A stretch of DNA of 29,575 nucleotides from positions 1 through 29,575 of the forward strand of contig DASYMB010000235.1 of assembly GCA_036009285.1 (NCBI GenBank), written 5' to 3'. Below the pieces are notes generated by a model. That model was not told where the DNA came from, made no database searches, and saw only the letters and a list, made by a program, of their open reading frames with translations. Source of the stretch: Pyrinomonadaceae bacterium (lineage in GTDB: Bacteria > Acidobacteriota > Blastocatellia > Pyrinomonadales > Pyrinomonadaceae). A program made the position numbers and the translations under genes. Positions 1 to 29,575 of this stretch are shown here, piece after piece; position 1 is the stretch's first letter, and each line of letters begins with the position of its first letter.

Positions 1-73
1 CAGAACCGCCTGCGGTAGCGGGCGGGCTTGTCCGACGCTGAAGGGCCCGCCCGCTACCGCAGGCGGTTCTGAC
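1..73. repeat. REP-like inverted doublet, family A (GTCAGAACCGCCTGCGGTAGCGGGCGGGC)
   Basis: Perfect 27-bp inverted arms at 1-27 and 45-71. Near-identical elements occur at 9573-9643 and 20589-20658. Confidence 0.9.
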
Positions 74-110
74 AAGACCGCCCGCTCCGATTCTTGCCCC
101 CACTCTTCGT

Positions 111-1643
111 TTACGGATTGCTCGGATAGACCATCGTCAAAGGATCGGGCAACGGGAGGCGTCGAATCTGTCCATCCTTCGCAATCTTCAAGAGCGAGTA
201 TTGCGGCTTGTCGGGATTGCCTTTAGTAATCTCCTCAATGTTGCCGACCACGAGCACTACCAGCTTGTCCGGCTGCAGATATTTCTGCGCGACGCGTTGC
301 ACGTCGTCGGCCGTGATCGCAGCTATGCGTTCGCGGTAAGTCAGCCAATAGTCAGCCGGACGTTTCGTATATTCGTCTTGCGCGAATGTGCCGGCTACCC
401 GCGTTGCGCTTGAGAAAATTTGCGGAAAAGTTTCGATCGCCTGGTTCTTCGCGGTCTCGAGCTCTTCGGTCGTTACCTTAGTGGTGCGCACGCGGTTGAT
501 CTCTTCCATGACGATGTCGATGGCCTGCGAGGTCGTAGGGTTTTTCGACTGGAACGACGCCCGGAAGCTGCCGGGATAGTAAATGCCCAGCCCGAAGCTT
601 GAACCCGCGCTATAAGCGAGGCCCTCATCCGAGCGCACGCGCGACATGATGCGCGAGGTGAAGCCACCACCGCCGAGGATATCATTCATGATCTCGAGCG
701 CGTAAGCGTCCGGCGAATCCCGCAGCCCGCCGATATGGCCTATGCTGACGCGACCCTGATTCACATCCGCCTTGTGCACCGCATAGACGCCGGCCACGAG
801 CGTATTCGTCGGTTTGGGAACCGCGGGCACGGCCTGCTTGTTGCTGGGCCAGCCTTTGGTCGCCGCTTCGAGTTTGGCCAGCATCTCCTTCGTATTGAAG
901 TCGCCGGAGACGGCGAAGCTGAAACCCGCCGGTTGGTAATATCTCTGGTGGAAGGCGACCAGGTCTTCGCGCGAAATGCTGTCGATCGAGGCTTTGGTCG
1001 TCTCCTTCGTGGTGAAGTGATCGGTCCCGTTCATCAGTCTGGTCCATTCGCGAGTCTCAATGGCGTCGGTGCGATCGTTACGGCGCTCCATGTTTTGAAG
1101 CAGTTGGCTCTTGGCGAGCTTGATACGATCCTCCTGGAATCGCGGGTTCCGAAGCATGTCGAAATAGAGCGCCAAACCCTGATCGACATCCTTCGCCAGC
1201 AGATTGAGATTCGCGGTGCCTTGTGTTCCGCCAATCGAGTTGGTGATGTTCGCCGCCAGAAAATCAGCAGCTTCGTCAAACTCTTCAGCGGTCTTTGAAG
1301 TTGTGCCGCCCACGCGCATCTGCGTACCGGTAAGCGCAGCGAGTCCTTCCTTGCCCGCCGGATCGAGATACGAGCCGGTATGGACGAAAGTGGAAACGTT
1401 AACGAGGGGCAGGTCGTGATCTTCGACGAGGTAAGCAACCACGCCGTTTGACAGTACATGCCGATACTGCTCACGCTTCGGCGGCGTGTAAGTCAGCGTC
1501 GTGTATTTCAACTCGCGCGGGTGCGCGGGAATTTGCTGCGTCTGCGCCGGCACGACGTTGGGCGACAGCGTCAACGTGGCCAGCAGGAGAAGTGCCGCAA
1601 GCGGCTTTAGATTTTTGCGAAGATTCCTCATGCGGTTGCTCAT
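111..1643 (-). CDS. M16 (pitrilysin/MPP-like) peptidase family protein, non-catalytic subunit, with signal peptide
   Basis: M16 domain patterns (GS..DP.GKEGLA..T; N.ILGGGGFTSR...VR...GLAYS). The HxxEH site reads ALTGT. The N-terminus is a basic-then-hydrophobic signal peptide. GGAGG RBS at 1656-1660. An alternative start is at 1631. Confidence 0.88.
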   Translation of the reverse strand: MSNRMRNLRKNLKPLAALLLLATLTLSPNVVPAQTQQIPAHPRELKYTTLTYTPPKREQYRHVLSNGVVAYLVEDHDLPLVNVSTFVHTGSYLDPAGKEGLAALTGTQMRVGGTTSKTAEEFDEAADFLAANITNSIGGTQGTANLNLLAKDVDQGLALYFDMLRNPRFQEDRIKLAKSQLLQNMERRNDRTDAIETREWTRLMNGTDHFTTKETTKASIDSISREDLVAFHQRYYQPAGFSFAVSGDFNTKEMLAKLEAATKGWPSNKQAVPAVPKPTNTLVAGVYAVHKADVNQGRVSIGHIGGLRDSPDAYALEIMNDILGGGGFTSRIMSRVRSDEGLAYSAGSSFGLGIYYPGSFRASFQSKNPTTSQAIDIVMEEINRVRTTKVTTEELETAKNQAIETFPQIFSSATRVAGTFAQDEYTKRPADYWLTYRERIAAITADDVQRVAQKYLQPDKLVVLVVGNIEEITKGNPDKPQYSLLKIAKDGQIRRLPLPDPLTMVYPSNP

Positions 1644-1645
1644 AA

Positions 1646-3385
1646 CTACTTAGTACCTCCTTCGAGTTGCTTGAGGCGATCTTCCATCATCTTCCTGACC
1701 ACCTTGATGAAATTCTGTTTCTCGGCCGGAGCGGAGCCCGCTTGTTGTTCCAACGCGGAAAGCATCATTTTGATCTGTTCCGCTTTCGCCTGCGAGAGCC
1801 TGGCTTTCATCTGGCCGATCTGGGCTTTCTCCTGATCGGACAATCCTGCGAGGGCGGGATCTTCCTGCGAGCCCTCCGCTTTCTTTTTCGTGTTGTAGAT
1901 CGCGATAGTACGATTCTCTGGTTTGAAGTAGGTATTAGCGACTCGACGAATATCTTCAGGCGTCACGGCCTGATGGCGCGCCGGATCGGTGTTGATAGTT
2001 TCCCAACCGCGGTTATTGTCGCGCAGCAGCAGTTGGACCATCAGCCCGAAGTTTGACTGGATACTGCGAAACACGCCGGCCGCATACTGGTTCTTCACCT
2101 TCTGCAACTCTTTTTCGTCAACCAACTCCTGCTGCAGTCTTTCGATCTCTTTGTAGAGCGCCTGCTCCACTTCCTCAGGCGTCTTGCCCGGCTTGGCGAC
2201 CCCGCTCAACTGGAAGAAGCCCTCATACTTGCGCGCGTCTCCAAAGGCGTTGGCGCTGTTGGCGACTGCCTGCTGCAGCACGAGCGCCTTGTAAAGCCGG
2301 CCCGTGCGACCGCTGAGCACGCTGCCCAAAATGTCGAGAACGAAATCGTCCGGGTGGCCTTCCGCGACGGTGTGATAGCGGATGCGCACCTCCGGGACGG
2401 TATCGGCATAGGCGACCATGCGCTTCTCGGCGAGTTGAGGCATCTCGCTGGTGCGCACCGGCTCGGGCGCGCGCGGTCCACGCGGGAGACGGCCGAAGTA
2501 TTGCTGCGCGAGTTCTTTCGCGCGCGCCGGATCGACGTCGCCGACGAGGCAGGCGGTCAGATTGTTTGGCGCATAGTTAACGGCAAAATAGTCGAGCGCC
2601 TCTGCGCGCGTGATGCCTTCGAGATCGCTGGGCCAACCGACGACGGGCCAACCGTATGGTGACGACTGCCAGAACATCGCTTCGTATTCCTCATCAAACT
2701 TGCCGGTCGGCGTGCTGTCGGTGCGCAGACGCCTTTCTTCATGGACCACGTCCCGCTCGGAATAAAACTCACGGAAGACGGGATTCCGGAGACGATCTGA
2801 TTCCATCCAGAACCAGAGTTCGAGTTTGTTAGCCGGGACGTTTATGAAATAGACAGTGAAATCGTTGCTGGTGCCGGCGTTCATGCCGGAGCCGCCTGCG
2901 GTCGTATAGATCCGGTCAAACTCATCCTTGACCATTAAATCCTTTTCGCGTTTGGTCAGATCGTCAAACTTCGCGAGCAATTCTTTGTAACGCTCCGAGC
3001 GATACTGCGGGTCCTTGCTGTCGGAGATTTCGCCGTGCCGTGCTTTCAGGATGAGTGTCTGTTGTTCCTTACGAAGCTCGGCCCGCACGTCGTCCATTTC
3101 CTTTATGAGTTGTAGATTTCCAGCGATGTCTTTGGTGCCGATGGCGTGCGTACCCTTGAACATCATGTGCTCGAAGAGATGCGAGAGGCCGGTGATACCC
3201 GGGCGTTCGTTGACTGAACCGACGTGGGCCACCCAGCCGGCGGCAATGTTTGGATCGCCCTTGCGCGGTACCAGCAGCAGGCGCATCCCGTTGTCGAGGG
3301 TGATTTCCTGCACCGGCACTTTCTGCGCCGCGGCAAACTGCACGCACAGCAGTAAAGCCAGAAGACTGAGAGAGATTTTTTTCAT
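1646..3385 (-). CDS. M16 zinc peptidase, catalytic subunit, with signal peptide
   Basis: Intact inverted zinc motif GLSHLFEHMMFKG, plus NAGTS.DFT and ERDVVHEERR. Signal peptide MKKISLSLLALLLCVQFAAA. Confidence 0.92.
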   Translation of the reverse strand: MKKISLSLLALLLCVQFAAAQKVPVQEITLDNGMRLLLVPRKGDPNIAAGWVAHVGSVNERPGITGLSHLFEHMMFKGTHAIGTKDIAGNLQLIKEMDDVRAELRKEQQTLILKARHGEISDSKDPQYRSERYKELLAKFDDLTKREKDLMVKDEFDRIYTTAGGSGMNAGTSNDFTVYFINVPANKLELWFWMESDRLRNPVFREFYSERDVVHEERRLRTDSTPTGKFDEEYEAMFWQSSPYGWPVVGWPSDLEGITRAEALDYFAVNYAPNNLTACLVGDVDPARAKELAQQYFGRLPRGPRAPEPVRTSEMPQLAEKRMVAYADTVPEVRIRYHTVAEGHPDDFVLDILGSVLSGRTGRLYKALVLQQAVANSANAFGDARKYEGFFQLSGVAKPGKTPEEVEQALYKEIERLQQELVDEKELQKVKNQYAAGVFRSIQSNFGLMVQLLLRDNNRGWETINTDPARHQAVTPEDIRRVANTYFKPENRTIAIYNTKKKAEGSQEDPALAGLSDQEKAQIGQMKARLSQAKAEQIKMMLSALEQQAGSAPAEKQNFIKVVRKMMEDRLKQLEGGTK

Positions 3386-3866
3386 TCTGCTAATCCTCGT
3401 TTATTTGATTGGCGTTCGGATTCAATCGGCGCTCTTGAGCAGTTGTGGCTTCAGTAAAGCGGACGAAAAGAAGGCCGGGTGTAGCTGCGAGTATTTTTAC
3501 GCGCCTGACTTTGATTTGGTTTCAGTTTGCGCAGAACCGAATAATTGGACTTGTCCCGACTGAGACCGTTGGAGACGCCGCGCGCTTTTTGGGGATACCA
3601 GGGATCATGATAGCAGTGGGAAAAGGACTTTTCCAGGAGCGGAGTACGCGTCGAAACTGACAAGTCTTACTTAGCCGACAATCTCTCAGCCAACCGCTTG
3701 CACCTCTTTACCATCCAAAATCCCGAAGTCAAAAGCCTTCTCATCTTGCGGGACAGCTAGCTTGCATCCACCGGGTCAGGCTCCTGTAAAACAAGGGGCG
3801 AGGTGCTATTCTGTCAAACACCGGTGGGCGTATACTCAAGGAAGTTATCCAAAAAGCAGAGACAAA

Positions 3867-5939
3867 ATGAAGATATTCAGGCCTGGCTTTCCCCAAATGT
3901 TTCCCAAACAACTCTTATCACTAGGCGCGCTTCTGGTTGTCGCCATCTCCGCAAGCGCGCAGCAGCCGGCGCCGCAACAGGCCGCCACGCACTTCGACAT
4001 AACCAACTATCGCATCGAAGCCCAGTTGATTCCGGACCAGCACCTGTTGCGCGCCGGCGCCGACGTGACCGTCATTCCACAGGAAGCAACGCGTTCACTC
4101 GTGTTCGAGCTCAACGGTTCACTGCGCGTGGAGAGTATCGATCGCGACGGCAAACCGCTGACCGGTTTTGTTCAGGATGCGGTTGGCGTGGGTTCGCTTG
4201 GACCAAGCGTCCGCGTGGATCTCGGCCAGGTGGTGCCAGCGCAGCAGCCGCTCACGCTGCGCTTCCGCTGGAGTGGAGCGTTGCTTTCGCCCGAAGGTGG
4301 ACCGCTGGCGACCAAGCGCCTCGCTTACGTTGGTCCTGAAGGTTCTTATTTGATGTACGCCTCGCGCTGGTTTCCTTTTCACGACTACGCTGCCGATCGC
4401 GCCACTTCCGACATCACGCTGATCGTTCCTACGGGCTTGCAAGTTGCCGGCACCAGCGACGACGCAGTTGCGCCCCTCCCGTCGCCGAAGGAAGGCGCCA
4501 CGCGCTATCACTTCGTCCATCGCCAACCGGTCCTCGTCGGAAACTTTGCCGCGGGCCAGTACATCAACCGAAACCTGCGCTTTGGAAATTACGAGATACA
4601 GTTTTACGCGAAGCCCGGGAGCGAGGGCCGCATCAACGGCTACGCCGAGATGATGGGCCAGGTGTTGGAGTTCTACTCAAAACAGTATGGCGCTCCAGTG
4701 TTCGGCAATCGCCTGGTGGTGGCCCAGGTTGACGATGACAGTCTCGACACTTATTCAGGCCAGGGAATTATCTTCCTCGCGTCGAGGCTGTTTGACTCTT
4801 CACGTCCGATGCCCGAAGAAAAACTGGCGCGCGAAGTTGCTTATCAATGGTGGGGACAGACAGTCGGGCTGAAGTCGTTTGACGATGCGTGGATTTCGCA
4901 GGGGCTCGCTGAGTGGAGCGGGTTCGCCTTTCGCGAATCCAACTTGACCGGCGGCGCGCTCGAAGCGGCCGAGCGAGAGCAACAGGAGCGCGCGCTGACA
5001 TTCGAGCAGACGGCCTCGATCGCCCGCGCCCCAAGCGCGCTCGATGATCAGTCGGCGGCGTATCAATCGATCGTATTTCACAAAGGCGCCATGGTGTTTC
5101 GCATGCTTCGTGAAAGCATGGGCAAAGAGAAGTTTGATCGGCTGCTCAAAAACTTCCTTGAGGAATATCGCGGCAAGAACGCCTCCATCGATGATTTTGA
5201 AAAGTTGGCATCGAGGGTGGCGGTGGAAAACATGCGCTATTTCTTCGCGCAGTGGGTGGAGGGAACCGGCGTGCCGGAGTTTAGCGTCGACTACCAGATC
5301 ATTCGCACGCGCTCGGGAAAGTTTCGCACTCGTGGCACCGTCAAGCAGACACTCGACGTGCTGCGGATGCCGGTGCAATTGATGTTGCGTGCCGAAGGCG
5401 ACAATCAAACGACGACGACGAGGATAGAAGGAAAGAGTGAGGACTTTGATTTCGAATCAAACGGCCAGCCGCTGGAAGTGGTTGTCGATCCTAACTTCAA
5501 AATCCTGCGCATATCCGACGACCTGCGTATCTCGATAATTGCGCGGCGCGGCATCGAGCAGATGAAGGAAGGTTCTTTCGCCGAAGCCCAGCAGCAGTTT
5601 GAAGCCGCGTTGAAGTTAGACCGTTCAAACTCCTGGGTCTATTACAACCTTGGGCTGCTTTATCTCGAACAGCGCAACTGGCAGCCGGCGCTCGACAATT
5701 TTGACGCGTCGCTTAATGGGACCTTGAAGCCTTCGTGGATCGAAGTGTGGGCACACATCAAGAAGGGCAACGCCTACGATGCCAAGGGCGAACGCAACCG
5801 CGCCGTATCGGAATACAACAAGGCGGTGCAGTCGGGCATTAATTACGACAACGCCCAGACAGTCGCAAAGAAATTTCTCGCCAGCCCCTACGATCCCAAG
5901 GCCGCGCAGTCCGCCGGGCTCATGTCGCCGGGGAATTAG
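3867..5939 (+). CDS. M1 aminopeptidase-fold protein with C-terminal TPR repeats; predicted catalytically inactive
   Basis: M1 layout: N-terminal beta domain, WFP, the zinc-site region, Y/F.KGAMVF.ML and DDF. The zinc motif reads REVAY-x18-Q. The C-terminus has TPR-like repeats (A...FEAALKLDRSNSWVYYNLGLLY). A signal peptide is present. The start is probably 3867 or 3897 rather than 3762. Confidence 0.85.
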   Translation: MKIFRPGFPQMFPKQLLSLGALLVVAISASAQQPAPQQAATHFDITNYRIEAQLIPDQHLLRAGADVTVIPQEATRSLVFELNGSLRVESIDRDGKPLTGFVQDAVGVGSLGPSVRVDLGQVVPAQQPLTLRFRWSGALLSPEGGPLATKRLAYVGPEGSYLMYASRWFPFHDYAADRATSDITLIVPTGLQVAGTSDDAVAPLPSPKEGATRYHFVHRQPVLVGNFAAGQYINRNLRFGNYEIQFYAKPGSEGRINGYAEMMGQVLEFYSKQYGAPVFGNRLVVAQVDDDSLDTYSGQGIIFLASRLFDSSRPMPEEKLAREVAYQWWGQTVGLKSFDDAWISQGLAEWSGFAFRESNLTGGALEAAEREQQERALTFEQTASIARAPSALDDQSAAYQSIVFHKGAMVFRMLRESMGKEKFDRLLKNFLEEYRGKNASIDDFEKLASRVAVENMRYFFAQWVEGTGVPEFSVDYQIIRTRSGKFRTRGTVKQTLDVLRMPVQLMLRAEGDNQTTTTRIEGKSEDFDFESNGQPLEVVVDPNFKILRISDDLRISIIARRGIEQMKEGSFAEAQQQFEAALKLDRSNSWVYYNLGLLYLEQRNWQPALDNFDASLNGTLKPSWIEVWAHIKKGNAYDAKGERNRAVSEYNKAVQSGINYDNAQTVAKKFLASPYDPKAAQSAGLMSPGN

Positions 5940-5967
5940 CCTGAGCTGGACAACTTGAAACGGGCGG

Positions 5968-6004
5968 GCGGTGCATCTCCTGATGTGCCGCTTTCGTATT
6001 ATTT
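5968..6004 (+). terminator. Putative intrinsic terminator
   Basis: GCGGTGCATC-TCCT-GATGTGCCGC stem (with G:U pairs) followed by TTTCGTATTATTT, about 30 nt after the stop codon. Confidence 0.5.
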
Positions 6005-6110
6005 GGCCGCGGATTTACGCGGATCACTCGAATCTGAAAGAACCTTGCTGAGCGTGTACACTTGTTTTCTGATCCGATCCGCGTTTTTCCGCGCAAATCC
6101 GCGGCCAAAA
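6001..6110. repeat. REP-like inverted doublet, family B (ATCCGCGTAAATCCGCGGCCAAA type)
   Basis: Arm TTTGGCCGCGGATTTACGCGGATC at 6002-6025 and an inverted arm ending AAATCCGCGGCCAAAA at 6110. Related copies occur at 9548-9566, 9653-9675 and 20669-20693. Confidence 0.75.
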
Positions 6111-6118
6111 TATCTTTC

Positions 6119-6148
6119 GTAACCTTTTCGTCTCTCCGCAGTTTATAT
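6119..6148 (+). promoter_or_regulatory. Candidate ECF-type (autoregulatory) promoter
   Basis: GTAACC...GTTT with AAC-N17-GT spacing, the usual ECF -35/-10 architecture, about 30 nt upstream of the ECF sigma gene. Confidence 0.4.
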
Positions 6149-6178
6149 AACTAGCAGACGTTCGAGTGAGGACTAGTC

Positions 6179-6730
6179 TTGAAGGTTCCGGAGAACCAGC
6201 ACCAGGAACGAGCATTGATTGAAGCGGCGCAGAAAGATCCGGGCCGTTTTGCCGAGCTGTATGAACTCAACTTCGAGCGCGTTTACGCCTACATAGCGCG
6301 GCGAGTGCGCGAACGTTCGGCGACGGAAGAGCTGACGTCCCACGTTTTTCATCAAGCACTCGCGAACCTCGGCAAGTTCAAGTGGCGCGGCGCGCCTTTC
6401 GCTTCGTGGCTTTTTCGCATAGCCCGGAACTCGATAGCCGATCACGCTCAGCGCTTACAACGAGAATCGCTGCCGGAGTCTTCCCATCGCGCCGATCCTG
6501 TCGCGACTCCTGAGCCCGACCTCGAGCAGATCGAAAGGGTCGCGCGAGTTTACCAGCTCATGGACCACCTGCCCTGGGACCAGCGTTACGTGATTCGTTT
6601 GCGTTTCGCCGAAGAGAAAAGCATTCGCGAGATTGCTCAGCAGTTGAGCCGGAGCGAAGGCGCAATAAAACAGTTGCAGTTTCGCGCGTTGCAAAACCTG
6701 CGCGCGCGTATGAGTGAAGAAAATGTCTGA
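6179..6730 (+). CDS. ECF-family (sigma-70 group 4) RNA polymerase sigma factor
   Basis: Region 2 (F.ELYE..FERVYAY; FASWLFRIARN...DH) and region 4 (LPWDQRYVIRLRF.EEKSIREIAQQLSRSEGAIKQLQFRAL). TTG start with a GAGG RBS. Confidence 0.93.
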   Translation: MKVPENQHQERALIEAAQKDPGRFAELYELNFERVYAYIARRVRERSATEELTSHVFHQALANLGKFKWRGAPFASWLFRIARNSIADHAQRLQRESLPESSHRADPVATPEPDLEQIERVARVYQLMDHLPWDQRYVIRLRFAEEKSIREIAQQLSRSEGAIKQLQFRALQNLRARMSEENV

Positions 6731-7751
6731 GCAGTTTCTACCAGAACAGTTATACGCTCAGCTCGACGAAGCCGTCGACGCCGTCATCGCGGGCGGCGAG
6801 ACGATTACGTCAGCTACCGGCGAGCCAGCCCTAACGGAACTCGCGTCGTTGGGACTTGAGCTGCGCGGGATGCCGCGCGCGAGTTTCAAATCAAAACTTA
6901 AGGGAACACTGAGAAGGAGCGCATCAATGTTAACAAGTGGGACATCCACCGGAACACCAACTGGGCCCGAAACCGGGCAATCTTCAAAACATGTGGGCTA
7001 CCACACCATCACACCATATCTGACGGTTGAGCGTGCCGAACAGTTGGTCGACTTTGTAAAAACTGCGTTCGGCGGCGTTGAGGTTTTCAGGACTACCGGC
7101 TCGGCTGGTGGCCTGCACGCCGAAGTCACCATCGGGGAATCGAAATTGATGATCGGCGGCTACGAAGGCGTTGAAGAAAAGCCGACCGCGCTTCACCTCT
7201 ACGTGGCCGACGCGGGTGCGGTCTATCAACGCGCGTTGGCAGCCGGGGGCACTTCGCTGGAGGAGCCGGTCGATCAGTTTTATGGCGATCGCGAAGCCGG
7301 TATCAAGGATCCGACGGGTAACGTTTGGTGGATTGCGACCCACAAGCTCGGCGTCGCGGAAACTTACATTCCCGAGGGCCTGCGTCCGGTAACACCTTTC
7401 CTGCACCCGGTCGGCGCGGCGGCATTAATCGATTTTATGAAAGAAGCCTTTGGCGCTGACGAGATTTCGCGCGAGCAGTCTCCAGAAGGAATGATCCACC
7501 ATGCGATGGTGCGCATCGGCGATTCGATGATCGAGATGGGTGAGGCCCACGGCGACCTCGCGCAGCCGATGCCGCCGGCGCTGTATATGTACGTCGACAA
7601 CCTCGAGGAGACTTACGAGCGCGCGCTCAAGGCCGGGGCAACTTCGCTGCAGCCGCCTAAAGATCAAGCCTATGGCGATCGCACCGCCTGGGTGAAAGAT
7701 GCCTGGGAAAACATTTGGTACCTGGCAGCGCCGGTGGAAAAGGGGGAATAG
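6723..7751 (+). CDS. Tandem VOC/glyoxalase (PhnB-like) protein with an N-terminal helical, putative anti-sigma domain
   Basis: Two VOC repeats (HTITPYL...F.K.AFG...HAEVTIG.S.LMIG...DQFYGDREAGIKDP.GNVWWIA, then a second copy). About 90 extra N-terminal residues. The ATG at 6723 overlaps the sigma stop (ATGTCTGA). Confidence 0.85.
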   Translation: MSEQFLPEQLYAQLDEAVDAVIAGGETITSATGEPALTELASLGLELRGMPRASFKSKLKGTLRRSASMLTSGTSTGTPTGPETGQSSKHVGYHTITPYLTVERAEQLVDFVKTAFGGVEVFRTTGSAGGLHAEVTIGESKLMIGGYEGVEEKPTALHLYVADAGAVYQRALAAGGTSLEEPVDQFYGDREAGIKDPTGNVWWIATHKLGVAETYIPEGLRPVTPFLHPVGAAALIDFMKEAFGADEISREQSPEGMIHHAMVRIGDSMIEMGEAHGDLAQPMPPALYMYVDNLEETYERALKAGATSLQPPKDQAYGDRTAWVKDAWENIWYLAAPVEKGE

Positions 7752-7895
7752 GGAAAGAGGGAAACGGGAAAGGAAAGGGTAAAGGGGAAGGGGCAAACCG
7801 ACTTCGCTAATCAATCTCTGTTATCGATGCTTGGTGTTCAGCCTATCGCTCTCCTCCCCTTGACCCCTTCCCCTTTTCCCGTTTCTTTGTTTTTC
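7742..7895. repeat. Polypurine G-run tract paired with a downstream polypyrimidine tract between convergent genes
   Basis: Seven runs of three or more G at 7742-7793 and a roughly complementary C/T tract at about 7849-7895. Confidence 0.7.
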
Positions 7896-9495
7896 ACTGC
7901 CCCGGATGGTAGGTCAGCCAGAAGTAAATTGCCTGGCCTACCCCTATGATGAAACCAATGACGGCGCCGAAGAGCTCGATGGTCTTCAAGTGATGCTTAG
8001 CTACCGACAGCACCAGCGCTTCTAGCTTTTCAATCGGATAGTCTGAAACTTTCTTACGCACCAGCCCGCCTACATCAAACTCCGCAATCGCCGTCGGCAA
8101 GCGCTCGCGCGCGGCGAGGGTAATGCGTTCCACCAGCGCCGTGCTGGCACGCTGCATCGAATGCCGTGAGACGTGATCTCCGAGACGGCCAATCGGCGCC
8201 ACCAATAGTCGTTCGATATGCGAACTCAGAATCTGATTAATCGTCCGCGCAGTATCGTCTCGTGACAAAAGTCCGACCAGGCTCCTGGTCAGAAACTCTT
8301 TGGCGCGTTCAATGAAGTCAGGATCGATGTGCTGTAGCGCCGAGCCGAGCGTTTGCGGACGAAATCGTTCCAGCGCTTCGCGAATGTAAGTGGAGATTGA
8401 AGCCGACAACTCCTCGCTCTTAGCCATCTCCAAAATACGATTGGTTATCTGTTGCTTTATGGAATCAAACTTCTCCGACTCGATCTGGCCGACGAGCGTT
8501 GCTATCGGTCGGGACAGCACGTTATCGATGGTTGCGTTGAGAAACGCTTCCGCCTCCTGCTCAAAGGCGGGACCGCGCAAGTATTCTTCGATCCGGCGAG
8601 GCAGCGTTTTATTAACCAGCTCGTCAACTTCGCGGTGAATGCGCTCGCGCGAGATGAAGATCTTTTTGATCAGGGAAAGCTGTTCGTAATACTCATCCAC
8701 CTCGAGCTTGATGAGTGCGCCGATTTGTTTGCGCGTGTTCTGGCTGGTCGCGATGTCGGCCAGATGTTGCACGATGGGCGGCACCTGGCTGTCGATGCGC
8801 TCCTTAAGAAACGCGATAGTCTCCGGCGTAAACGTTTCCGCGAGAGTAGCGTTGCTGCGAGCCAGATCGTCCAAACGCCCGGAAACAAAATCCGCGATCT
8901 TCTGTTCGAGGCCTTCTTCACTGACCAGACGCTGAAAGCGATCGCGGATGAATTGGAGAATCGTGTTGAATTGATCCTCGCTGAGCGTGTCGCCGACGCG
9001 GCGCGCGAGCAACTCATCAATCTGGCGATCAACGAAAGACGCGATCGCCTCCGTAGTTTCTTCGCTCTTCAGCATCGCCGCGATGTATTCCGCCAACCGA
9101 TATTGCAGCGCGGAGATGGTATCGAGAATCGGCGCGCGCGCCTGCGAGGGCAGGGCGTCAATGAAAGAGGGATAGACCGTTGCCAGCAGATCATTGGTGT
9201 AATTACCGACGAAATCTTCAACCTTGCGGTGGAAAAAACTCGTTTCAAAGAGGGCATCAAACACCGTCTCCTGCGAGACCAGTTCGTTGCCAACTGCGTT
9301 ACCAATCGACTCCGCCAGCTTCTCGCGATGCCTGGGGATCATGCCCTGAGGCCATACGGTTATTCCAAAAACCCGCACTGGTTTGTAGGGATGAAACAGC
9401 ATCCATATCGCCAACCACGCCGCGCCGAAACCGTGAATCGTGGCGATGACGACGATTGCAATCGAGATCAGGAGTTTGAAGGTAAACGGATCCAA
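7894..9495 (-). CDS. DUF445 (YheB/UPF0754-like) membrane protein
   Basis: N-terminal TM with WMLFHPYKP and QGMIPRHREKLAESIGNAV..ELVS, a long helical middle, and C-terminal LEALVL.V...HLK.IELFGAVIGF.IG. Confidence 0.85.
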   Translation of the reverse strand: MDPFTFKLLISIAIVVIATIHGFGAAWLAIWMLFHPYKPVRVFGITVWPQGMIPRHREKLAESIGNAVGNELVSQETVFDALFETSFFHRKVEDFVGNYTNDLLATVYPSFIDALPSQARAPILDTISALQYRLAEYIAAMLKSEETTEAIASFVDRQIDELLARRVGDTLSEDQFNTILQFIRDRFQRLVSEEGLEQKIADFVSGRLDDLARSNATLAETFTPETIAFLKERIDSQVPPIVQHLADIATSQNTRKQIGALIKLEVDEYYEQLSLIKKIFISRERIHREVDELVNKTLPRRIEEYLRGPAFEQEAEAFLNATIDNVLSRPIATLVGQIESEKFDSIKQQITNRILEMAKSEELSASISTYIREALERFRPQTLGSALQHIDPDFIERAKEFLTRSLVGLLSRDDTARTINQILSSHIERLLVAPIGRLGDHVSRHSMQRASTALVERITLAARERLPTAIAEFDVGGLVRKKVSDYPIEKLEALVLSVAKHHLKTIELFGAVIGFIIGVGQAIYFWLTYHPGQ

Positions 9496-9547
9496 GGTGG
9501 GTGAATCGTAAATAGTAAATCGTGAATAGTAAAACGTTCCGGATGAT

Positions 9548-9675
9548 TAGCCGCGGATAAACGCGGTGGCAGGTCAGAACCACCTGCGGTAGCGGGTGGG
9601 GTCCTCAGACTGTTGCCCGCCCGCTACCGCAGGCGGTTCTGACAGATCTAAGCCGCGTAAATCCGCGGCCAAAAA
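9548..9675. repeat. Nested repeat: family A doublet (9573-9643) inside family B arms (9548-9566, 9653-9675)
   Basis: TAGCCGCGGATAAACGCGG, then GTCAGAACCACCTGCGGTAGCGGGTGGG...GCCCGCCCGCTACCGCAGGCGGTTCTGAC, then CCGCGTAAATCCGCGGCCAAAA. Confidence 0.85.
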
Positions 9676-9680
9676 CTTCC

Positions 9681-11066
9681 TTATTCCACCTCATAACCAG
9701 CATCGATCCAGGCTCCTGTGCCGCCGGTAACATTCAGAAGATTGGCGAAACCGTGCTGCTCGAGAATGCTGGTGGCTGCACTCGAGCGATAACCCCCGGC
9801 GCAGATCACTGCGGTCGGTATCGTTGGATTAAGCCCGAGGTTGGAAATGTTTTTCTGCAAACTGAGTAGCGGCGCCGGCACGGCATGAGGCACGTGTCCG
9901 CTCTGGTATTCGGGAGGCCGACGAACGTCCAAAATTTGTAACGGAGTTTCTTCTGCAATGAGCTGGTTCAATTCAGCAACCGTGATTTGCGGGATGGTAG
10001 CGAGTTCCAGACCCCACTCACGCCAAACTTCGACACCGCCATCGAGGTAACCCTTCACACTTTCGCATCCCACTCGGGCCAGACGGACCACAGCTTCATG
10101 CACTTTCGCTTCCGAATCGGTGACGATCACAATTGGCGTTTTCATCGGGATCAGTATTCCAGCCCAAATGGCAAACTGGCCCGCGAGACCAATGTTAAGA
10201 GAGCCGGGTAAATGTCCACCGCCAAAGTCTGCGGCTGAACGCACGTCGAGAATCAGGTAACCGTTAGCCGCAAGGTATTCCACCTCGTGCGGCGCCAGCG
10301 GCGCAGGAGATTGAACTTCAACCAATGCGGGCGCGCCGGTTCGATTTATTTCCGCGTCTTCGGGAAAGTAGGCGGGCGACTCGGGCAAGTCGGCGGTCAT
10401 CATTCGCACAAACTCATCTTTCGTCATCGGCTTGAGTGCATAGTTAGATAGCCGTTGCTCGCCAATAGTCGAAGATGTTTCCGTCGACAAGTTGCGTCCA
10501 CACATTGAGCCGGCGCCGTGGGCCGGATACACCTCGACGTCGTTCGCAAGTTTCAGGAGTTTGCCGTGAAGCGTGTCATACATCATGGCGGCCATCATCG
10601 GCGGCGTGTAACCCTTGCCACCCGCGAGATCGGGACGGCCCACATCGCCAACGAAGAGCGTGTCGCCGGTCAAAACTTTCTGCGGTCGATCGGAAACCTC
10701 GGAATCAATCACCAGTACGGAAATGCTTTCCGGTGTATGGCCCGGTGTTTCCATGATACCCAGGATGACTTTGCCGAGCTTGATTTCATCGCCATCGCAC
10801 ACAGCCGCGTGCGGAAATGTGGCCCCGGCCTTTGCGCCAATAACAATTTCAGCGCCGGCGCGCGCGGCGAGTTCCCGATGACCACTGACGAAATCGGCGT
10901 GCAGATGCGTCTCGATCACGTATTTGATTTTCAGCCCCAGTGCTTCGGCTTCGCTCAGATAGTGGTCCACGTCGCGCTGCGGATCAATCACCGCCGCCTC
11001 GCCATCAGAACCAATCAGGTAAGAAGCATGCGCCAAACAGCCGAGATAAAATTGCTTGAAGTACAT
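9681..11066 (-). CDS. MBL-fold persulfide dioxygenase-like hydrolase fused to two rhodanese domains (CstB/Blh-like)
   Basis: ETHLHADF, TPGHTPES, LTGDTLFVGDVGRPDL and PAHGAGSMCG. The first rhodanese domain lacks the catalytic Cys; the second has ICAGGYRS. Start chosen at MYFKQFYLGCLAHASY. Confidence 0.92.
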   Translation of the reverse strand: MYFKQFYLGCLAHASYLIGSDGEAAVIDPQRDVDHYLSEAEALGLKIKYVIETHLHADFVSGHRELAARAGAEIVIGAKAGATFPHAAVCDGDEIKLGKVILGIMETPGHTPESISVLVIDSEVSDRPQKVLTGDTLFVGDVGRPDLAGGKGYTPPMMAAMMYDTLHGKLLKLANDVEVYPAHGAGSMCGRNLSTETSSTIGEQRLSNYALKPMTKDEFVRMMTADLPESPAYFPEDAEINRTGAPALVEVQSPAPLAPHEVEYLAANGYLILDVRSAADFGGGHLPGSLNIGLAGQFAIWAGILIPMKTPIVIVTDSEAKVHEAVVRLARVGCESVKGYLDGGVEVWREWGLELATIPQITVAELNQLIAEETPLQILDVRRPPEYQSGHVPHAVPAPLLSLQKNISNLGLNPTIPTAVICAGGYRSSAATSILEQHGFANLLNVTGGTGAWIDAGYEVE

Positions 11067-11219
11067 AACAATAAGCGGCCTGCTGCAGCGCACTTAAGTA
11101 CGCAGTTTCGGTATCATCTTTGAGGGAGCAAAAAAAGTCATAGAGTTACTATTCTAACTTTAGAACAGCTTATGCAAACAAATGAAGGCTCGCAAGGGTA
11201 GTGCCCTAGTTTAGTTTTT

Positions 11220-11290
11220 GTAACGCAAACTGTAGTTTGCGCGAGCGTTGAATGCCATTCACCCATCGCAAACTAACAGTTTGCTTTACA
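11220..11290. repeat. REP-like doublet, family C (GCAAACTGTTAGTTTGCG)
   Basis: 11267-11290 is the exact reverse complement of 26781-26804. 11220-11241 matches the reverse complement of 26842-26864 with a 1-nt gap. Confidence 0.85.
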
Positions 11291-11323
11291 TATTAAGGCA
11301 CCACTCTCGCAAGACTGGATTCC

Positions 11324-11643
11324 TCAGGGAATATCCAAATGTTGAAAACGAGCGGGCTGCATCTTTTCTATGGCTTCCGCAATCAAGGAGCCGGCAGCCT
11401 GAAATGCGGTGGAGGTCGTTTGTTTGAAAGCTCCAGAATGGAGATGAGTCTGCCAGTCAGGTTTTGTTGATAGCGAATGTTCTGGTCGGAGGTAATGAAT
11501 AGATCAAATTCGGCTTCAGCTCTTTGCAACAAGTCGCCATTTCTTCGGCCACTCCATCCCTGGCCTTGCACGCTGGTGCACGAGTGGCCCGTTATTAGGC
11601 CGTGCATCGGCCAGGGCACGCACTCGTCCAGCAGAATTTTCAC
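11324..11643 (-). pseudogene. DUF5615 PIN-like toxin (VapC45-like), frameshifted near the 3' end
   Basis: MKILLDECVP...NGDLL..AE..FDLFITSDQNIRYQQN. Removing one extra A and one extra T around 11402-11427 restores LSTNDLHRIQAAGSLIAEAIEKMQPARFQHLDIP* (105 aa). The GTG start overlaps the DUF433 stop (GTGA). Confidence 0.75.
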
Positions 11644-11855
11644 GCGGCGGGAGAAAGCAAAGCCTGTTCAGAGCGTTCCAATACCTGACAGGCCAAGTCG
11701 CGGCTCACGGAGGGAAAGCACTCCAGAAACTGCTCCAATGAGTAATCGTTTTCCAAGTACTCAAAAAGAGTCTTCACCGGCACACGCGTACCTTTGAAAA
11801 CCGGCGTACCACCGAGAATCTCAGGGTCAATGGCGATGAGGTCGTTGGTGGTCAT
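11640..11855 (-). CDS. DUF433 domain antitoxin (VapB45-like)
   Basis: I.IDPEILGGTPVFKGTRVPV.TLFEYLE...SLEQFLE.FPSV signature, coupled to the DUF5615 gene. Confidence 0.92.
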   Translation of the reverse strand: MTTNDLIAIDPEILGGTPVFKGTRVPVKTLFEYLENDYSLEQFLECFPSVSRDLACQVLERSEQALLSPAA

Positions 11856-11917
11856 GGATCTGAGTTTAGTCGAAGGGTGGCCGTGCCGTAAATGCCGAAT
11901 CAATCAACCCTACCAGA

Positions 11918-14900
11918 CTAAACATGCTTCAACTCGGACCGCTCTGGCAAGCGATAAAACTCCCGCGCCGGCTTCAATGGGCGCAGCATCCAGTAGGGGC
12001 GGCGAGTGCCGTCTGGTGAATATTGATCTGCAGGTCGCGTCATTGCCAGCCACTTGCGGTAAACCTCGCGCGACTTCTCAGTATCCACAAATACATCGCC
12101 GGTGTTATCGCCGGGTTCGGCGACACGCACGCGCACCGCCTGATGCCAGCAGTGCATTCCCGAGATTGGATCGGGATGGACTGGGAAAGTCATATTCTGA
12201 TGAACGCCCACGTCGCTCCACCAAATGCGCAGCGTATCAGGGTCGCTTGACTCGTAGGGCTCGGCGCCTTTCTCACGTTTGAGTCCCCACTCGGTTCCAT
12301 CGTGATCGAGTTTCACCGTCGCCATCAACTGGCGTTGTCCCTGTTCACTCAACTTCCAGCGGCCCATGTGATGCGAGCAGGCAACGATGCCGGGACGAAT
12401 GCCTTCCGTCACCCATGCGCGCACCACGTAGTAACCAATCTCGGTTTCCACGCGCAACAGATCGCCGGTGCGCACTCCGAGTTTCGCCGCATGATTTGTG
12501 TGAATCCAAAGTGGATTCGTATGCGCGATTTCATCGAGCCATTTGGCGTTAGCGCTGCGCGTATGAATTTGCACCGGCAAACGAAAAGTCGAGATCAGGA
12601 TCGTTTGGCCCTCTTCGAGGTTGTCGGGATGAACGTGGCTCTTGATGTAAGTGGGAATCGCAAACTCATGCCAGCCCCACTCGGACAACGTGCGCGAATA
12701 GAATTCCAGACGGCCGCTCGGCGTGGGAAACCCGCGCTTGATTTCGTTTCCGACTCTAACACCTACGAAGCGCCGGCCATCTTCCTTGCCGTCGCCATCG
12801 GGACTCGGCACCGGAACGACGTTGGGCGATGCTGGTTTCGGCGCCCGCGTGTAGACGCGGCCACGTTCGTCCTCGCGAATGTCTTCGATCTCTTCCGGGC
12901 CAACGGGTTCTTCATATATCGCGCCAACTTTTTGTTTCACCTCGAAAGCGCCGTAGCGACGCATGAATTCCAGCGGCGTCAAACCTTCCGCCGCCGCTTT
13001 CTCCGGCAATCCAGGAACGGAGTTGTCGAAAATCCATTCGTAGTATTCATCCACACCGAGCCGCGTGCCCGGATTCTTTTTTGATTCGACGTACTGGCGT
13101 ATGCCGAGTGAGCCGTCCGGATCGATGCGCCAGGTCAGTTCCAACCAAAACTCATTCTCTTCCCAAACCTCGCCGGGATTCACTTTCCGGGTATCGTCAA
13201 TCGTTTCCCCTTCGCGCTGCCGATCCGCTTTCTTAACCGGCTGACGAAATCCCAACCACTGCGCGTCGTGCGTTTCGTATGAATGAATGTCATGGCGTTC
13301 CGAGCCATGGCCCATCGGCAAAACGTAGTCGGCGAAATAGGAGGTCTCGTTCCACGTCGGTGTCAGCGCCACGTAACAACCGACCAGGTCCGGATCAGTT
13401 AACATCTCGATCCAGGAGAAGCCGTCAGGATTAGTCCAGACCGGGTTGTAGACGCGCGTGAAATAAACATCGAGCTTGGCGCGTCCGTCCTTTAATAGAT
13501 GCGGCAGCAGGAACGACATCTCGTGCATCGCCAGCGGATACTCGCGCGGCCACTGTGTTTCGTTCCACATCCGCGGATGTGGCGGCGTGTAGATTGGCTT
13601 AGGCACAAACTTGTTCCAGGCATTCGGAAACACGCCGCCTTCCGTGGCGATCGCGCCGAGCAGCGCATTCAACATGAAGACCGCGCGCGCAACCGCCCAG
13701 CCGCCGCTAACTCCCGACGTCACGCTGCGCCAGTTGTGACTGGAGAAGCGCGTGCCCGCCGTCGCAATCAACTTCGCAATCTCTTCAATAGTTCTGGCGT
13801 CAACGCCGGATTCACTCGCGGCGAAGTCGAAGGTGTATTGCTGATACGTTTCTTTGAGTGCCGCCTCGAAGGTTGCGAAATCGGTTTTTACTGGGACCGC
13901 GGGCGTATCGCCCGTTTCTTCGCGCCGTAGGTGCGGAATGTTTATGGCGGCATCATTTCCATTTGAATCTTTTCCGAGCGCAGCAAAACGCTCGGCATTC
14001 TGCTCCGCTCGAAAGGAGGGTTGTGGTAGTGAGTCAGGTTCCATAAACATTTCGCCGCTCTGCGGCTGTGCTTCTGATCTCTGACCGACCTCTGACCTCT
14101 GTTCTAAGTATTCTTCCCAGTTCCACCAACGTCGCACAAACTCGCGGTTGTAGAGATCGTTTTGAATCAGATAATTCGCAATCGCCAACAACATCGCGCC
14201 CTCTGAACCGGGATAGGGCGCGACCCAGTAGTCGGCATGCGTGGCCGTGTGCGAAAGCCGCGTGTCGAAGACGATTAACTTGGCGCCGTTGGCTTTGCCG
14301 TCAATGATGCGCTGCGCGTGCGGGTTGAAATAATGGCCCGATTCCAGATGCGCGCTGATGAGCAGGATAACTTTGGCGTTCGCATGGTCGGGGCTGGGCC
14401 GATCAAGTCCCATCCATAGTTGATAACCTTCGCGGCTGCCGGAGGAACAGATGTTGGTGTGCGAGTTGTGACCATCAATTCCCCAGGCGGCGAGTATGCG
14501 TTCGGTGAAACCATCTTCGCCCGGCCGGCCGACGTGATACATGATCTCGTTGCGACGCTCCTCGACGATCGCTTTGCGAATGCGCGAGGCGATATCGTCA
14601 AGCGCTGCGTCCCAGCTAACGCGTTCCCATTTACCCTGGCCGCGTTTGCCGCTGCGCTTGAGTGGGTAAAGAATGCGATCCGGATCGTGAATCTGGTTGA
14701 GTGTTGCCGGACCTTTGGCGCAGTTGCGTCCGCGCGATCCCGGATGCTCGGGATTGCCTTCAAACTTCTGGATCTCGCCGGTGATCTTGTCGATGTAGGC
14801 GAGCAGCCCACACGCTGACTCGCAGTTGAAGCAGGTCGTGGGAACTAATGAATAGTGACGCTCCTTGCGCCGCGGCCACGCTTGCGAATCAAGCTCGGTC

Positions 14901-15034
14901 CAGTTGTCCCAACGCTCCTTCGGCGGATACGCCGCGAGATGGCTGCGCGAAGGGCCGGGATAAAACGTCTCGCCACGCGCTTCTGTTTCTTCCCGCGCAG
15001 CACCAATCAGTTGGTTTGATTCGTCAGGGTTCAT
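11918..15034 (-). CDS. Molybdopterin (bis-MGD) oxidoreductase catalytic subunit, DMSO reductase family, Psr/Phs/Ttr-like; no Tat signal
   Basis: FS0 motif C68-x2-C71-x3-C75...C105-A-K-G, then DPDRILYPLKR.G.RG.GKWE.VSWD. Candidate Mo ligand C196 (HTNICSS). Also ADYVLP and a C-terminal Mo-binding domain (F.TPSG.LEF; LWIH...A.KLG...GD). AGGAGA RBS. Confidence 0.93.
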   Translation of the reverse strand: MNPDESNQLIGAAREETEARGETFYPGPSRSHLAAYPPKERWDNWTELDSQAWPRRKERHYSLVPTTCFNCESACGLLAYIDKITGEIQKFEGNPEHPGSRGRNCAKGPATLNQIHDPDRILYPLKRSGKRGQGKWERVSWDAALDDIASRIRKAIVEERRNEIMYHVGRPGEDGFTERILAAWGIDGHNSHTNICSSGSREGYQLWMGLDRPSPDHANAKVILLISAHLESGHYFNPHAQRIIDGKANGAKLIVFDTRLSHTATHADYWVAPYPGSEGAMLLAIANYLIQNDLYNREFVRRWWNWEEYLEQRSEVGQRSEAQPQSGEMFMEPDSLPQPSFRAEQNAERFAALGKDSNGNDAAINIPHLRREETGDTPAVPVKTDFATFEAALKETYQQYTFDFAASESGVDARTIEEIAKLIATAGTRFSSHNWRSVTSGVSGGWAVARAVFMLNALLGAIATEGGVFPNAWNKFVPKPIYTPPHPRMWNETQWPREYPLAMHEMSFLLPHLLKDGRAKLDVYFTRVYNPVWTNPDGFSWIEMLTDPDLVGCYVALTPTWNETSYFADYVLPMGHGSERHDIHSYETHDAQWLGFRQPVKKADRQREGETIDDTRKVNPGEVWEENEFWLELTWRIDPDGSLGIRQYVESKKNPGTRLGVDEYYEWIFDNSVPGLPEKAAAEGLTPLEFMRRYGAFEVKQKVGAIYEEPVGPEEIEDIREDERGRVYTRAPKPASPNVVPVPSPDGDGKEDGRRFVGVRVGNEIKRGFPTPSGRLEFYSRTLSEWGWHEFAIPTYIKSHVHPDNLEEGQTILISTFRLPVQIHTRSANAKWLDEIAHTNPLWIHTNHAAKLGVRTGDLLRVETEIGYYVVRAWVTEGIRPGIVACSHHMGRWKLSEQGQRQLMATVKLDHDGTEWGLKREKGAEPYESSDPDTLRIWWSDVGVHQNMTFPVHPDPISGMHCWHQAVRVRVAEPGDNTGDVFVDTEKSREVYRKWLAMTRPADQYSPDGTRRPYWMLRPLKPAREFYRLPERSELKHV
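13880..14104 (-). repeat. Stack of REP-like palindromes and heptamer filler, translated in frame inside the molybdoenzyme
   Basis: CTGGGACCGCGGGCGTATCGCCCG (13891-13914). Inverted arms GCCGTAGGTGCGGAATGTTTATGG (13924-13947) and CCATAAACATTTCGCCGCTCTGCGGC (14041-14066). Hairpin CCGAGCG/CGCTCGG (13974-13995). TCTGACC-type heptamers (14073-14101). Confidence 0.65.
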
Positions 15035-15266
15035 TATCTCCTGTTGGCCCTCGCTTTGCCTTAACGGGCTATTCTCTGATAAGCGATATCAAATAAGTTT
15101 TTTGTGATTGGCAAATCATCTGGCCTCTTCTGCCTAGGCCGCATCAATTTGCTTTTTGATTCAGACCGTCCAGGCTTTTCAAGCAGGAGCCAGAGAGCAT
15201 TTGCGAGTGCGCCAAGGCGCTAGAGCAGCGCAGCCTCAATAACTGATTGAAGTCGTGAAGCATAGA

Positions 15267-15605
15267 CTAGCTCGATCGCAACAACGTATTCAGCTTTTTC
15301 AACGCTTCATCCGTTACAGAAGCTGGAAGTCTACAAATCAATTTGGTGTCACGAGCTTTCCAGTCGAGATTCTTGACTTGATCTGACAAGATTGCTCCCG
15401 TCACCTTCAAACCGTGAGGGATGATTACCTCAAATGGGTAGCCTTTGATCTGATTTGTAATCGGGCAAAGAACAACGAGGCCGACTTTGCGATTGTAGGC
15501 GACAGGCGACAACACCACTGCCGGTCGCCTGCCCGCCTGTTCGTGTCCGGCTTGTGGATCAAGCGTAACCCATACGGCATCGCCTCGATCGGGAGCATAC
15601 GCCAT
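15267..15605 (-). CDS. mazF: MazF/PemK endoribonuclease toxin
   Basis: P.RGD.VWV.LDPQAGHEQAGRRPAVVLSP..YN.K.GL...CPIT.Q.KGYPFEV; ILSDQVKNLDW.AR. TAATG overlap with mazE. Confidence 0.95.
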   Translation of the reverse strand: MAYAPDRGDAVWVTLDPQAGHEQAGRRPAVVLSPVAYNRKVGLVVLCPITNQIKGYPFEVIIPHGLKVTGAILSDQVKNLDWKARDTKLICRLPASVTDEALKKLNTLLRSS

Positions 15606-15847
15606 TACCAAACCTCTTTTCCAAGCGAAGCCCCGAAATCGACTTCCGAGTGAAGATTCTTTTTGGTTACTCGAGCCAGCAAATCCTCTAAGGAGTAATT
15701 TTGTTCTTTCGTCGGTTCCACGATCATTCTGCCATTGTCCAGCGATAAATCAACCACTGTGCCTTGCACTATGCTTGAGTGCGTCGCAAAAGACTTGGGA
15801 ATTCGCAACGCCAAACTATTTCCCCATTTTTGAATTGTAGCTTTCAT
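15605..15847 (-). CDS. mazE: MazE/AbrB-family antitoxin
   Basis: IQKWGNSLALRIPK...YSLEDLLA.VT..NLH.EVDFG...GKEVW. GAGGAGGA RBS. Confidence 0.95.
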   Translation of the reverse strand: MKATIQKWGNSLALRIPKSFATHSSIVQGTVVDLSLDNGRMIVEPTKEQNYSLEDLLARVTKKNLHSEVDFGASLGKEVW

Positions 15848-15923
15848 CGTCTATTCCTCCTCGGTGTCTACAATGAAGATACTACAAGTCGAAGTCGGAA
15901 AACCATTTCAGCACAGCAAAATG

Positions 15924-17522
15924 TCACGCCAGCGGCACCGATTGTCCGGCCTGCACGTAAGCATTCTCGTAAAGCATCATTCCAACTAAGGCCAGCGGCA
16001 CGCCAACGACGCCCAGGGATATGCTGACGTAACCAAGAATCGCGAGCCACGGCAACAGTCCGCCGAGAAACGACAGTGCAACACCGATCCAGAAGTCTCC
16101 CTTGTAACGACCACGTACCATTTCCCAAACAGCAAGACGCGCGTGGGCCGTTGAGTGTGTAAGCGACACTTCACCCCAGATCATCAGCAAGTGGAGCAGG
16201 CTTGTTATCGCGAGCAACCAAATCGAAGCCGCCACAGGAGGAGCCGTGCCAATATGGGGGTCGAGAATGTCCCGAGCGTTCGGACCGACAGTCCATAAAG
16301 TAATGAACAGCAGCACAGCCGAGCCCAGCAGCAACGCCTGCACAAGCAGATGCGGAGGCAGCAGCGGGTTTTGCCACATGTCGCGCGCCTTTGCTTGCGC
16401 AAAAAGAAAAGCCGTATAGATCGCGGTCATGATCGACAACGGAATTCCCGCGAGCATCAACCAACTTTGCAGTGTTCTTGATCCCAGCCAACTGGCAAGG
16501 AAATGAAGCGCGAGGACAAGCGTGTAGCCGGCAATGATGAATGCGCCTTTCACCAGCCAACTGCGCCACTGCGGTCGCGTGAAGATCAGATAGAAGCGCT
16601 CCGGATGTTCGAGGTCCCAGATTAAGAGCCCGCCAGTGATCGCCAGAAAGACGCCGGAAACAAGCGGCGTGGCCCAGAGCCAAATAGAATTGTTAACACT
16701 TAAGAATCCAAACCAGACGAGCAATGCCACAACGAGATACACACCAGCGGCAATCCCCTTGGTCCAGGTATAAAGGCTGACCTTCCAGTCCCAGGGAATC
16801 GCGTGCGCGACGTCATAGGAAAGCAGCGCCGCTGCCGAGCTGTTGTTGTAGTTTGGATTCCCGGAAACGACTTGCGACGAACCTTCCTGCTGCTCGCTCC
16901 ACATGAAGAGTCCGCCGTCGGGTCGTCGTGCGGCGAGCGGATCGAGCGTCGACTGATGCGCGCCCTTGTAAAAAAGTTTCGGCAGCGTTTCCTTCTCGGG
17001 TCGCCTTACAGCGACCGCCTCGCGATTGACGATTTGCGAAACGTACGATTCGGTATCGTTCAAGTCGCCGATTAGAATTGCCTGCGTCGGACAGACGACC
17101 ACGCACGCGGGCTCGAGACCCACGTCGATGCGATGCGCGCAGAAGTTACATTTCTCGGCTGAATGATCTTCGGGATTAATGAAAATCGCATCGTAAGGGC
17201 AAGCGGCCATGCAGGCTTTGCAACCGATGCAGATCGACTTATCAAAATCGACTATGCCATCGTCGCGCTTAAACATCGCGGTGGTGGGGCAGGCGGTGAC
17301 GCATGGCGCATGAGCGCATTGGTTGCAACGCGTGACTTGATGTGCGCGGCGGGCCTGCGGAAAAATTCCTACATCAACATGCTTCACATAGGTGCGCGTC
17401 ACCGAGAGCGGCACCAGATTCTCCGACTTGCACGCGGTGGTACACGCATGACAACCAATGCAACGCGTTTGGTCGATGACCTTGGCCCACTGCACCGCGC
17501 GATTTTGTGGTTCTTCGAGCAT
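15924..17522 (-). CDS. Fusion of a 4x[4Fe-4S] DmsB/NrfC-type subunit and an NrfD/PsrC-type membrane anchor (about 8 TM)
   Basis: Cys clusters CIGCHACTTAC, CNQCAHAPCVTAC, CIGCKACMAAC and CNFC...PACVVVC. NrfD features W.W.VSLY..TKGIAAG, DLEHPERF..I..RPQW.SWL..GA and about 8 hydrophobic segments. Start chosen at MLEEPQ. Confidence 0.92.
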   Translation of the reverse strand: MLEEPQNRAVQWAKVIDQTRCIGCHACTTACKSENLVPLSVTRTYVKHVDVGIFPQARRAHQVTRCNQCAHAPCVTACPTTAMFKRDDGIVDFDKSICIGCKACMAACPYDAIFINPEDHSAEKCNFCAHRIDVGLEPACVVVCPTQAILIGDLNDTESYVSQIVNREAVAVRRPEKETLPKLFYKGAHQSTLDPLAARRPDGGLFMWSEQQEGSSQVVSGNPNYNNSSAAALLSYDVAHAIPWDWKVSLYTWTKGIAAGVYLVVALLVWFGFLSVNNSIWLWATPLVSGVFLAITGGLLIWDLEHPERFYLIFTRPQWRSWLVKGAFIIAGYTLVLALHFLASWLGSRTLQSWLMLAGIPLSIMTAIYTAFLFAQAKARDMWQNPLLPPHLLVQALLLGSAVLLFITLWTVGPNARDILDPHIGTAPPVAASIWLLAITSLLHLLMIWGEVSLTHSTAHARLAVWEMVRGRYKGDFWIGVALSFLGGLLPWLAILGYVSISLGVVGVPLALVGMMLYENAYVQAGQSVPLA

Positions 17523-17721
17523 GCAAGCTCCGGTTCCAGGATTTTGCGGAGAGCGAACTATATCATGCAACTAAGAAAAGAAAACGTGCGCATTTAGTTG
17601 GAAACTAGCAGCCAGACAAGTCTGCGACACGAGTGCAGCATTGACAAAAGCACACAGGCATAAGAAATTAGCCTCGGATTATTTGTGGTTAGTTATTATG
17701 GTTTCATCAGGAGGTTTATCG

Positions 17722-18198
17722 ATGCGTCTTACTATTTCCTTTTTTGCCCTTACGGTGTTTGCCCTCGGCGTGTTGACCGCTTGCAACTCCGCCGAGTGGA
17801 GGAATGCGCGAACTGCTTCCGGGGTCACGGCTCCACAAGCCGCTACACCAACCGCCGATGGTGTGCGACGCGTTACCGTTACCGAGCTGAAAGATTTGTT
17901 GGCAAAGGATGAAGCCATAGTTATCGACGTGCGCAACGAGGCTGCTTATAACAGCGGCCACATCAGGGGGGCGAAACTGATTCCGGAGGCTGAAGTCGTA
18001 AATCATATCGATGAGCTGCCGAAGAATAAATTGATTGTCACCTATTGCTCTTGACCAAACGAACATACGTCCGCCCGTGCGGTGGCCGATCTGAAAACAA
18101 AGGGTGTCTCAAACGCCGGCGCGCTACTTGGTGGTTTCGCTGCCTGGCAAAATGCAGGTCTCCCGGTCGATGCTAAAGCCGCGAGTCCGGCTCCCTGA
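17722..18198 (+). CDS. Rhodanese-domain lipoprotein, predicted selenoprotein (C109-S-U111) by UGA read-through
   Basis: AGGAGG RBS and lipobox LTA-C. Rhodanese motifs IDVRN...Y..GHI.GA and LIVTYCS-[TGA 18052-18054]-PNEHTSARAV..L...G......LLGGFAAWQNAGLPV, with the next stop at 18196-18198. Confidence 0.85.
18055..18087 (+). promoter_or_regulatory. Candidate bacterial SECIS hairpin
   Basis: CCGCC-CGTGC-GGTGG stem-loop at 18071-18085, starting 16 nt after the UGA, with G at loop position 2. Confidence 0.55.
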
Positions 18199-18212
18199 TC
18201 AATTAACCCGAG

Positions 18213-18809
18213 ATGCACTGTTCCAACTGCGGATCCTACATCGCGCCCGGAGTGCGCTTTTGTTCCGGGTGTGGATCACCCGCCGACGATCCTGAAGCCA
18301 CGCGAATTGTTCGTGCCCAGCGCGGTATTCCAGTTCCCGAGAACTACGACCGCGCCGCGGACGATGATCTGGAGCAGGTGATTTTCACCGTGCGTCCAAC
18401 TTTGATCTTCATCAAGGTCGGTTATGCTTTGGCGATAGTGGGAGCGATTTCGCTTGTTATCCTCCTCGCGATGATCCAGATGCCGGTCTATATTTCGCTG
18501 CCGTTGGCCCTGTCGTTGCTTCTGATTCCGGCCTATTACCACCTCAAGCGAAACATGGTGCGGTACACTTTGACCGACTCAAAAATTGAGATCGATACCG
18601 GACTAATCGCCCGAACCACGCGCAACATTCCCCTCGCCAAGATTCAGGACGTGACCGTTTCCGCCAGCATTCCGCAACGGCTCCTCGGCTTTGGCGATTT
18701 GTTGATAGACAACGCGAGCGAGTTGGGCGGCACGACGATCCTTCGCAATATCACCCATCCCCGCCGCCACGCCGACCTTCTTTTGCGCGAACTCCGACGC
18801 CGGCATTAA
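18213..18809 (+). CDS. Zinc-ribbon plus bacterial PH-domain (YdbS/bPH_2-like) membrane protein
   Basis: CSNCG...FCSGCG, two TM segments, and Y.LTD..IEI.TGLI.R.TRNIPL.KIQDVTV...IPQRLLGFGDL.ID. Confidence 0.85.
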   Translation: MHCSNCGSYIAPGVRFCSGCGSPADDPEATRIVRAQRGIPVPENYDRAADDDLEQVIFTVRPTLIFIKVGYALAIVGAISLVILLAMIQMPVYISLPLALSLLLIPAYYHLKRNMVRYTLTDSKIEIDTGLIARTTRNIPLAKIQDVTVSASIPQRLLGFGDLLIDNASELGGTTILRNITHPRRHADLLLRELRRRH

Positions 18810-18902
18810 ACTGCTGGCCAGAACCTCCTGCCAACTGTCGTCAACGGCGGAACATCTAAAGAACTTCGGGTTCTAAAAGGGATACTTGATTTTCAAGAGG
18901 TA

Positions 18903-20087
18903 ATGTTGTTGCTCTACCCCCAGTTCATAAGATTTTTGTCAGTGTTGGCGTTTGCGCTACTTTTATTCATACCGGTAGCTGGCCAAAGCCTGACAACCGA
19001 CCCGGCAGCCAAACTATTGCCGGATAAGTTGGGAGAGTTTCGGGCTGCGGGCCCGCCGAGCAAGGTGACTCTTGAGGATTCCATTGAGCGTGGCGGCATC
19101 ACTTCGGCAGCTAGTCGCAATTATGTCTCAAAAGATGGCAGACGTTTTTACGTTACCCTGGTCACGACCGTTTCCGACTCCGGGGCTTATGCGCTGCTTA
19201 CGGAAGCCAAGTTGAGGGCCGAACACTTTGGAGACGATCACGGTACGGCTAACGCCGATATCGGAAGCGCGGGCTTTTCTGTTGGGAATGGACTTGCCAA
19301 CACCAATTTGTATTTCTTCAAAGGGCGAGCTTACGCCTCCCTTCATGAGGAGGGAAAACCGCGGAACGAGCAGGCCCTCTTGAACTTCGGCAAAACGCTT
19401 GCGGACGCGCTCGATAACGGCGCCGGAGAAATCCCGGTTCTCGTAAGGCACCTTCCTGATTGGCAGAATGTGCAATCACGGGTTTTATACGCGGTCAATC
19501 AAAACAGTCTAAAAAATCAGTTCAGCAATCAAGCAGTTATCGATGCGGTAAGTTTCGAGGGTGGAGCGGAAGCTGTCGTTGCGAGCTACGGTCCCGAGCA
19601 GCTCGCGATCGTGGAATTCAACACTGCTTCGCTGGCCACCGACAATAACCAACGCATTAGCGCAAAGATTCAGGAGTTGCAGGCCCAAGGCCAACCTGTC
19701 CCTTCGGCCTATCGTCGGGTTGGCAACTATGCGGTGTTTGTTTTTAACGCACCTAACCAGGAAGCGGCCGATAAACTAATCGACCAGGTGAAGTATCAGC
19801 AGGTGGTGCAATGGCTGGGGGAAAATCCCTTCTCCTATGAAAAAGCGACCAGGGAATTCACCGAGACTACCCTGGGAGTTTTTGTTTCCGTAGTAAAAGC
19901 GTCGGGTCTGGCTCTGGTGACCTGTCTCGCGGTCGGTGGCTTGTTCGGTACGCTGCTATTTAGAGCCAGGCGTTCGCAGCAGCGGGCCCGCGCGGCGTAT
20001 TCAGATTCCGATGCGATGCTCCGGCTAAACCTGGATGAGTTGACTCCGGAATCCGAGCCTGGCCGGCTACTCGGGCGTGGAAACTAG
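18903..20087 (+). CDS. Exported protein with C-terminal membrane anchor (DUF6599-like, tentative)
   Basis: N-terminal signal peptide, soluble domain, C-terminal TM (ALVTCLAVGGLFGTLLF) and basic tail. The family label is from recall only. Confidence 0.6.
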   Translation: MLLLYPQFIRFLSVLAFALLLFIPVAGQSLTTDPAAKLLPDKLGEFRAAGPPSKVTLEDSIERGGITSAASRNYVSKDGRRFYVTLVTTVSDSGAYALLTEAKLRAEHFGDDHGTANADIGSAGFSVGNGLANTNLYFFKGRAYASLHEEGKPRNEQALLNFGKTLADALDNGAGEIPVLVRHLPDWQNVQSRVLYAVNQNSLKNQFSNQAVIDAVSFEGGAEAVVASYGPEQLAIVEFNTASLATDNNQRISAKIQELQAQGQPVPSAYRRVGNYAVFVFNAPNQEAADKLIDQVKYQQVVQWLGENPFSYEKATREFTETTLGVFVSVVKASGLALVTCLAVGGLFGTLLFRARRSQQRARAAYSDSDAMLRLNLDELTPESEPGRLLGRGN

Positions 20088-20104
20088 ATCCTTCGCCTTT
20101 GTAA

Positions 20105-20137
20105 GAAAAAAACGCTGGTGCTAAGCCAGCGCTTTTC
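20105..20137 (-). terminator. Intrinsic terminator, stronger on the minus strand and possibly bidirectional
   Basis: CGCTGG/CCAGCG stem (20113-20131), followed by T7 on the minus strand and by CTTTTC on the plus strand. Confidence 0.7.
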
Positions 20138-20381
20138 TATGCATCTTACTTAAAACTAATGCGGGCTGCTGATCTTCCTGGGAGGCTCCCCCAAGCCCCG
20201 TCAGGACGTCGATCAGCAGCACCGCAATGATTGCTCATTGATTGCGTGCAAGCGTTAACTCCGTTCCCCCGAAAGAGCCACCGCCTACTTTTTCAAACGT
20301 GAGAGGACGCCTCCCCCAAAGCTTCCACTCACCGCAATCCTGAGCCTGACCCGATTACCCTTTATCTACCCTTCTTGTTCG
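20105..20381 (-). ncRNA. Candidate sigma54-dependent small RNA of about 275 nt
   Basis: Bounded by a consensus -24/-12 promoter and a minus-strand terminator. Contains a long stem (20160-20174 with 20211-20226) and three GGGGGA motifs. No convincing ORF. Confidence 0.5.
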
Positions 20382-20392
20382 GATTTGTCTTG

Positions 20393-20407
20393 GCAATGAG
20401 CGTGCCA
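20393..20407 (-). promoter_or_regulatory. Sigma54 (-24/-12) promoter
   Basis: The minus strand reads TGGCACG-CTCA-TTGC, an exact match to TGGCACG-N4-TTGC. Confidence 0.7.
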
Positions 20408-20557
20408 ATTGCGAGAAAGGAGTCTGCGAACGGATGGTTTGATATTTTCCTAGAAAATCGAGCGAGTGCGCGATCAGCCATCGCTGGAGGTGGGCCAGGC
20501 GCGCGTACAGCTTCAATACGTCCGGCACTTCCTAGCGAACGATAATCGCTCGCTGCT

Positions 20558-20710
20558 GTAGGACAGACATTCCTGTCTGTTCATATTTGTCAGAACCGCC
20601 TGCGGTAGCGGGCGGGCAATGGTCGGTGGACCCACCCGCTACCGCAGGTGGTTCTGACCTTTTGTGCAATCCGCGCGTTAATTCGCGGCTAATTTAGTTC
20701 ACGGCTAATT
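20558..20710. repeat. Composite repeat cluster: GTAG-type REP, family A doublet and family B arms
   Basis: GTAG-G-ACAGAC-ATTCCT-GTCTGT (20558-20580), family A doublet (20589-20658), ATCCGCGCGTTAATTCGCGGCTAATTT (20669-20695) and a second CGGCTAATTT that overlaps the aminotransferase 3' end. Confidence 0.8.
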
Positions 20711-21834
20711 TGGTGAAGAGCCTTTATCAATTCATCTATCTCTTCCAGCGTGTTGTAAAAATGAGGCGAGATTCTAAGCCGATCGCCACGCGGAGCCGTA
20801 ATAATGTTTCTCTTCTTCAGGTGAGCGTAAAGATCCATCGAAGTAAGTCCAGCCGTGTGACGTACACAAACAATTTGAGATTTTTCCATTGGTCGCCGCG
20901 AGCTGACCACCTCGTAACGAGTGTCCTGAAGCTGTTCACACAGACGATCTGTAAGCATTTCGAGGTGTGATTGGATCGGGCTGATGCCCACTTCGTTCAG
21001 GAGGTTCAGGCTCGCTTCCAACCCATGTATCAGGGCGACCGGACCCGTGCCGGTTTCCCAGGCAAGCGTTCCCCGGTTCCATCCCTGCGCGAAATTTCCA
21101 TAATCTTCCGGATTGGGAACGCTGGTCCAGCCTACCAGCGTTGGCTGGATACGCTCGCGCGCCCGAGTGGAAAGGTATAGCAGACCCACTCCTTCGGGCG
21201 TCAGCAGCCACTTATGACAAGCCGCCGCGGCGACGTCGACGAGCTCAGATTCGACGTCGATAGGAATTACCCCCAGTGCCTGAATCACATCAACCACCAG
21301 CAGCGCATCGTGGACACGAGCAGCGCGCCCGATGCGCTCCAGGTCTGCACGAAAGCCCGAAGCGTACTGAACCTGGCTAATGGCGACCAGGCGAGTTTTG
21401 CTATCAATCAATGCGATCAGTTCATCGATACCCACGCGACCCTGCCGCTCTTCACAGAGACGCACTTCCACACCCAACGTGTCTCGAATGCGTAGCCAGG
21501 GATAAAGGTTTGAAGGGAACTCGTTACGGAAGGTCACGAGGTTATCGCCCGGGCGCCAATCAAGGCCGTTTGCCACGGTGGAAAGTCCGTCGGAAGTATT
21601 TCGCACGAACGCGACTTGCTCTGCGCGGGCGCCAAGCAACTCGGCGACAAGCCGGCGGGCGTTTTCTTTAACTGCAATCCAATTCCGAAAGTTTACCGAT
21701 CCGTTTTCGGAAACGTCCGCCAGTTGCGACTGAATCGCCTTCAGTGTCGGAATGGGCGGCGCGGAAACAGCAGCGTGGTTCAAATAGATAACGCGCTCAG
21801 TAACTGGAAAGAGCGCGCGCAAGGTGTCGTTCAT
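20689..21834 (-). CDS. PLP-dependent class V aminotransferase / cysteine desulfurase-like protein
   Basis: YLNHAAVS, RNTSDG, EFPSN, ISQVQYASG, LLVVDVIQALG, CHKWLL.PEG.G (PLP Lys) and LRISPHFYN. Confidence 0.88.
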   Translation of the reverse strand: MNDTLRALFPVTERVIYLNHAAVSAPPIPTLKAIQSQLADVSENGSVNFRNWIAVKENARRLVAELLGARAEQVAFVRNTSDGLSTVANGLDWRPGDNLVTFRNEFPSNLYPWLRIRDTLGVEVRLCEERQGRVGIDELIALIDSKTRLVAISQVQYASGFRADLERIGRAARVHDALLVVDVIQALGVIPIDVESELVDVAAAACHKWLLTPEGVGLLYLSTRARERIQPTLVGWTSVPNPEDYGNFAQGWNRGTLAWETGTGPVALIHGLEASLNLLNEVGISPIQSHLEMLTDRLCEQLQDTRYEVVSSRRPMEKSQIVCVRHTAGLTSMDLYAHLKKRNIITAPRGDRLRISPHFYNTLEEIDELIKALHQISRELN

Positions 21835-21847
21835 GATGGTCAGTTCA

Positions 21848-21922
21848 AGCAGAAGCCCGACCGTCAGGGAGGGCTCATGTTTTCACAACCCAGGAGCCCT
21901 TCCTGACGGTCGGGCTTCCGCT
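21848..21922. repeat. REP-like doublet, family D (AGCCCGACCGTCAGGGAGGGC)
   Basis: 29-bp inverted arms with 2 mismatches. A related element lies at 27767-27842. Confidence 0.85.
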
Positions 21923-21929
21923 TGCTTTT

Positions 21930-22502
21930 CTAAGGGGCAAAGGCCCGGCCGTAAAATTCCTTGTACAGCCAACCGAGCACACGGGCTTCGGCGGTGCACA
22001 GCGTCTCCAGCCAGCAGTTGATCAGAAAGTCGTGACGTCCGCGCGCGGAAGGAATCTTTTCAGCTTCTTTCACCACCGAGCCACCGCTATCGAGATCCAG
22101 TTTATAGGCCTCAGCAGTTGATTCGTTGGCCTTCGACGCTGTATCAAGCGCATTGAGAAGTTGGCTGATCCACGCATGAAGCGCGCGCTCCGTGTCGTTT
22201 TCAGCGAGCGCTTGAATGATGCCGATGGCCAGACGATCCTCAGCTTGTTTGAAATCAAAAACTACTTCGCCCGCGCTGCGGCTCTGCTGCTGTTTCCACT
22301 GAAAGACCTCCTCAACGTTACGGTGCTTGATAATTGCGACGCGTTGATCGTAGTCCAGAAACCATTGAATGACCTCGGGAACGGAATCGAGATCGACGTT
22401 GCCGCGCGAGTCGCGCTGCAAGGGTGGAGGGTTGAGCGGAGATTCTTGCTGAGTAGTACCACCGTTATCTGAAGTTGATCGTGAAATTCCAGTACTCCCC
22501 AT
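21930..22502 (-). CDS. Hypothetical protein
   Basis: 190-aa ORF co-oriented with and 4 nt downstream of the asparaginase gene; predicted helical; no motif recognised. Confidence 0.7.
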   Translation of the reverse strand: MGSTGISRSTSDNGGTTQQESPLNPPPLQRDSRGNVDLDSVPEVIQWFLDYDQRVAIIKHRNVEEVFQWKQQQSRSAGEVVFDFKQAEDRLAIGIIQALAENDTERALHAWISQLLNALDTASKANESTAEAYKLDLDSGGSVVKEAEKIPSARGRHDFLINCWLETLCTAEARVLGWLYKEFYGRAFAP

Positions 22503-22506
22503 TGGT

Positions 22507-23598
22507 CTAACCCTGTGTGTTGCCGGCCAGCTTCAATTCAAACTCCGGCGTTACTTCCCCAACGATGTCTCCCCGGCGATTGCGCACCGGGAAAAAAGCG
22601 TAGCGCGCCACGGCCTCTAACGATTCATCAGCCAGGATTCCGAGCTGCCTTAGCGACTCGATCACGACCGTTGGTCGAGCACGGTGGTCGTCGCCATCCT
22701 CAATTTTCAGGGCTAGCCCCAGCCCGCGCGGCCAATCTGCAGAAGGCAATATGCCGACAGTGTAGACACCTTCGGCGCCTACCTTCGAGACCAACCGACC
22801 TTTCGCCGCGCGCATGATCTCCGTATCGAGACGATCCGCAGTGCCGCCGATTAATTCAGGATAGGAGGTCATTGCGGAAACGATTCGCGCGCAAGCATCT
22901 CTTGTCTTTCCCTCAAACTCCGCGGGCGGCGAGACGAGGCGCGCGTACATGAGCGCCATCGCCTTCACCGTAATTCCAAACACCGGAACACCACAGCCAT
23001 CCACGCCGACGGCGATGTCTTCGATAGGAACTCCGGAAAACTGCGCCACGGTTTTGCCGATCGCGAGTTGGACCGGGTTCGTCGGCTCGTCGTAAGTCTC
23101 GATGGGCGCACTCAGATGCAGAGCCAACGCTAACATCCCCGCGTGCTTGCCGGAACAGTTATTCTGCAACACGTTTGGCTTTTCGTTTTTTTCACGGAGC
23201 CGCCGAGCTACCGCCGCGGCGAAGGGTTCATGTGTGCCACACTTCAAAGCTTCAGGTTCCAAACCGATCTTCTCTAGCATCGACGCGGCTATCTCGGTGT
23301 GAATCGGTTCGCCGCTGTGCGATGCGCACGCGAGGGCAATCTCTTTTTCACTGAAACCAAAGCGATCCGCGGCGCCAGATGCGATAAGCGGAATTGCCTG
23401 ATGTGGTTTAGCGGAAGAACGCAGGTAGGTGACTGTTTCAGGTCGACCGAGGTGGGCGACCAGAGTTCCGTCAGGTTCCACGGCAACGACGTGGCCGCGA
23501 TGCCGTGATTCAGTGATACCGCCCCGCCTCACCTCCACCAGCGGTTCAGCGGACGGGATCTCTATGTTGTTTTCAGACGGTTGCCTTGACACCTGCAT
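22507..23598 (-). CDS. L-asparaginase II (Rhizobium AnsA type)
   Basis: VEVRRGG..ESRHRGH, RSSAKP.QA, LACASHSGE..H, NNCSGKHAGML, GVDGCG.P, KVGAEGV and LALKIEDG. Confidence 0.9.
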   Translation of the reverse strand: MQVSRQPSENNIEIPSAEPLVEVRRGGITESRHRGHVVAVEPDGTLVAHLGRPETVTYLRSSAKPHQAIPLIASGAADRFGFSEKEIALACASHSGEPIHTEIAASMLEKIGLEPEALKCGTHEPFAAAVARRLREKNEKPNVLQNNCSGKHAGMLALALHLSAPIETYDEPTNPVQLAIGKTVAQFSGVPIEDIAVGVDGCGVPVFGITVKAMALMYARLVSPPAEFEGKTRDACARIVSAMTSYPELIGGTADRLDTEIMRAAKGRLVSKVGAEGVYTVGILPSADWPRGLGLALKIEDGDDHRARPTVVIESLRQLGILADESLEAVARYAFFPVRNRRGDIVGEVTPEFELKLAGNTQG

Positions 23599-23830
23599 AG
23601 TAGTGCGGAAGACCTCGCCAGTTCGAAGATAAGTTTGACCTGATTATGTTACCACGGGTTTCACAGTGACTGTTGCTGCGGTGATGCAGGTCACAGACCG
23701 AAAAAATAGTAATGGCCTTCCGTAAGTCAAAGACTTACCGCGCACCGGAGGTCAAAGACTGTCGCTAATCGAAGTCACTCTCTTCCGGCAGCACAATCAA
23801 CATAAAAGTCCCGCACGATTAATCCCGAAC

Positions 23831-23863
23831 AAATAAAAAAGGCAGAAGGTTTGACCTTCTGCC
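23831..23863 (-). terminator. Intrinsic terminator of the 3D-domain gene
   Basis: Perfect 9-bp GGCAGAAGG/CCTTCTGCC stem followed on the minus strand by TTTTTTATTT. Confidence 0.8.
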
Positions 23864-23905
23864 GTGGAATTTCTGAACGCTTCTGCTTTTCTGAAAGCTT
23901 ACGCT

Positions 23906-24448
23906 TTAGCCTTTCGTAGTCTTCCGAGATCTCCTGGCTCCATAGCTCAGTACAGTTAACTTCACCGTACGTTTTCCAAATCGCATAGCCTCGCTCGAGC
24001 TGGGCGTCCAGATGTCGATGCGACGGCCGCGGATTGATCCGCCGGTGTCAGCGACGAGATATTCACCGCTGTACCCGGGATGTTCAAGTCTCACGCGCGA
24101 ACCCAGCGGTAACACTGACGGGTCGGCGGCAATTAAACCTCTGCTCACCATGCGACCGCTCGCGGTTCTCCCTTTCAGACTATATGCGGTAGCGACGTAA
24201 GGCGCGGCTGCTACGAGAGCTTTCGGCTCCTCGACTATCCGGCTCCGTTCAAGGGAAGCTGAATCCGTTGCGCGAGTCTCCTCTTCAAACTTGCCCACCG
24301 TCCCAACCGGAGTCAGCTTAGCTTCTTCTTTTTGTAACCGAGACTGAGAGAGAGGGGTGTCTGCTATTGAAGGCGTTGCCGAGAAAACTATCAAACCAAC
24401 GAGAAGTGCAGTCGCAATGATTACGCTTCTACCAACTATTGCTTTCAT
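23906..24448 (-). CDS. 3D-domain (Asp-Asp-Asp) cell-wall hydrolase-like exported protein
   Basis: ATAYS..GRTASG......LIAADPSVLPLGS.V......Y.VADTGGSIRGRRIDIW. Signal peptide and AGGAGA RBS. Confidence 0.9.
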   Translation of the reverse strand: MKAIVGRSVIIATALLVGLIVFSATPSIADTPLSQSRLQKEEAKLTPVGTVGKFEEETRATDSASLERSRIVEEPKALVAAAPYVATAYSLKGRTASGRMVSRGLIAADPSVLPLGSRVRLEHPGYSGEYLVADTGGSIRGRRIDIWTPSSSEAMRFGKRTVKLTVLSYGARRSRKTTKG

Positions 24449-24605
24449 TGTCGGGTCTCCTGTCCGAGGTGGAATACTTCTCAGCGCTCTGCGCGAGTCT
24501 GTTCTTTCCTAAGACTCGACCTCCGGCCCAAGGAGTTGAGAGCAACGTCGGCCGGAGTTGGGGGCTTGCATCCTTGATGCATGCGCTGAAAACCCAAATG
24601 CGCGG

Positions 24606-24642
24606 TAAAACAAAAACAAGCGAGTAGAACCCCCGCTTGTTT
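24606..24642 (-). terminator. Terminator-like hairpin about 160 nt upstream of the 3D-domain gene
   Basis: AAACAAGCG/CGCTTGTTT 9-bp stem, followed on the minus strand by TTGTTTT. Confidence 0.55.
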
Positions 24643-24823
24643 CGGCATGGAAACTAGCATAGGGGTTAGGGAGTGTCTAGCGACGTGAGAGGCCAAAAAG
24701 CCCGAAAATACCAGCAAACTTCTGTAACTACTGAAATGTTTAGAGTTACAAAAGTGTTGGAAATGTGACCGAAAGGTTTCAGTACGGATCGAGGTTCGGA
24801 GAGCGATTTCGTGGCTGGTTAAG

Positions 24824-25459
24824 CTAGGTTTCGAGGAAATTTTCCAGGACTCTTTGTCCATCCGGGTGCTCGCCATCGAAGAGTTCGGGATGGAATTGCA
24901 CGCCAAACAGCGGACGATCCTTGTGTTCCATTGCCTGGATGGAACAGGTTTCGTTGGAGGCGGTGCAACGGAAACCTTTGGGTAGTTTCTTCACTTCGTC
25001 AAAGTGTGAATGCCAAACGGTTATTTCCCGCGGCAGGTCCTTGAAGATGCCGGCGCCGCTGGTTTCCACGGGGAAGTATCCTCGTTCGCGTTTCGCACCT
25101 GCATAACCTTCGCCCGGCTCAAGCCGCGCCATCAAATCAATAGGGGCACCGAACGCCAGCGCGATTTGCTGATGCCCGCCACAAACTCCGAGCATCGGTT
25201 GCGGCGCTTTCTTTATCACTTCCAGCACGCCGGCGAGTAAGTTGGAAGTGTATTTGTCCCAGGGATGACTTTGCCCACTCAGAATAATATGCGAAGGGTT
25301 GAGCGACTTGACGCGTTTGAGGGAAACGGCGTGAAAGGGCTCGGTGAGTATTTCAACTCCCTCGCGCATGCGACCCAAAACTGCTCGCAGTTCCCGAGGG
25401 CTTGCTCCCTGGCCGTCAAGCGTGTTGTCGACGAGATAAATCAGCGCTGCGGTAGTCAC
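24824..25459 (-). CDS. Class I glutamine amidotransferase (stand-alone, GuaA-GATase-like)
   Basis: IILSG, nucleophile elbow GVCGGHQ, HFDEV and GVQFHPE (Cys-His-Glu triad). GTGA overlap with the upstream gene. Confidence 0.9.
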   Translation of the reverse strand: MTTAALIYLVDNTLDGQGASPRELRAVLGRMREGVEILTEPFHAVSLKRVKSLNPSHIILSGQSHPWDKYTSNLLAGVLEVIKKAPQPMLGVCGGHQQIALAFGAPIDLMARLEPGEGYAGAKRERGYFPVETSGAGIFKDLPREITVWHSHFDEVKKLPKGFRCTASNETCSIQAMEHKDRPLFGVQFHPELFDGEHPDGQRVLENFLET

Positions 25460-26757
25460 TTCGGAATTCCTGCCGCCTCCCAGCCGTTTGGTTTCATCCC
25501 CAGGGAATAAAGCTTGCCGTTGAAGGCCCCGATATAGATGCGGCCGTCCAGGACCGCAGGCGTGGCGTTGATGTTTTCTCCGATTTTTAGTTCACCGAGT
25601 AGTTGGCCGTCTTTGGCCGACAGCATATAAATCCAACCAGTCTTATCTCCAAACACCAGCCGCCCGTCGATCACCGGCGCCGTACCCCAGACAGGTCCGC
25701 GCATCAGATGTTGCCAAACAACTTCCCCTTTAGCCGCGCTCAGGCAATACATGAATCCATTATTTGAGCCGATGTAAATCCGGTCCTTCAATACGATAGG
25801 GCTGGCCCAGAAGCCGCTGCGCTCTTTGTAGTTTTTGCTGAATCCGCCTTCAGCTTTGAACTTCCAAACCGGCTCGCCCGTTTGTTGCCGGAAACAATAA
25901 ACGTACCCATCCTCGGCGGCTGTGTAAACAAAACCGCCGGCCACTGCAGGTGTCGAGTCTGAATCCGCACCGATGCGAGCTTTCCAAATGGTGGAGCCGT
26001 CGTCCGGGTTGAGGCAGTAAAGATCGCCGTGTTCCGTGCCGATGTAAATTCGGTGGTCCACCATCGAGAAACTGCCCTCCATCGAGCCGAGCCACTCGGT
26101 CTTATAGATCAGCGAACCATCTGCCAAACTAAGACAATAAAAGAAACCATCTTCGCTGCCGAAGTAAACGCGTCCATCAACTACGGCGGAAGAACAATCG
26201 ACTTCAAACCCGGTCTTGTAATCCCAGACGAGCGTGCCATCCTGTTTATTCAGGCAATAGACGTGATGGTCCAACCCGCTGGCGATGATCCGATCGCCCG
26301 CGATTGTGGGTGTGGCTTTGAAACTATCTTTCGCTTTGTATTTCCAGATGAGACTGCCATCGTGAAGGTTGATGCAATACACGTTGCCGTCCGCCGAAGG
26401 AAAGTAAACCCGGTCGCCTTCAACCGACGGTTGACCGGGCCACGAGGTGCCACCCCACGGATCTTTGTGCAGGCTGCCACTGATAAGATCGGTTTCATAC
26501 TCCCAAACAATTTCGAGTGGACCGTCTTCCCATGGACCAGTGCCATAAAAATTGCGCTCGCGATTGCCCAGCCAGTTTGAAACACTGGCCGCGACGGGCG
26601 GCGCTTTTGCAGCGGCCTTTGGTTCCGCAATCGTTTCTTTTATGAGTTTGCCGGCGCAGGCGTTGAGAGATAGCAAAACCGGAAATAGAACGAGCAGCGA
26701 TGCCGGTCGGGTGAGAAAGCGGCGCAACCAGGCAGATTTCTTAACAGGAGAGTTCAT
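25456..26757 (-). CDS. PQQ-type (BamB-like) beta-propeller repeat lipoprotein
   Basis: Repeated SP/P.V..GRVY.GS.DG..YCL....G..IW units and lipobox-like LNA-C. Confidence 0.85.
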   Translation of the reverse strand: MNSPVKKSAWLRRFLTRPASLLVLFPVLLSLNACAGKLIKETIAEPKAAAKAPPVAASVSNWLGNRERNFYGTGPWEDGPLEIVWEYETDLISGSLHKDPWGGTSWPGQPSVEGDRVYFPSADGNVYCINLHDGSLIWKYKAKDSFKATPTIAGDRIIASGLDHHVYCLNKQDGTLVWDYKTGFEVDCSSAVVDGRVYFGSEDGFFYCLSLADGSLIYKTEWLGSMEGSFSMVDHRIYIGTEHGDLYCLNPDDGSTIWKARIGADSDSTPAVAGGFVYTAAEDGYVYCFRQQTGEPVWKFKAEGGFSKNYKERSGFWASPIVLKDRIYIGSNNGFMYCLSAAKGEVVWQHLMRGPVWGTAPVIDGRLVFGDKTGWIYMLSAKDGQLLGELKIGENINATPAVLDGRIYIGAFNGKLYSLGMKPNGWEAAGIPK

Positions 26758-26780
26758 GGGGGAAGAAGCGAATAATTACT

Positions 26781-26864
26781 TGTAAAGCAAACTGTTAGTT
26801 TGCGGTGATCCGGGGTCCGGGACTGAGTGGCAATTAAACTACGCAAACTAGCAGTTTGCGTTAC
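26781..26864. repeat. REP-like doublet, family C
   Basis: TGTAAAGCAAACTGTTAGTTTGCG ... CGCAAACTAGCAGTTTGCGTTAC, the same element as 11220-11290 in the opposite orientation. Confidence 0.85.
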
Positions 26865-26876
26865 TTGGAACCGAGC

Positions 26877-27755
26877 TTAGGGAGTTTCGCTCAACCAGTC
26901 ACCGCCATAAATTACTTCAGCTATGCCGGTGATGACAACCGCTTCATCGCCGCGCCACTTAATCGTGGCCCGCCCGCCCGGCATCAACACCGCTACCAGC
27001 CTTTCGGTTTCGCCTTTTATCATCGCTGCAACAGCCGCGGCACACGAGCAGGTCCCGGAGGCCTCGGTTTCCCCGACACCGCGTTCCCATATCCTCAACT
27101 CGATCGTGTCCCTATTCTCGACGCGCACGAAGACCACGTTTGTACGCTCTGGAAACTGCTTGTGATGTTCAATCGCCCGCCCGAGCCTGCGCCAGTCGAG
27201 CGCGTCGAAGTCGTCGACAAAGATGCAGCAATTTGGGTTTCCCATCTGCAAGGCGGTTACGGGAAACGACTCGCCATCAACCTCAAGTTGGTAGTCGACC
27301 ACTTTTCGGAGCGGCTCGCCAGTGATCATTGGTATCGAACCGGAATCAAACTTAGGTTGGCCCAGCTCCGAATCAAACACATACCGGCCTTTGCCATCGT
27401 GCTCCCGCAGCGTATATAGCTTGATTCCCGCGCGCGTGTTCAGCCGCAGCTCCTCGGCGCTCCAGAGTTGTTTGTAATAGAGATACGCGGCGGCGCATCT
27501 CGTGCCATTGCCTGAAAGCGAGGCTTCACTGCCGTCCGGATTGAAGATGCGAACCTGAAAATCAGCGTCCCGAACTTCGGAGGGACTAACGATGGCGATC
27601 CCGTCCGCGCCGGCGCCGTAGTGTCGATTGCAGATGCGCCGCGCGAATTCGCTAAGCTGAGCGGCAGAGACGACTTCGGCTAGCACGAGATCGCTCAGTT
27701 CAATAACGATATAGTCGTTGCCAAAACCGTGAAATTTGATGAACCGAGGAGGCAT
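26877..27755 (-). CDS. dapF: Diaminopimelate epimerase homolog with Ser at both catalytic Cys positions
   Basis: F.KFHG.GNDY, R.YG.GADG, RIFNPDGSEASLSGNGTRC, MGNPNC, FPERTNV and WERGVGETEASGT. Confidence 0.88.
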   Translation of the reverse strand: MPPRFIKFHGFGNDYIVIELSDLVLAEVVSAAQLSEFARRICNRHYGAGADGIAIVSPSEVRDADFQVRIFNPDGSEASLSGNGTRCAAAYLYYKQLWSAEELRLNTRAGIKLYTLREHDGKGRYVFDSELGQPKFDSGSIPMITGEPLRKVVDYQLEVDGESFPVTALQMGNPNCCIFVDDFDALDWRRLGRAIEHHKQFPERTNVVFVRVENRDTIELRIWERGVGETEASGTCSCAAAVAAMIKGETERLVAVLMPGGRATIKWRGDEAVVITGIAEVIYGGDWLSETP

Positions 27756-27766
27756 ATTTTTCGGCG

Positions 27767-27842
27767 GCAGCCCGACCGTTAGGAAGGGCTTGGTTCTTGG
27801 AACCCTGACGCGCCCGGGCCCTTGCTCACGCGCGGGCTTCCG
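27767..27842. repeat. REP-like doublet, family D variant
   Basis: GCAGCCCGACCGTTAGGAAGGGC ... GCCCTTGCTCACGCGCGGGCTTCCG. Confidence 0.7.
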
Positions 27843-28361
27843 TTAGCTCGCGCTACTCGAGGTGGCGAAGAGTTTTTTGAAATACTGCGTGAGCGCGGGC
27901 TCGACGCCGAGCAGTCGTTCATAAACTGTTAACTGGCCGCGATGATACATCTCATGGGCCACACCAGAGTTTAGAAAATCCAACTTTGAAACTTCCTTGC
28001 CATCGAAGCGCTGCATCGTGTCGCGCAGCCCGTCGCCGCAAGCGCGAATTGAAGCCTCGGAAGTTTCCATGCTGCTTCTGAGAAGCTCAAGCAAACCATT
28101 CTTGTCTGTAATCGCTTCCACCTCGGGAGCATATTCCGTGACGTGATCGGCGAACGACTGTCTCCTCAAGTTCGTTTCAGCGCGGCATGATTCACCCACC
28201 AGCATCTTCTGCGTTTGAACAATATGCTGCAGCAGTTCCGTGATGCTGCGCGTTTCAGGCGCAGCACGAAACGAGAACCGATCTTCCGGAACCTGGGAAG
28301 CCTCCTTGATAAGTCCGGTCCTCACTTCATTCCAGCTTTCGATGAGATGTTCAATGGACAT
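27843..28361 (-). CDS. DinB/YfiT-like four-helix-bundle protein
   Basis: FSFRA.PE.RSI.ELLQHI and HEMYHRGQL.VY.RLLG..P. GGAG RBS before the ATG at 28361. Confidence 0.88.
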   Translation of the reverse strand: MSIEHLIESWNEVRTGLIKEASQVPEDRFSFRAAPETRSITELLQHIVQTQKMLVGESCRAETNLRRQSFADHVTEYAPEVEAITDKNGLLELLRSSMETSEASIRACGDGLRDTMQRFDGKEVSKLDFLNSGVAHEMYHRGQLTVYERLLGVEPALTQYFKKLFATSSSAS

Positions 28362-28383
28362 TACTCGCTCCTTCTGTGATTGC

Positions 28384-28455
28384 GTAAAGCAAACTGTTAG
28401 TTTGCGAAGGGTTCGTTGCCACTTAGTTGAGCCTTGCCTACGGAAGCAAACTATC
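28384..28455. repeat. Family C element with a degenerate second arm
   Basis: GTAAAGCAAACTGTTAGTTTGCG (28384-28406) and partial GCAAACTA (about 28446-28453). Confidence 0.7.
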
Positions 28456-28503
28456 AAACACCCCAGCCGGGCTGCCCGGCCGGGAAGCACCTTTGCTTTA
28501 TTA

Positions 28504-29574
28504 CTACGGCCTCCCGGCGAACGACGCCAGCAGCACCGCGATCGGATCGATACAGCTCGCGCGCACGTCCGCATCTTCAGGATAATTGTTGACCATGATC
28601 GAAAACGCCAGGTCTTCCCCCGCGGCGTCGCGGACGTAACCCGACAAGCTGGCCGCCGAACTCAGCGTCCCGGTCTTGGCCCGCAGATTATTTTCCGCGA
28701 GCGTGCCTTTGAAACGATTTCTGAGCGAGCCATCAACGCCGGCTATCGGCAATGCATCGCGAAAGGCCGACGCGTAACGATGTCGATGCATGTAAGTGAG
28801 CAACTGCAGGGTCGCCTCGGCCGTAACCATGTCGTTGCGCGAGAGGCCAGAGCCGTCACTCAGCACCAATGAATTTGGACTGAGTCCCGCCTCTTTGAGA
28901 AAGCTCTTCACAACTTCACGCCCAACCGCTTCGCTGGTGCGACTGGTCGTCGTTGACGCTTCTCGTGGAATCGTCGTTCCCAACGTTCGTAGCATTAGTT
29001 CGGTGTAAAGGTTCTGGCTCGGCTTAAGTGTTTGCGCCGCAATCAGGGCGAGCGGCGGCGACTGAAAACTCACCAGCTCAACGAGGGTCGGACCTGCGGA
29101 TGTTGTAGACATCAGCCCGGGAACGCCTTTGGGGATAATGCTCTCGCCCGTCTGTGCATCGACGGTTCGCGACTTGCCGGTTACCGTCACACCCTTGCGG
29201 GCCAATGCATCACGCAACAGATAAACAAACAACTGCGCCGGGTCTGTGATGCCAACTCCGGCAGTGTAGCCTCTGTCGTCGAGCGCAATGCTGCCGCTGA
29301 TGGTCATCGTATTCTGACCAAGATCTCGATACACACTCAGATCACGCCGGCTACCTTTTGCACTAGTAGTCACGCGATTGGAAATCCTCAGCAGCGGATC
29401 CGGAGGCCCGGTAGTAATCACCGCAGGTTTGCCGACTTCAGGCGCGGGCTTCACCGACAGGTCGAGCGCATTATCATTCACTGTTAAGGCGCTTACTTCC
29501 GCGCCGAACCACCATTGAAGGTCTTCCCATTCCCAACCCGAACCGTAACGCGGGCCGGTGAAATAACTTTCATC
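28504..29574 (-). CDS. dacB: D-alanyl-D-alanine carboxypeptidase/endopeptidase (PBP4, peptidase S13), 5' part outside the window
   Basis: GSGWEWED, SQN (SxN motif), DGSGLSR.D, LPIAGVDGSL..R and KTGTL (KTG motif). The frame is open to the window edge. Confidence 0.93.
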   Translation of the reverse strand, partial: DESYFTGPRYGSGWEWEDLQWWFGAEVSALTVNDNALDLSVKPAPEVGKPAVITTGPPDPLLRISNRVTTSAKGSRRDLSVYRDLGQNTMTISGSIALDDRGYTAGVGITDPAQLFVYLLRDALARKGVTVTGKSRTVDAQTGESIIPKGVPGLMSTTSAGPTLVELVSFQSPPLALIAAQTLKPSQNLYTELMLRTLGTTIPREASTTTSRTSEAVGREVVKSFLKEAGLSPNSLVLSDGSGLSRNDMVTAEATLQLLTYMHRHRYASAFRDALPIAGVDGSLRNRFKGTLAENNLRAKTGTLSSAASLSGYVRDAAGEDLAFSIMVNNYPEDADVRASCIDPIAVLLASFAGRP

Positions 29575-29575
29575 T

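Follow-up and report, generated by a model that had tools for sequence, protein, structure and literature searches.

Here, we observe that the gene of a molybdenum (Mo) catalytic subunit and the gene of an FeS-NrfD fusion form a fixed two-gene unit. The evidence supports one quinone-linked complex of both products within a Psr/Phs-like radiation. Its most likely function, to which we assign a probability of about one half, is a SoeABC-like cytoplasmic oxidation of sulfite with quinone as acceptor, with a CstB-type enzyme supplying the sulfite. Substrate, direction of electron flow and coupling to the dioxygenase are what we infer here. Together, the Mo enzyme and its persulfide-destroying neighbour probably convert toxic sulfur compounds to sulfate.

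The window, i.e., the whole stretch of 29,575 nucleotides that was analysed, stems from a soil acidobacterium. An earlier note on this DNA had named four genes, and ORFs and Pfam matches confirm each of them in place: FeS-NrfD, the Mo subunit and an MBL protein with two rhodanese domains on the minus strand, and a rhodanese in divergent orientation. The divergent gap between FeS-NrfD and rhodanese measures 151 bp when counted from the TTG start of FeS-NrfD and approximately 200 bp from its first ATG; the true start is probably the ATG at 17522.

The FeS-NrfD protein (548 aa; minus strand, 15924..17570) is encoded in one ORF with Pfam matches to Fer4_11 (1.2e-22) and NrfD (1.1e-19). An N-terminal four-cluster ferredoxin domain is followed by an eight-helix quinone-binding domain of the NrfD/PsrC type. 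Of the NCBIfam models, TtrB, DsrO and NrfC match the N-terminal part, whereas DsrP matches the C-terminal part; every score is under cut-off. A hydropathy scan places seven clear TM segments in the range from about 272 to 533, and the eighth presumably lies in 490-513. The Mo-bisPGD catalytic subunit (1038 aa; minus strand, 11918..15034) matches the Pfam models Molybdop_Fe4S4, Molybdopterin and Molydop_binding and carries the FS0 cluster motif C68-x2-C71-x3-C75...C105. Its Cys196 is aligned to Cys173 of PsrA and is invariant across 21 family members; judged from the sequence, it is the probable Mo ligand.

Direct reading of the N-termini of the Mo subunit and the FeS-NrfD protein revealed no RRxF[LK] (Tat) motif. 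With a Tat signal lacking from both the catalytic subunit and the FeS domain, the enzyme faces the cytoplasm. The K/R-rich loops of FeS-NrfD (321-343, 390-407 and 465-490) are positioned such that they fit an N-in topology with a cytoplasmic FeS domain.

The FeS-NrfD gene lies directly upstream of the Mo gene at 68 of 80 related loci. Considering only the 44 loci with at least 4 kb on both sides (hereafter well-flanked), the two are adjacent in 43, so that the arrangement is not due to chance. Among cultured carriers, the pair also occurs in Thermomicrobium roseum (TRD_RS12030/12035), Rhodococcus jostii RHA1 (RHA1_RS43835/43840) and Natrinema, and the spacing of the two genes in other phyla is 12-130 bp. 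Species-level relatives of the Mo subunit number at least 598 (62-85% identity) and are spread over many phyla and the haloarchaea. Of the single quinone-linked system that had been proposed for all four genes, the FeS-NrfD/Mo complex stands, while the four genes do not form one obligate system.

The best NCBIfam model of the Mo subunit is PhsA, at 197.5 bits versus a cut-off of 694, and its best PDB match is Thermus PsrA (2vpw, 3.7e-35). The enzyme is not an orthologue of PsrA or PhsA. The same holds for SoeA: in Foldseek, the Allochromatium protein ranks seventh with 18% identity and is no closer than PsrA or PhsA, although the query model was poor (pLDDT 57.7). The known sulfite:quinone enzyme that faces the cytoplasm is SoeABC (PMC8076601). 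The complex described here resembles it in being cytoplasm-facing and quinone-linked but differs in gene order, which is BC-A here and A-B-C in SoeABC. It may correspond to PSRLC3 of green sulfur bacteria. These two-gene cytoplasmic complexes have already been named and inferred to be sulfite oxidases (PMC5473276, PMC9324843, PMC6338057), so that the description of the system as undescribed went too far. Outside the family, the nearest sequence clusters share 35-44% identity, and among them are Tat-exported enzymes encoded in split B-C-A clusters; therefore, orientation and possibly substrate changed within the radiation.

PhsA and PsrA as best model and structure matches also agree with a reductive direction, i.e., a polysulfide, sulfur, thiosulfate or tetrathionate reductase that faces the cytoplasm and removes excess sulfane sulfur at the expense of quinol. 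Such an enzyme would resemble the Aquifex enzyme in its first description, which reportedly was that of a sulfur reductase. In published trees, the bacterial sulfur reductase SreA groups with SoeA (PMC10100899). However, current descriptions treat the Aquifex enzyme as the sulfite dehydrogenase SoeABC (PMC8076601), and the present family, which adjoins an O2-dependent dioxygenase, is commonly found in aerobic soil phyla. Since a reductase would also leave the SulP neighbour (see below) without explanation, we consider this direction very unlikely.

The CstB-type persulfide dioxygenase-sulfurtransferase (470 aa; minus strand, 9681..11093) matches Lactamase_B and, in two stretches, Rhodanese in Pfam. 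An MBL-fold non-haem-iron domain precedes two rhodanese domains, the final one with the catalytic loop C-A-G-G-Y-R-S. Full-length PDB matches are 3tp9 (3.7e-89) and 3r2u (5e-59), followed by the persulfide dioxygenase-rhodanese fusion BpPRF (5ve3, 1.2e-27) and by ETHE1 (4chl, 2.7e-17). The HxHADF motif, the Cys of GAGS-x-CG and the C-terminal rhodanese Cys are all kept in the alignments. CstB-like genes are found in at least three positions relative to the Mo genes: in Pyrinomonadaceae they lie downstream, in Binatia and some Actinomycetota upstream on the same strand, and in Micromonospora upstream and divergent. These differing positions argue for selection and not for inheritance of one arrangement. 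An obligate partnership can nevertheless not be upheld. A CstB-like gene adjoins the Mo genes in 18 of the 44 well-flanked loci, and among 121 genomes of the class it is present in 36 of 48 with the Mo enzyme versus 46 of 73 without it. The gene is a recurrent but optional neighbour, in differing gene orders.

In the proposed scheme, the CstB-type enzyme would use O2 to turn low-molecular-weight persulfides into sulfite and thiosulfate. The catalytic subunit, presumably equipped with Mo-bisPGD (Cys196 being the probable ligand) and one [4Fe-4S] cluster, would dock on the ferredoxin domain, itself fused to the NrfD-type quinone-binding membrane domain. Cytoplasmic sulfite would be oxidised to sulfate, and two electrons would pass via five FeS clusters to quinone.

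The neighbours in the 44 well-flanked loci are in line with sulfite oxidation: TorD-like (29), CstB-like MBL-rhodanese (18), SulP (13) and class-V aminotransferase genes (6). SulP, located downstream, fits the export of sulfate made in the cytoplasm. The window itself holds neither TorD-like nor SulP genes, and PF02613 has no match in the genome (77% complete). Other Mo loci carry DsrE2-like genes and an ArsR-family regulator with weak similarity to BigR. R. jostii RHA1 has the string DsrE, TusA, FeS-NrfD, Mo, Mrp/NBP35, surrounded by three MBL genes, trxA and two ArsR genes, and in T. roseum a CsoR-family regulator is located directly upstream. Because CstB-like, SulP, DsrE2 and TusA genes and ArsR-/CsoR-type regulators recur across phyla, a sulfur role is supported. 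The sulfur part of the earlier proposal, sulfane-sulfur or selenium-oxyanion turnover, is thereby retained, while nothing points to selenium oxyanions.

A substrate other than sulfur, e.g., an arsenic or antimony species, an organic compound or another oxyanion, with sulfur genes nearby owing to chance or a common stress regulon, would be in agreement with the frequent ArsR-family regulators and with the 26 of 44 well-flanked loci that have no MBL-rhodanese. We regard it as improbable, as sulfur-handling genes of several independent kinds reappear across unrelated phyla in differing orders, and the loci examined contain no ars, arr or aio genes.

It is also conceivable, albeit rather unlikely, that the complex oxidises persulfide bound to a carrier (TusA, DsrE or a rhodanese domain), or else thiosulfate from the CstB-type enzyme, and passes the electrons to quinone. 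This would constitute a quinone-linked, oxygen-independent route beside the dioxygenase. DsrE and TusA directly upstream in the same gene string of RHA1, the DsrE2-like genes of further loci, and rhodanese domains and a cysteine-desulfurase-like gene repeatedly nearby speak for it, and the nearest solved or named relatives are polysulfide and thiosulfate enzymes. Moreover, CstB-type enzymes release thiosulfate, and characterised CstB produces mainly this compound and not free sulfite. On the other hand, we know of no Mo-bisPGD enzyme that oxidises a protein persulfide, DsrE and TusA are missing from the window and from most related loci, and the presence of SulP nearby agrees with sulfate being the product. 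The cysteine-desulfurase-like gene of the window encodes a class-V aminotransferase (minus strand, 20689..21834; Aminotran_5, 3e-56) which reaches 144 bits against the SufS family, under cut-off. Homologues lie within approximately 4-6 kb of the Mo gene in seven loci from several phyla (acidobacterial L003, L004 and L015, Binatia L033 and L079, as well as L039 and L067), and the protein is a possible source of persulfide.

The divergent rhodanese (plus strand, 17641/17722-18198) is a real, exported selenoprotein, as had been proposed. It has the lipobox L-T-A-C and an in-frame TGA at 18052-18054, which places Sec where the rhodanese loop has its catalytic residue, two positions past a Cys (Y-C-S-U-P-N-E-H-T-S). 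Read-through to the true stop, TGA at 18196-18198, recovers the C-terminal half of the rhodanese domain. The NCBIfam model NF041203 "rhodanese-related (seleno)protein" is matched with 88 bits, under the cut-off of 115. All 14 orthologues and paralogues from related loci have TGA at this codon. Rhodanese matches exist in 50 of the 121 class genomes, most with the TGA; some copies have no in-frame stop and may carry Cys at the Sec site. The genome encodes selA, selB, selD and tRNA-Sec. A SECIS-like hairpin (plus strand, 18068..18088; core stem 18071-18085) starts 16 nt past the UGA and contains a conserved G-U in its loop. In 15 sequences, 92 of 105 pair cells are paired versus 28-41 with the 3' partner slid. 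Pair 20-34 is C-G in six sequences and G-C in seven, and pair 22-32 alternates between G-C and G-U. The fold of this single sequence is not better than shuffles (z = +1.7).

The earlier note had suggested that all four genes may form one quinone-linked system which turns over or detoxifies sulfane sulfur or selenium oxyanions, with this protein as its Sec-based carrier on the outer side of the membrane. In favour of this, the rhodanese gene divergently adjoins FeS-NrfD here and in six further loci (L003, L004, L006, L008, L015 and L017), a promoter region shared by the divergent units is possible, and the adjacency extends to the genera g1 and g4; in L022-L024 and L030 the distance is about 5 kb or less. 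Nevertheless, we give this model little credence. Direct hand-over of substrate by an exported lipoprotein is impossible, because the enzyme without Tat signal faces the cytoplasm. Adjacency is restricted to some Pyrinomonadaceae, this rhodanese is absent from all of the at least 50 related loci outside Acidobacteriota, and it shows no association with the Mo enzyme at genome level (22 of 48 Mo-positive versus 28 of 73 Mo-negative genomes). In some relatives, a sulfate/thiosulfate ABC importer separates the rhodanese from the Mo genes. The use of Sec is uninformative as to whether the substrate contains selenium; the SelD protein encoded in this genome is a selenoprotein, too. The Sec-rhodanese belongs to the local sulfur gene neighbourhood and not to the enzyme complex. 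At the outer face of the membrane, it probably acts on thiosulfate or sulfane sulfur, or serves as a selenol/thiol redox protein. No RNA run contained this DNA.

The repeats noted earlier prove to be genuine interspersed repeats, and the TA modules comprise one MazEF pair and one putative TA-like pair. MazE (15605-15847, MazE_antitoxin, 2e-10) and MazF (15267-15611, PemK_toxin, 6.1e-26), both on the minus strand and above Pfam cut-offs, are placed between the FeS-NrfD and Mo genes (15267..15847). MazEF is missing from all 80 related loci, and the gaps on either side hold no repeat. Between the Mo and CstB-like genes, DUF433 (minus strand, 11640-11903; Pfam 3.8e-16) and a short DUF5615-like ORF (minus strand, 11383-11643; borderline with 22.8 bits versus a cut-off of 23.8, profile 1-57 of 110) form a putative TA-like pair (11383..11903); of the 80 related loci, 2 have DUF433 and none has DUF5615. 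A REP-like palindromic interspersed repeat (9573..9643) closely follows the CstB-like gene on its downstream side and has arms of 28 nt that are 93% complementary. It yields 219 BLAST hits, 209 of them off this contig, and its copies in the genome number more than 100, spread over 77 contigs; further copies lie within the window at 20588-20660 and 1-74, and the metagenome depth at the repeat is 690-1075. Another short element near 11265-11300 has approximately 225 copies on 118 contigs. In this lineage, two TA-type pairs together with interspersed repeats were inserted co-directionally at gene junctions.

The Mo subunit itself contains a lineage-specific insertion of about 70-75 aa (residues ~313-384; minus strand, 13880..14104), partly of repeat-like DNA, with short matches to other contigs at 13895-13920 and 14045-14070. 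In 39 of 47 other class genomes the match is split at residues ~312 and ~385, while three genomes of the same family (G092, G007 and G002) match through the insertion. Residues 315-381 have a pLDDT below 50 in the predicted structure, and metagenome contigs fuse 11289/90 to 13888-91. Finally, a DUF445 membrane protein (minus strand, 7894..9495; Pfam 9.2e-30), for which no sulfur role is evident, is a conserved downstream neighbour in Pyrinomonadaceae only; 14 acidobacterial loci encode it 3' of the CstB-like or TorD-like gene.

The region holds a member of a widespread, unnamed family of inward-facing molybdoenzymes, together with its frequent CstB-type partner and a locally syntenic, exported Sec-rhodanese. 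The source MAG was obtained from soil (3.27 Mb, 77% complete) and contains the window as contig C235, whose nearest relatives are Pyrinomonadaceae and Blastocatellia. Along the minus strand, the FeS-NrfD fusion (15924-17570, 548 aa) is followed by MazE (15605-15847) and the PemK/MazF toxin MazF (15267-15611), both above the Pfam cut-off, and by the molybdopterin oxidoreductase (11918-15034, 1038 aa), referred to as the Mo subunit. Further along the same strand lie a DUF433 gene (11640-11903), a short DUF5615-like ORF below the Pfam threshold (11383-11643), and, at 9681-11093, a gene whose product joins an MBL domain to two rhodanese domains. Divergent from the FeS-NrfD gene is a rhodanese ORF (17722-18198, plus strand) with a TGA codon at 18052-18054 within its active-site loop. 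The four genes singled out in the earlier note, as well as the repeats, are confirmed by ORFs, domain matches and repeat copies. A scan of the window for promoters and terminators yielded fewer sites than in shuffles, and the Rfam search of the window gave no match.

The junction between the FeS-NrfD and the Mo gene measures 180-3800 bp in Pyrinomonadaceae (L003-L031) versus 12-130 bp in the related loci elsewhere (L032-L082). In Pyrinomonadaceae it is a hot spot for the gain of small accessory genes, namely MazEF here, and DinB, Uma2 or unnamed ORFs in the relatives. The mazE and mazF genes are adjacent, overlap by 7 nt and can be classed as a MazEF type II toxin-antitoxin module. Between the Mo gene and the CstB-like gene, the second junction is occupied by the DUF433 pair together with a repeat. 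Every insertion is oriented co-directionally, so transcripts might read through them. The DUF5615-like ORF (86 aa) matches profile positions 1-57 of 110, scores just under the Pfam cut-off, and may be a decayed toxin gene; it is followed by a 289-bp gap with a repeat. A palindrome of approximately 70 nt (9573-9643, 20588-20660 and 1-74) occurs more than 100 times in the genome, spread over 77 contigs, and an element of approximately 30 nt (11265-11300) about 225 times, over 118 contigs. The depth of soil-metagenome contigs was 70-1075 over the repeats versus 6-30 over their flanks, and the metagenome contigs matching the window comprised repeats and strain variants only. Sequencing runs that contain this DNA were soil metagenomes, with no RNA run among them.

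In the Mo subunit, the domains Molybdop_Fe4S4, Molybdopterin and Molydop_binding are all found above the Pfam cut-off. The N-terminal CxxCxxxC...C cluster motif (C68/C71/C75/C105) is invariant in the family alignment. C196, invariant in 21 sequences, aligns to Cys173 of Thermus PsrA, the Mo ligand in the 2vpw structure. The protein lies outside every curated NCBIfam family compared: the best model, PhsA, reaches 197.5 bits where 694 are required, and the scores of TtrA (116.7 versus 1750), ArrA (108.1 versus 1600), QrcB (103.4 versus 440) and DmsA (94 versus 1600) are lower still. Among solved structures, Thermus PsrA, ArrA and acetylene hydratase come closest. Because the AlphaFold2 model, computed from a 21-sequence alignment, is poor (mean pLDDT 57.7), the Foldseek ranks and identities derived from it are only rough; against Swiss-Prot they place PsrA, PhsA, acetylene hydratase and NapA before Allochromatium SoeA (D3RNN8, rank 7), all at 16-18% identity, with SoeA at 18% on a par with PsrA and PhsA. 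An in-frame insertion at 13880-14104 (residues 313-384, approximately) is lineage-specific and disordered in the model. In 39 of the 47 other class genomes the match to the Mo subunit splits at residues 312/385, while three genomes of the same family span the insertion. The interspersed repeats match parts of this DNA, and there are metagenome contigs in which 11289/90 is joined to 13888-91.

The four-cluster FeS subunit and the NrfD-type anchor are present beside the Mo gene, fused in a single ORF, and it follows from homology that the Mo subunit should dock on this FeS partner. Direct reading of the N-termini of the Mo subunit and of FeS-NrfD revealed no RRxF[LK] Tat motif; family representatives were also checked. 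FeS-NrfD has about eight membrane helices, and its Lys/Arg-rich loops share a membrane face with the N-terminal FeS domain; an N-in topology fits this arrangement. Given the lack of a twin-arginine motif and the positive-inside loops of NrfD, the whole complex therefore faces the cytoplasm.

The best sequence and structure matches to the Mo subunit come from PsrABC and PhsABC (Thermus thermophilus 2vpw, Wolinella, Salmonella), which share the Mo-ligand Cys, the FS0 motif, and the FeS and NrfD modules. These complexes, however, are Tat-exported, periplasmic and made of three separate subunits, whereas the enzyme of the window is Tat-less, falls short of the PhsA cut-off, and has a catalytic subunit longer by about 250 aa. 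Among 50%-identity clusters, those nearest to the family without belonging to it comprise one that is Tat-less (44%) and three that carry Tat signals (35-44%: P0126, P0146 and P0189; loci L097, L098, L100 and L102); none of the clusters nearest to the family reached a curated family threshold. Contigs were examined for two of the Tat-bearing clusters (P0126 and P0146), and their genes have the split order B-C-A-TorD, as do the plasmid genes of Azoarcus KH32C and Sulfurovum mangrovi (33-37%). In the P0126 gene cluster an extra FeS protein follows B-C-A-TorD, and P0126 and P0189 share an N-terminal Y-P-P-x-E-x-W motif with the Mo subunit of the window. Since the sister clusters with known gene context are split B-C-A while the family is fused and Tat-less, we regard the family as an inward-turned, fused offshoot of a B-C-A radiation near Psr/Phs, within which the orientation of the enzyme apparently flipped. 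A superfamily study describes the bSreA/SoeA lineage as a large, under-appreciated radiation (PMC10100899).

With SoeABC (Allochromatium vinosum, Aquifex aeolicus, Ruegeria pomeroyi), the enzyme shares the plan of a Tat-less membrane complex of Mo-bisPGD, four-cluster FeS and NrfD modules. The hydrophilic subunits of SoeABC lack Tat signals, and a cytoplasm-facing orientation has been proposed for them (PMC8076601). SoeA D3RNN8 (967 aa) is similar in length to the Mo subunit. Among Cys-liganded sulfur enzymes, it alone has a Foldseek alignment extending to query residue 980; the one other hit to get that far is Haloferax NarG. In SoeABC, however, three separate subunits are encoded in the order A-B-C, whereas here B and C are fused and the order is BC-A; moreover, at about 18% Foldseek identity, the Mo subunit is no closer to SoeA than to PsrA or PhsA. 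By the evidence at hand, the family is SoeABC-like in orientation and probably not orthologous to SoeA. A Phaeobacter plasmid match considered as SoeA was discarded as a different enzyme of 1142 aa. A further candidate relative, by description, is PSRLC3 (polysulfide-reductase-like complex 3) of green sulfur bacteria, for which the literature reports two genes (PMC5473276) and infers a sulfite oxidase (PMC9324843, PMC6338057). Compared by description only, its two-gene layout and proposed function match the enzyme of the window. PSRLC3, however, works beside Dsr in anaerobic phototrophs, whereas the predicted partner in the window is an O2-dependent persulfide dioxygenase of a soil heterotroph.

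The taxonomic ranges differ as well. SoeC was found in Pseudomonadota, Clostridia and Aquificae (PMC8076601), whereas the relatives of the Mo subunit, at least 598 at species level in one genome collection and 62-85% identical across phyla, include Acidobacteriota, Gemmatimonadota, Actinomycetota, Chloroflexota, Binatia, Planctomycetota and Myxococcota; the family also extends to haloarchaea. Within its own acidobacterial class the Mo enzyme is patchily distributed: 48 of the 121 genomes have it, with 12 of 29 in its own family and 0 of 15 in one genus. A search of another class, centred on the 'Gammaproteobacteria' MAG of locus L034, gave only further members of this enzyme family, in 92 of 201 genomes. 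Cultured carriers are Thermomicrobium roseum (60% identity), Rhodococcus jostii RHA1 on its plasmid pRHL3 (57%), and several haloarchaea (50-54%), and with RHA1, T. roseum and Natrinema at hand the question of function is directly testable. The family is very common and strongly conserved, yet its source annotations read just 'molybdopterin-dependent oxidoreductase' or 'anaerobic selenocysteine-containing dehydrogenase'. Sulfur-cycle gene surveys miss it, and standard sulfur-gene searches seem to overlook it. Four Gemmatimonadota MAGs from Bohai Sea sediments (L028, L037, L041 and L056) carry the enzyme family; the station codes M3, M8 and BHB10 in their isolate names tie them to a study that reported no SoeABC (PMC12345210).

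The protein encoded at 9681-11093 aligns over its full length with PDB entries 3tp9 (3.7e-89) and 3r2u (5e-59), and then with BpPRF (5ve3) and ETHE1. Entry 3r2u, titled 'metallo-beta-lactamase family protein', is presumably CstB of S. aureus. The protein has the same layout of MBL and two rhodanese domains as CstB and the fusions 3r2u, 3tp9 and 5ve3, at moderate identity. It retains HxHADF, the GAGS-x-CG Cys and, in the last rhodanese domain, the catalytic Cys (C-x5-R/S loop), and is a predicted CstB-type persulfide dioxygenase-sulfurtransferase. With 51.6 bits against the cut-off of 625 of the NCBIfam Blh model, it is not a Blh equivalog. In S. aureus, cstB sits with cstA and sqr in the cst operon under CstR, with no molybdoenzyme beside it.

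We compared 80 related loci, and all neighbour counts refer to the 44 whose flanks extend at least 4 kb in either direction. In 43 of these, the Mo gene comes after the FeS-NrfD gene, and a gene for a TorD/NarJ-like chaperone lies 3' in 29. An MBL-rhodanese gene is near the Mo gene in 18 loci, a SulP-STAS permease gene is present in 13 and a class-V aminotransferase gene in six; across the related loci, ArsR-family regulators and DsrE2-like genes recur as further neighbours. The position of the MBL-rhodanese gene varies: it lies downstream in Pyrinomonadaceae, whereas Binatia and some Actinomycetota have it upstream on the same strand, and Micromonospora has it upstream but divergent. Its recurrence beside Mo genes in varied orders and in unrelated phyla is good evidence for a functional link, though not an obligatory one. 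In the class genomes, a CstB-like gene was found in 82 of 121, i.e., in 36 of the 48 Mo-positive versus 46 of the 73 Mo-negative ones, and in the genomes compared from outside the family of the window, the CstB-like and the Mo gene are carried by separate contigs. The Sec-rhodanese is no commoner with the enzyme (22 of 48 versus 28 of 73). The proposal of the earlier note that the four genes may form one system is partly supported: it holds for the FeS-NrfD/Mo pair and does not extend to the MBL-rhodanese as a constant member, nor to the Sec-rhodanese, which is unlinked at the genome level.

We favour, at a probability of about one half, a sulfite-oxidising, SoeABC-like mechanism coupled to the CstB-type enzyme. 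Its grounds, read from sequence, are the architecture and orientation, the fixed FeS-NrfD/Mo pairing and the recurrent sulfur neighbours. The CstB-type enzyme would oxidise cytoplasmic persulfides to sulfite, and the sulfite would in turn be oxidised to sulfate at the Mo site of the catalytic subunit. Quinone in the NrfD domain would receive the electrons by way of FS0 and then of the ferredoxin domain with its four clusters, and sulfate could leave via SulP where a SulP gene is present. The gene context agrees with sulfite formed in the cell. Should the enzyme turn sulfite or another cytoplasmic sulfur species into sulfate and feed quinone, heterotrophic sulfide detoxification in soils and sediments would gain the final step that it has lacked, and this step would be tied to respiration.

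In the cultured carriers the gene context is of the same kind as in the related loci. In RHA1, the genes form a string DsrE-TusA-FeS/NrfD-Mo-Mrp/NBP35, with trxA, three MBL and two ArsR genes around it; in T. roseum a CsoR-family regulator gene lies directly upstream of the enzyme pair, and in Natrinema an Mrp/NBP35 gene follows it. The DsrE and TusA genes of the RHA1 string suggest sulfane sulfur or thiosulfate, possibly carrier-bound, as the substrate, and thiosulfate is also suggested by the output of CstB, which releases this compound. We consider such a substrate, the main rival to sulfite, unlikely. The Mo enzyme would then not be a sulfite dehydrogenase; that it is instead a new quinone-linked oxidase of sulfane sulfur or thiosulfate, fed by TusA, DsrE and rhodanese carriers, appears doubtful to us. 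If true, it would provide aerobic and facultative soil bacteria and haloarchaea with an energy-conserving, O2-independent route from persulfide to sulfate, and one that current sulfur-cycle gene surveys leave uncounted.

That the rhodanese divergent from the FeS-NrfD gene contains Sec is borne out by several lines of evidence. Read-through of the TGA adds 47 residues, completes the rhodanese domain and ends at a TGA at 18196-18198. All 14 orthologues and paralogues in the related loci have TGA at this codon, within the motif Y-C-[SA]-U-[PH]-[ANS]-E-[HQ]-[TS]-S-A. Genes for the Sec machinery score above the cut-off in this genome (selA 538.9, selB 340.3 and selD 359.1 bits), and a tRNA-Sec gene lies on its contig C404. 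A hairpin 16-19 nt 3' of the UGA is paired in 92 of 105 cells versus 28-41 with slid partners. This comparative count was needed, as the SECIS-like hairpin folds no better than shuffles when taken as a single sequence. The core stem is kept in nearly all copies, with exchanges from C-G to G-C and from G-C to G-U, and coding constraint may contribute to the conserved pairing. At the class level, rhodanese matches occur in 50 of 121 genomes, most of them with the TGA; some copies have no in-frame stop and may carry Cys at the Sec position. From a count of the six-residue loop after Sec, set against C-A-G-G-Y-R-S of the neighbouring MBL-rhodanese, we infer that Sec takes the place of the catalytic residue in the rhodanese loop, with a Cys two residues before it. 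Rhodanese-related selenoproteins (the 'rhodanese-related sulfurtransferase' family of Zhang et al. 2005) have figured in lists of prokaryotic selenoproteins from the Sargasso Sea survey onwards (PMC1088965). Like the present protein, they have one rhodanese domain whose Y-C-x-U active-site loop holds Sec. The NCBIfam model NF041203 ('rhodanese_LYCAU', rhodanese-related (seleno)protein) gives 88 bits against an equivalog cut-off of 115, which places the Sec-rhodanese on a related but separate branch. It differs from the NF041203 family by a lipoprotein signal, and its relatives are often tandem copies. A well-supported selenoprotein is thus added to the Acidobacteriota.

The lipoprotein signal at the N-terminus ends with L-T-A-C, and the Sec-rhodanese is predicted to lie across the membrane from the active site of the Mo enzyme. 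It is adjacent in 10 of approximately 17 acidobacterial loci with enough upstream flank, and none was found beside Mo genes in the loci from other phyla. Local adjacency, equal standing in Mo-positive and Mo-negative genomes and the opposite membrane side together make its link to the enzyme a weak one and argue against its suggested role as a carrier for the enzyme. A selenium-oxyanion substrate was rejected, its sole basis being the Sec in this neighbouring exported protein. In four loci (L022, L023, L024 and L030) a sulfate/thiosulfate ABC importer is located between the FeS-NrfD gene and one or two tandem Sec-rhodanese genes.

Some minor observations concern the surroundings of these genes. 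The importer comprises a substrate-binding protein (TIGR00971) above the cut-off, a CysT/W-like permease and an ATPase, and a tandem universal stress protein lies beyond this stretch in the same four loci. The SelD gene of the genome (G000:C405:128-1054, locus L090) has an in-frame TGA, so that SelD itself is probably a selenoprotein. In the window, the Sec-rhodanese gene is followed by that of a membrane protein with zinc-ribbon and bPH_2 domains (18213-18809), which is also found 3' of the Sec-rhodanese in L003, L004, L006 and L015, and then by a DUF6599-like protein of 394 aa (18903-20087) with counterparts in three related loci.

Follow-up and report, generated by a model that had tools for sequence, protein, structure and literature searches.

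Dispersed repeats of three kinds read in frame within one loop of a PsrA-like molybdoenzyme gene in Pyrinomonadaceae

The molybdoenzyme gene and its insert

The window, the whole 29,575-nucleotide stretch of Pyrinomonadaceae DNA that was analysed, carries a molybdoenzyme gene and, upstream of it, a gene for a fused iron-sulfur and membrane protein. A MazEF pair sits between the two. The features first needed here are:

11918 to 15034, minus strand: host gene P0001, a PsrA/PhsA-like Mo/W-bisPGD oxidoreductase of 1038 aa (from Pfam domains, PDB match, fold and cysteines)
15924 to 17570, minus strand: upstream partner of 548 aa, PsrB-like 4Fe-4S fused to PsrC-like NrfD (from Pfam Fer4_11 and NrfD)
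13880 to 14104, minus strand: in-frame insert of 75 codons, residues 311-385 of P0001, in the place of an ancestral loop of ~10 residues

P0001 has the domain set (Pfam Fe4S4, Molybdopterin and Molydop_binding) and the FS0 cysteine motif of PsrA/PhsA-type enzymes. Its top PDB sequence match is T. thermophilus PsrA (2VPW), and in structure comparison its fold resembles ArrA, PsrA and acetylene hydratase. The adjacent 4Fe-4S and NrfD membrane subunits typical of PsrA are both present, in the one fused protein. P0001 scored below the PhsA equivalog cut-off (NF012032, 197 bits against 694), and by eye no twin-arginine motif of a Tat signal was seen in its N-terminus. It is probably a sulfur-type, PsrA-like enzyme, presumably with a respiratory role. 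The FS0 cysteines C68, C71, C75 and C105, together with C196, showed no variation across 54 orthologs, and the reading frame is unbroken over 1038 codons. In insert-bearing orthologs the gene flanking the insert had column identities of 0.95, 0.99 and 0.70 at codon positions 1, 2 and 3, indicating purifying selection on this flanking gene.

A first-pass annotation had described a low-complexity stretch of 75 aa after RWWNWEEYL and, in its DNA, TCTGACC-type heptamers, inverted arms, a 7-bp hairpin and a palindrome. All of these are present where it placed them, and the ORF runs from ...RRWWNWEEYL through the insert to FATFEAALKETY. AlphaFold2 returned a pLDDT of ~30 for residues 317-381 and of 93-98 for the helices on either side of the insert (306-318 and 386-397). 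The model thus predicts a disordered insert, and the loop that holds it is probably exposed to solvent at the surface of the enzyme. Folded as ssDNA, the 225 nt reached -41.3 kcal/mol compared with -29.7 +/- 3.3 for shuffled sequence (z = -3.5), a value equalled by 0 of 200 shuffles.

Repeat families that make up the insert

The genome is metagenome-assembled (3.27 Mb, 454 contigs, 77% complete), and its contig ends often coincide with repeats. The insert has 67 blastn matches within it, and per-base match coverage resolved three distinct repeated blocks. Judged by these matches, three kinds of repeat native to the same genome make up every part of the insert, and every sub-element has many other copies. 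The earlier proposal of a REP-type origin is essentially right, with one correction: the insert is repeat DNA throughout, but strictly a single piece of the three is a REP, the largest being a MITE and the remaining one a heptamer array. The pieces and their parts are:

14066 to 14104, minus strand: heptamer tandem array of CAGAGGT-type units, one of them interrupted, peptide EQRSEVGQRSEAQ (heptamer arrays occur elsewhere in the genome)
13916 to 14069, no strand assigned: family B MITE, a complete, slightly decayed copy, peptide PQSGEMFME...AAINIPHLRRE (family HMM match)
13933 to 13947, no strand assigned: family B terminal inverted repeat arm of the GGAATGTTTATGG type (sequence comparison with the family)
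14041 to 14055, no strand assigned: second family B terminal inverted repeat arm, of the CCATAAACATTTC type (sequence comparison with the family)
13972 to 14014, no strand assigned: family B central palindrome with 20-nt arms and a 3-nt loop, 80% complementary in the window
13885 to 13914, plus strand: family A REP/REPIN-like single arm, minus-strand peptide TGDTPAVPVKT (26/27 against the family consensus)

The TCTGACC-type heptamers occupy 14070-14104 and include a direct repeat, D1, at 14076-86 and 14087-97. Heptamer arrays were present on 17 contigs, frequently inverted, and only that of the insert lies within a long ORF. Some 11-residue loops of one subclade of relatives resemble heptamers (e.g. 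LSFESEVSSFA), so the array may, with lower probability, have arisen in situ. Short tandemly repeated repetitive (STRR) heptamers of cyanobacteria are likewise dispersed tandem arrays of 7-nt units. They differ from the present array in unit sequence and phylum, and the in-frame reading of the array here produces a peptide with a period of 7 residues.

Family B is an element of ~150 bp. The genome holds it at 78 unique loci, 69 of which span 120 nt or more, and copies occur in related genomes too. An nhmmer profile built from 38 other copies (model positions 10-184) aligned with the copy in the insert over its full 154 nt, at E=1.3e-9. This copy has the termini and hairpins of the intergenic elements, with the parts arranged in the same order. 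The terminal arms (13933-47 and 14041-55) are 93% complementary, and the hairpin of 7 bp noted earlier belongs to the 20-nt inverted repeat of the central palindrome (13972-91 and 13995-14014), whose arms are complementary at 20/20 positions in the ortholog from genome G003. As in IS200/IS605-derived MITEs, family B has many short copies that lack an ORF, and a Y1 HUH transposase gene lies between the same ends and hairpins. This gene, C420 (189 aa), is the best Y1_Tnp match of the genome (Pfam Y1_Tnp, 96 bits; NCBIfam IS200/IS605 model, 71 bits with a cut-off of 55) and has family B termini and GCTCC-NNN-GGAGC hairpins on either side. The NCBIfam model of the REP-associated tyrosine transposase (RAYT) gave 32.8 bits, under its cut-off of 80. 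We consider C420 a candidate mobilising Y1 transposase for family B. Among the long ORFs of this genome, family B was read in frame in the P0001 gene only; other apparent in-frame inserts were chance 11-mer matches or lay in spurious ORFs.

Family A has the build of a REP: a conserved head of ~30 nt with a GCGGGCG-NNN-CGCCCGC hairpin, and inverted doublets with a spacer. In the insert its hairpin is the CGGGCG-TAT-CGCCCG palindrome at 13898-13914. The genome holds between 54 arms (18-mer core, <=2 mismatches) and 122 arms (15-mer core). By our own calculation ~0.14 matches to the 18-mer core would be expected in the 3.27-Mb assembly, so that its 54 occurrences place the features of the REP arm well beyond chance. 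Inverted doublets number 31, each of 100-135 bp or more. The GTAG or CGTC tag is absent from the family A consensus, whose head is TTACTGGGACC (reverse complement GGTCCCAGTAA), and none of the nine Y1_Tnp matches in this 77%-complete genome lies within 1.2 kb of a family A arm. The first-pass annotation had called for a scan of other genes, and this found in-frame family A REPs in five more real genes, encoding an AddA/UvrD-type helicase-nuclease (with two full doublets), MetRS, a DAO-family dehydrogenase, a histidine kinase and an alpha-2-macroglobulin. Many loose 15-mer matches within ORFs were discarded as chance near-matches.

History of the loop among orthologs

A loop of roughly 10 aa had been expected in orthologs. 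In ~65 of them, from other phyla and basal Pyrinomonadaceae, the aligned segment is exactly 25 aa, corresponding to a fixed loop of 11 residues; in the window it is 90 aa. Segments of 31-107 aa were confined to one subclade of Pyrinomonadaceae, in which the loop is hypervariable and draws on five or more repeat families. Similar lengths, which would have spoken for an ordinary conserved segment, were thus found only in relatives bearing the same repeat DNA. Loop length varies continuously among relatives. The alignments of most congeners break at residues 311/384 of P0001, and most orthologs, nearly all congeners included, are without the MITE.

The DNA of orthologs has heptamer arrays and family B copies at the loop. 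Each of the 24 family B copies found in orthologs has an open frame and a length, between 69 and 147 nt, that is divisible by three. In sister genomes the equivalent loop holds two further REP families with dozens of copies each; one REP type, 'SQVGKGGLPPP', had 54 and 60 matches in sister genomes, in inverted pairs. Sister species and members of a different genus have homologous inserts, and more than 50 database orthologs keep the insert open. The order of heptamer array, MITE and REP recurs in three database proteins that share 91% identity with P0001 and come from contigs as long as 890 kb. Going by these homologs, the insert is neither recent nor private to this genome, and the MITE copy is old, being orthologous across genera.

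The path by which the loop was filled is less simple. A single gain of the MITE was considered, but the FastTree topology demands at least eight changes for it, and 21 for the heptamer array. In the gene tree the clade of the window, with heptamer array, MITE and REP, is nested within a clade with a different type of insert, so that the history needs recombination, replacement or repeated loss.

Stem conservation and origin of the insert

With orthologous copies of a translated MITE in alignment, the constraint of DNA palindromy can be told apart from that of the reading frame. Across the four stems of 15 orthologous copies, 95.9% of cells were paired, compared with 86.3% in shuffled controls (reached by 0 of 500), which are inflated by the kinship of the sequences, and 32-48% in slid controls. 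Stem pairs altered on both sides numbered 15. In the central stem 12 of 16 pairs were so altered, with almost no G-U intermediates. Third codon positions of the arms had a conservation of 0.84-0.86, above the 0.70 of the flanking gene. The four stems are apparently maintained by compensatory changes. The scarcity of G-U in the central stem points to DNA complementarity, not RNA pairing. In related genomes, intergenic copies likewise show a perfect central palindrome, unique to each copy, indicating that palindromy belongs to family B and not to the P0001 gene.

We read the insert as three stacked native repeats, inserted or expanded in one permissive PsrA-like loop and translated in frame, and give this a probability of about 0.88. 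Three findings support it directly: each piece is homologous to a dispersed family, most orthologs lack the segment, and the host gene is intact. They bear out the earlier proposal that successive repeat insertions were tolerated in the loop. In gene order, a heptamer tandem array is followed by a complete palindromic MITE, whose autonomous relative would be an element with an IS200/IS605-type Y1 (HUH) transposase, and then by one REP/REPIN-like arm. In a disordered loop that is probably exposed to solvent, insertions that keep the frame and lack stops would be nearly neutral for the enzyme. The first resident repeat may have drawn in more, as repeats cluster in intergenic DNA. A process at the DNA level, shared with the intergenic copies, would preserve the palindromy of the stems, either as template-switch correction of quasipalindromes or as selection on the hairpin. 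In parallel, selection on the host gene would keep the element free of stops and divisible by three in length. In E. coli reporters, quasipalindrome template-switch mutation during replication perfects imperfect inverted repeats in one step (PMC7202029). Such one-step events would look like compensatory change while bypassing G-U intermediates. By analogy, template switching may act on the MITE stems here.

The pairing above both controls, the double changes of the central stem and the conserved third positions of the arms would also suit a hairpin, in mRNA or ssDNA, that the embedded MITE provides to the host for translation, cofactor insertion or mRNA stability, with the peptide a by-product of its selection. 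We think this unlikely, since G-U intermediates are nearly absent, intergenic copies are palindromic too, kinship inflates the shuffle controls and most orthologs, nearly all congeners among them, function without a MITE. It is similarly doubtful that the loop is a maintained hypervariable or contingency site, at which slippage by single heptamer units switches the enzyme on and off or the MITE hairpins serve as a selected intragenic signal. If it were, a bacterial family would have domesticated selfish repeats inside an enzyme gene.

Inactivation of the gene by the insert, leaving a decaying pseudogene, is very improbable. Nothing besides the presence of mobile DNA within the gene suggests it, and the intact 1038-codon frame, the conserved cluster-binding and active-site cysteines, the purifying-selection codon pattern in insert-bearing orthologs and the open insert of the database orthologs argue against it. 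An ordinary lineage-specific low-complexity linker, grown by slippage and drift and resembling repeats by coincidence, would account for a low-complexity, predictedly disordered peptide and for the continuous loop lengths, but deserves hardly any credence, being already contradicted by the matches to dispersed families (26/27, and E=1.3e-9 over 154 nt) and by termini, hairpins and part order like those of intergenic elements. A repeat cluster misjoined into the gene during assembly or binning is just as implausible, for although this 454-contig, 77%-complete genome has contigs that often end at repeats, the two flanks belong to one gene and are collinear with its orthologs, the insert keeps the reading frame and independent assemblies have homologous inserts with parts in identical order.

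Three native repeats stacked in a translated loop represent selfish DNA in a working gene, a known kind of event that is here unusually composite and long-lived. The nearest parallels are the palindromic elements of Rickettsia (RPE; Ogata et al. 2000, 2002, as summarised in PMC10969869) and of Wolbachia: dispersed palindromes of ~100-150 bp, in frame in unrelated housekeeping genes, that add a peptide, leave the host protein intact and have insert-free orthologs. The P0001 insert shares with RPE the membership in a dispersed repeat, a segment missing from orthologs and an intact frame and host gene. It differs from RPE, as that summary presents them, in that the host is a free-living soil acidobacterium and not an intracellular one with a reduced genome, three kinds of repeat share one loop (five or more when relatives are counted), the components include a non-palindromic heptamer tandem array and there is a candidate mobilising Y1 transposase. 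With this case, protein-coding palindromes would reach beyond the reduced genomes of endosymbionts into soil Acidobacteriota that live freely.

Di Nocera et al. (2013; PMC3733652) reported REPs lying wholly within ORFs in several species, many of these in genes for replication and repair, and the AddA/UvrD-type helicase here can be compared with them. Family A differs from the super-families of that study in having no GTAG or CGTC tag, and a single hypervariable loop common to a bacterial family, as seen here, is not described there. The same paper describes 'TIRYT', RAYT-like genes between long terminal inverted repeats that form moderately abundant repeat families, with a distinct group in Acidobacteria. 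Like REPINs, family A forms inverted REP doublets with a variable spacer (PMC3116915); unlike in REPIN-RAYT systems, this 77%-complete genome yielded no RAYT with family A arms beside it. Compensatory changes are common in REPIN hairpins (Bertels and Rainey 2011; PMC3116915), and here the pattern extends beyond paralogs to orthologous copies of one translated element. The loop offers an unusually clean natural experiment, fixed at 11 residues across many phyla and repeatedly rebuilt from at least five repeat families in one bacterial family. For annotation, low-complexity peptides such as GEMFI...SINISRLRRE, TGTAGVSPA and QRSEVGG in Pyrinomonadaceae proteins are to be read as repeat DNA, not as domains.

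Repeat families composing the insert

The molybdoenzyme P0001 carries 75 residues (311-385; DNA 13880-14104) between ...RRWWNWEEYL and FATFEAALKETY. The first-pass annotation had described heptamers, inverted arms, a 7-bp hairpin and a palindrome in this DNA, and all were found within 13880-14104:

14070-14104, heptamer units
13933-47 / 14041-55, inverted arms, 93% complementary
13972-91 / 13995-14014, 20-nt inverted repeat with the 7-bp hairpin within it
in the insert, palindrome CGGGCG-TAT-CGCCCG

The insert DNA folded much better than shuffled sequence (z = -3.5). Its suspected origin as repeat DNA was supported by copies elsewhere in the genome. The metagenome-assembled genome that includes the window as contig C235 (3.27 Mb, 454 contigs, 77% complete) is hereafter the own genome; in it, blastn gave 67 matches of the 225-nt insert. 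Per-base match coverage resolved three distinct repeated blocks:

13885-13914, family A (REP/REPIN-like), single arm, 26/27 match
13916-14069, family B (palindromic MITE), copy of an element of about 150-175 bp
14066-14104, family C, tandem array of CAGAGGT-type heptamers

Family A consists of a ~30-nt head, TTACTGGGACC, followed by the hairpin GCGGGCG-NNN-CGCCCGC. In the own genome its 18-mer core occurred 54 times with <=2 mismatches and a looser 15-mer 122 times, and 31 pairs formed inverted doublets. Most doublets measured 100-135 bp and their spacers varied, which is the REPIN layout. Family B runs in the order hairpin, (G/A)A(A/G)ATGTTTATAG, inner hairpins, CTATAAACAT(C/T)TCG, hairpin, and its stems vary from copy to copy yet remain complementary. 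A family profile made from 38 further copies matched the window copy end to end in a whole-genome search (E=1.3e-9) and identified 78 separate loci in the own genome. Heptamer arrays were present on 17 own-genome contigs. Often a spacer separates two arrays in inverted orientation, and the arrays may thus form the arms of a foldback element. Inverted (CAGAGGT)n ... (ACCTCTG)n arrays with a short spacer lie at C64:2040-2290, C379:1100-1210 and C363:3800-3870.

The host gene and its variable loop

The molybdoenzyme gene lies downstream of a gene for a fused 4Fe-4S and NrfD protein, and a metallo-beta-lactamase and rhodanese protein is encoded downstream of the molybdoenzyme gene:

15267-15847, MazE/MazF pair, between the FeS-NrfD gene and the molybdoenzyme gene
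11918-15034, minus strand, P0001, 1038-aa ORF with all three Mo/W-bisPGD oxidoreductase domains
11383-11903, DUF433/DUF5615 pair, directly downstream of the molybdoenzyme gene

Both pairs resemble toxin-antitoxin modules and are interspersed among the operon genes. Across 54 orthologs the FS0 cysteines and Cys196, which aligns with the active-site region of PsrA, were invariant. Across 15 insert-bearing orthologs, column identity at codon positions 1/2/3 was 0.95/0.99/0.70 in the 450 nt upstream of the insert site. All family B copies from orthologous genes were open (24/24), with lengths of 69-147 nt that were always multiples of three. These patterns indicate that the gene is under purifying selection and that the insert is read through. 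P0001 is PsrA/PhsA-like. It scored far below the cut-off of the PhsA equivalog model and no twin-arginine motif was seen in its N-terminus, leaving a respiratory role plausible. The PsrA-like family (loci L054-L108) is widespread, occurring in Gemmatimonadota, Actinomycetota, Chloroflexota, Binatia and others at 62-73% identity, with strict loop-length conservation and no obvious Tat motif.

AlphaFold2, run on a 54-sequence alignment, predicted a fold for P0001 (pTM 0.79) matching ArrA, acetylene hydratase and PsrA. Residues 317-381 had a pLDDT of about 30, and the flanking helices (306-318 and 386-397) one of 93-98. The prediction and the length variability of the loop together suggest that it is surface-exposed.

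The names attached to its closest database proteins place the organism in the Pyrinomonadaceae (Blastocatellia, Acidobacteriota). We compared orthologs from the VRRWWNWEEY motif to the YTFEFAA motif. The segment was exactly 25 aa in about 65 orthologs (Gemmatimonadota, Actinomycetota, Chloroflexota, Binatia, Planctomycetota and basal Pyrinomonadaceae), corresponding to an 11-residue loop such as LAVEHPELETN, in agreement with the roughly 10 aa anticipated from the sequence alone. Segments of 31-107 aa occurred only in a Pyrinomonadaceae subclade. Heptamer arrays of several unit types, visible in the ortholog DNA, gave QRSEVGG, SSEFRVS and SLKSQVS periods. Family B read P(R/Q)SGEMFI ... SINISRLRRE in dozens of orthologs and family A read GETPAVPGK. 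A fourth family read DSQVGKGGLPPP, with 54 and 60 DNA matches, in inverted pairs, in two carrier genomes. A fifth, also with copies in the own genome, read FHPSGAAPPGTPG or GCPAGDPA. The loop thus constitutes a hot spot occupied by different repeats in different lineages. Homologous inserts in independent assemblies make it unlikely that the insert is an assembly artefact. An intergenic fifth-family REP copy (CCCCAGCCGGGCTGCCCGGCCGGG type) lies at 28459-28484 of the window, the type read in frame as FHPSGAAPPGTPG in some sister-genome molybdoenzyme loops. The peptide G(D/E)EVSTGSGSDRV recurs after the MITE, on the C-terminal side of the insert, in orthologs L111, L119, L124 and L128, and is probably encoded by a further repeat family.

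The gene was present in 280 of 401 Pyrinomonadaceae genomes, about 20 of the 280 having a collinear family B insert. Most carriers belong to another genus (code g19) and few to the window's own. All in-gene family B copies had terminal hairpin variants in common, and copies elsewhere in a genome differed in those stems, indicating that the in-gene copies descend from one insertion. On a FastTree phylogeny of 140 orthologs, built with the insert masked, family B required a minimum of 8 state changes and the heptamer array a minimum of 21. The window's clade (P0001 and its orthologs P0002-P0005; 89-91% identity; order heptamer + B + A) was nested within a clade bearing heptamer and fourth-family inserts. 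The tree thus calls for losses, replacements or recombination in the history of the insert. The heptamer unit type differed between close relatives (QRSEVGQRSE in P0001, QSSEFRVSSSES in P0002-P0004) with the rest of the insert about 90% identical, which fits concerted change within arrays.

Palindromy retained in translated copies

RNAalifold, applied to 15 orthologous in-gene family B copies (alignment A1), recovered four helices:

helix 1, left terminal hairpin
helix 2, 10-bp stem joining the two terminal inverted repeats
helix 3, 16-bp central hairpin
helix 4, right terminal hairpin

Standard pairs filled 95.9% of cells, compared with 86.3% in shuffles, a control inflated by the relatedness of the 15 copies (0/500 reached the observed value), and 32-48% in slid controls. 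Pairs changed on both sides numbered 15 (8.4 shuffled, 4-5 slid) and cells changed on both sides 49 (14.7 shuffled, 5-12 slid). In the central hairpin both-side changes affected 12/16 pairs and G-U intermediates were almost absent. Third-codon-position conservation was 0.84-0.86 in the family B arms versus 0.70 in the flanking gene. Intergenic copies in related genomes G003 (C10:156520, C13:631086) and G020 (C87:5829, C185:23430) had perfect central palindromes, each with a sequence unique to it. Something regenerates palindromy in family B. Because wobble intermediates are lacking and intergenic copies have copy-specific perfect palindromes, the pattern favours a cause at the level of DNA over a function in host mRNA. 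One candidate would be template-switch correction of quasipalindromes, demonstrated in E. coli (PMC7202029); another would be that a hairpin in ssDNA is under selection, a case made for REPINs (PMC3116915). Slight decay is evident in the window's own copy, whose central arms are 80% complementary and whose right hairpin has one mismatch; its terminal stem has one compensatory A-T to G-C change.

Known parallels, other genes and mobility

In-frame palindromic repeats are established in Rickettsia (RPEs), Wolbachia and, as REPs, several phyla (PMC10969869; PMC3733652). The window insert works in the same way as these RPEs, Wolbachia elements and intragenic REPs. It is unusual by degree: three repeat kinds occupy one loop, a heptamer tandem array is among them, at least five families occur at the same site across relatives, and a MITE copy stays translated and palindromic across genera.

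The first-pass annotation had also proposed scanning other genes for such inserts. Five other real genes of the own genome carry family A arms in frame, mostly encoding TGTAGVSPA:

C444, L139:1450-5634, minus strand, AddA/UvrD-type helicase-nuclease (UvrD-helicase, UvrD_C, PDDEXK_1)
C41, L140:1308-3578, methionyl-tRNA synthetase, single TGTAGVSPA-like arm
C97, L141:609-2360, DAO-family dehydrogenase, single TGTAGVSPA-like arm
C188, L142:1331-3043, histidine kinase, single TGTAGVSPA-like arm between HisKA and HATPase
C416, L143:1388-7819, bacterial alpha-2-macroglobulin, single TGTAGVSPA-like arm

The helicase-nuclease has two complete in-frame family A doublets, one near residues 520-555 and the other, which has a fifth-family REP nested inside, near residues 1190-1242. 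Intragenic REPs have already been noted, many being located in genes for replication and repair (Di Nocera et al., PMC3733652).

The Y1 HUH transposase family gave nine matches in the own genome (77% complete), and none of these had family A arms at its flanks. The best was a 189-aa IS200/IS605-type gene on contig C420 (L144:784-1353, minus strand), whose score exceeded the IS200/IS605 cut-off of NCBIfam and fell short of the one for RAYT. Family B termini and GCTCC-NNN-GGAGC hairpins border it on either side, arranged inward as in the short copies. With these scores and termini, the best description of family B is a MITE that derives from an element of IS200/IS605 type bearing terminal inverted repeats, and the C420 element is likely its autonomous relative. 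The layout is the one reported for TIR-flanked RAYT-like genes, among which those of Acidobacteria form a distinct group (Di Nocera et al., PMC3733652).

Follow-up and report, generated by a model that had tools for sequence, protein, structure and literature searches.

A probable selenocysteine-containing rhodanese lipoprotein encoded across an in-frame UGA in Pyrinomonadaceae

Positions 17722-18198 of the window (the whole stretch of 29,575 nucleotides of Pyrinomonadaceae DNA that was analysed) very probably form one conserved, unannotated gene for a 158-residue selenoprotein in which UGA is read as selenocysteine (Sec). As predicted from the sequence, this protein would carry a lipoprotein signal peptide with a lipidated C21, followed by a flexible tether and by a single rhodanese domain with the active site C109-S110-U111. 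SelA, SelB, SelD and the tRNA-Sec of the host would decode UGA 18052-54 as Sec, and this decoding would be directed by a minimal bacterial SECIS, a G+C-rich hairpin of 5 bp with an N-G-U-K-C loop located 16 nt after the UGA. The coordinates of these features and of the neighbouring genes are given in Table 1.

The open reading frame (17722-18051) closes at ...LIVTYCS, with TGA 18052-54 as its stop. Past this codon, the frame continues for 47 further codons, until TGA 18196-98, and contains the LLGGFAAWQNAGLP stretch. The original prediction had placed the stop inside the active-site loop of a rhodanese and had proposed that reading through it supplies the missing C-terminal half of the fold, and both points were confirmed. 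The read-through product matched the Pfam Rhodanese profile with 62.2 bits over positions 1-102 of 102 and the 110-residue product with 45.4 bits over positions 1-69 only, the whole profile being covered only when the TGA is read through. The tail 3' of this TGA, taken on its own, had no Pfam match. At the other end of the gene, the homologues begin at the same MRL as the product of ATG 17722.

Table 1. Positions of the Sec-rhodanese gene, of its predicted elements and of neighbouring genes in the window
Feature	Position	Strand	Basis and remarks
Molybdopterin oxidoreductase catalytic subunit	11918..15034	-	Pfam Molybdop_Fe4S4, Molybdopterin, Molydop_binding
4Fe-4S/NrfD fusion (Psr/Ttr-type B-C subunits)	15924..17570	-	Pfam Fer4_11 + NrfD; divergent
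Shine-Dalgarno AGGAGG	17709..17714	+	read from the sequence; 7 nt 5' of ATG 17722
Full CDS of the predicted selenoprotein	17722..18198	+	158 residues; U111 = TGA 18052-54; terminal stop TGA 18196-98
Predicted lipoprotein signal peptide, lipobox L-T-A-C	17722..17784	+	C21 (17782-84) = predicted lipidated Cys; pattern only
Ala/Pro/Thr-rich tether	17785..17874	+	about residues 22-46; pLDDT below 50, as given for residues 23-40; variable between orthologues in length and in sequence
Rhodanese homology domain (residues 52-145)	17875..18156	+	PF00581, 62.2 bits vs cut-off 22.2
Predicted active site C109-S110-U111 (TGC TCT TGA)	18046..18054	+	C, S and TGA invariant in 20 orthologues
Zone of suppressed synonymous change (codons -1 to +11), read as the SECIS extent	18049..18087	+	codon entropy, pS
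Putative SECIS core hairpin	18071..18085	+	stem 18071-75 with 18081-85; loop CGUGC 18076-80 (G18077, U18078)
Zinc-ribbon/bPH_2 membrane protein	18213..18809	+	Pfam; 14 nt downstream

We searched 36 congeneric genomes in all six frames and recovered an orthologue with an in-frame TGA in 32 of them (31 intact and one divided between two contigs); the four that lacked an orthologue were 67-78% complete. No orthologue with a codon other than TGA at the Sec site was found among these 36 genomes. In the 20 orthologous loci that were fetched, whose proteins are 46-76% identical, TGA occupied the identical codon in all cases, within the motif TYCSU[PHQ]xE[HQ]TSA. Relatives compared at codon 111, as the original prediction had proposed, thus carried TGA with conserved sequence beyond it. 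We also searched a collection of 5.8 billion proteins and kept the best 120 clusters; about 100 of them had 107-117 residues and matched exactly 70% of the query, which means that they ended at the TGA. The suspicion that standard gene callers truncate this protein was therefore well founded.

We compared selection on the two sides of the TGA with pairwise Nei-Gojobori proportions across the 20 orthologues. The upstream 64 codons had a pN of 0.24 and a pS of 0.75 (ratio 0.32), and codons +12 to +41 after the TGA a pN of 0.23 and a pS of 0.71 (ratio 0.32). The equal ratios indicate that selection on the protein is alike on both sides and that the downstream part is translated. These data bear on the reading of the TGA as a nonsense mutation private to this genome, an error of sequencing or the mark of a pseudogene whose downstream frame is a decaying remnant. 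Gene callers do stop at TGA 18052-54 and the source assembly is fragmented (3.27 Mb in 454 contigs, about 77% complete), but TGA recurs at this codon in 32 of 36 congeneric genomes and about 100 metagenomic clusters, the downstream pN/pS equals the upstream value, and the full fold needs the downstream part. An assembly artefact is unlikely to recur in more than 30 independent assemblies. This reading is refuted by the conservation of the TGA and is almost certainly wrong.

It is also highly improbable that termination at the UGA dominates, with a functional 110-residue lipoprotein and a downstream conservation due to RNA or to a separate small ORF. The truncated ORF still reaches 45 bits on Pfam Rhodanese, and Sec insertion in bacteria competes with release factor 2. 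However, the 110-residue product ends within the active-site loop and misses two helices and one strand of the AF2 model, the downstream part is under purifying selection at the amino-acid level with free synonymous change beyond codon +12, and the downstream frame offers neither a start codon nor a ribosome-binding site for a separate ORF.

The nucleotides that follow the UGA were nearly invariant across the 20 orthologues. In conserved degenerate codons, the synonymous codon entropy was 0.29 bits at positions +1 to +11 vs 1.32 bits elsewhere (Mann-Whitney p = 9e-6), and pS was 0.14 in codons +1 to +11 vs 0.71-0.75 outside. Codon -1 was counted in the suppressed zone because Ser110 is encoded by TCT in 20 of 20 orthologues. 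RNAalifold recovered a single helix from the 20 orthologues, pairing alignment columns 26-30 with 36-40, which correspond to window positions 18071-75 and 18081-85; all 100 of the 100 pairing cells were satisfied. The hairpin is thus the one described in the original prediction, which had it start 16 nt past the UGA with G as the second loop position. The changes observed in its stem were a compensatory CG-to-GC swap in one locus (L035, Ser TCC to AGC), two CG-to-UG and one GU-to-GC. The loop consensus was N-G-U-K-C, with G and U invariant in the orthologues. Taken by themselves, the orthologues offer little covariation, namely one double change.

We then enlarged the set by 14 paralogous C-x-U rhodaneses, taken from the genus as well as from other families of the class. 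Each of the 14 had this hairpin, equally far from the UGA and usually as GCGCC-CGUGC-GGCGY; with paralogues included, the loop G was invariant and the U was present in 25 of 26 sequences. The core pairing was kept in 129 of 130 cells of the larger set, and the outer pair was CG in 11 sequences and GC or GU in 14. The covariation score was 0.287 vs 0.184 +/- 0.025 in shuffles, none of the 500 shuffles reaching 0.287, and the controls with slid partners gave at most 0.125. In the Cys orthologue L040, the one Cys form whose DNA was compared here, the sequence at this site was different and the hairpin was lost. The fold of the hairpin in its 65-nt context was no more stable than that of shuffled sequences (z = +1.07), so that support for the hairpin comes from conservation and covariation and not from thermodynamics. 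An Rfam scan of positions 17600-18400 with E up to 10 returned no match; to our knowledge, Rfam holds no bacterial SECIS family. Bacterial SECIS elements are described as having in common a small apical loop that contains a guanosine and lies just 3' of the UGA (PMC1088965). The proposal that the hairpin is a SECIS has thus been strengthened, the element being conserved with covariation in both orthologues and paralogues.

One of the 20 orthologues (L027) comes from an unpublished genome (G031), which is also counted among the 36 congeneric genomes and in the NF041203 tally given below; a second unpublished genome (G061) enters that tally only. Without L027, the entropy contrast was 0.29 vs 1.30 bits (p = 6e-6) and the pairing was retained in 5 of 5 positions. 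No claim depends on G031 or G061.

Cys-type rhodaneses with a similar loop had been mentioned in the original prediction, and they were indeed recovered. A Cys orthologue (P0003), 69% identical and located on a 2.66-Mb contig with the gene order of the window, has TGT at the Sec codon (this is the locus L040 mentioned above). Cys was found at the Sec column in P0003, P0004, P0006, P0007, P0009, P0011, P0014 and P0047, the loop of full-length homologues besides P0003 being YCSCP or YCSCS. Five full-length homologues had Trp at this column, and in both of those with readable DNA the codon is TGA, rendered as Trp by the depositor's gene caller; these are consequently Sec forms as well. We considered the Trp variants as an argument against an essential Sec and rejected it, the two with readable DNA being TGA-coded. 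On two short contigs (L051:514-975 and L052:495-968), the JGI calls used genetic code 4 and yielded full-length 'YCSWP' proteins.

The machinery for Sec insertion is present in the source genome, all components scoring above their cut-offs: selA with 538.9 bits (cut-off 267.9), selB with 340.3 bits (cut-off 242), selD with 359.1 bits (cut-off 125) and a tRNA-Sec with 69.7 bits, above the curated cut-off, which ARAGORN reported as SeC with anticodon tca. The selD gene itself contains one in-frame TGA, so that selenophosphate synthetase is also a selenoprotein in this genome. In this gene (L008, G000:C405:128-1054), the TGA lies in an N-terminal ...CSGU-AAK motif and is followed by a long hairpin.

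That the UGA is read through as an amino acid other than Sec, either by a near-cognate tRNA (Trp, Cys or Arg) or in a reassigned code, is very unlikely. The rendering of the same gene with TGA as W by JGI pipelines on short contigs would agree with it, but TGA is also the true stop of this gene (18196-98) and of its orthologues, the Sec machinery is complete and includes a selD with its own UGA, the homologues that lack the TGA have Cys, which is the signature of Sec/Cys pairs, and a conserved hairpin with a G-U loop lies at SECIS distance.

With Sec as the preferred reading of codon 111, the protein can be described from end to end. Its leader consists of M-R, a hydrophobic stretch and L-T-A-C21, which fits the pattern [LVI][ASTVI][GAS]C. 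The lipobox that had been noticed at the N-terminus held up in the comparison, C21 being invariant in 17 homologues, and the orthologues whose N-terminus was recovered had a small-small-Cys box followed by N-S/A. From this leader we infer that the protein is anchored to the inner membrane on its outer side or resides in the periplasm. In the AF2 model, the rhodanese domain extends over about residues 47-150, with pLDDT of 90-98 over most of its length, and the best solved structures found with Foldseek were 3tp9 and 3nhv (E 2e-9, rmsd 1.6 A, 105 columns, 28-30% identity).

The AF2 secondary structure comprised a strand at 104-108 (LIVTY), the loop 109-114 (C-S-U-P-N-E) and a helix at 115-126 starting from H115. 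The HMMER pairwise alignments were ambiguous as to whether C109 or U111 occupies the canonical position. An alignment on the x5-S-A spacing, which would put U111 at the canonical catalytic position, was not supported by the AF2 model, which has C109 right after the strand. In this model, the place of the canonical catalytic Cys would be that of C109, and U111 would lie in the cradle loop, two residues further on. The protein would carry or reduce sulfane sulfur (or selenium) by selenol/thiol chemistry: the more nucleophilic Sec111 would take the sulfane sulfur (or selenium), and C109 would share the persulfide or resolve it via a Se-S bond.

The cluster search indicates that this Sec-rhodanese family is systematically mis-annotated, as stubs of about 110 residues and as proteins with a spurious Trp (genetic code 4). 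With a corrected annotation, most genomes of this abundant genus of soil Acidobacteria would gain an exported selenoprotein. The genus and the class hold several more C-x-U rhodanese paralogues, which are soluble, carry a signal peptide or are fused to membrane proteins, all with the same minimal SECIS. In two cases (L050, G023:C180, and L064, G045:C61), a C-x-U Sec-rhodanese with the minimal SECIS forms the C-terminus of a large polytopic membrane protein; the open frames have 557 and about 270 residues and the motifs are IAYCAU and LFCTU, respectively. TGA-bearing frames of 556-621 residues similar to these two occur in many genomes of the genus. The P0007 contig carries a Cys-form rhodanese lipoprotein (158 aa, 6001-6477) followed in tandem by a rhodanese stub of 113 aa, P0113 (6505-6846). 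This stub looks like a truncated Sec form, which would place Cys and Sec versions side by side in one genome.

The closest neighbour on the 5' side is a divergent gene for a 4Fe-4S/NrfD fusion, whose best NCBIfam matches (TtrB, DsrO and NrfC) were all below cut-off. It was the divergent neighbour in 18 of the 20 congeneric loci (18 of the 19 that carry it at all), as well as in L040 and other Cys-form loci. The molybdopterin oxidoreductase subunit located beyond it had PhsA as its best NCBIfam match (197 bits vs a cut-off of 694), with further sub-threshold matches to TtrA and to other members of the DMSO-reductase family. A MazEF pair lies between the two genes. The pair found at this junction differs among loci: MazEF in the window (15267-15847), DUF433/DUF5615-PIN in L040 (3349-3908) and ParE/antitoxin on the P0014 contig. 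These differing toxin-antitoxin pairs suggest repeated insertion at one operon junction. On the 3' side, the zinc-ribbon/bPH_2 gene is probably co-transcribed with the Sec-rhodanese; it was found downstream in 12 of 20 loci and in L040, and is followed in the window by a DUF6599 gene. Further away, 6-8 kb from the Sec-rhodanese, a fusion of an MBL-fold domain with a rhodanese (persulfide dioxygenase-rhodanese type, like 3tp9 and 5ve3) is encoded at 9681-11093 on the minus strand, and in at least eight congeneric genomes the coordinates show a rhodanese-matching frame of about 460-495 aa equally far from the Sec-rhodanese.

No twin-arginine (Tat) leader was present at the start of the molybdenum subunit (14975-15034, minus strand), where an upstream stop limits any extension, or at the N-terminus of the FeS-NrfD fusion (17523-17570, minus strand). 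Judged from these sequences, the Tat-less molybdopterin subunit and the FeS-NrfD protein suggest a Psr/Phs-like complex that faces the cytoplasm. We found no FeS-NrfD or molybdoenzyme gene within +/-10 kb of the C-x-U rhodaneses at seven loci from other families of the class. Four of the loci from other families (L065, L066, L068 and L069) encode lipoprotein C-x-U Sec-rhodaneses with the motif IIAYCTUPxEHTSARAA, and a gene for a PD40/WD40-like beta-propeller adjoins the C-x-U rhodanese in four of the five loci scanned in other families of the class, a conserved context unlike that of the window. The linkage between the rhodanese and FeS-NrfD may reflect shared ancestry within one genus.

This neighbourhood recalls that of Sud, which in Wolinella succinogenes transfers polysulfide sulfur in the periplasm and supplies the polysulfide reductase PsrABC. 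In both systems, an exported single-domain rhodanese stands beside a Psr/Phs-type molybdoenzyme with an NrfD-type anchor. The differences are that Sud is a soluble Cys protein that works with a Tat-exported, periplasmic PsrA, whereas the window protein is a Sec protein predicted to be lipid-anchored. Since neither the catalytic molybdenum subunit nor the FeS domain carries a Tat leader, their active sites and that of the rhodanese would lie on opposite sides of the membrane, unlike in the Sud system. A Sud-like role is weakly indicated at best, given that no Tat leader is present and that the synteny does not extend beyond the genus. More broadly, the Sec-rhodanese could be the extracytoplasmic arm of an undescribed sulfur/selenium module together with the Tat-less molybdoenzyme, FeS-NrfD and the MBL-rhodanese, in which it would capture sulfane sulfur or selenium species as a selenopersulfide or cycle via a C109-U111 selenenylsulfide; we regard this as a speculative and rather unlikely proposal. 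If it were true, soil Acidobacteriota (Pyrinomonadaceae) would have a Sec-based functional analogue of Sud. We know of no C-x-U rhodanese that has been characterised so far, and a protein with a clear predicted compartment and a conserved redox-enzyme neighbour would be a reasonable entry point to this type.

Among structurally known rhodaneses, the MBL-rhodanese 3tp9 of Alicyclobacillus, 3nhv (BH2092), GlpE and PspE share with the window protein the fold and the strand-loop-helix arrangement of the active site; they have no Sec and no lipoprotein leader, and their loop lacks a second chalcogen residue. A rhodanese fold with a UGA-encoded Sec in or at the active-site loop is common to the window protein and to other Sec-rhodaneses, namely the two-domain COG2897 type from the Sargasso Sea (PMC1088965), the UxxS/UxxG forms and TsoB with its UxxxxU motif (NF045694). 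There, Sec either stands in place of the canonical Cys or belongs to another motif, whereas the window protein keeps the Cys and adds Sec at +2; its score against the TsoB model was 31.7 bits, with a cut-off of 805.

The closest known system is the CxU rhodanese. Rhodanese selenoproteins have been catalogued in five forms, of which form 3 (COG0607 form 2) is CxU, represented by NCBIfam NF041203 rhodanese_LYCAU and attributed to Zhang & Gladyshev 2005 as a predicted selenoprotein (PMC13188914, PMC9312934). The Sec-rhodanese of the window is not a new type of selenoprotein, CxU rhodaneses being already in these catalogues, and will be no surprise to a selenoprotein specialist. We found no literature linking Sec-rhodaneses to Acidobacteria, and the terms 'lipoprotein' and 'periplasm' do not occur in the 2026 review.

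NF041203 was the best NCBIfam match of the window protein (E 2e-25), with which it shares a single rhodanese domain, Sec at the loop Cys +2 (C-x-U) and a SECIS directly 3' of the UGA. The score, 88.8 bits with C in place of U (82 in the genome search), is below the curated cut-off of 115; the whole orthologue group scored 61-89 bits, and a single protein, of the Cys type, passed the cut-off in 41 genomes of the genus. Membership in the NF041203 equivalog was therefore rejected on the curated cut-off. The window protein differs from NF041203 by its leader and tether of 45 residues, the 126-position profile matching only from residue 41, by its motif (TYCSU vs LYCAU) and, within the genus, by its conserved divergent FeS-NrfD neighbour. 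The criterion used in the reviews (domain plus Sec motif) places the protein in the form 3 subfamily and the curated model excludes it. On these sequence comparisons, the window protein is best described as representing a putative subfamily of lipoproteins that is sister to the CxU rhodanese selenoproteins of the catalogues, a type that was already known.

What the first reader, a model, noticed from the sequence alone, without database searches (positions are those of the whole stretch)
20105..20407. Orphan sigma54 promoter and terminator frame a structured candidate sRNA of about 275 nt
Seen: in a roughly 500-bp gap between convergent genes, the minus strand has an exact TGGCACG-N4-TTGC (20407-20393). 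About 260 nt later comes a hairpin plus T7 terminator (20131-20105). Between them are a long stem (TGCGGGCTGCTGATC at 20160-20174 pairs with GATCAGCAGCACCGCA at 20211-20226, with an inner TCCTG/CAGGA helix) and three GGGGGA motifs (plus-strand TCCCCC at 20187, 20265 and 20312). Only a 30-codon ORF with a poor RBS fits. Inference: a stand-alone sigma54-activated regulatory RNA matching no family I recognise.
Basis: partly seen in the sequence, partly recalled or inferred. Interest (0 to 1): 0.7.

Follow-up and report, generated by a model that had tools for sequence, protein, structure and literature searches.

The report
Sigma-54 small RNA with three G-loops
The gap holds a real, uncatalogued non-coding RNA gene of soil acidobacteria (family Pyrinomonadaceae) that is switched on through a sigma-54 promoter with its own private activator site and displays the same G-rich loop three times; it is a good new example of a known regulator type, and its targets are unknown.

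Summary
The minus strand carries an exact TGGCACG-N4-TTGC (20407-20393), followed by a structured RNA of about 232 nt (about 277 nt if it runs to the second terminator). There is no Rfam match.

- **Conservation:** full-length homologues occur in more than 115 Pyrinomonadaceae genomes. Conservation starts at the promoter and ends after the long 3' hairpin.
- **Structure:** covariation supports 10 helices. Indels break every reading frame.
- **Promoter region:** a 17-bp dyad (TGTAY-N7-GTACR) lies upstream at about -101, -111, -123, -135 or -147, steps of about one helical turn. It is essentially unique in each genome searched.
- **Host factors:** rpoN, more than 25 activator genes and Hfq are present. 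CsrA and ProQ were not found.
- **Correction:** the conserved terminator is the long stem itself plus a U-tract. The 20105-20131 hairpin is a second, bidirectional terminator.
- **New:** a second, roughly 85-nt sRNA elsewhere in the genome carries the same CUUGGGGGAG loop and occurs in the same genera.
- **Context:** the RNA always follows the asparaginase-II gene cluster.

The closest analogue is NrsZ of Pseudomonas. I class it as a new member of a known kind.

The parts
20504..20520 (-). Upstream activator site (UAS): the 17-bp dyad CGTATTGAAGCTGTACG. Family consensus TGTAY-N7-GTACR.
   Evidence: Found in 97 of 103 distinct loci. Its distance to the promoter clusters at about -101, -111, -123, -135 and -147. 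It is the only such dyad next to a sigma-54-like promoter in the own genome. It occurs once per genome in three near-complete relatives.
20445..20457 (-). Semi-conserved A/T-rich dyad TTTTCTAGGAAAA between the UAS and the promoter. It could be a bending site or a second regulator site.
   Evidence: It shows as raised information content at about -52 to -40 in the anchored upstream alignment. Strict regex matches occur in only about a quarter of loci. Function not tested.
20393..20407 (-). Sigma-54 promoter, TGGCACG-N4-TTGC (-24 GG, -12 GC).
   Evidence: Exact and unique in the window. Invariant GG/GC spacing in all homologues, including the most distant genera. rpoN is present.
20150..20381 (-). 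sRNA gene, short form of about 232 nt. The 5' end is inferred 12 nt after the -12 GC. The 3' end lies in the U-rich tail after the long stem.
   Evidence: The BLAST and CM conservation block runs from the promoter to about 20150. RNAalifold and pair counts support the fold. Neither end has been mapped experimentally.
20345..20381 (-). Single-stranded, purine-rich 5' leader. It carries AACAAGAAG (three ARN triplets), two AAGGGUA repeats and the most conserved stretch, AUCGGGUCAGGCUC.
   Evidence: At least 90% conserved within the genus. AUCGGGUCAGGCUC is kept in all four genera. Unpaired in the consensus fold.
20300..20331 (-). Hairpin A, with apical GCUUU-GGGG-GAGGC (GGGGGA at 20312-20317).
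   Evidence: Helices 3 and 4 are 99.5-99.8% paired, with compensatory changes in helix 3. The loop is invariant.
20248..20288 (-). Hairpin B, with apical UCUUUC-GGGG-GAACGGA (GGGGGA at 20265-20270).
   Evidence: Helices 5 and 6. Five pairs of helix 5 show compensatory changes.
20234..20344 (-). Multi-branch domain closed by P1 (20342-20344 with 20234-20236) and P2 (20334-20337 with 20242-20245). It encloses hairpins A and B.
   Evidence: One P2 pair reads UA:34, CG:27, UG:10, and another reads CG:60, UA:11.
20161..20225 (-). Hairpin C, the first terminator stem. It has an apical GGGGCUU-GGGG-GAGCCUC (GGGGGA at 20187-20192) and is followed by the U-rich tail 20149-20159.
   Evidence: Helices 7-10. 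One pair reads CG:37, UA:20. A T-rich tail follows the stem directly in relatives, for example CCCGCATTTTTTTG.
20105..20131 (.). Second, bidirectional intrinsic terminator. It serves as a fail-safe for the sRNA (giving a form of about 277 nt) and as the terminator of the convergent DUF6599 gene.
   Evidence: The plus-strand scan also calls it a terminator. Its sequence is not conserved, but many relatives have a hairpin at a similar place.
20689..21834 (-). Upstream same-strand neighbour: a class V aminotransferase / cysteine-desulfurase-like gene. It is part of the asparaginase-II cluster (22507-23598) that the RNA always follows.
   Evidence: Pfam and NCBIfam matches. Synteny in 115 loci. 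Across genera, only the asparaginase-II linkage is constant.

Best explanation
This is a stand-alone gene for a structured, non-coding small RNA. It is about 232 nt long, on the minus strand at about 20381-20150.

**How it is made (inferred).** RNA polymerase with sigma-54 binds TGGCACG-N4-TTGC. It is activated by a so far unidentified enhancer-binding protein bound to a dedicated 17-bp dyad about 100-150 bp upstream. Transcription ends at the long 3' hairpin plus U-tract, with a second terminator as a fail-safe.

**How it most likely works (inferred).** The RNA acts in trans as an Hfq-assisted base-pairing regulator. It presents the same G-rich apical loop (YUU-GGGG-GAR) on three hairpins. 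These loops pair with C-rich stretches (about UCCCCCRA) in target RNAs. That is the architecture of NrsZ of Pseudomonas: sigma-54-driven, at least 226 nt, with three modules carrying one loop sequence that kiss an anti-Shine-Dalgarno segment and activate translation.

**What it may respond to (weak inference).** The constant position behind the asparaginase-II cluster and the NtrC-site-like dyad hint at nitrogen or amino-acid status as the signal.

**What is shown and what is not.** Shown: the sequence features, their joint conservation, the RNA structure, the lack of coding potential, and the uniqueness and phasing of the activator site. Inferred: transcription, Hfq binding, the targets and the signal.
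For: **Promoter**
- The match is exact and unique in the window.
- It is conserved in every homologue, including genera that score only 30-52 bits with the model.
- rpoN and about 25 activator genes are in the genome.

**Activator site**
- Present in 97 of 103 loci.
- Its spacing is quantised in steps of about 11 bp.
- It occurs once per genome, always at this gene.

**RNA**
- The fold has z = -6.1.
- Of 54 pairs, 98.6% are paired and 20 show compensatory change, against 4-9 in slid controls. None of 500 shuffles reached the observed value.
- The spacing between loops A and B varies over 44-53 nt, with all three residues mod 3 about equally frequent.
- No Rfam family matches.

**Trans-acting, Hfq-type features**
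- Terminator hairpin plus U-tail, and an ARN-rich 5' leader.
- Hfq found in 5 of 5 genomes. CsrA and ProQ found in 0 of 5.

**Loop as the functional module**
- The loop is invariant across 73 sequences that are less than 90% identical to each other.
- It is re-used in a second conserved sRNA that occurs in the same genera.

**Analogue and context**
- The NrsZ architecture and mechanism are as described in PMC4253122.
- Linkage to asparaginase-II holds in four genera.
Against: - No expression data exist.
- No convincing target was found. The complementary motif YTCCCCCRA is not over-represented: 46 sites in the genome, 3 of them the RNA gene itself, so 43 others. Of the 43, 12 are intergenic, which is only about twice the intergenic share of the genome.
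- For the best candidate, a TonB-type receptor leader, BLAST found no homologue of the leader in 40 genus genomes. The matches were to an unrelated short repeat.
- The neighbouring DUF6599 gene has a C-run at its start only in this genome.
- G-rich seeds cannot block ribosome-binding sites, which is the commonest sRNA mechanism.
- A 4-nt GGGG loop is small for a kissing interaction unless the weak U.G closing pairs open.
- The activator is not encoded nearby, so the signal is a guess.
Confidence: 0.5

Rival explanations
1. The RNA is a protein decoy or molecular mimic. The three copies of the loop titrate an RNA-binding protein (not CsrA) or an RNase adaptor that normally binds the single-loop sibling sRNA. 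This would resemble GlmY protecting GlmZ by sequestering RapZ, or CsrB/RsmZ sequestering CsrA.
For: - The motif is repeated identically in hairpin loops.
- A sibling sRNA carries one copy of the same loop in its terminator hairpin and a shared AGAUAARGG stretch.
- The two RNAs have the same genus distribution.
- In genus g23 both hairpin C and the sibling loop read CAC-GGGG-GAG instead of CUU-GGGG-GAG.
- The two RNAs do not pair with each other.
- A sigma-54 promoter with a private activator site is also how glmY is driven (established knowledge).
- No mRNA target was found.
Against: - CsrA and ProQ were not found in 5 genomes, 4 of them at least 97% complete, so there is no candidate protein.
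- Three sites are few for a sponge. From memory, CsrB and RsmZ carry many more GGA motifs.
- The parallel change in g23 could be gene conversion rather than co-evolution.
Confidence: 0.28
2. The RNA is a sponge. The G-rich loops soak up a C-rich-loop sRNA (of the 6C, RoxS or sX13 type) or another C-rich RNA.
For: The loops are the mirror image of the C-rich loops of known sRNA families (PMC6486639 and PMC3771888, listed).
Against: Scanning the own genome for hairpins whose loop is the complement of the motif found only this RNA and its sibling. No C-rich-loop sRNA is known or was seen in this lineage.
Confidence: 0.07
3. It is not an independent gene. It is the 3' UTR of the aminotransferase / asparaginase-II operon, with the 'promoter' a chance match, or it is released by processing.
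For: It lies on the same strand as the cluster and always directly behind it.
Against: - Conservation begins exactly at the promoter, not upstream of it.
- The upstream gene has its own hairpins.
- The promoter and the phased activator site are kept even where the upstream gene differs between genera.
Confidence: 0.05
4. It encodes a small protein, or is a dual-function RNA.
For: A GTG-started frame of about 24 codons is open in 90 of 120 distinct sequences.
Against: That frame starts inside a helix and has no ribosome-binding site. Indels between the conserved loops fall in all three phases (40/40/33), so the peptide changes frame between species.
Confidence: 0.03

Closest known systems
NrsZ of Pseudomonas aeruginosa (PMC4253122)
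   Same: - Transcribed from an RpoN promoter with an NtrC-type activator.
- Primary transcript of at least 226 nt, against about 232 nt here.
- Three similar stem-loop modules displaying one identical purine-rich loop sequence.
- Not translated, and acts in trans.
- Sits next to nitrogen-metabolism genes.
   Different: - No sequence or Rfam relationship.
- The loop here is UUGGGGGAG, not ACAGGCAG.
- Two of the three hairpins here are enclosed in a multi-branch domain rather than lying in tandem.
- Processing into modules is unknown here.
- This RNA follows an asparaginase-II cluster, not ntrBC.
- The activator and the target are unknown.
GlmY / GlmZ of Enterobacteriaceae
   Same: A sigma-54 promoter is served by a dedicated activator whose sites occur almost only at the sRNA gene. 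There is a pair of sRNAs that share a structural module. This suggests possible decoy logic.
   Different: No homology (no Rfam hit). The sibling here appears to use a sigma-70-type -10 box and other upstream sites. No RapZ-like partner is identified. The activator is not adjacent.
Qrr sRNAs of Vibrio (LuxO plus sigma-54)
   Same: Sigma-54 and a response-regulator-type activator act chiefly through small RNA genes. These are Hfq-dependent trans-acting RNAs with a terminator and U-tail.
   Different: Qrr RNAs are about 100 nt, occur in multiple copies and carry a single-stranded seed. There is no sequence relation.
CsrB / RsmY / RsmZ protein-sponge RNAs
   Same: A short G-rich motif containing GGA is repeated in hairpin loops.
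   Different: CsrA was not found in any of 5 genomes. There are only three copies here. The promoter is sigma-54 rather than GacA-dependent sigma-70.
C-rich-loop sRNAs (6C, RoxS/RsaE, sX13)
   Same: Several hairpins each display the same homopolymer-rich loop, used as a repeated seed.
   Different: The polarity is opposite. G-runs here would bind C-rich RNA, not Shine-Dalgarno sequences.

Membership tests
Sigma-54-dependent promoter | GG at -24 and GC at -12 with fixed spacing (TGGCAC-N5-TTGC) | tested here: met
   Exact match at 20407-20393. Kept in all homologues, including distant genera.
Sigma-54-dependent promoter | The host encodes RpoN and enhancer-binding proteins | tested here: met
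   PF04552 matches once and PF00158 matches about 25 times in the own genome.
Sigma-54-dependent promoter | Upstream activator site about 80-150 bp away, dependent on the face of the helix | tested here: met
   The dyad is present in 97 of 103 loci. Distances cluster at -101, -111, -123, -135 and -147.
Sigma-54-dependent promoter | Transcription requires RpoN and an activator | not testable with these tools
   Needs RNA data or genetics.
Structured non-coding RNA gene | Secondary structure supported by compensatory changes | tested here: met
   20 of 54 pairs show compensatory change, in 109 cells, against 5-23 cells in slid controls. None of 500 shuffles reached the observed value.
Structured non-coding RNA gene | No conserved reading frame | tested here: met
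   Inter-loop spacing falls in all three phases, 40/40/33. Start codons are not conserved.
Structured non-coding RNA gene | Intrinsic terminator at the end of the conserved block | tested here: met
   A long hairpin plus T-rich tail is conserved. A second hairpin plus T7 lies at 20105-20131.
Any Rfam family (including NrsZ, GlmY/Z, Qrr, CsrB/Rsm, 6S, Acido-1) | Covariance-model match at the gathering score | tested here: not met
   No hit at the gathering score over the window. Only chance-level hits with E up to 10 in 19950-20750.
CsrB/RsmZ-type CsrA sponge | The cognate CsrA/RsmA protein is present in the genome | tested here: not met
   PF02599 was found in 0 of 5 genomes, 4 of them at least 97% complete. 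Positive controls rang.
Hfq-dependent trans-acting sRNA | Hfq present; terminator with U-tail; ARN or U-rich Hfq sites | tested here: met
   Hfq was found in 5 of 5 genomes. The U-tail and the AACAAGAAG leader are conserved. Binding itself was not tested.
Hfq-dependent trans-acting sRNA | Conserved complementary target sites in mRNAs | tested here: inconclusive
   No enriched or conserved site was found in the own genome or in neighbouring genes. Only one genome could be scanned in full.
NrsZ-like modular sRNA (by function, not homology) | Three hairpin modules with one identical loop, under RpoN control | tested here: met
   Loops A, B and C all read YUU(Y)-GGGG-GAR. NrsZ features were taken from PMC4253122.
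NrsZ-like modular sRNA (by function, not homology) | Processing into modules; kissing with an anti-SD segment; NtrC dependence | not testable with these tools
   Needs RNA-seq or Northern blots and reporter assays.

The most novel reading that the evidence does not exclude
The two RNAs form a hierarchical mimic pair in a lineage without CsrA or ProQ. A dedicated sigma-54 activator has this gene as its only strong site in the genome. When it fires, the three-loop RNA floods the cell with copies of the terminator-loop module of the short sibling sRNA. This titrates an as yet unknown loop-specific RNA-binding protein or RNase adaptor, and so controls the sibling's stability or activity. That would be GlmY/GlmZ-like logic invented independently in Acidobacteriota, pointing to a new RNA-binding protein family.
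Probability: 0.2. Interest if true: 0.72.

Novelty: new member of a known kind. Interest (0 to 1): 0.5.

Why it matters
My searches of the held paper library found no described small-RNA regulator in Acidobacteriota, which are among the most abundant soil bacteria. This locus gives a clean, testable case with five parts:

- a near-consensus sigma-54 promoter;
- a private, helically phased activator site that can serve as bait to find the activator;
- a well-supported RNA structure;
- a thrice-repeated invariant loop that is an obvious mutational target;
- a sibling RNA that shares that loop.

It also adds a G-rich-loop counterpart to the well-known C-rich-loop sRNAs. The covariance model can be used to annotate the family in Pyrinomonadaceae genomes and soil metatranscriptomes. 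As a kind of thing, a sigma-54-driven sRNA, it is not new. This scan has already met many of them in other lineages.

Tried and rejected
**Expression.** There are no RNA data.

**Known families.** Rfam at the gathering and E-value thresholds gave only chance hits: miRNA-like hits on the REP hairpin, and sroD at E = 0.33.

**CsrA sponge.** Rejected, because CsrA was not found. ProQ was also not found.

**Target search in the own genome.**
- The complement motif YTCCCCCRA occurs 46 times, no more than a rough composition-based estimate of about 130.
- Three of the 46 sites are the RNA gene itself. Of the other 43, 12 are intergenic.
- The best-looking site lies 9 nt before the start of a TonB-type receptor gene on contig C151. 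BLAST found no homologue of that leader in 40 genus genomes. The matches were to an unrelated short repeat.
- A site near clpX lies inside a small upstream ORF.
- The start regions of neighbouring genes show nothing conserved.

**Pairing between the two sRNAs.** Duplex energy is within the range of shuffles, and the cofold gain is only -2 kcal/mol.

**Regulon of the activator.** No second copy of the dyad was found next to a sigma-54-like promoter, so the signal could not be read from co-regulated genes.

**Activator gene nearby.** None lies in the 29.6-kb window.

**Sigma-54 promoter before the asparaginase gene.** None is evident.

**Coding potential.** Rejected.

**Literature.** The searches held no paper describing this RNA, or any sRNA from Acidobacteriota.

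Full report
**1. What is in the sequence**

Reading the minus strand, the gap lies between two genes. The class V aminotransferase gene ends at 20689 on the minus strand. The convergent DUF6599 gene ends at 20087 on the plus strand (Pfam). In order, the gap holds:

- a long REP-like inverted repeat (about 20586-20664) and a small hairpin (20561-20582);
- a 17-bp dyad, CGTATTGAAGCTGTACG (20520-20504);
- an A/T-rich dyad, TTTTCTAGGAAAA (20457-20445);
- an exact TGGCACG-N4-TTGC (20407-20393);
- about 230 nt of highly structured sequence;
- a U-rich tail (20159-20149);
- a second hairpin plus T7 (20131-20105).

The promoter match is the only exact one in the window. Matches with up to two mismatches are at chance level, 14 against 12.5 expected. 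About 0.014 exact matches would be expected in 2 x 29.6 kb. The 284-nt stretch folds at -122.1 kcal/mol, against -90.8 +/- 5.1 for dinucleotide shuffles (z = -6.1). No Rfam family matches at the gathering score. Nothing meaningful appears with E up to 10.

**2. Conservation**

The window is contig C235 of a 3.27-Mb, 77%-complete metagenome-assembled genome. Record titles of related contigs place it in Acidobacteriota, Blastocatellia, Pyrinomonadaceae.

- **BLAST in the genus.** It finds one copy in 34 of 36 genomes of the same genus at 79-91% identity, and none in 24 genomes of other families. The conserved block begins at the T of TGGCACG (20407) and ends at about 20150. Sequence on either side does not align.
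- **Pattern scan.** Of these, 117 carry the full-length element.
- **Covariance model.** Model R1 was run over 151 genomes of the class. It finds the RNA in four genera of the family: g1 7/7, g21 3/3, g23 2/2 and g24 2/2. It was not found in 19 genomes of genus g22 or in nine other families.
- **Distant copies.** Even copies scoring only 30-52 bits keep TGGCAC-N5-TTGC, a GTAC-type upstream dyad, the core AUCGGGUCAGGCUC, G-rich loops and a U-tail.

**3. It is an RNA, and it is not translated**

I used an alignment of 73 sequences that are less than 90% identical to each other (A1). RNAalifold predicts 54 pairs in 10 helices.

- Pair counts give 98.6% paired cells.
- 20 pairs show changes on both sides (109 cells). 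Controls with the partner slid by 1-3 columns give 4-9 pairs (5-23 cells). None of 500 shuffles reached the observed value.
- Clear examples are P2 (UA:34, CG:27; CG:60, UA:11) and the terminator stem (CG:37, UA:20).

The architecture has three parts: an unpaired purine-rich 5' leader; a multi-branch domain (P1, P2) enclosing hairpins A and B; and a long 3' hairpin C. Each hairpin ends in a GGGG tetraloop within an invariant YUU(Y)-GGGG-GAR.

The distance between loops A and B varies from 44 to 53 nt, with residues mod 3 of 40/40/33. No frame is therefore preserved. The one recurrent open frame starts inside a helix and changes frame between species.

**4. Promoter architecture**

The upstream dyad (consensus TGTAY-N7-GTACR) is present in 97 of 103 distinct loci. 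Its distance to the promoter is not continuous. It clusters at about -101, -111, -123, -135 and -147, which are steps of about 11 bp or one helical turn. This is the behaviour expected of a face-of-helix-dependent enhancer site.

The dyad resembles the 17-bp NtrC site TGCACC-N5-GGTGCA in length and symmetry. That comparison is from my own knowledge and was not tested.

The dyad is private to this gene.
- **Own assembly:** only 4 such dyads exist, and only this one lies next to a sigma-54-like promoter.
- **Three near-complete relatives:** the stricter pattern occurs exactly once, always just upstream of this RNA (coordinates compared).

The genome encodes RpoN and about 25 sigma-54 activators. 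None lies within the 29.6-kb window. So an activator with essentially one strong site acts through an sRNA gene, as LuxO does for Qrr and GlrR does for GlmY.

**5. The 3' end**

The conserved terminator-like element is hairpin C followed directly by a T-rich tail. In many relatives the tail reads CCCGCATTTTTTTG. In this window it is weaker, AUUAGUUUU.

Two forms are therefore plausible, of about 232 nt and about 277 nt. In this genome read-through to the second terminator may be substantial. Only RNA data can decide.

**6. Context**

Within the genus, the RNA lies behind the aminotransferase gene in 115 loci and faces DUF6599 in 127 loci. Across genera the intervening genes come and go, but the RNA always directly follows, on the same strand, the cluster headed by an asparaginase-II (PF06089) gene:

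- g23: asparaginase, 190-aa ORF, aminotransferase, RNA;
- g21: asparaginase, 190-aa ORF, RNA;
- g24: asparaginase, RNA.

Together with the NtrC-like dyad, this is a weak hint at nitrogen or amino-acid control.

**7. A sibling RNA**

I scanned the own genome for the loop motif inside hairpins. The search found only this RNA and one more site, on contig C219 (about 4923-4834, minus strand). That site is a 13-bp terminator hairpin with the loop CUU-GGGG-GAGG and a U-tail. It is preceded by a small hairpin and a stretch AGAUAAAGG that resembles the AGAUAAGGG of the leader here.

- It is present in 37 of 40 genus genomes, and its roughly 67-nt core is up to 97% identical.
- The stem shows compensatory changes.
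- It has no Rfam match.
- It has a TAnnAT -10-like box and conserved upstream dyads, but no sigma-54 promoter.
- A covariance model (R2) finds it in g1 7/7, g21 3/3 and g23 2/2, and not in g22. These are the same genera that carry the three-loop RNA. The genera are one clade, so this is not independent evidence.
- In g23 both hairpin C of the large RNA and the sibling loop read CAC-GGGG-GAG.
- The two RNAs are not complementary to each other.

The loop is thus a shared functional module.

**8. Mechanism**

Hfq is present in all five genomes tested. CsrA and ProQ were not found, although four of those genomes are at least 97% complete and the controls rang. This removes the obvious sponge model.

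The closest functional analogue is NrsZ. It is induced by NtrB/C and RpoN, is at least 226 nt long, and has three modules with an identical loop. That loop kisses a segment of the rhlA leader and frees the Shine-Dalgarno sequence (PMC4253122). By analogy, I favour base pairing of the G-rich, Shine-Dalgarno-like loops with C-rich (anti-SD-like) segments.

My estimates:
- about 0.9 that this is a genuine sigma-54-dependent non-coding RNA gene;
- about 0.5 for the base-pairing mechanism;
- about 0.28 for a decoy or mimic model built on the sibling relationship.

My target search gave nothing convincing. It was limited to one incomplete genome.

**9. Novelty**

The family is absent from Rfam, and the literature searches held no paper describing it. 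Sigma-54-dependent sRNAs are a known kind. Earlier notes of this scan list many such genes in other uncultured lineages, including one different RNA in Acidobacteriota. One first-reader note appears to describe this same element in another genome, behind an aminotransferase operon (e1-3907600). Another note reports a triple TCCCCCAAA cluster in a different context (e1-4018832). I could not examine that one.

**10. Caveats**

- Genomes marked unpublished entered some counts. G031 is locus L002, one of the 73 rows of A1, and is counted. G166 is counted. G187 is counted. No conclusion depends on them. The pattern holds in the public records.
- Relatives are not independent samples.

Noticed in passing
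G000 contig C219, about 4834-4923, minus strand (locus L161/L187; not in the window): A second uncatalogued sRNA of about 85 nt. It has a small 5' hairpin (UUCUCC-AUG-GGAGAA), the stretch AGAUAAAGG, then a 13-bp terminator hairpin with the same CUU-GGGG-GAGG loop and a U-tail. It is present in 37 of 40 genus genomes, with a core up to 97% identical. It occurs in genera g1, g21 and g23, all of which also carry the three-loop RNA (which is also found in g24). It has a TAnnAT -10-like box and conserved upstream dyads (TTGCA-N7-TGCAA, TTAC-N6-GTRA). No Rfam hit.
   Followed up: partly
window 20586-20664 (and 20561-20582): A long, near-perfect inverted repeat lies directly after the aminotransferase stop codon. 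It belongs to a genome-wide REP-like family: its core GGTAGCGGGTGG occurs 66 times in the 3.27-Mb assembly, against about 0.4 expected. Rfam gives only spurious miRNA-like hits on it.
   Followed up: partly
G000 contig C151, about 2920-2955, and many other contigs: Another short dispersed repeat. CGCAAACTAACAGTTTGC occurs 192 times in the assembly, and copies also occur in some genus relatives (G148, G189).
   Followed up: no
window 21930-23598 and loci L150-L156: The cluster upstream of the RNA is modular between genera. Asparaginase-II is always present. The 190-aa ORF without a Pfam match, and the class V aminotransferase, are present or absent by genus. The aminotransferase scores below every NCBIfam cut-off; the nearest models are the SufS/CsdA-like cysteine desulfurases.
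   Followed up: partly
G000 contig C67, about 2930-3110: Just upstream of clpX lies a small ORF. Its product resembles the second half of the ClpX zinc-ribbon (FICNECVE...). It ends about 60 nt before the clpX start.
   Followed up: no
whole genome G000: Although the assembly has about 25 sigma-54 activator genes, it holds only 5 TGGCAC-N5-TTGC sites, about the number expected by chance. Most sigma-54 promoters of this organism must therefore deviate from the textbook consensus. The sRNA promoter is the outstanding exception.
   Followed up: no
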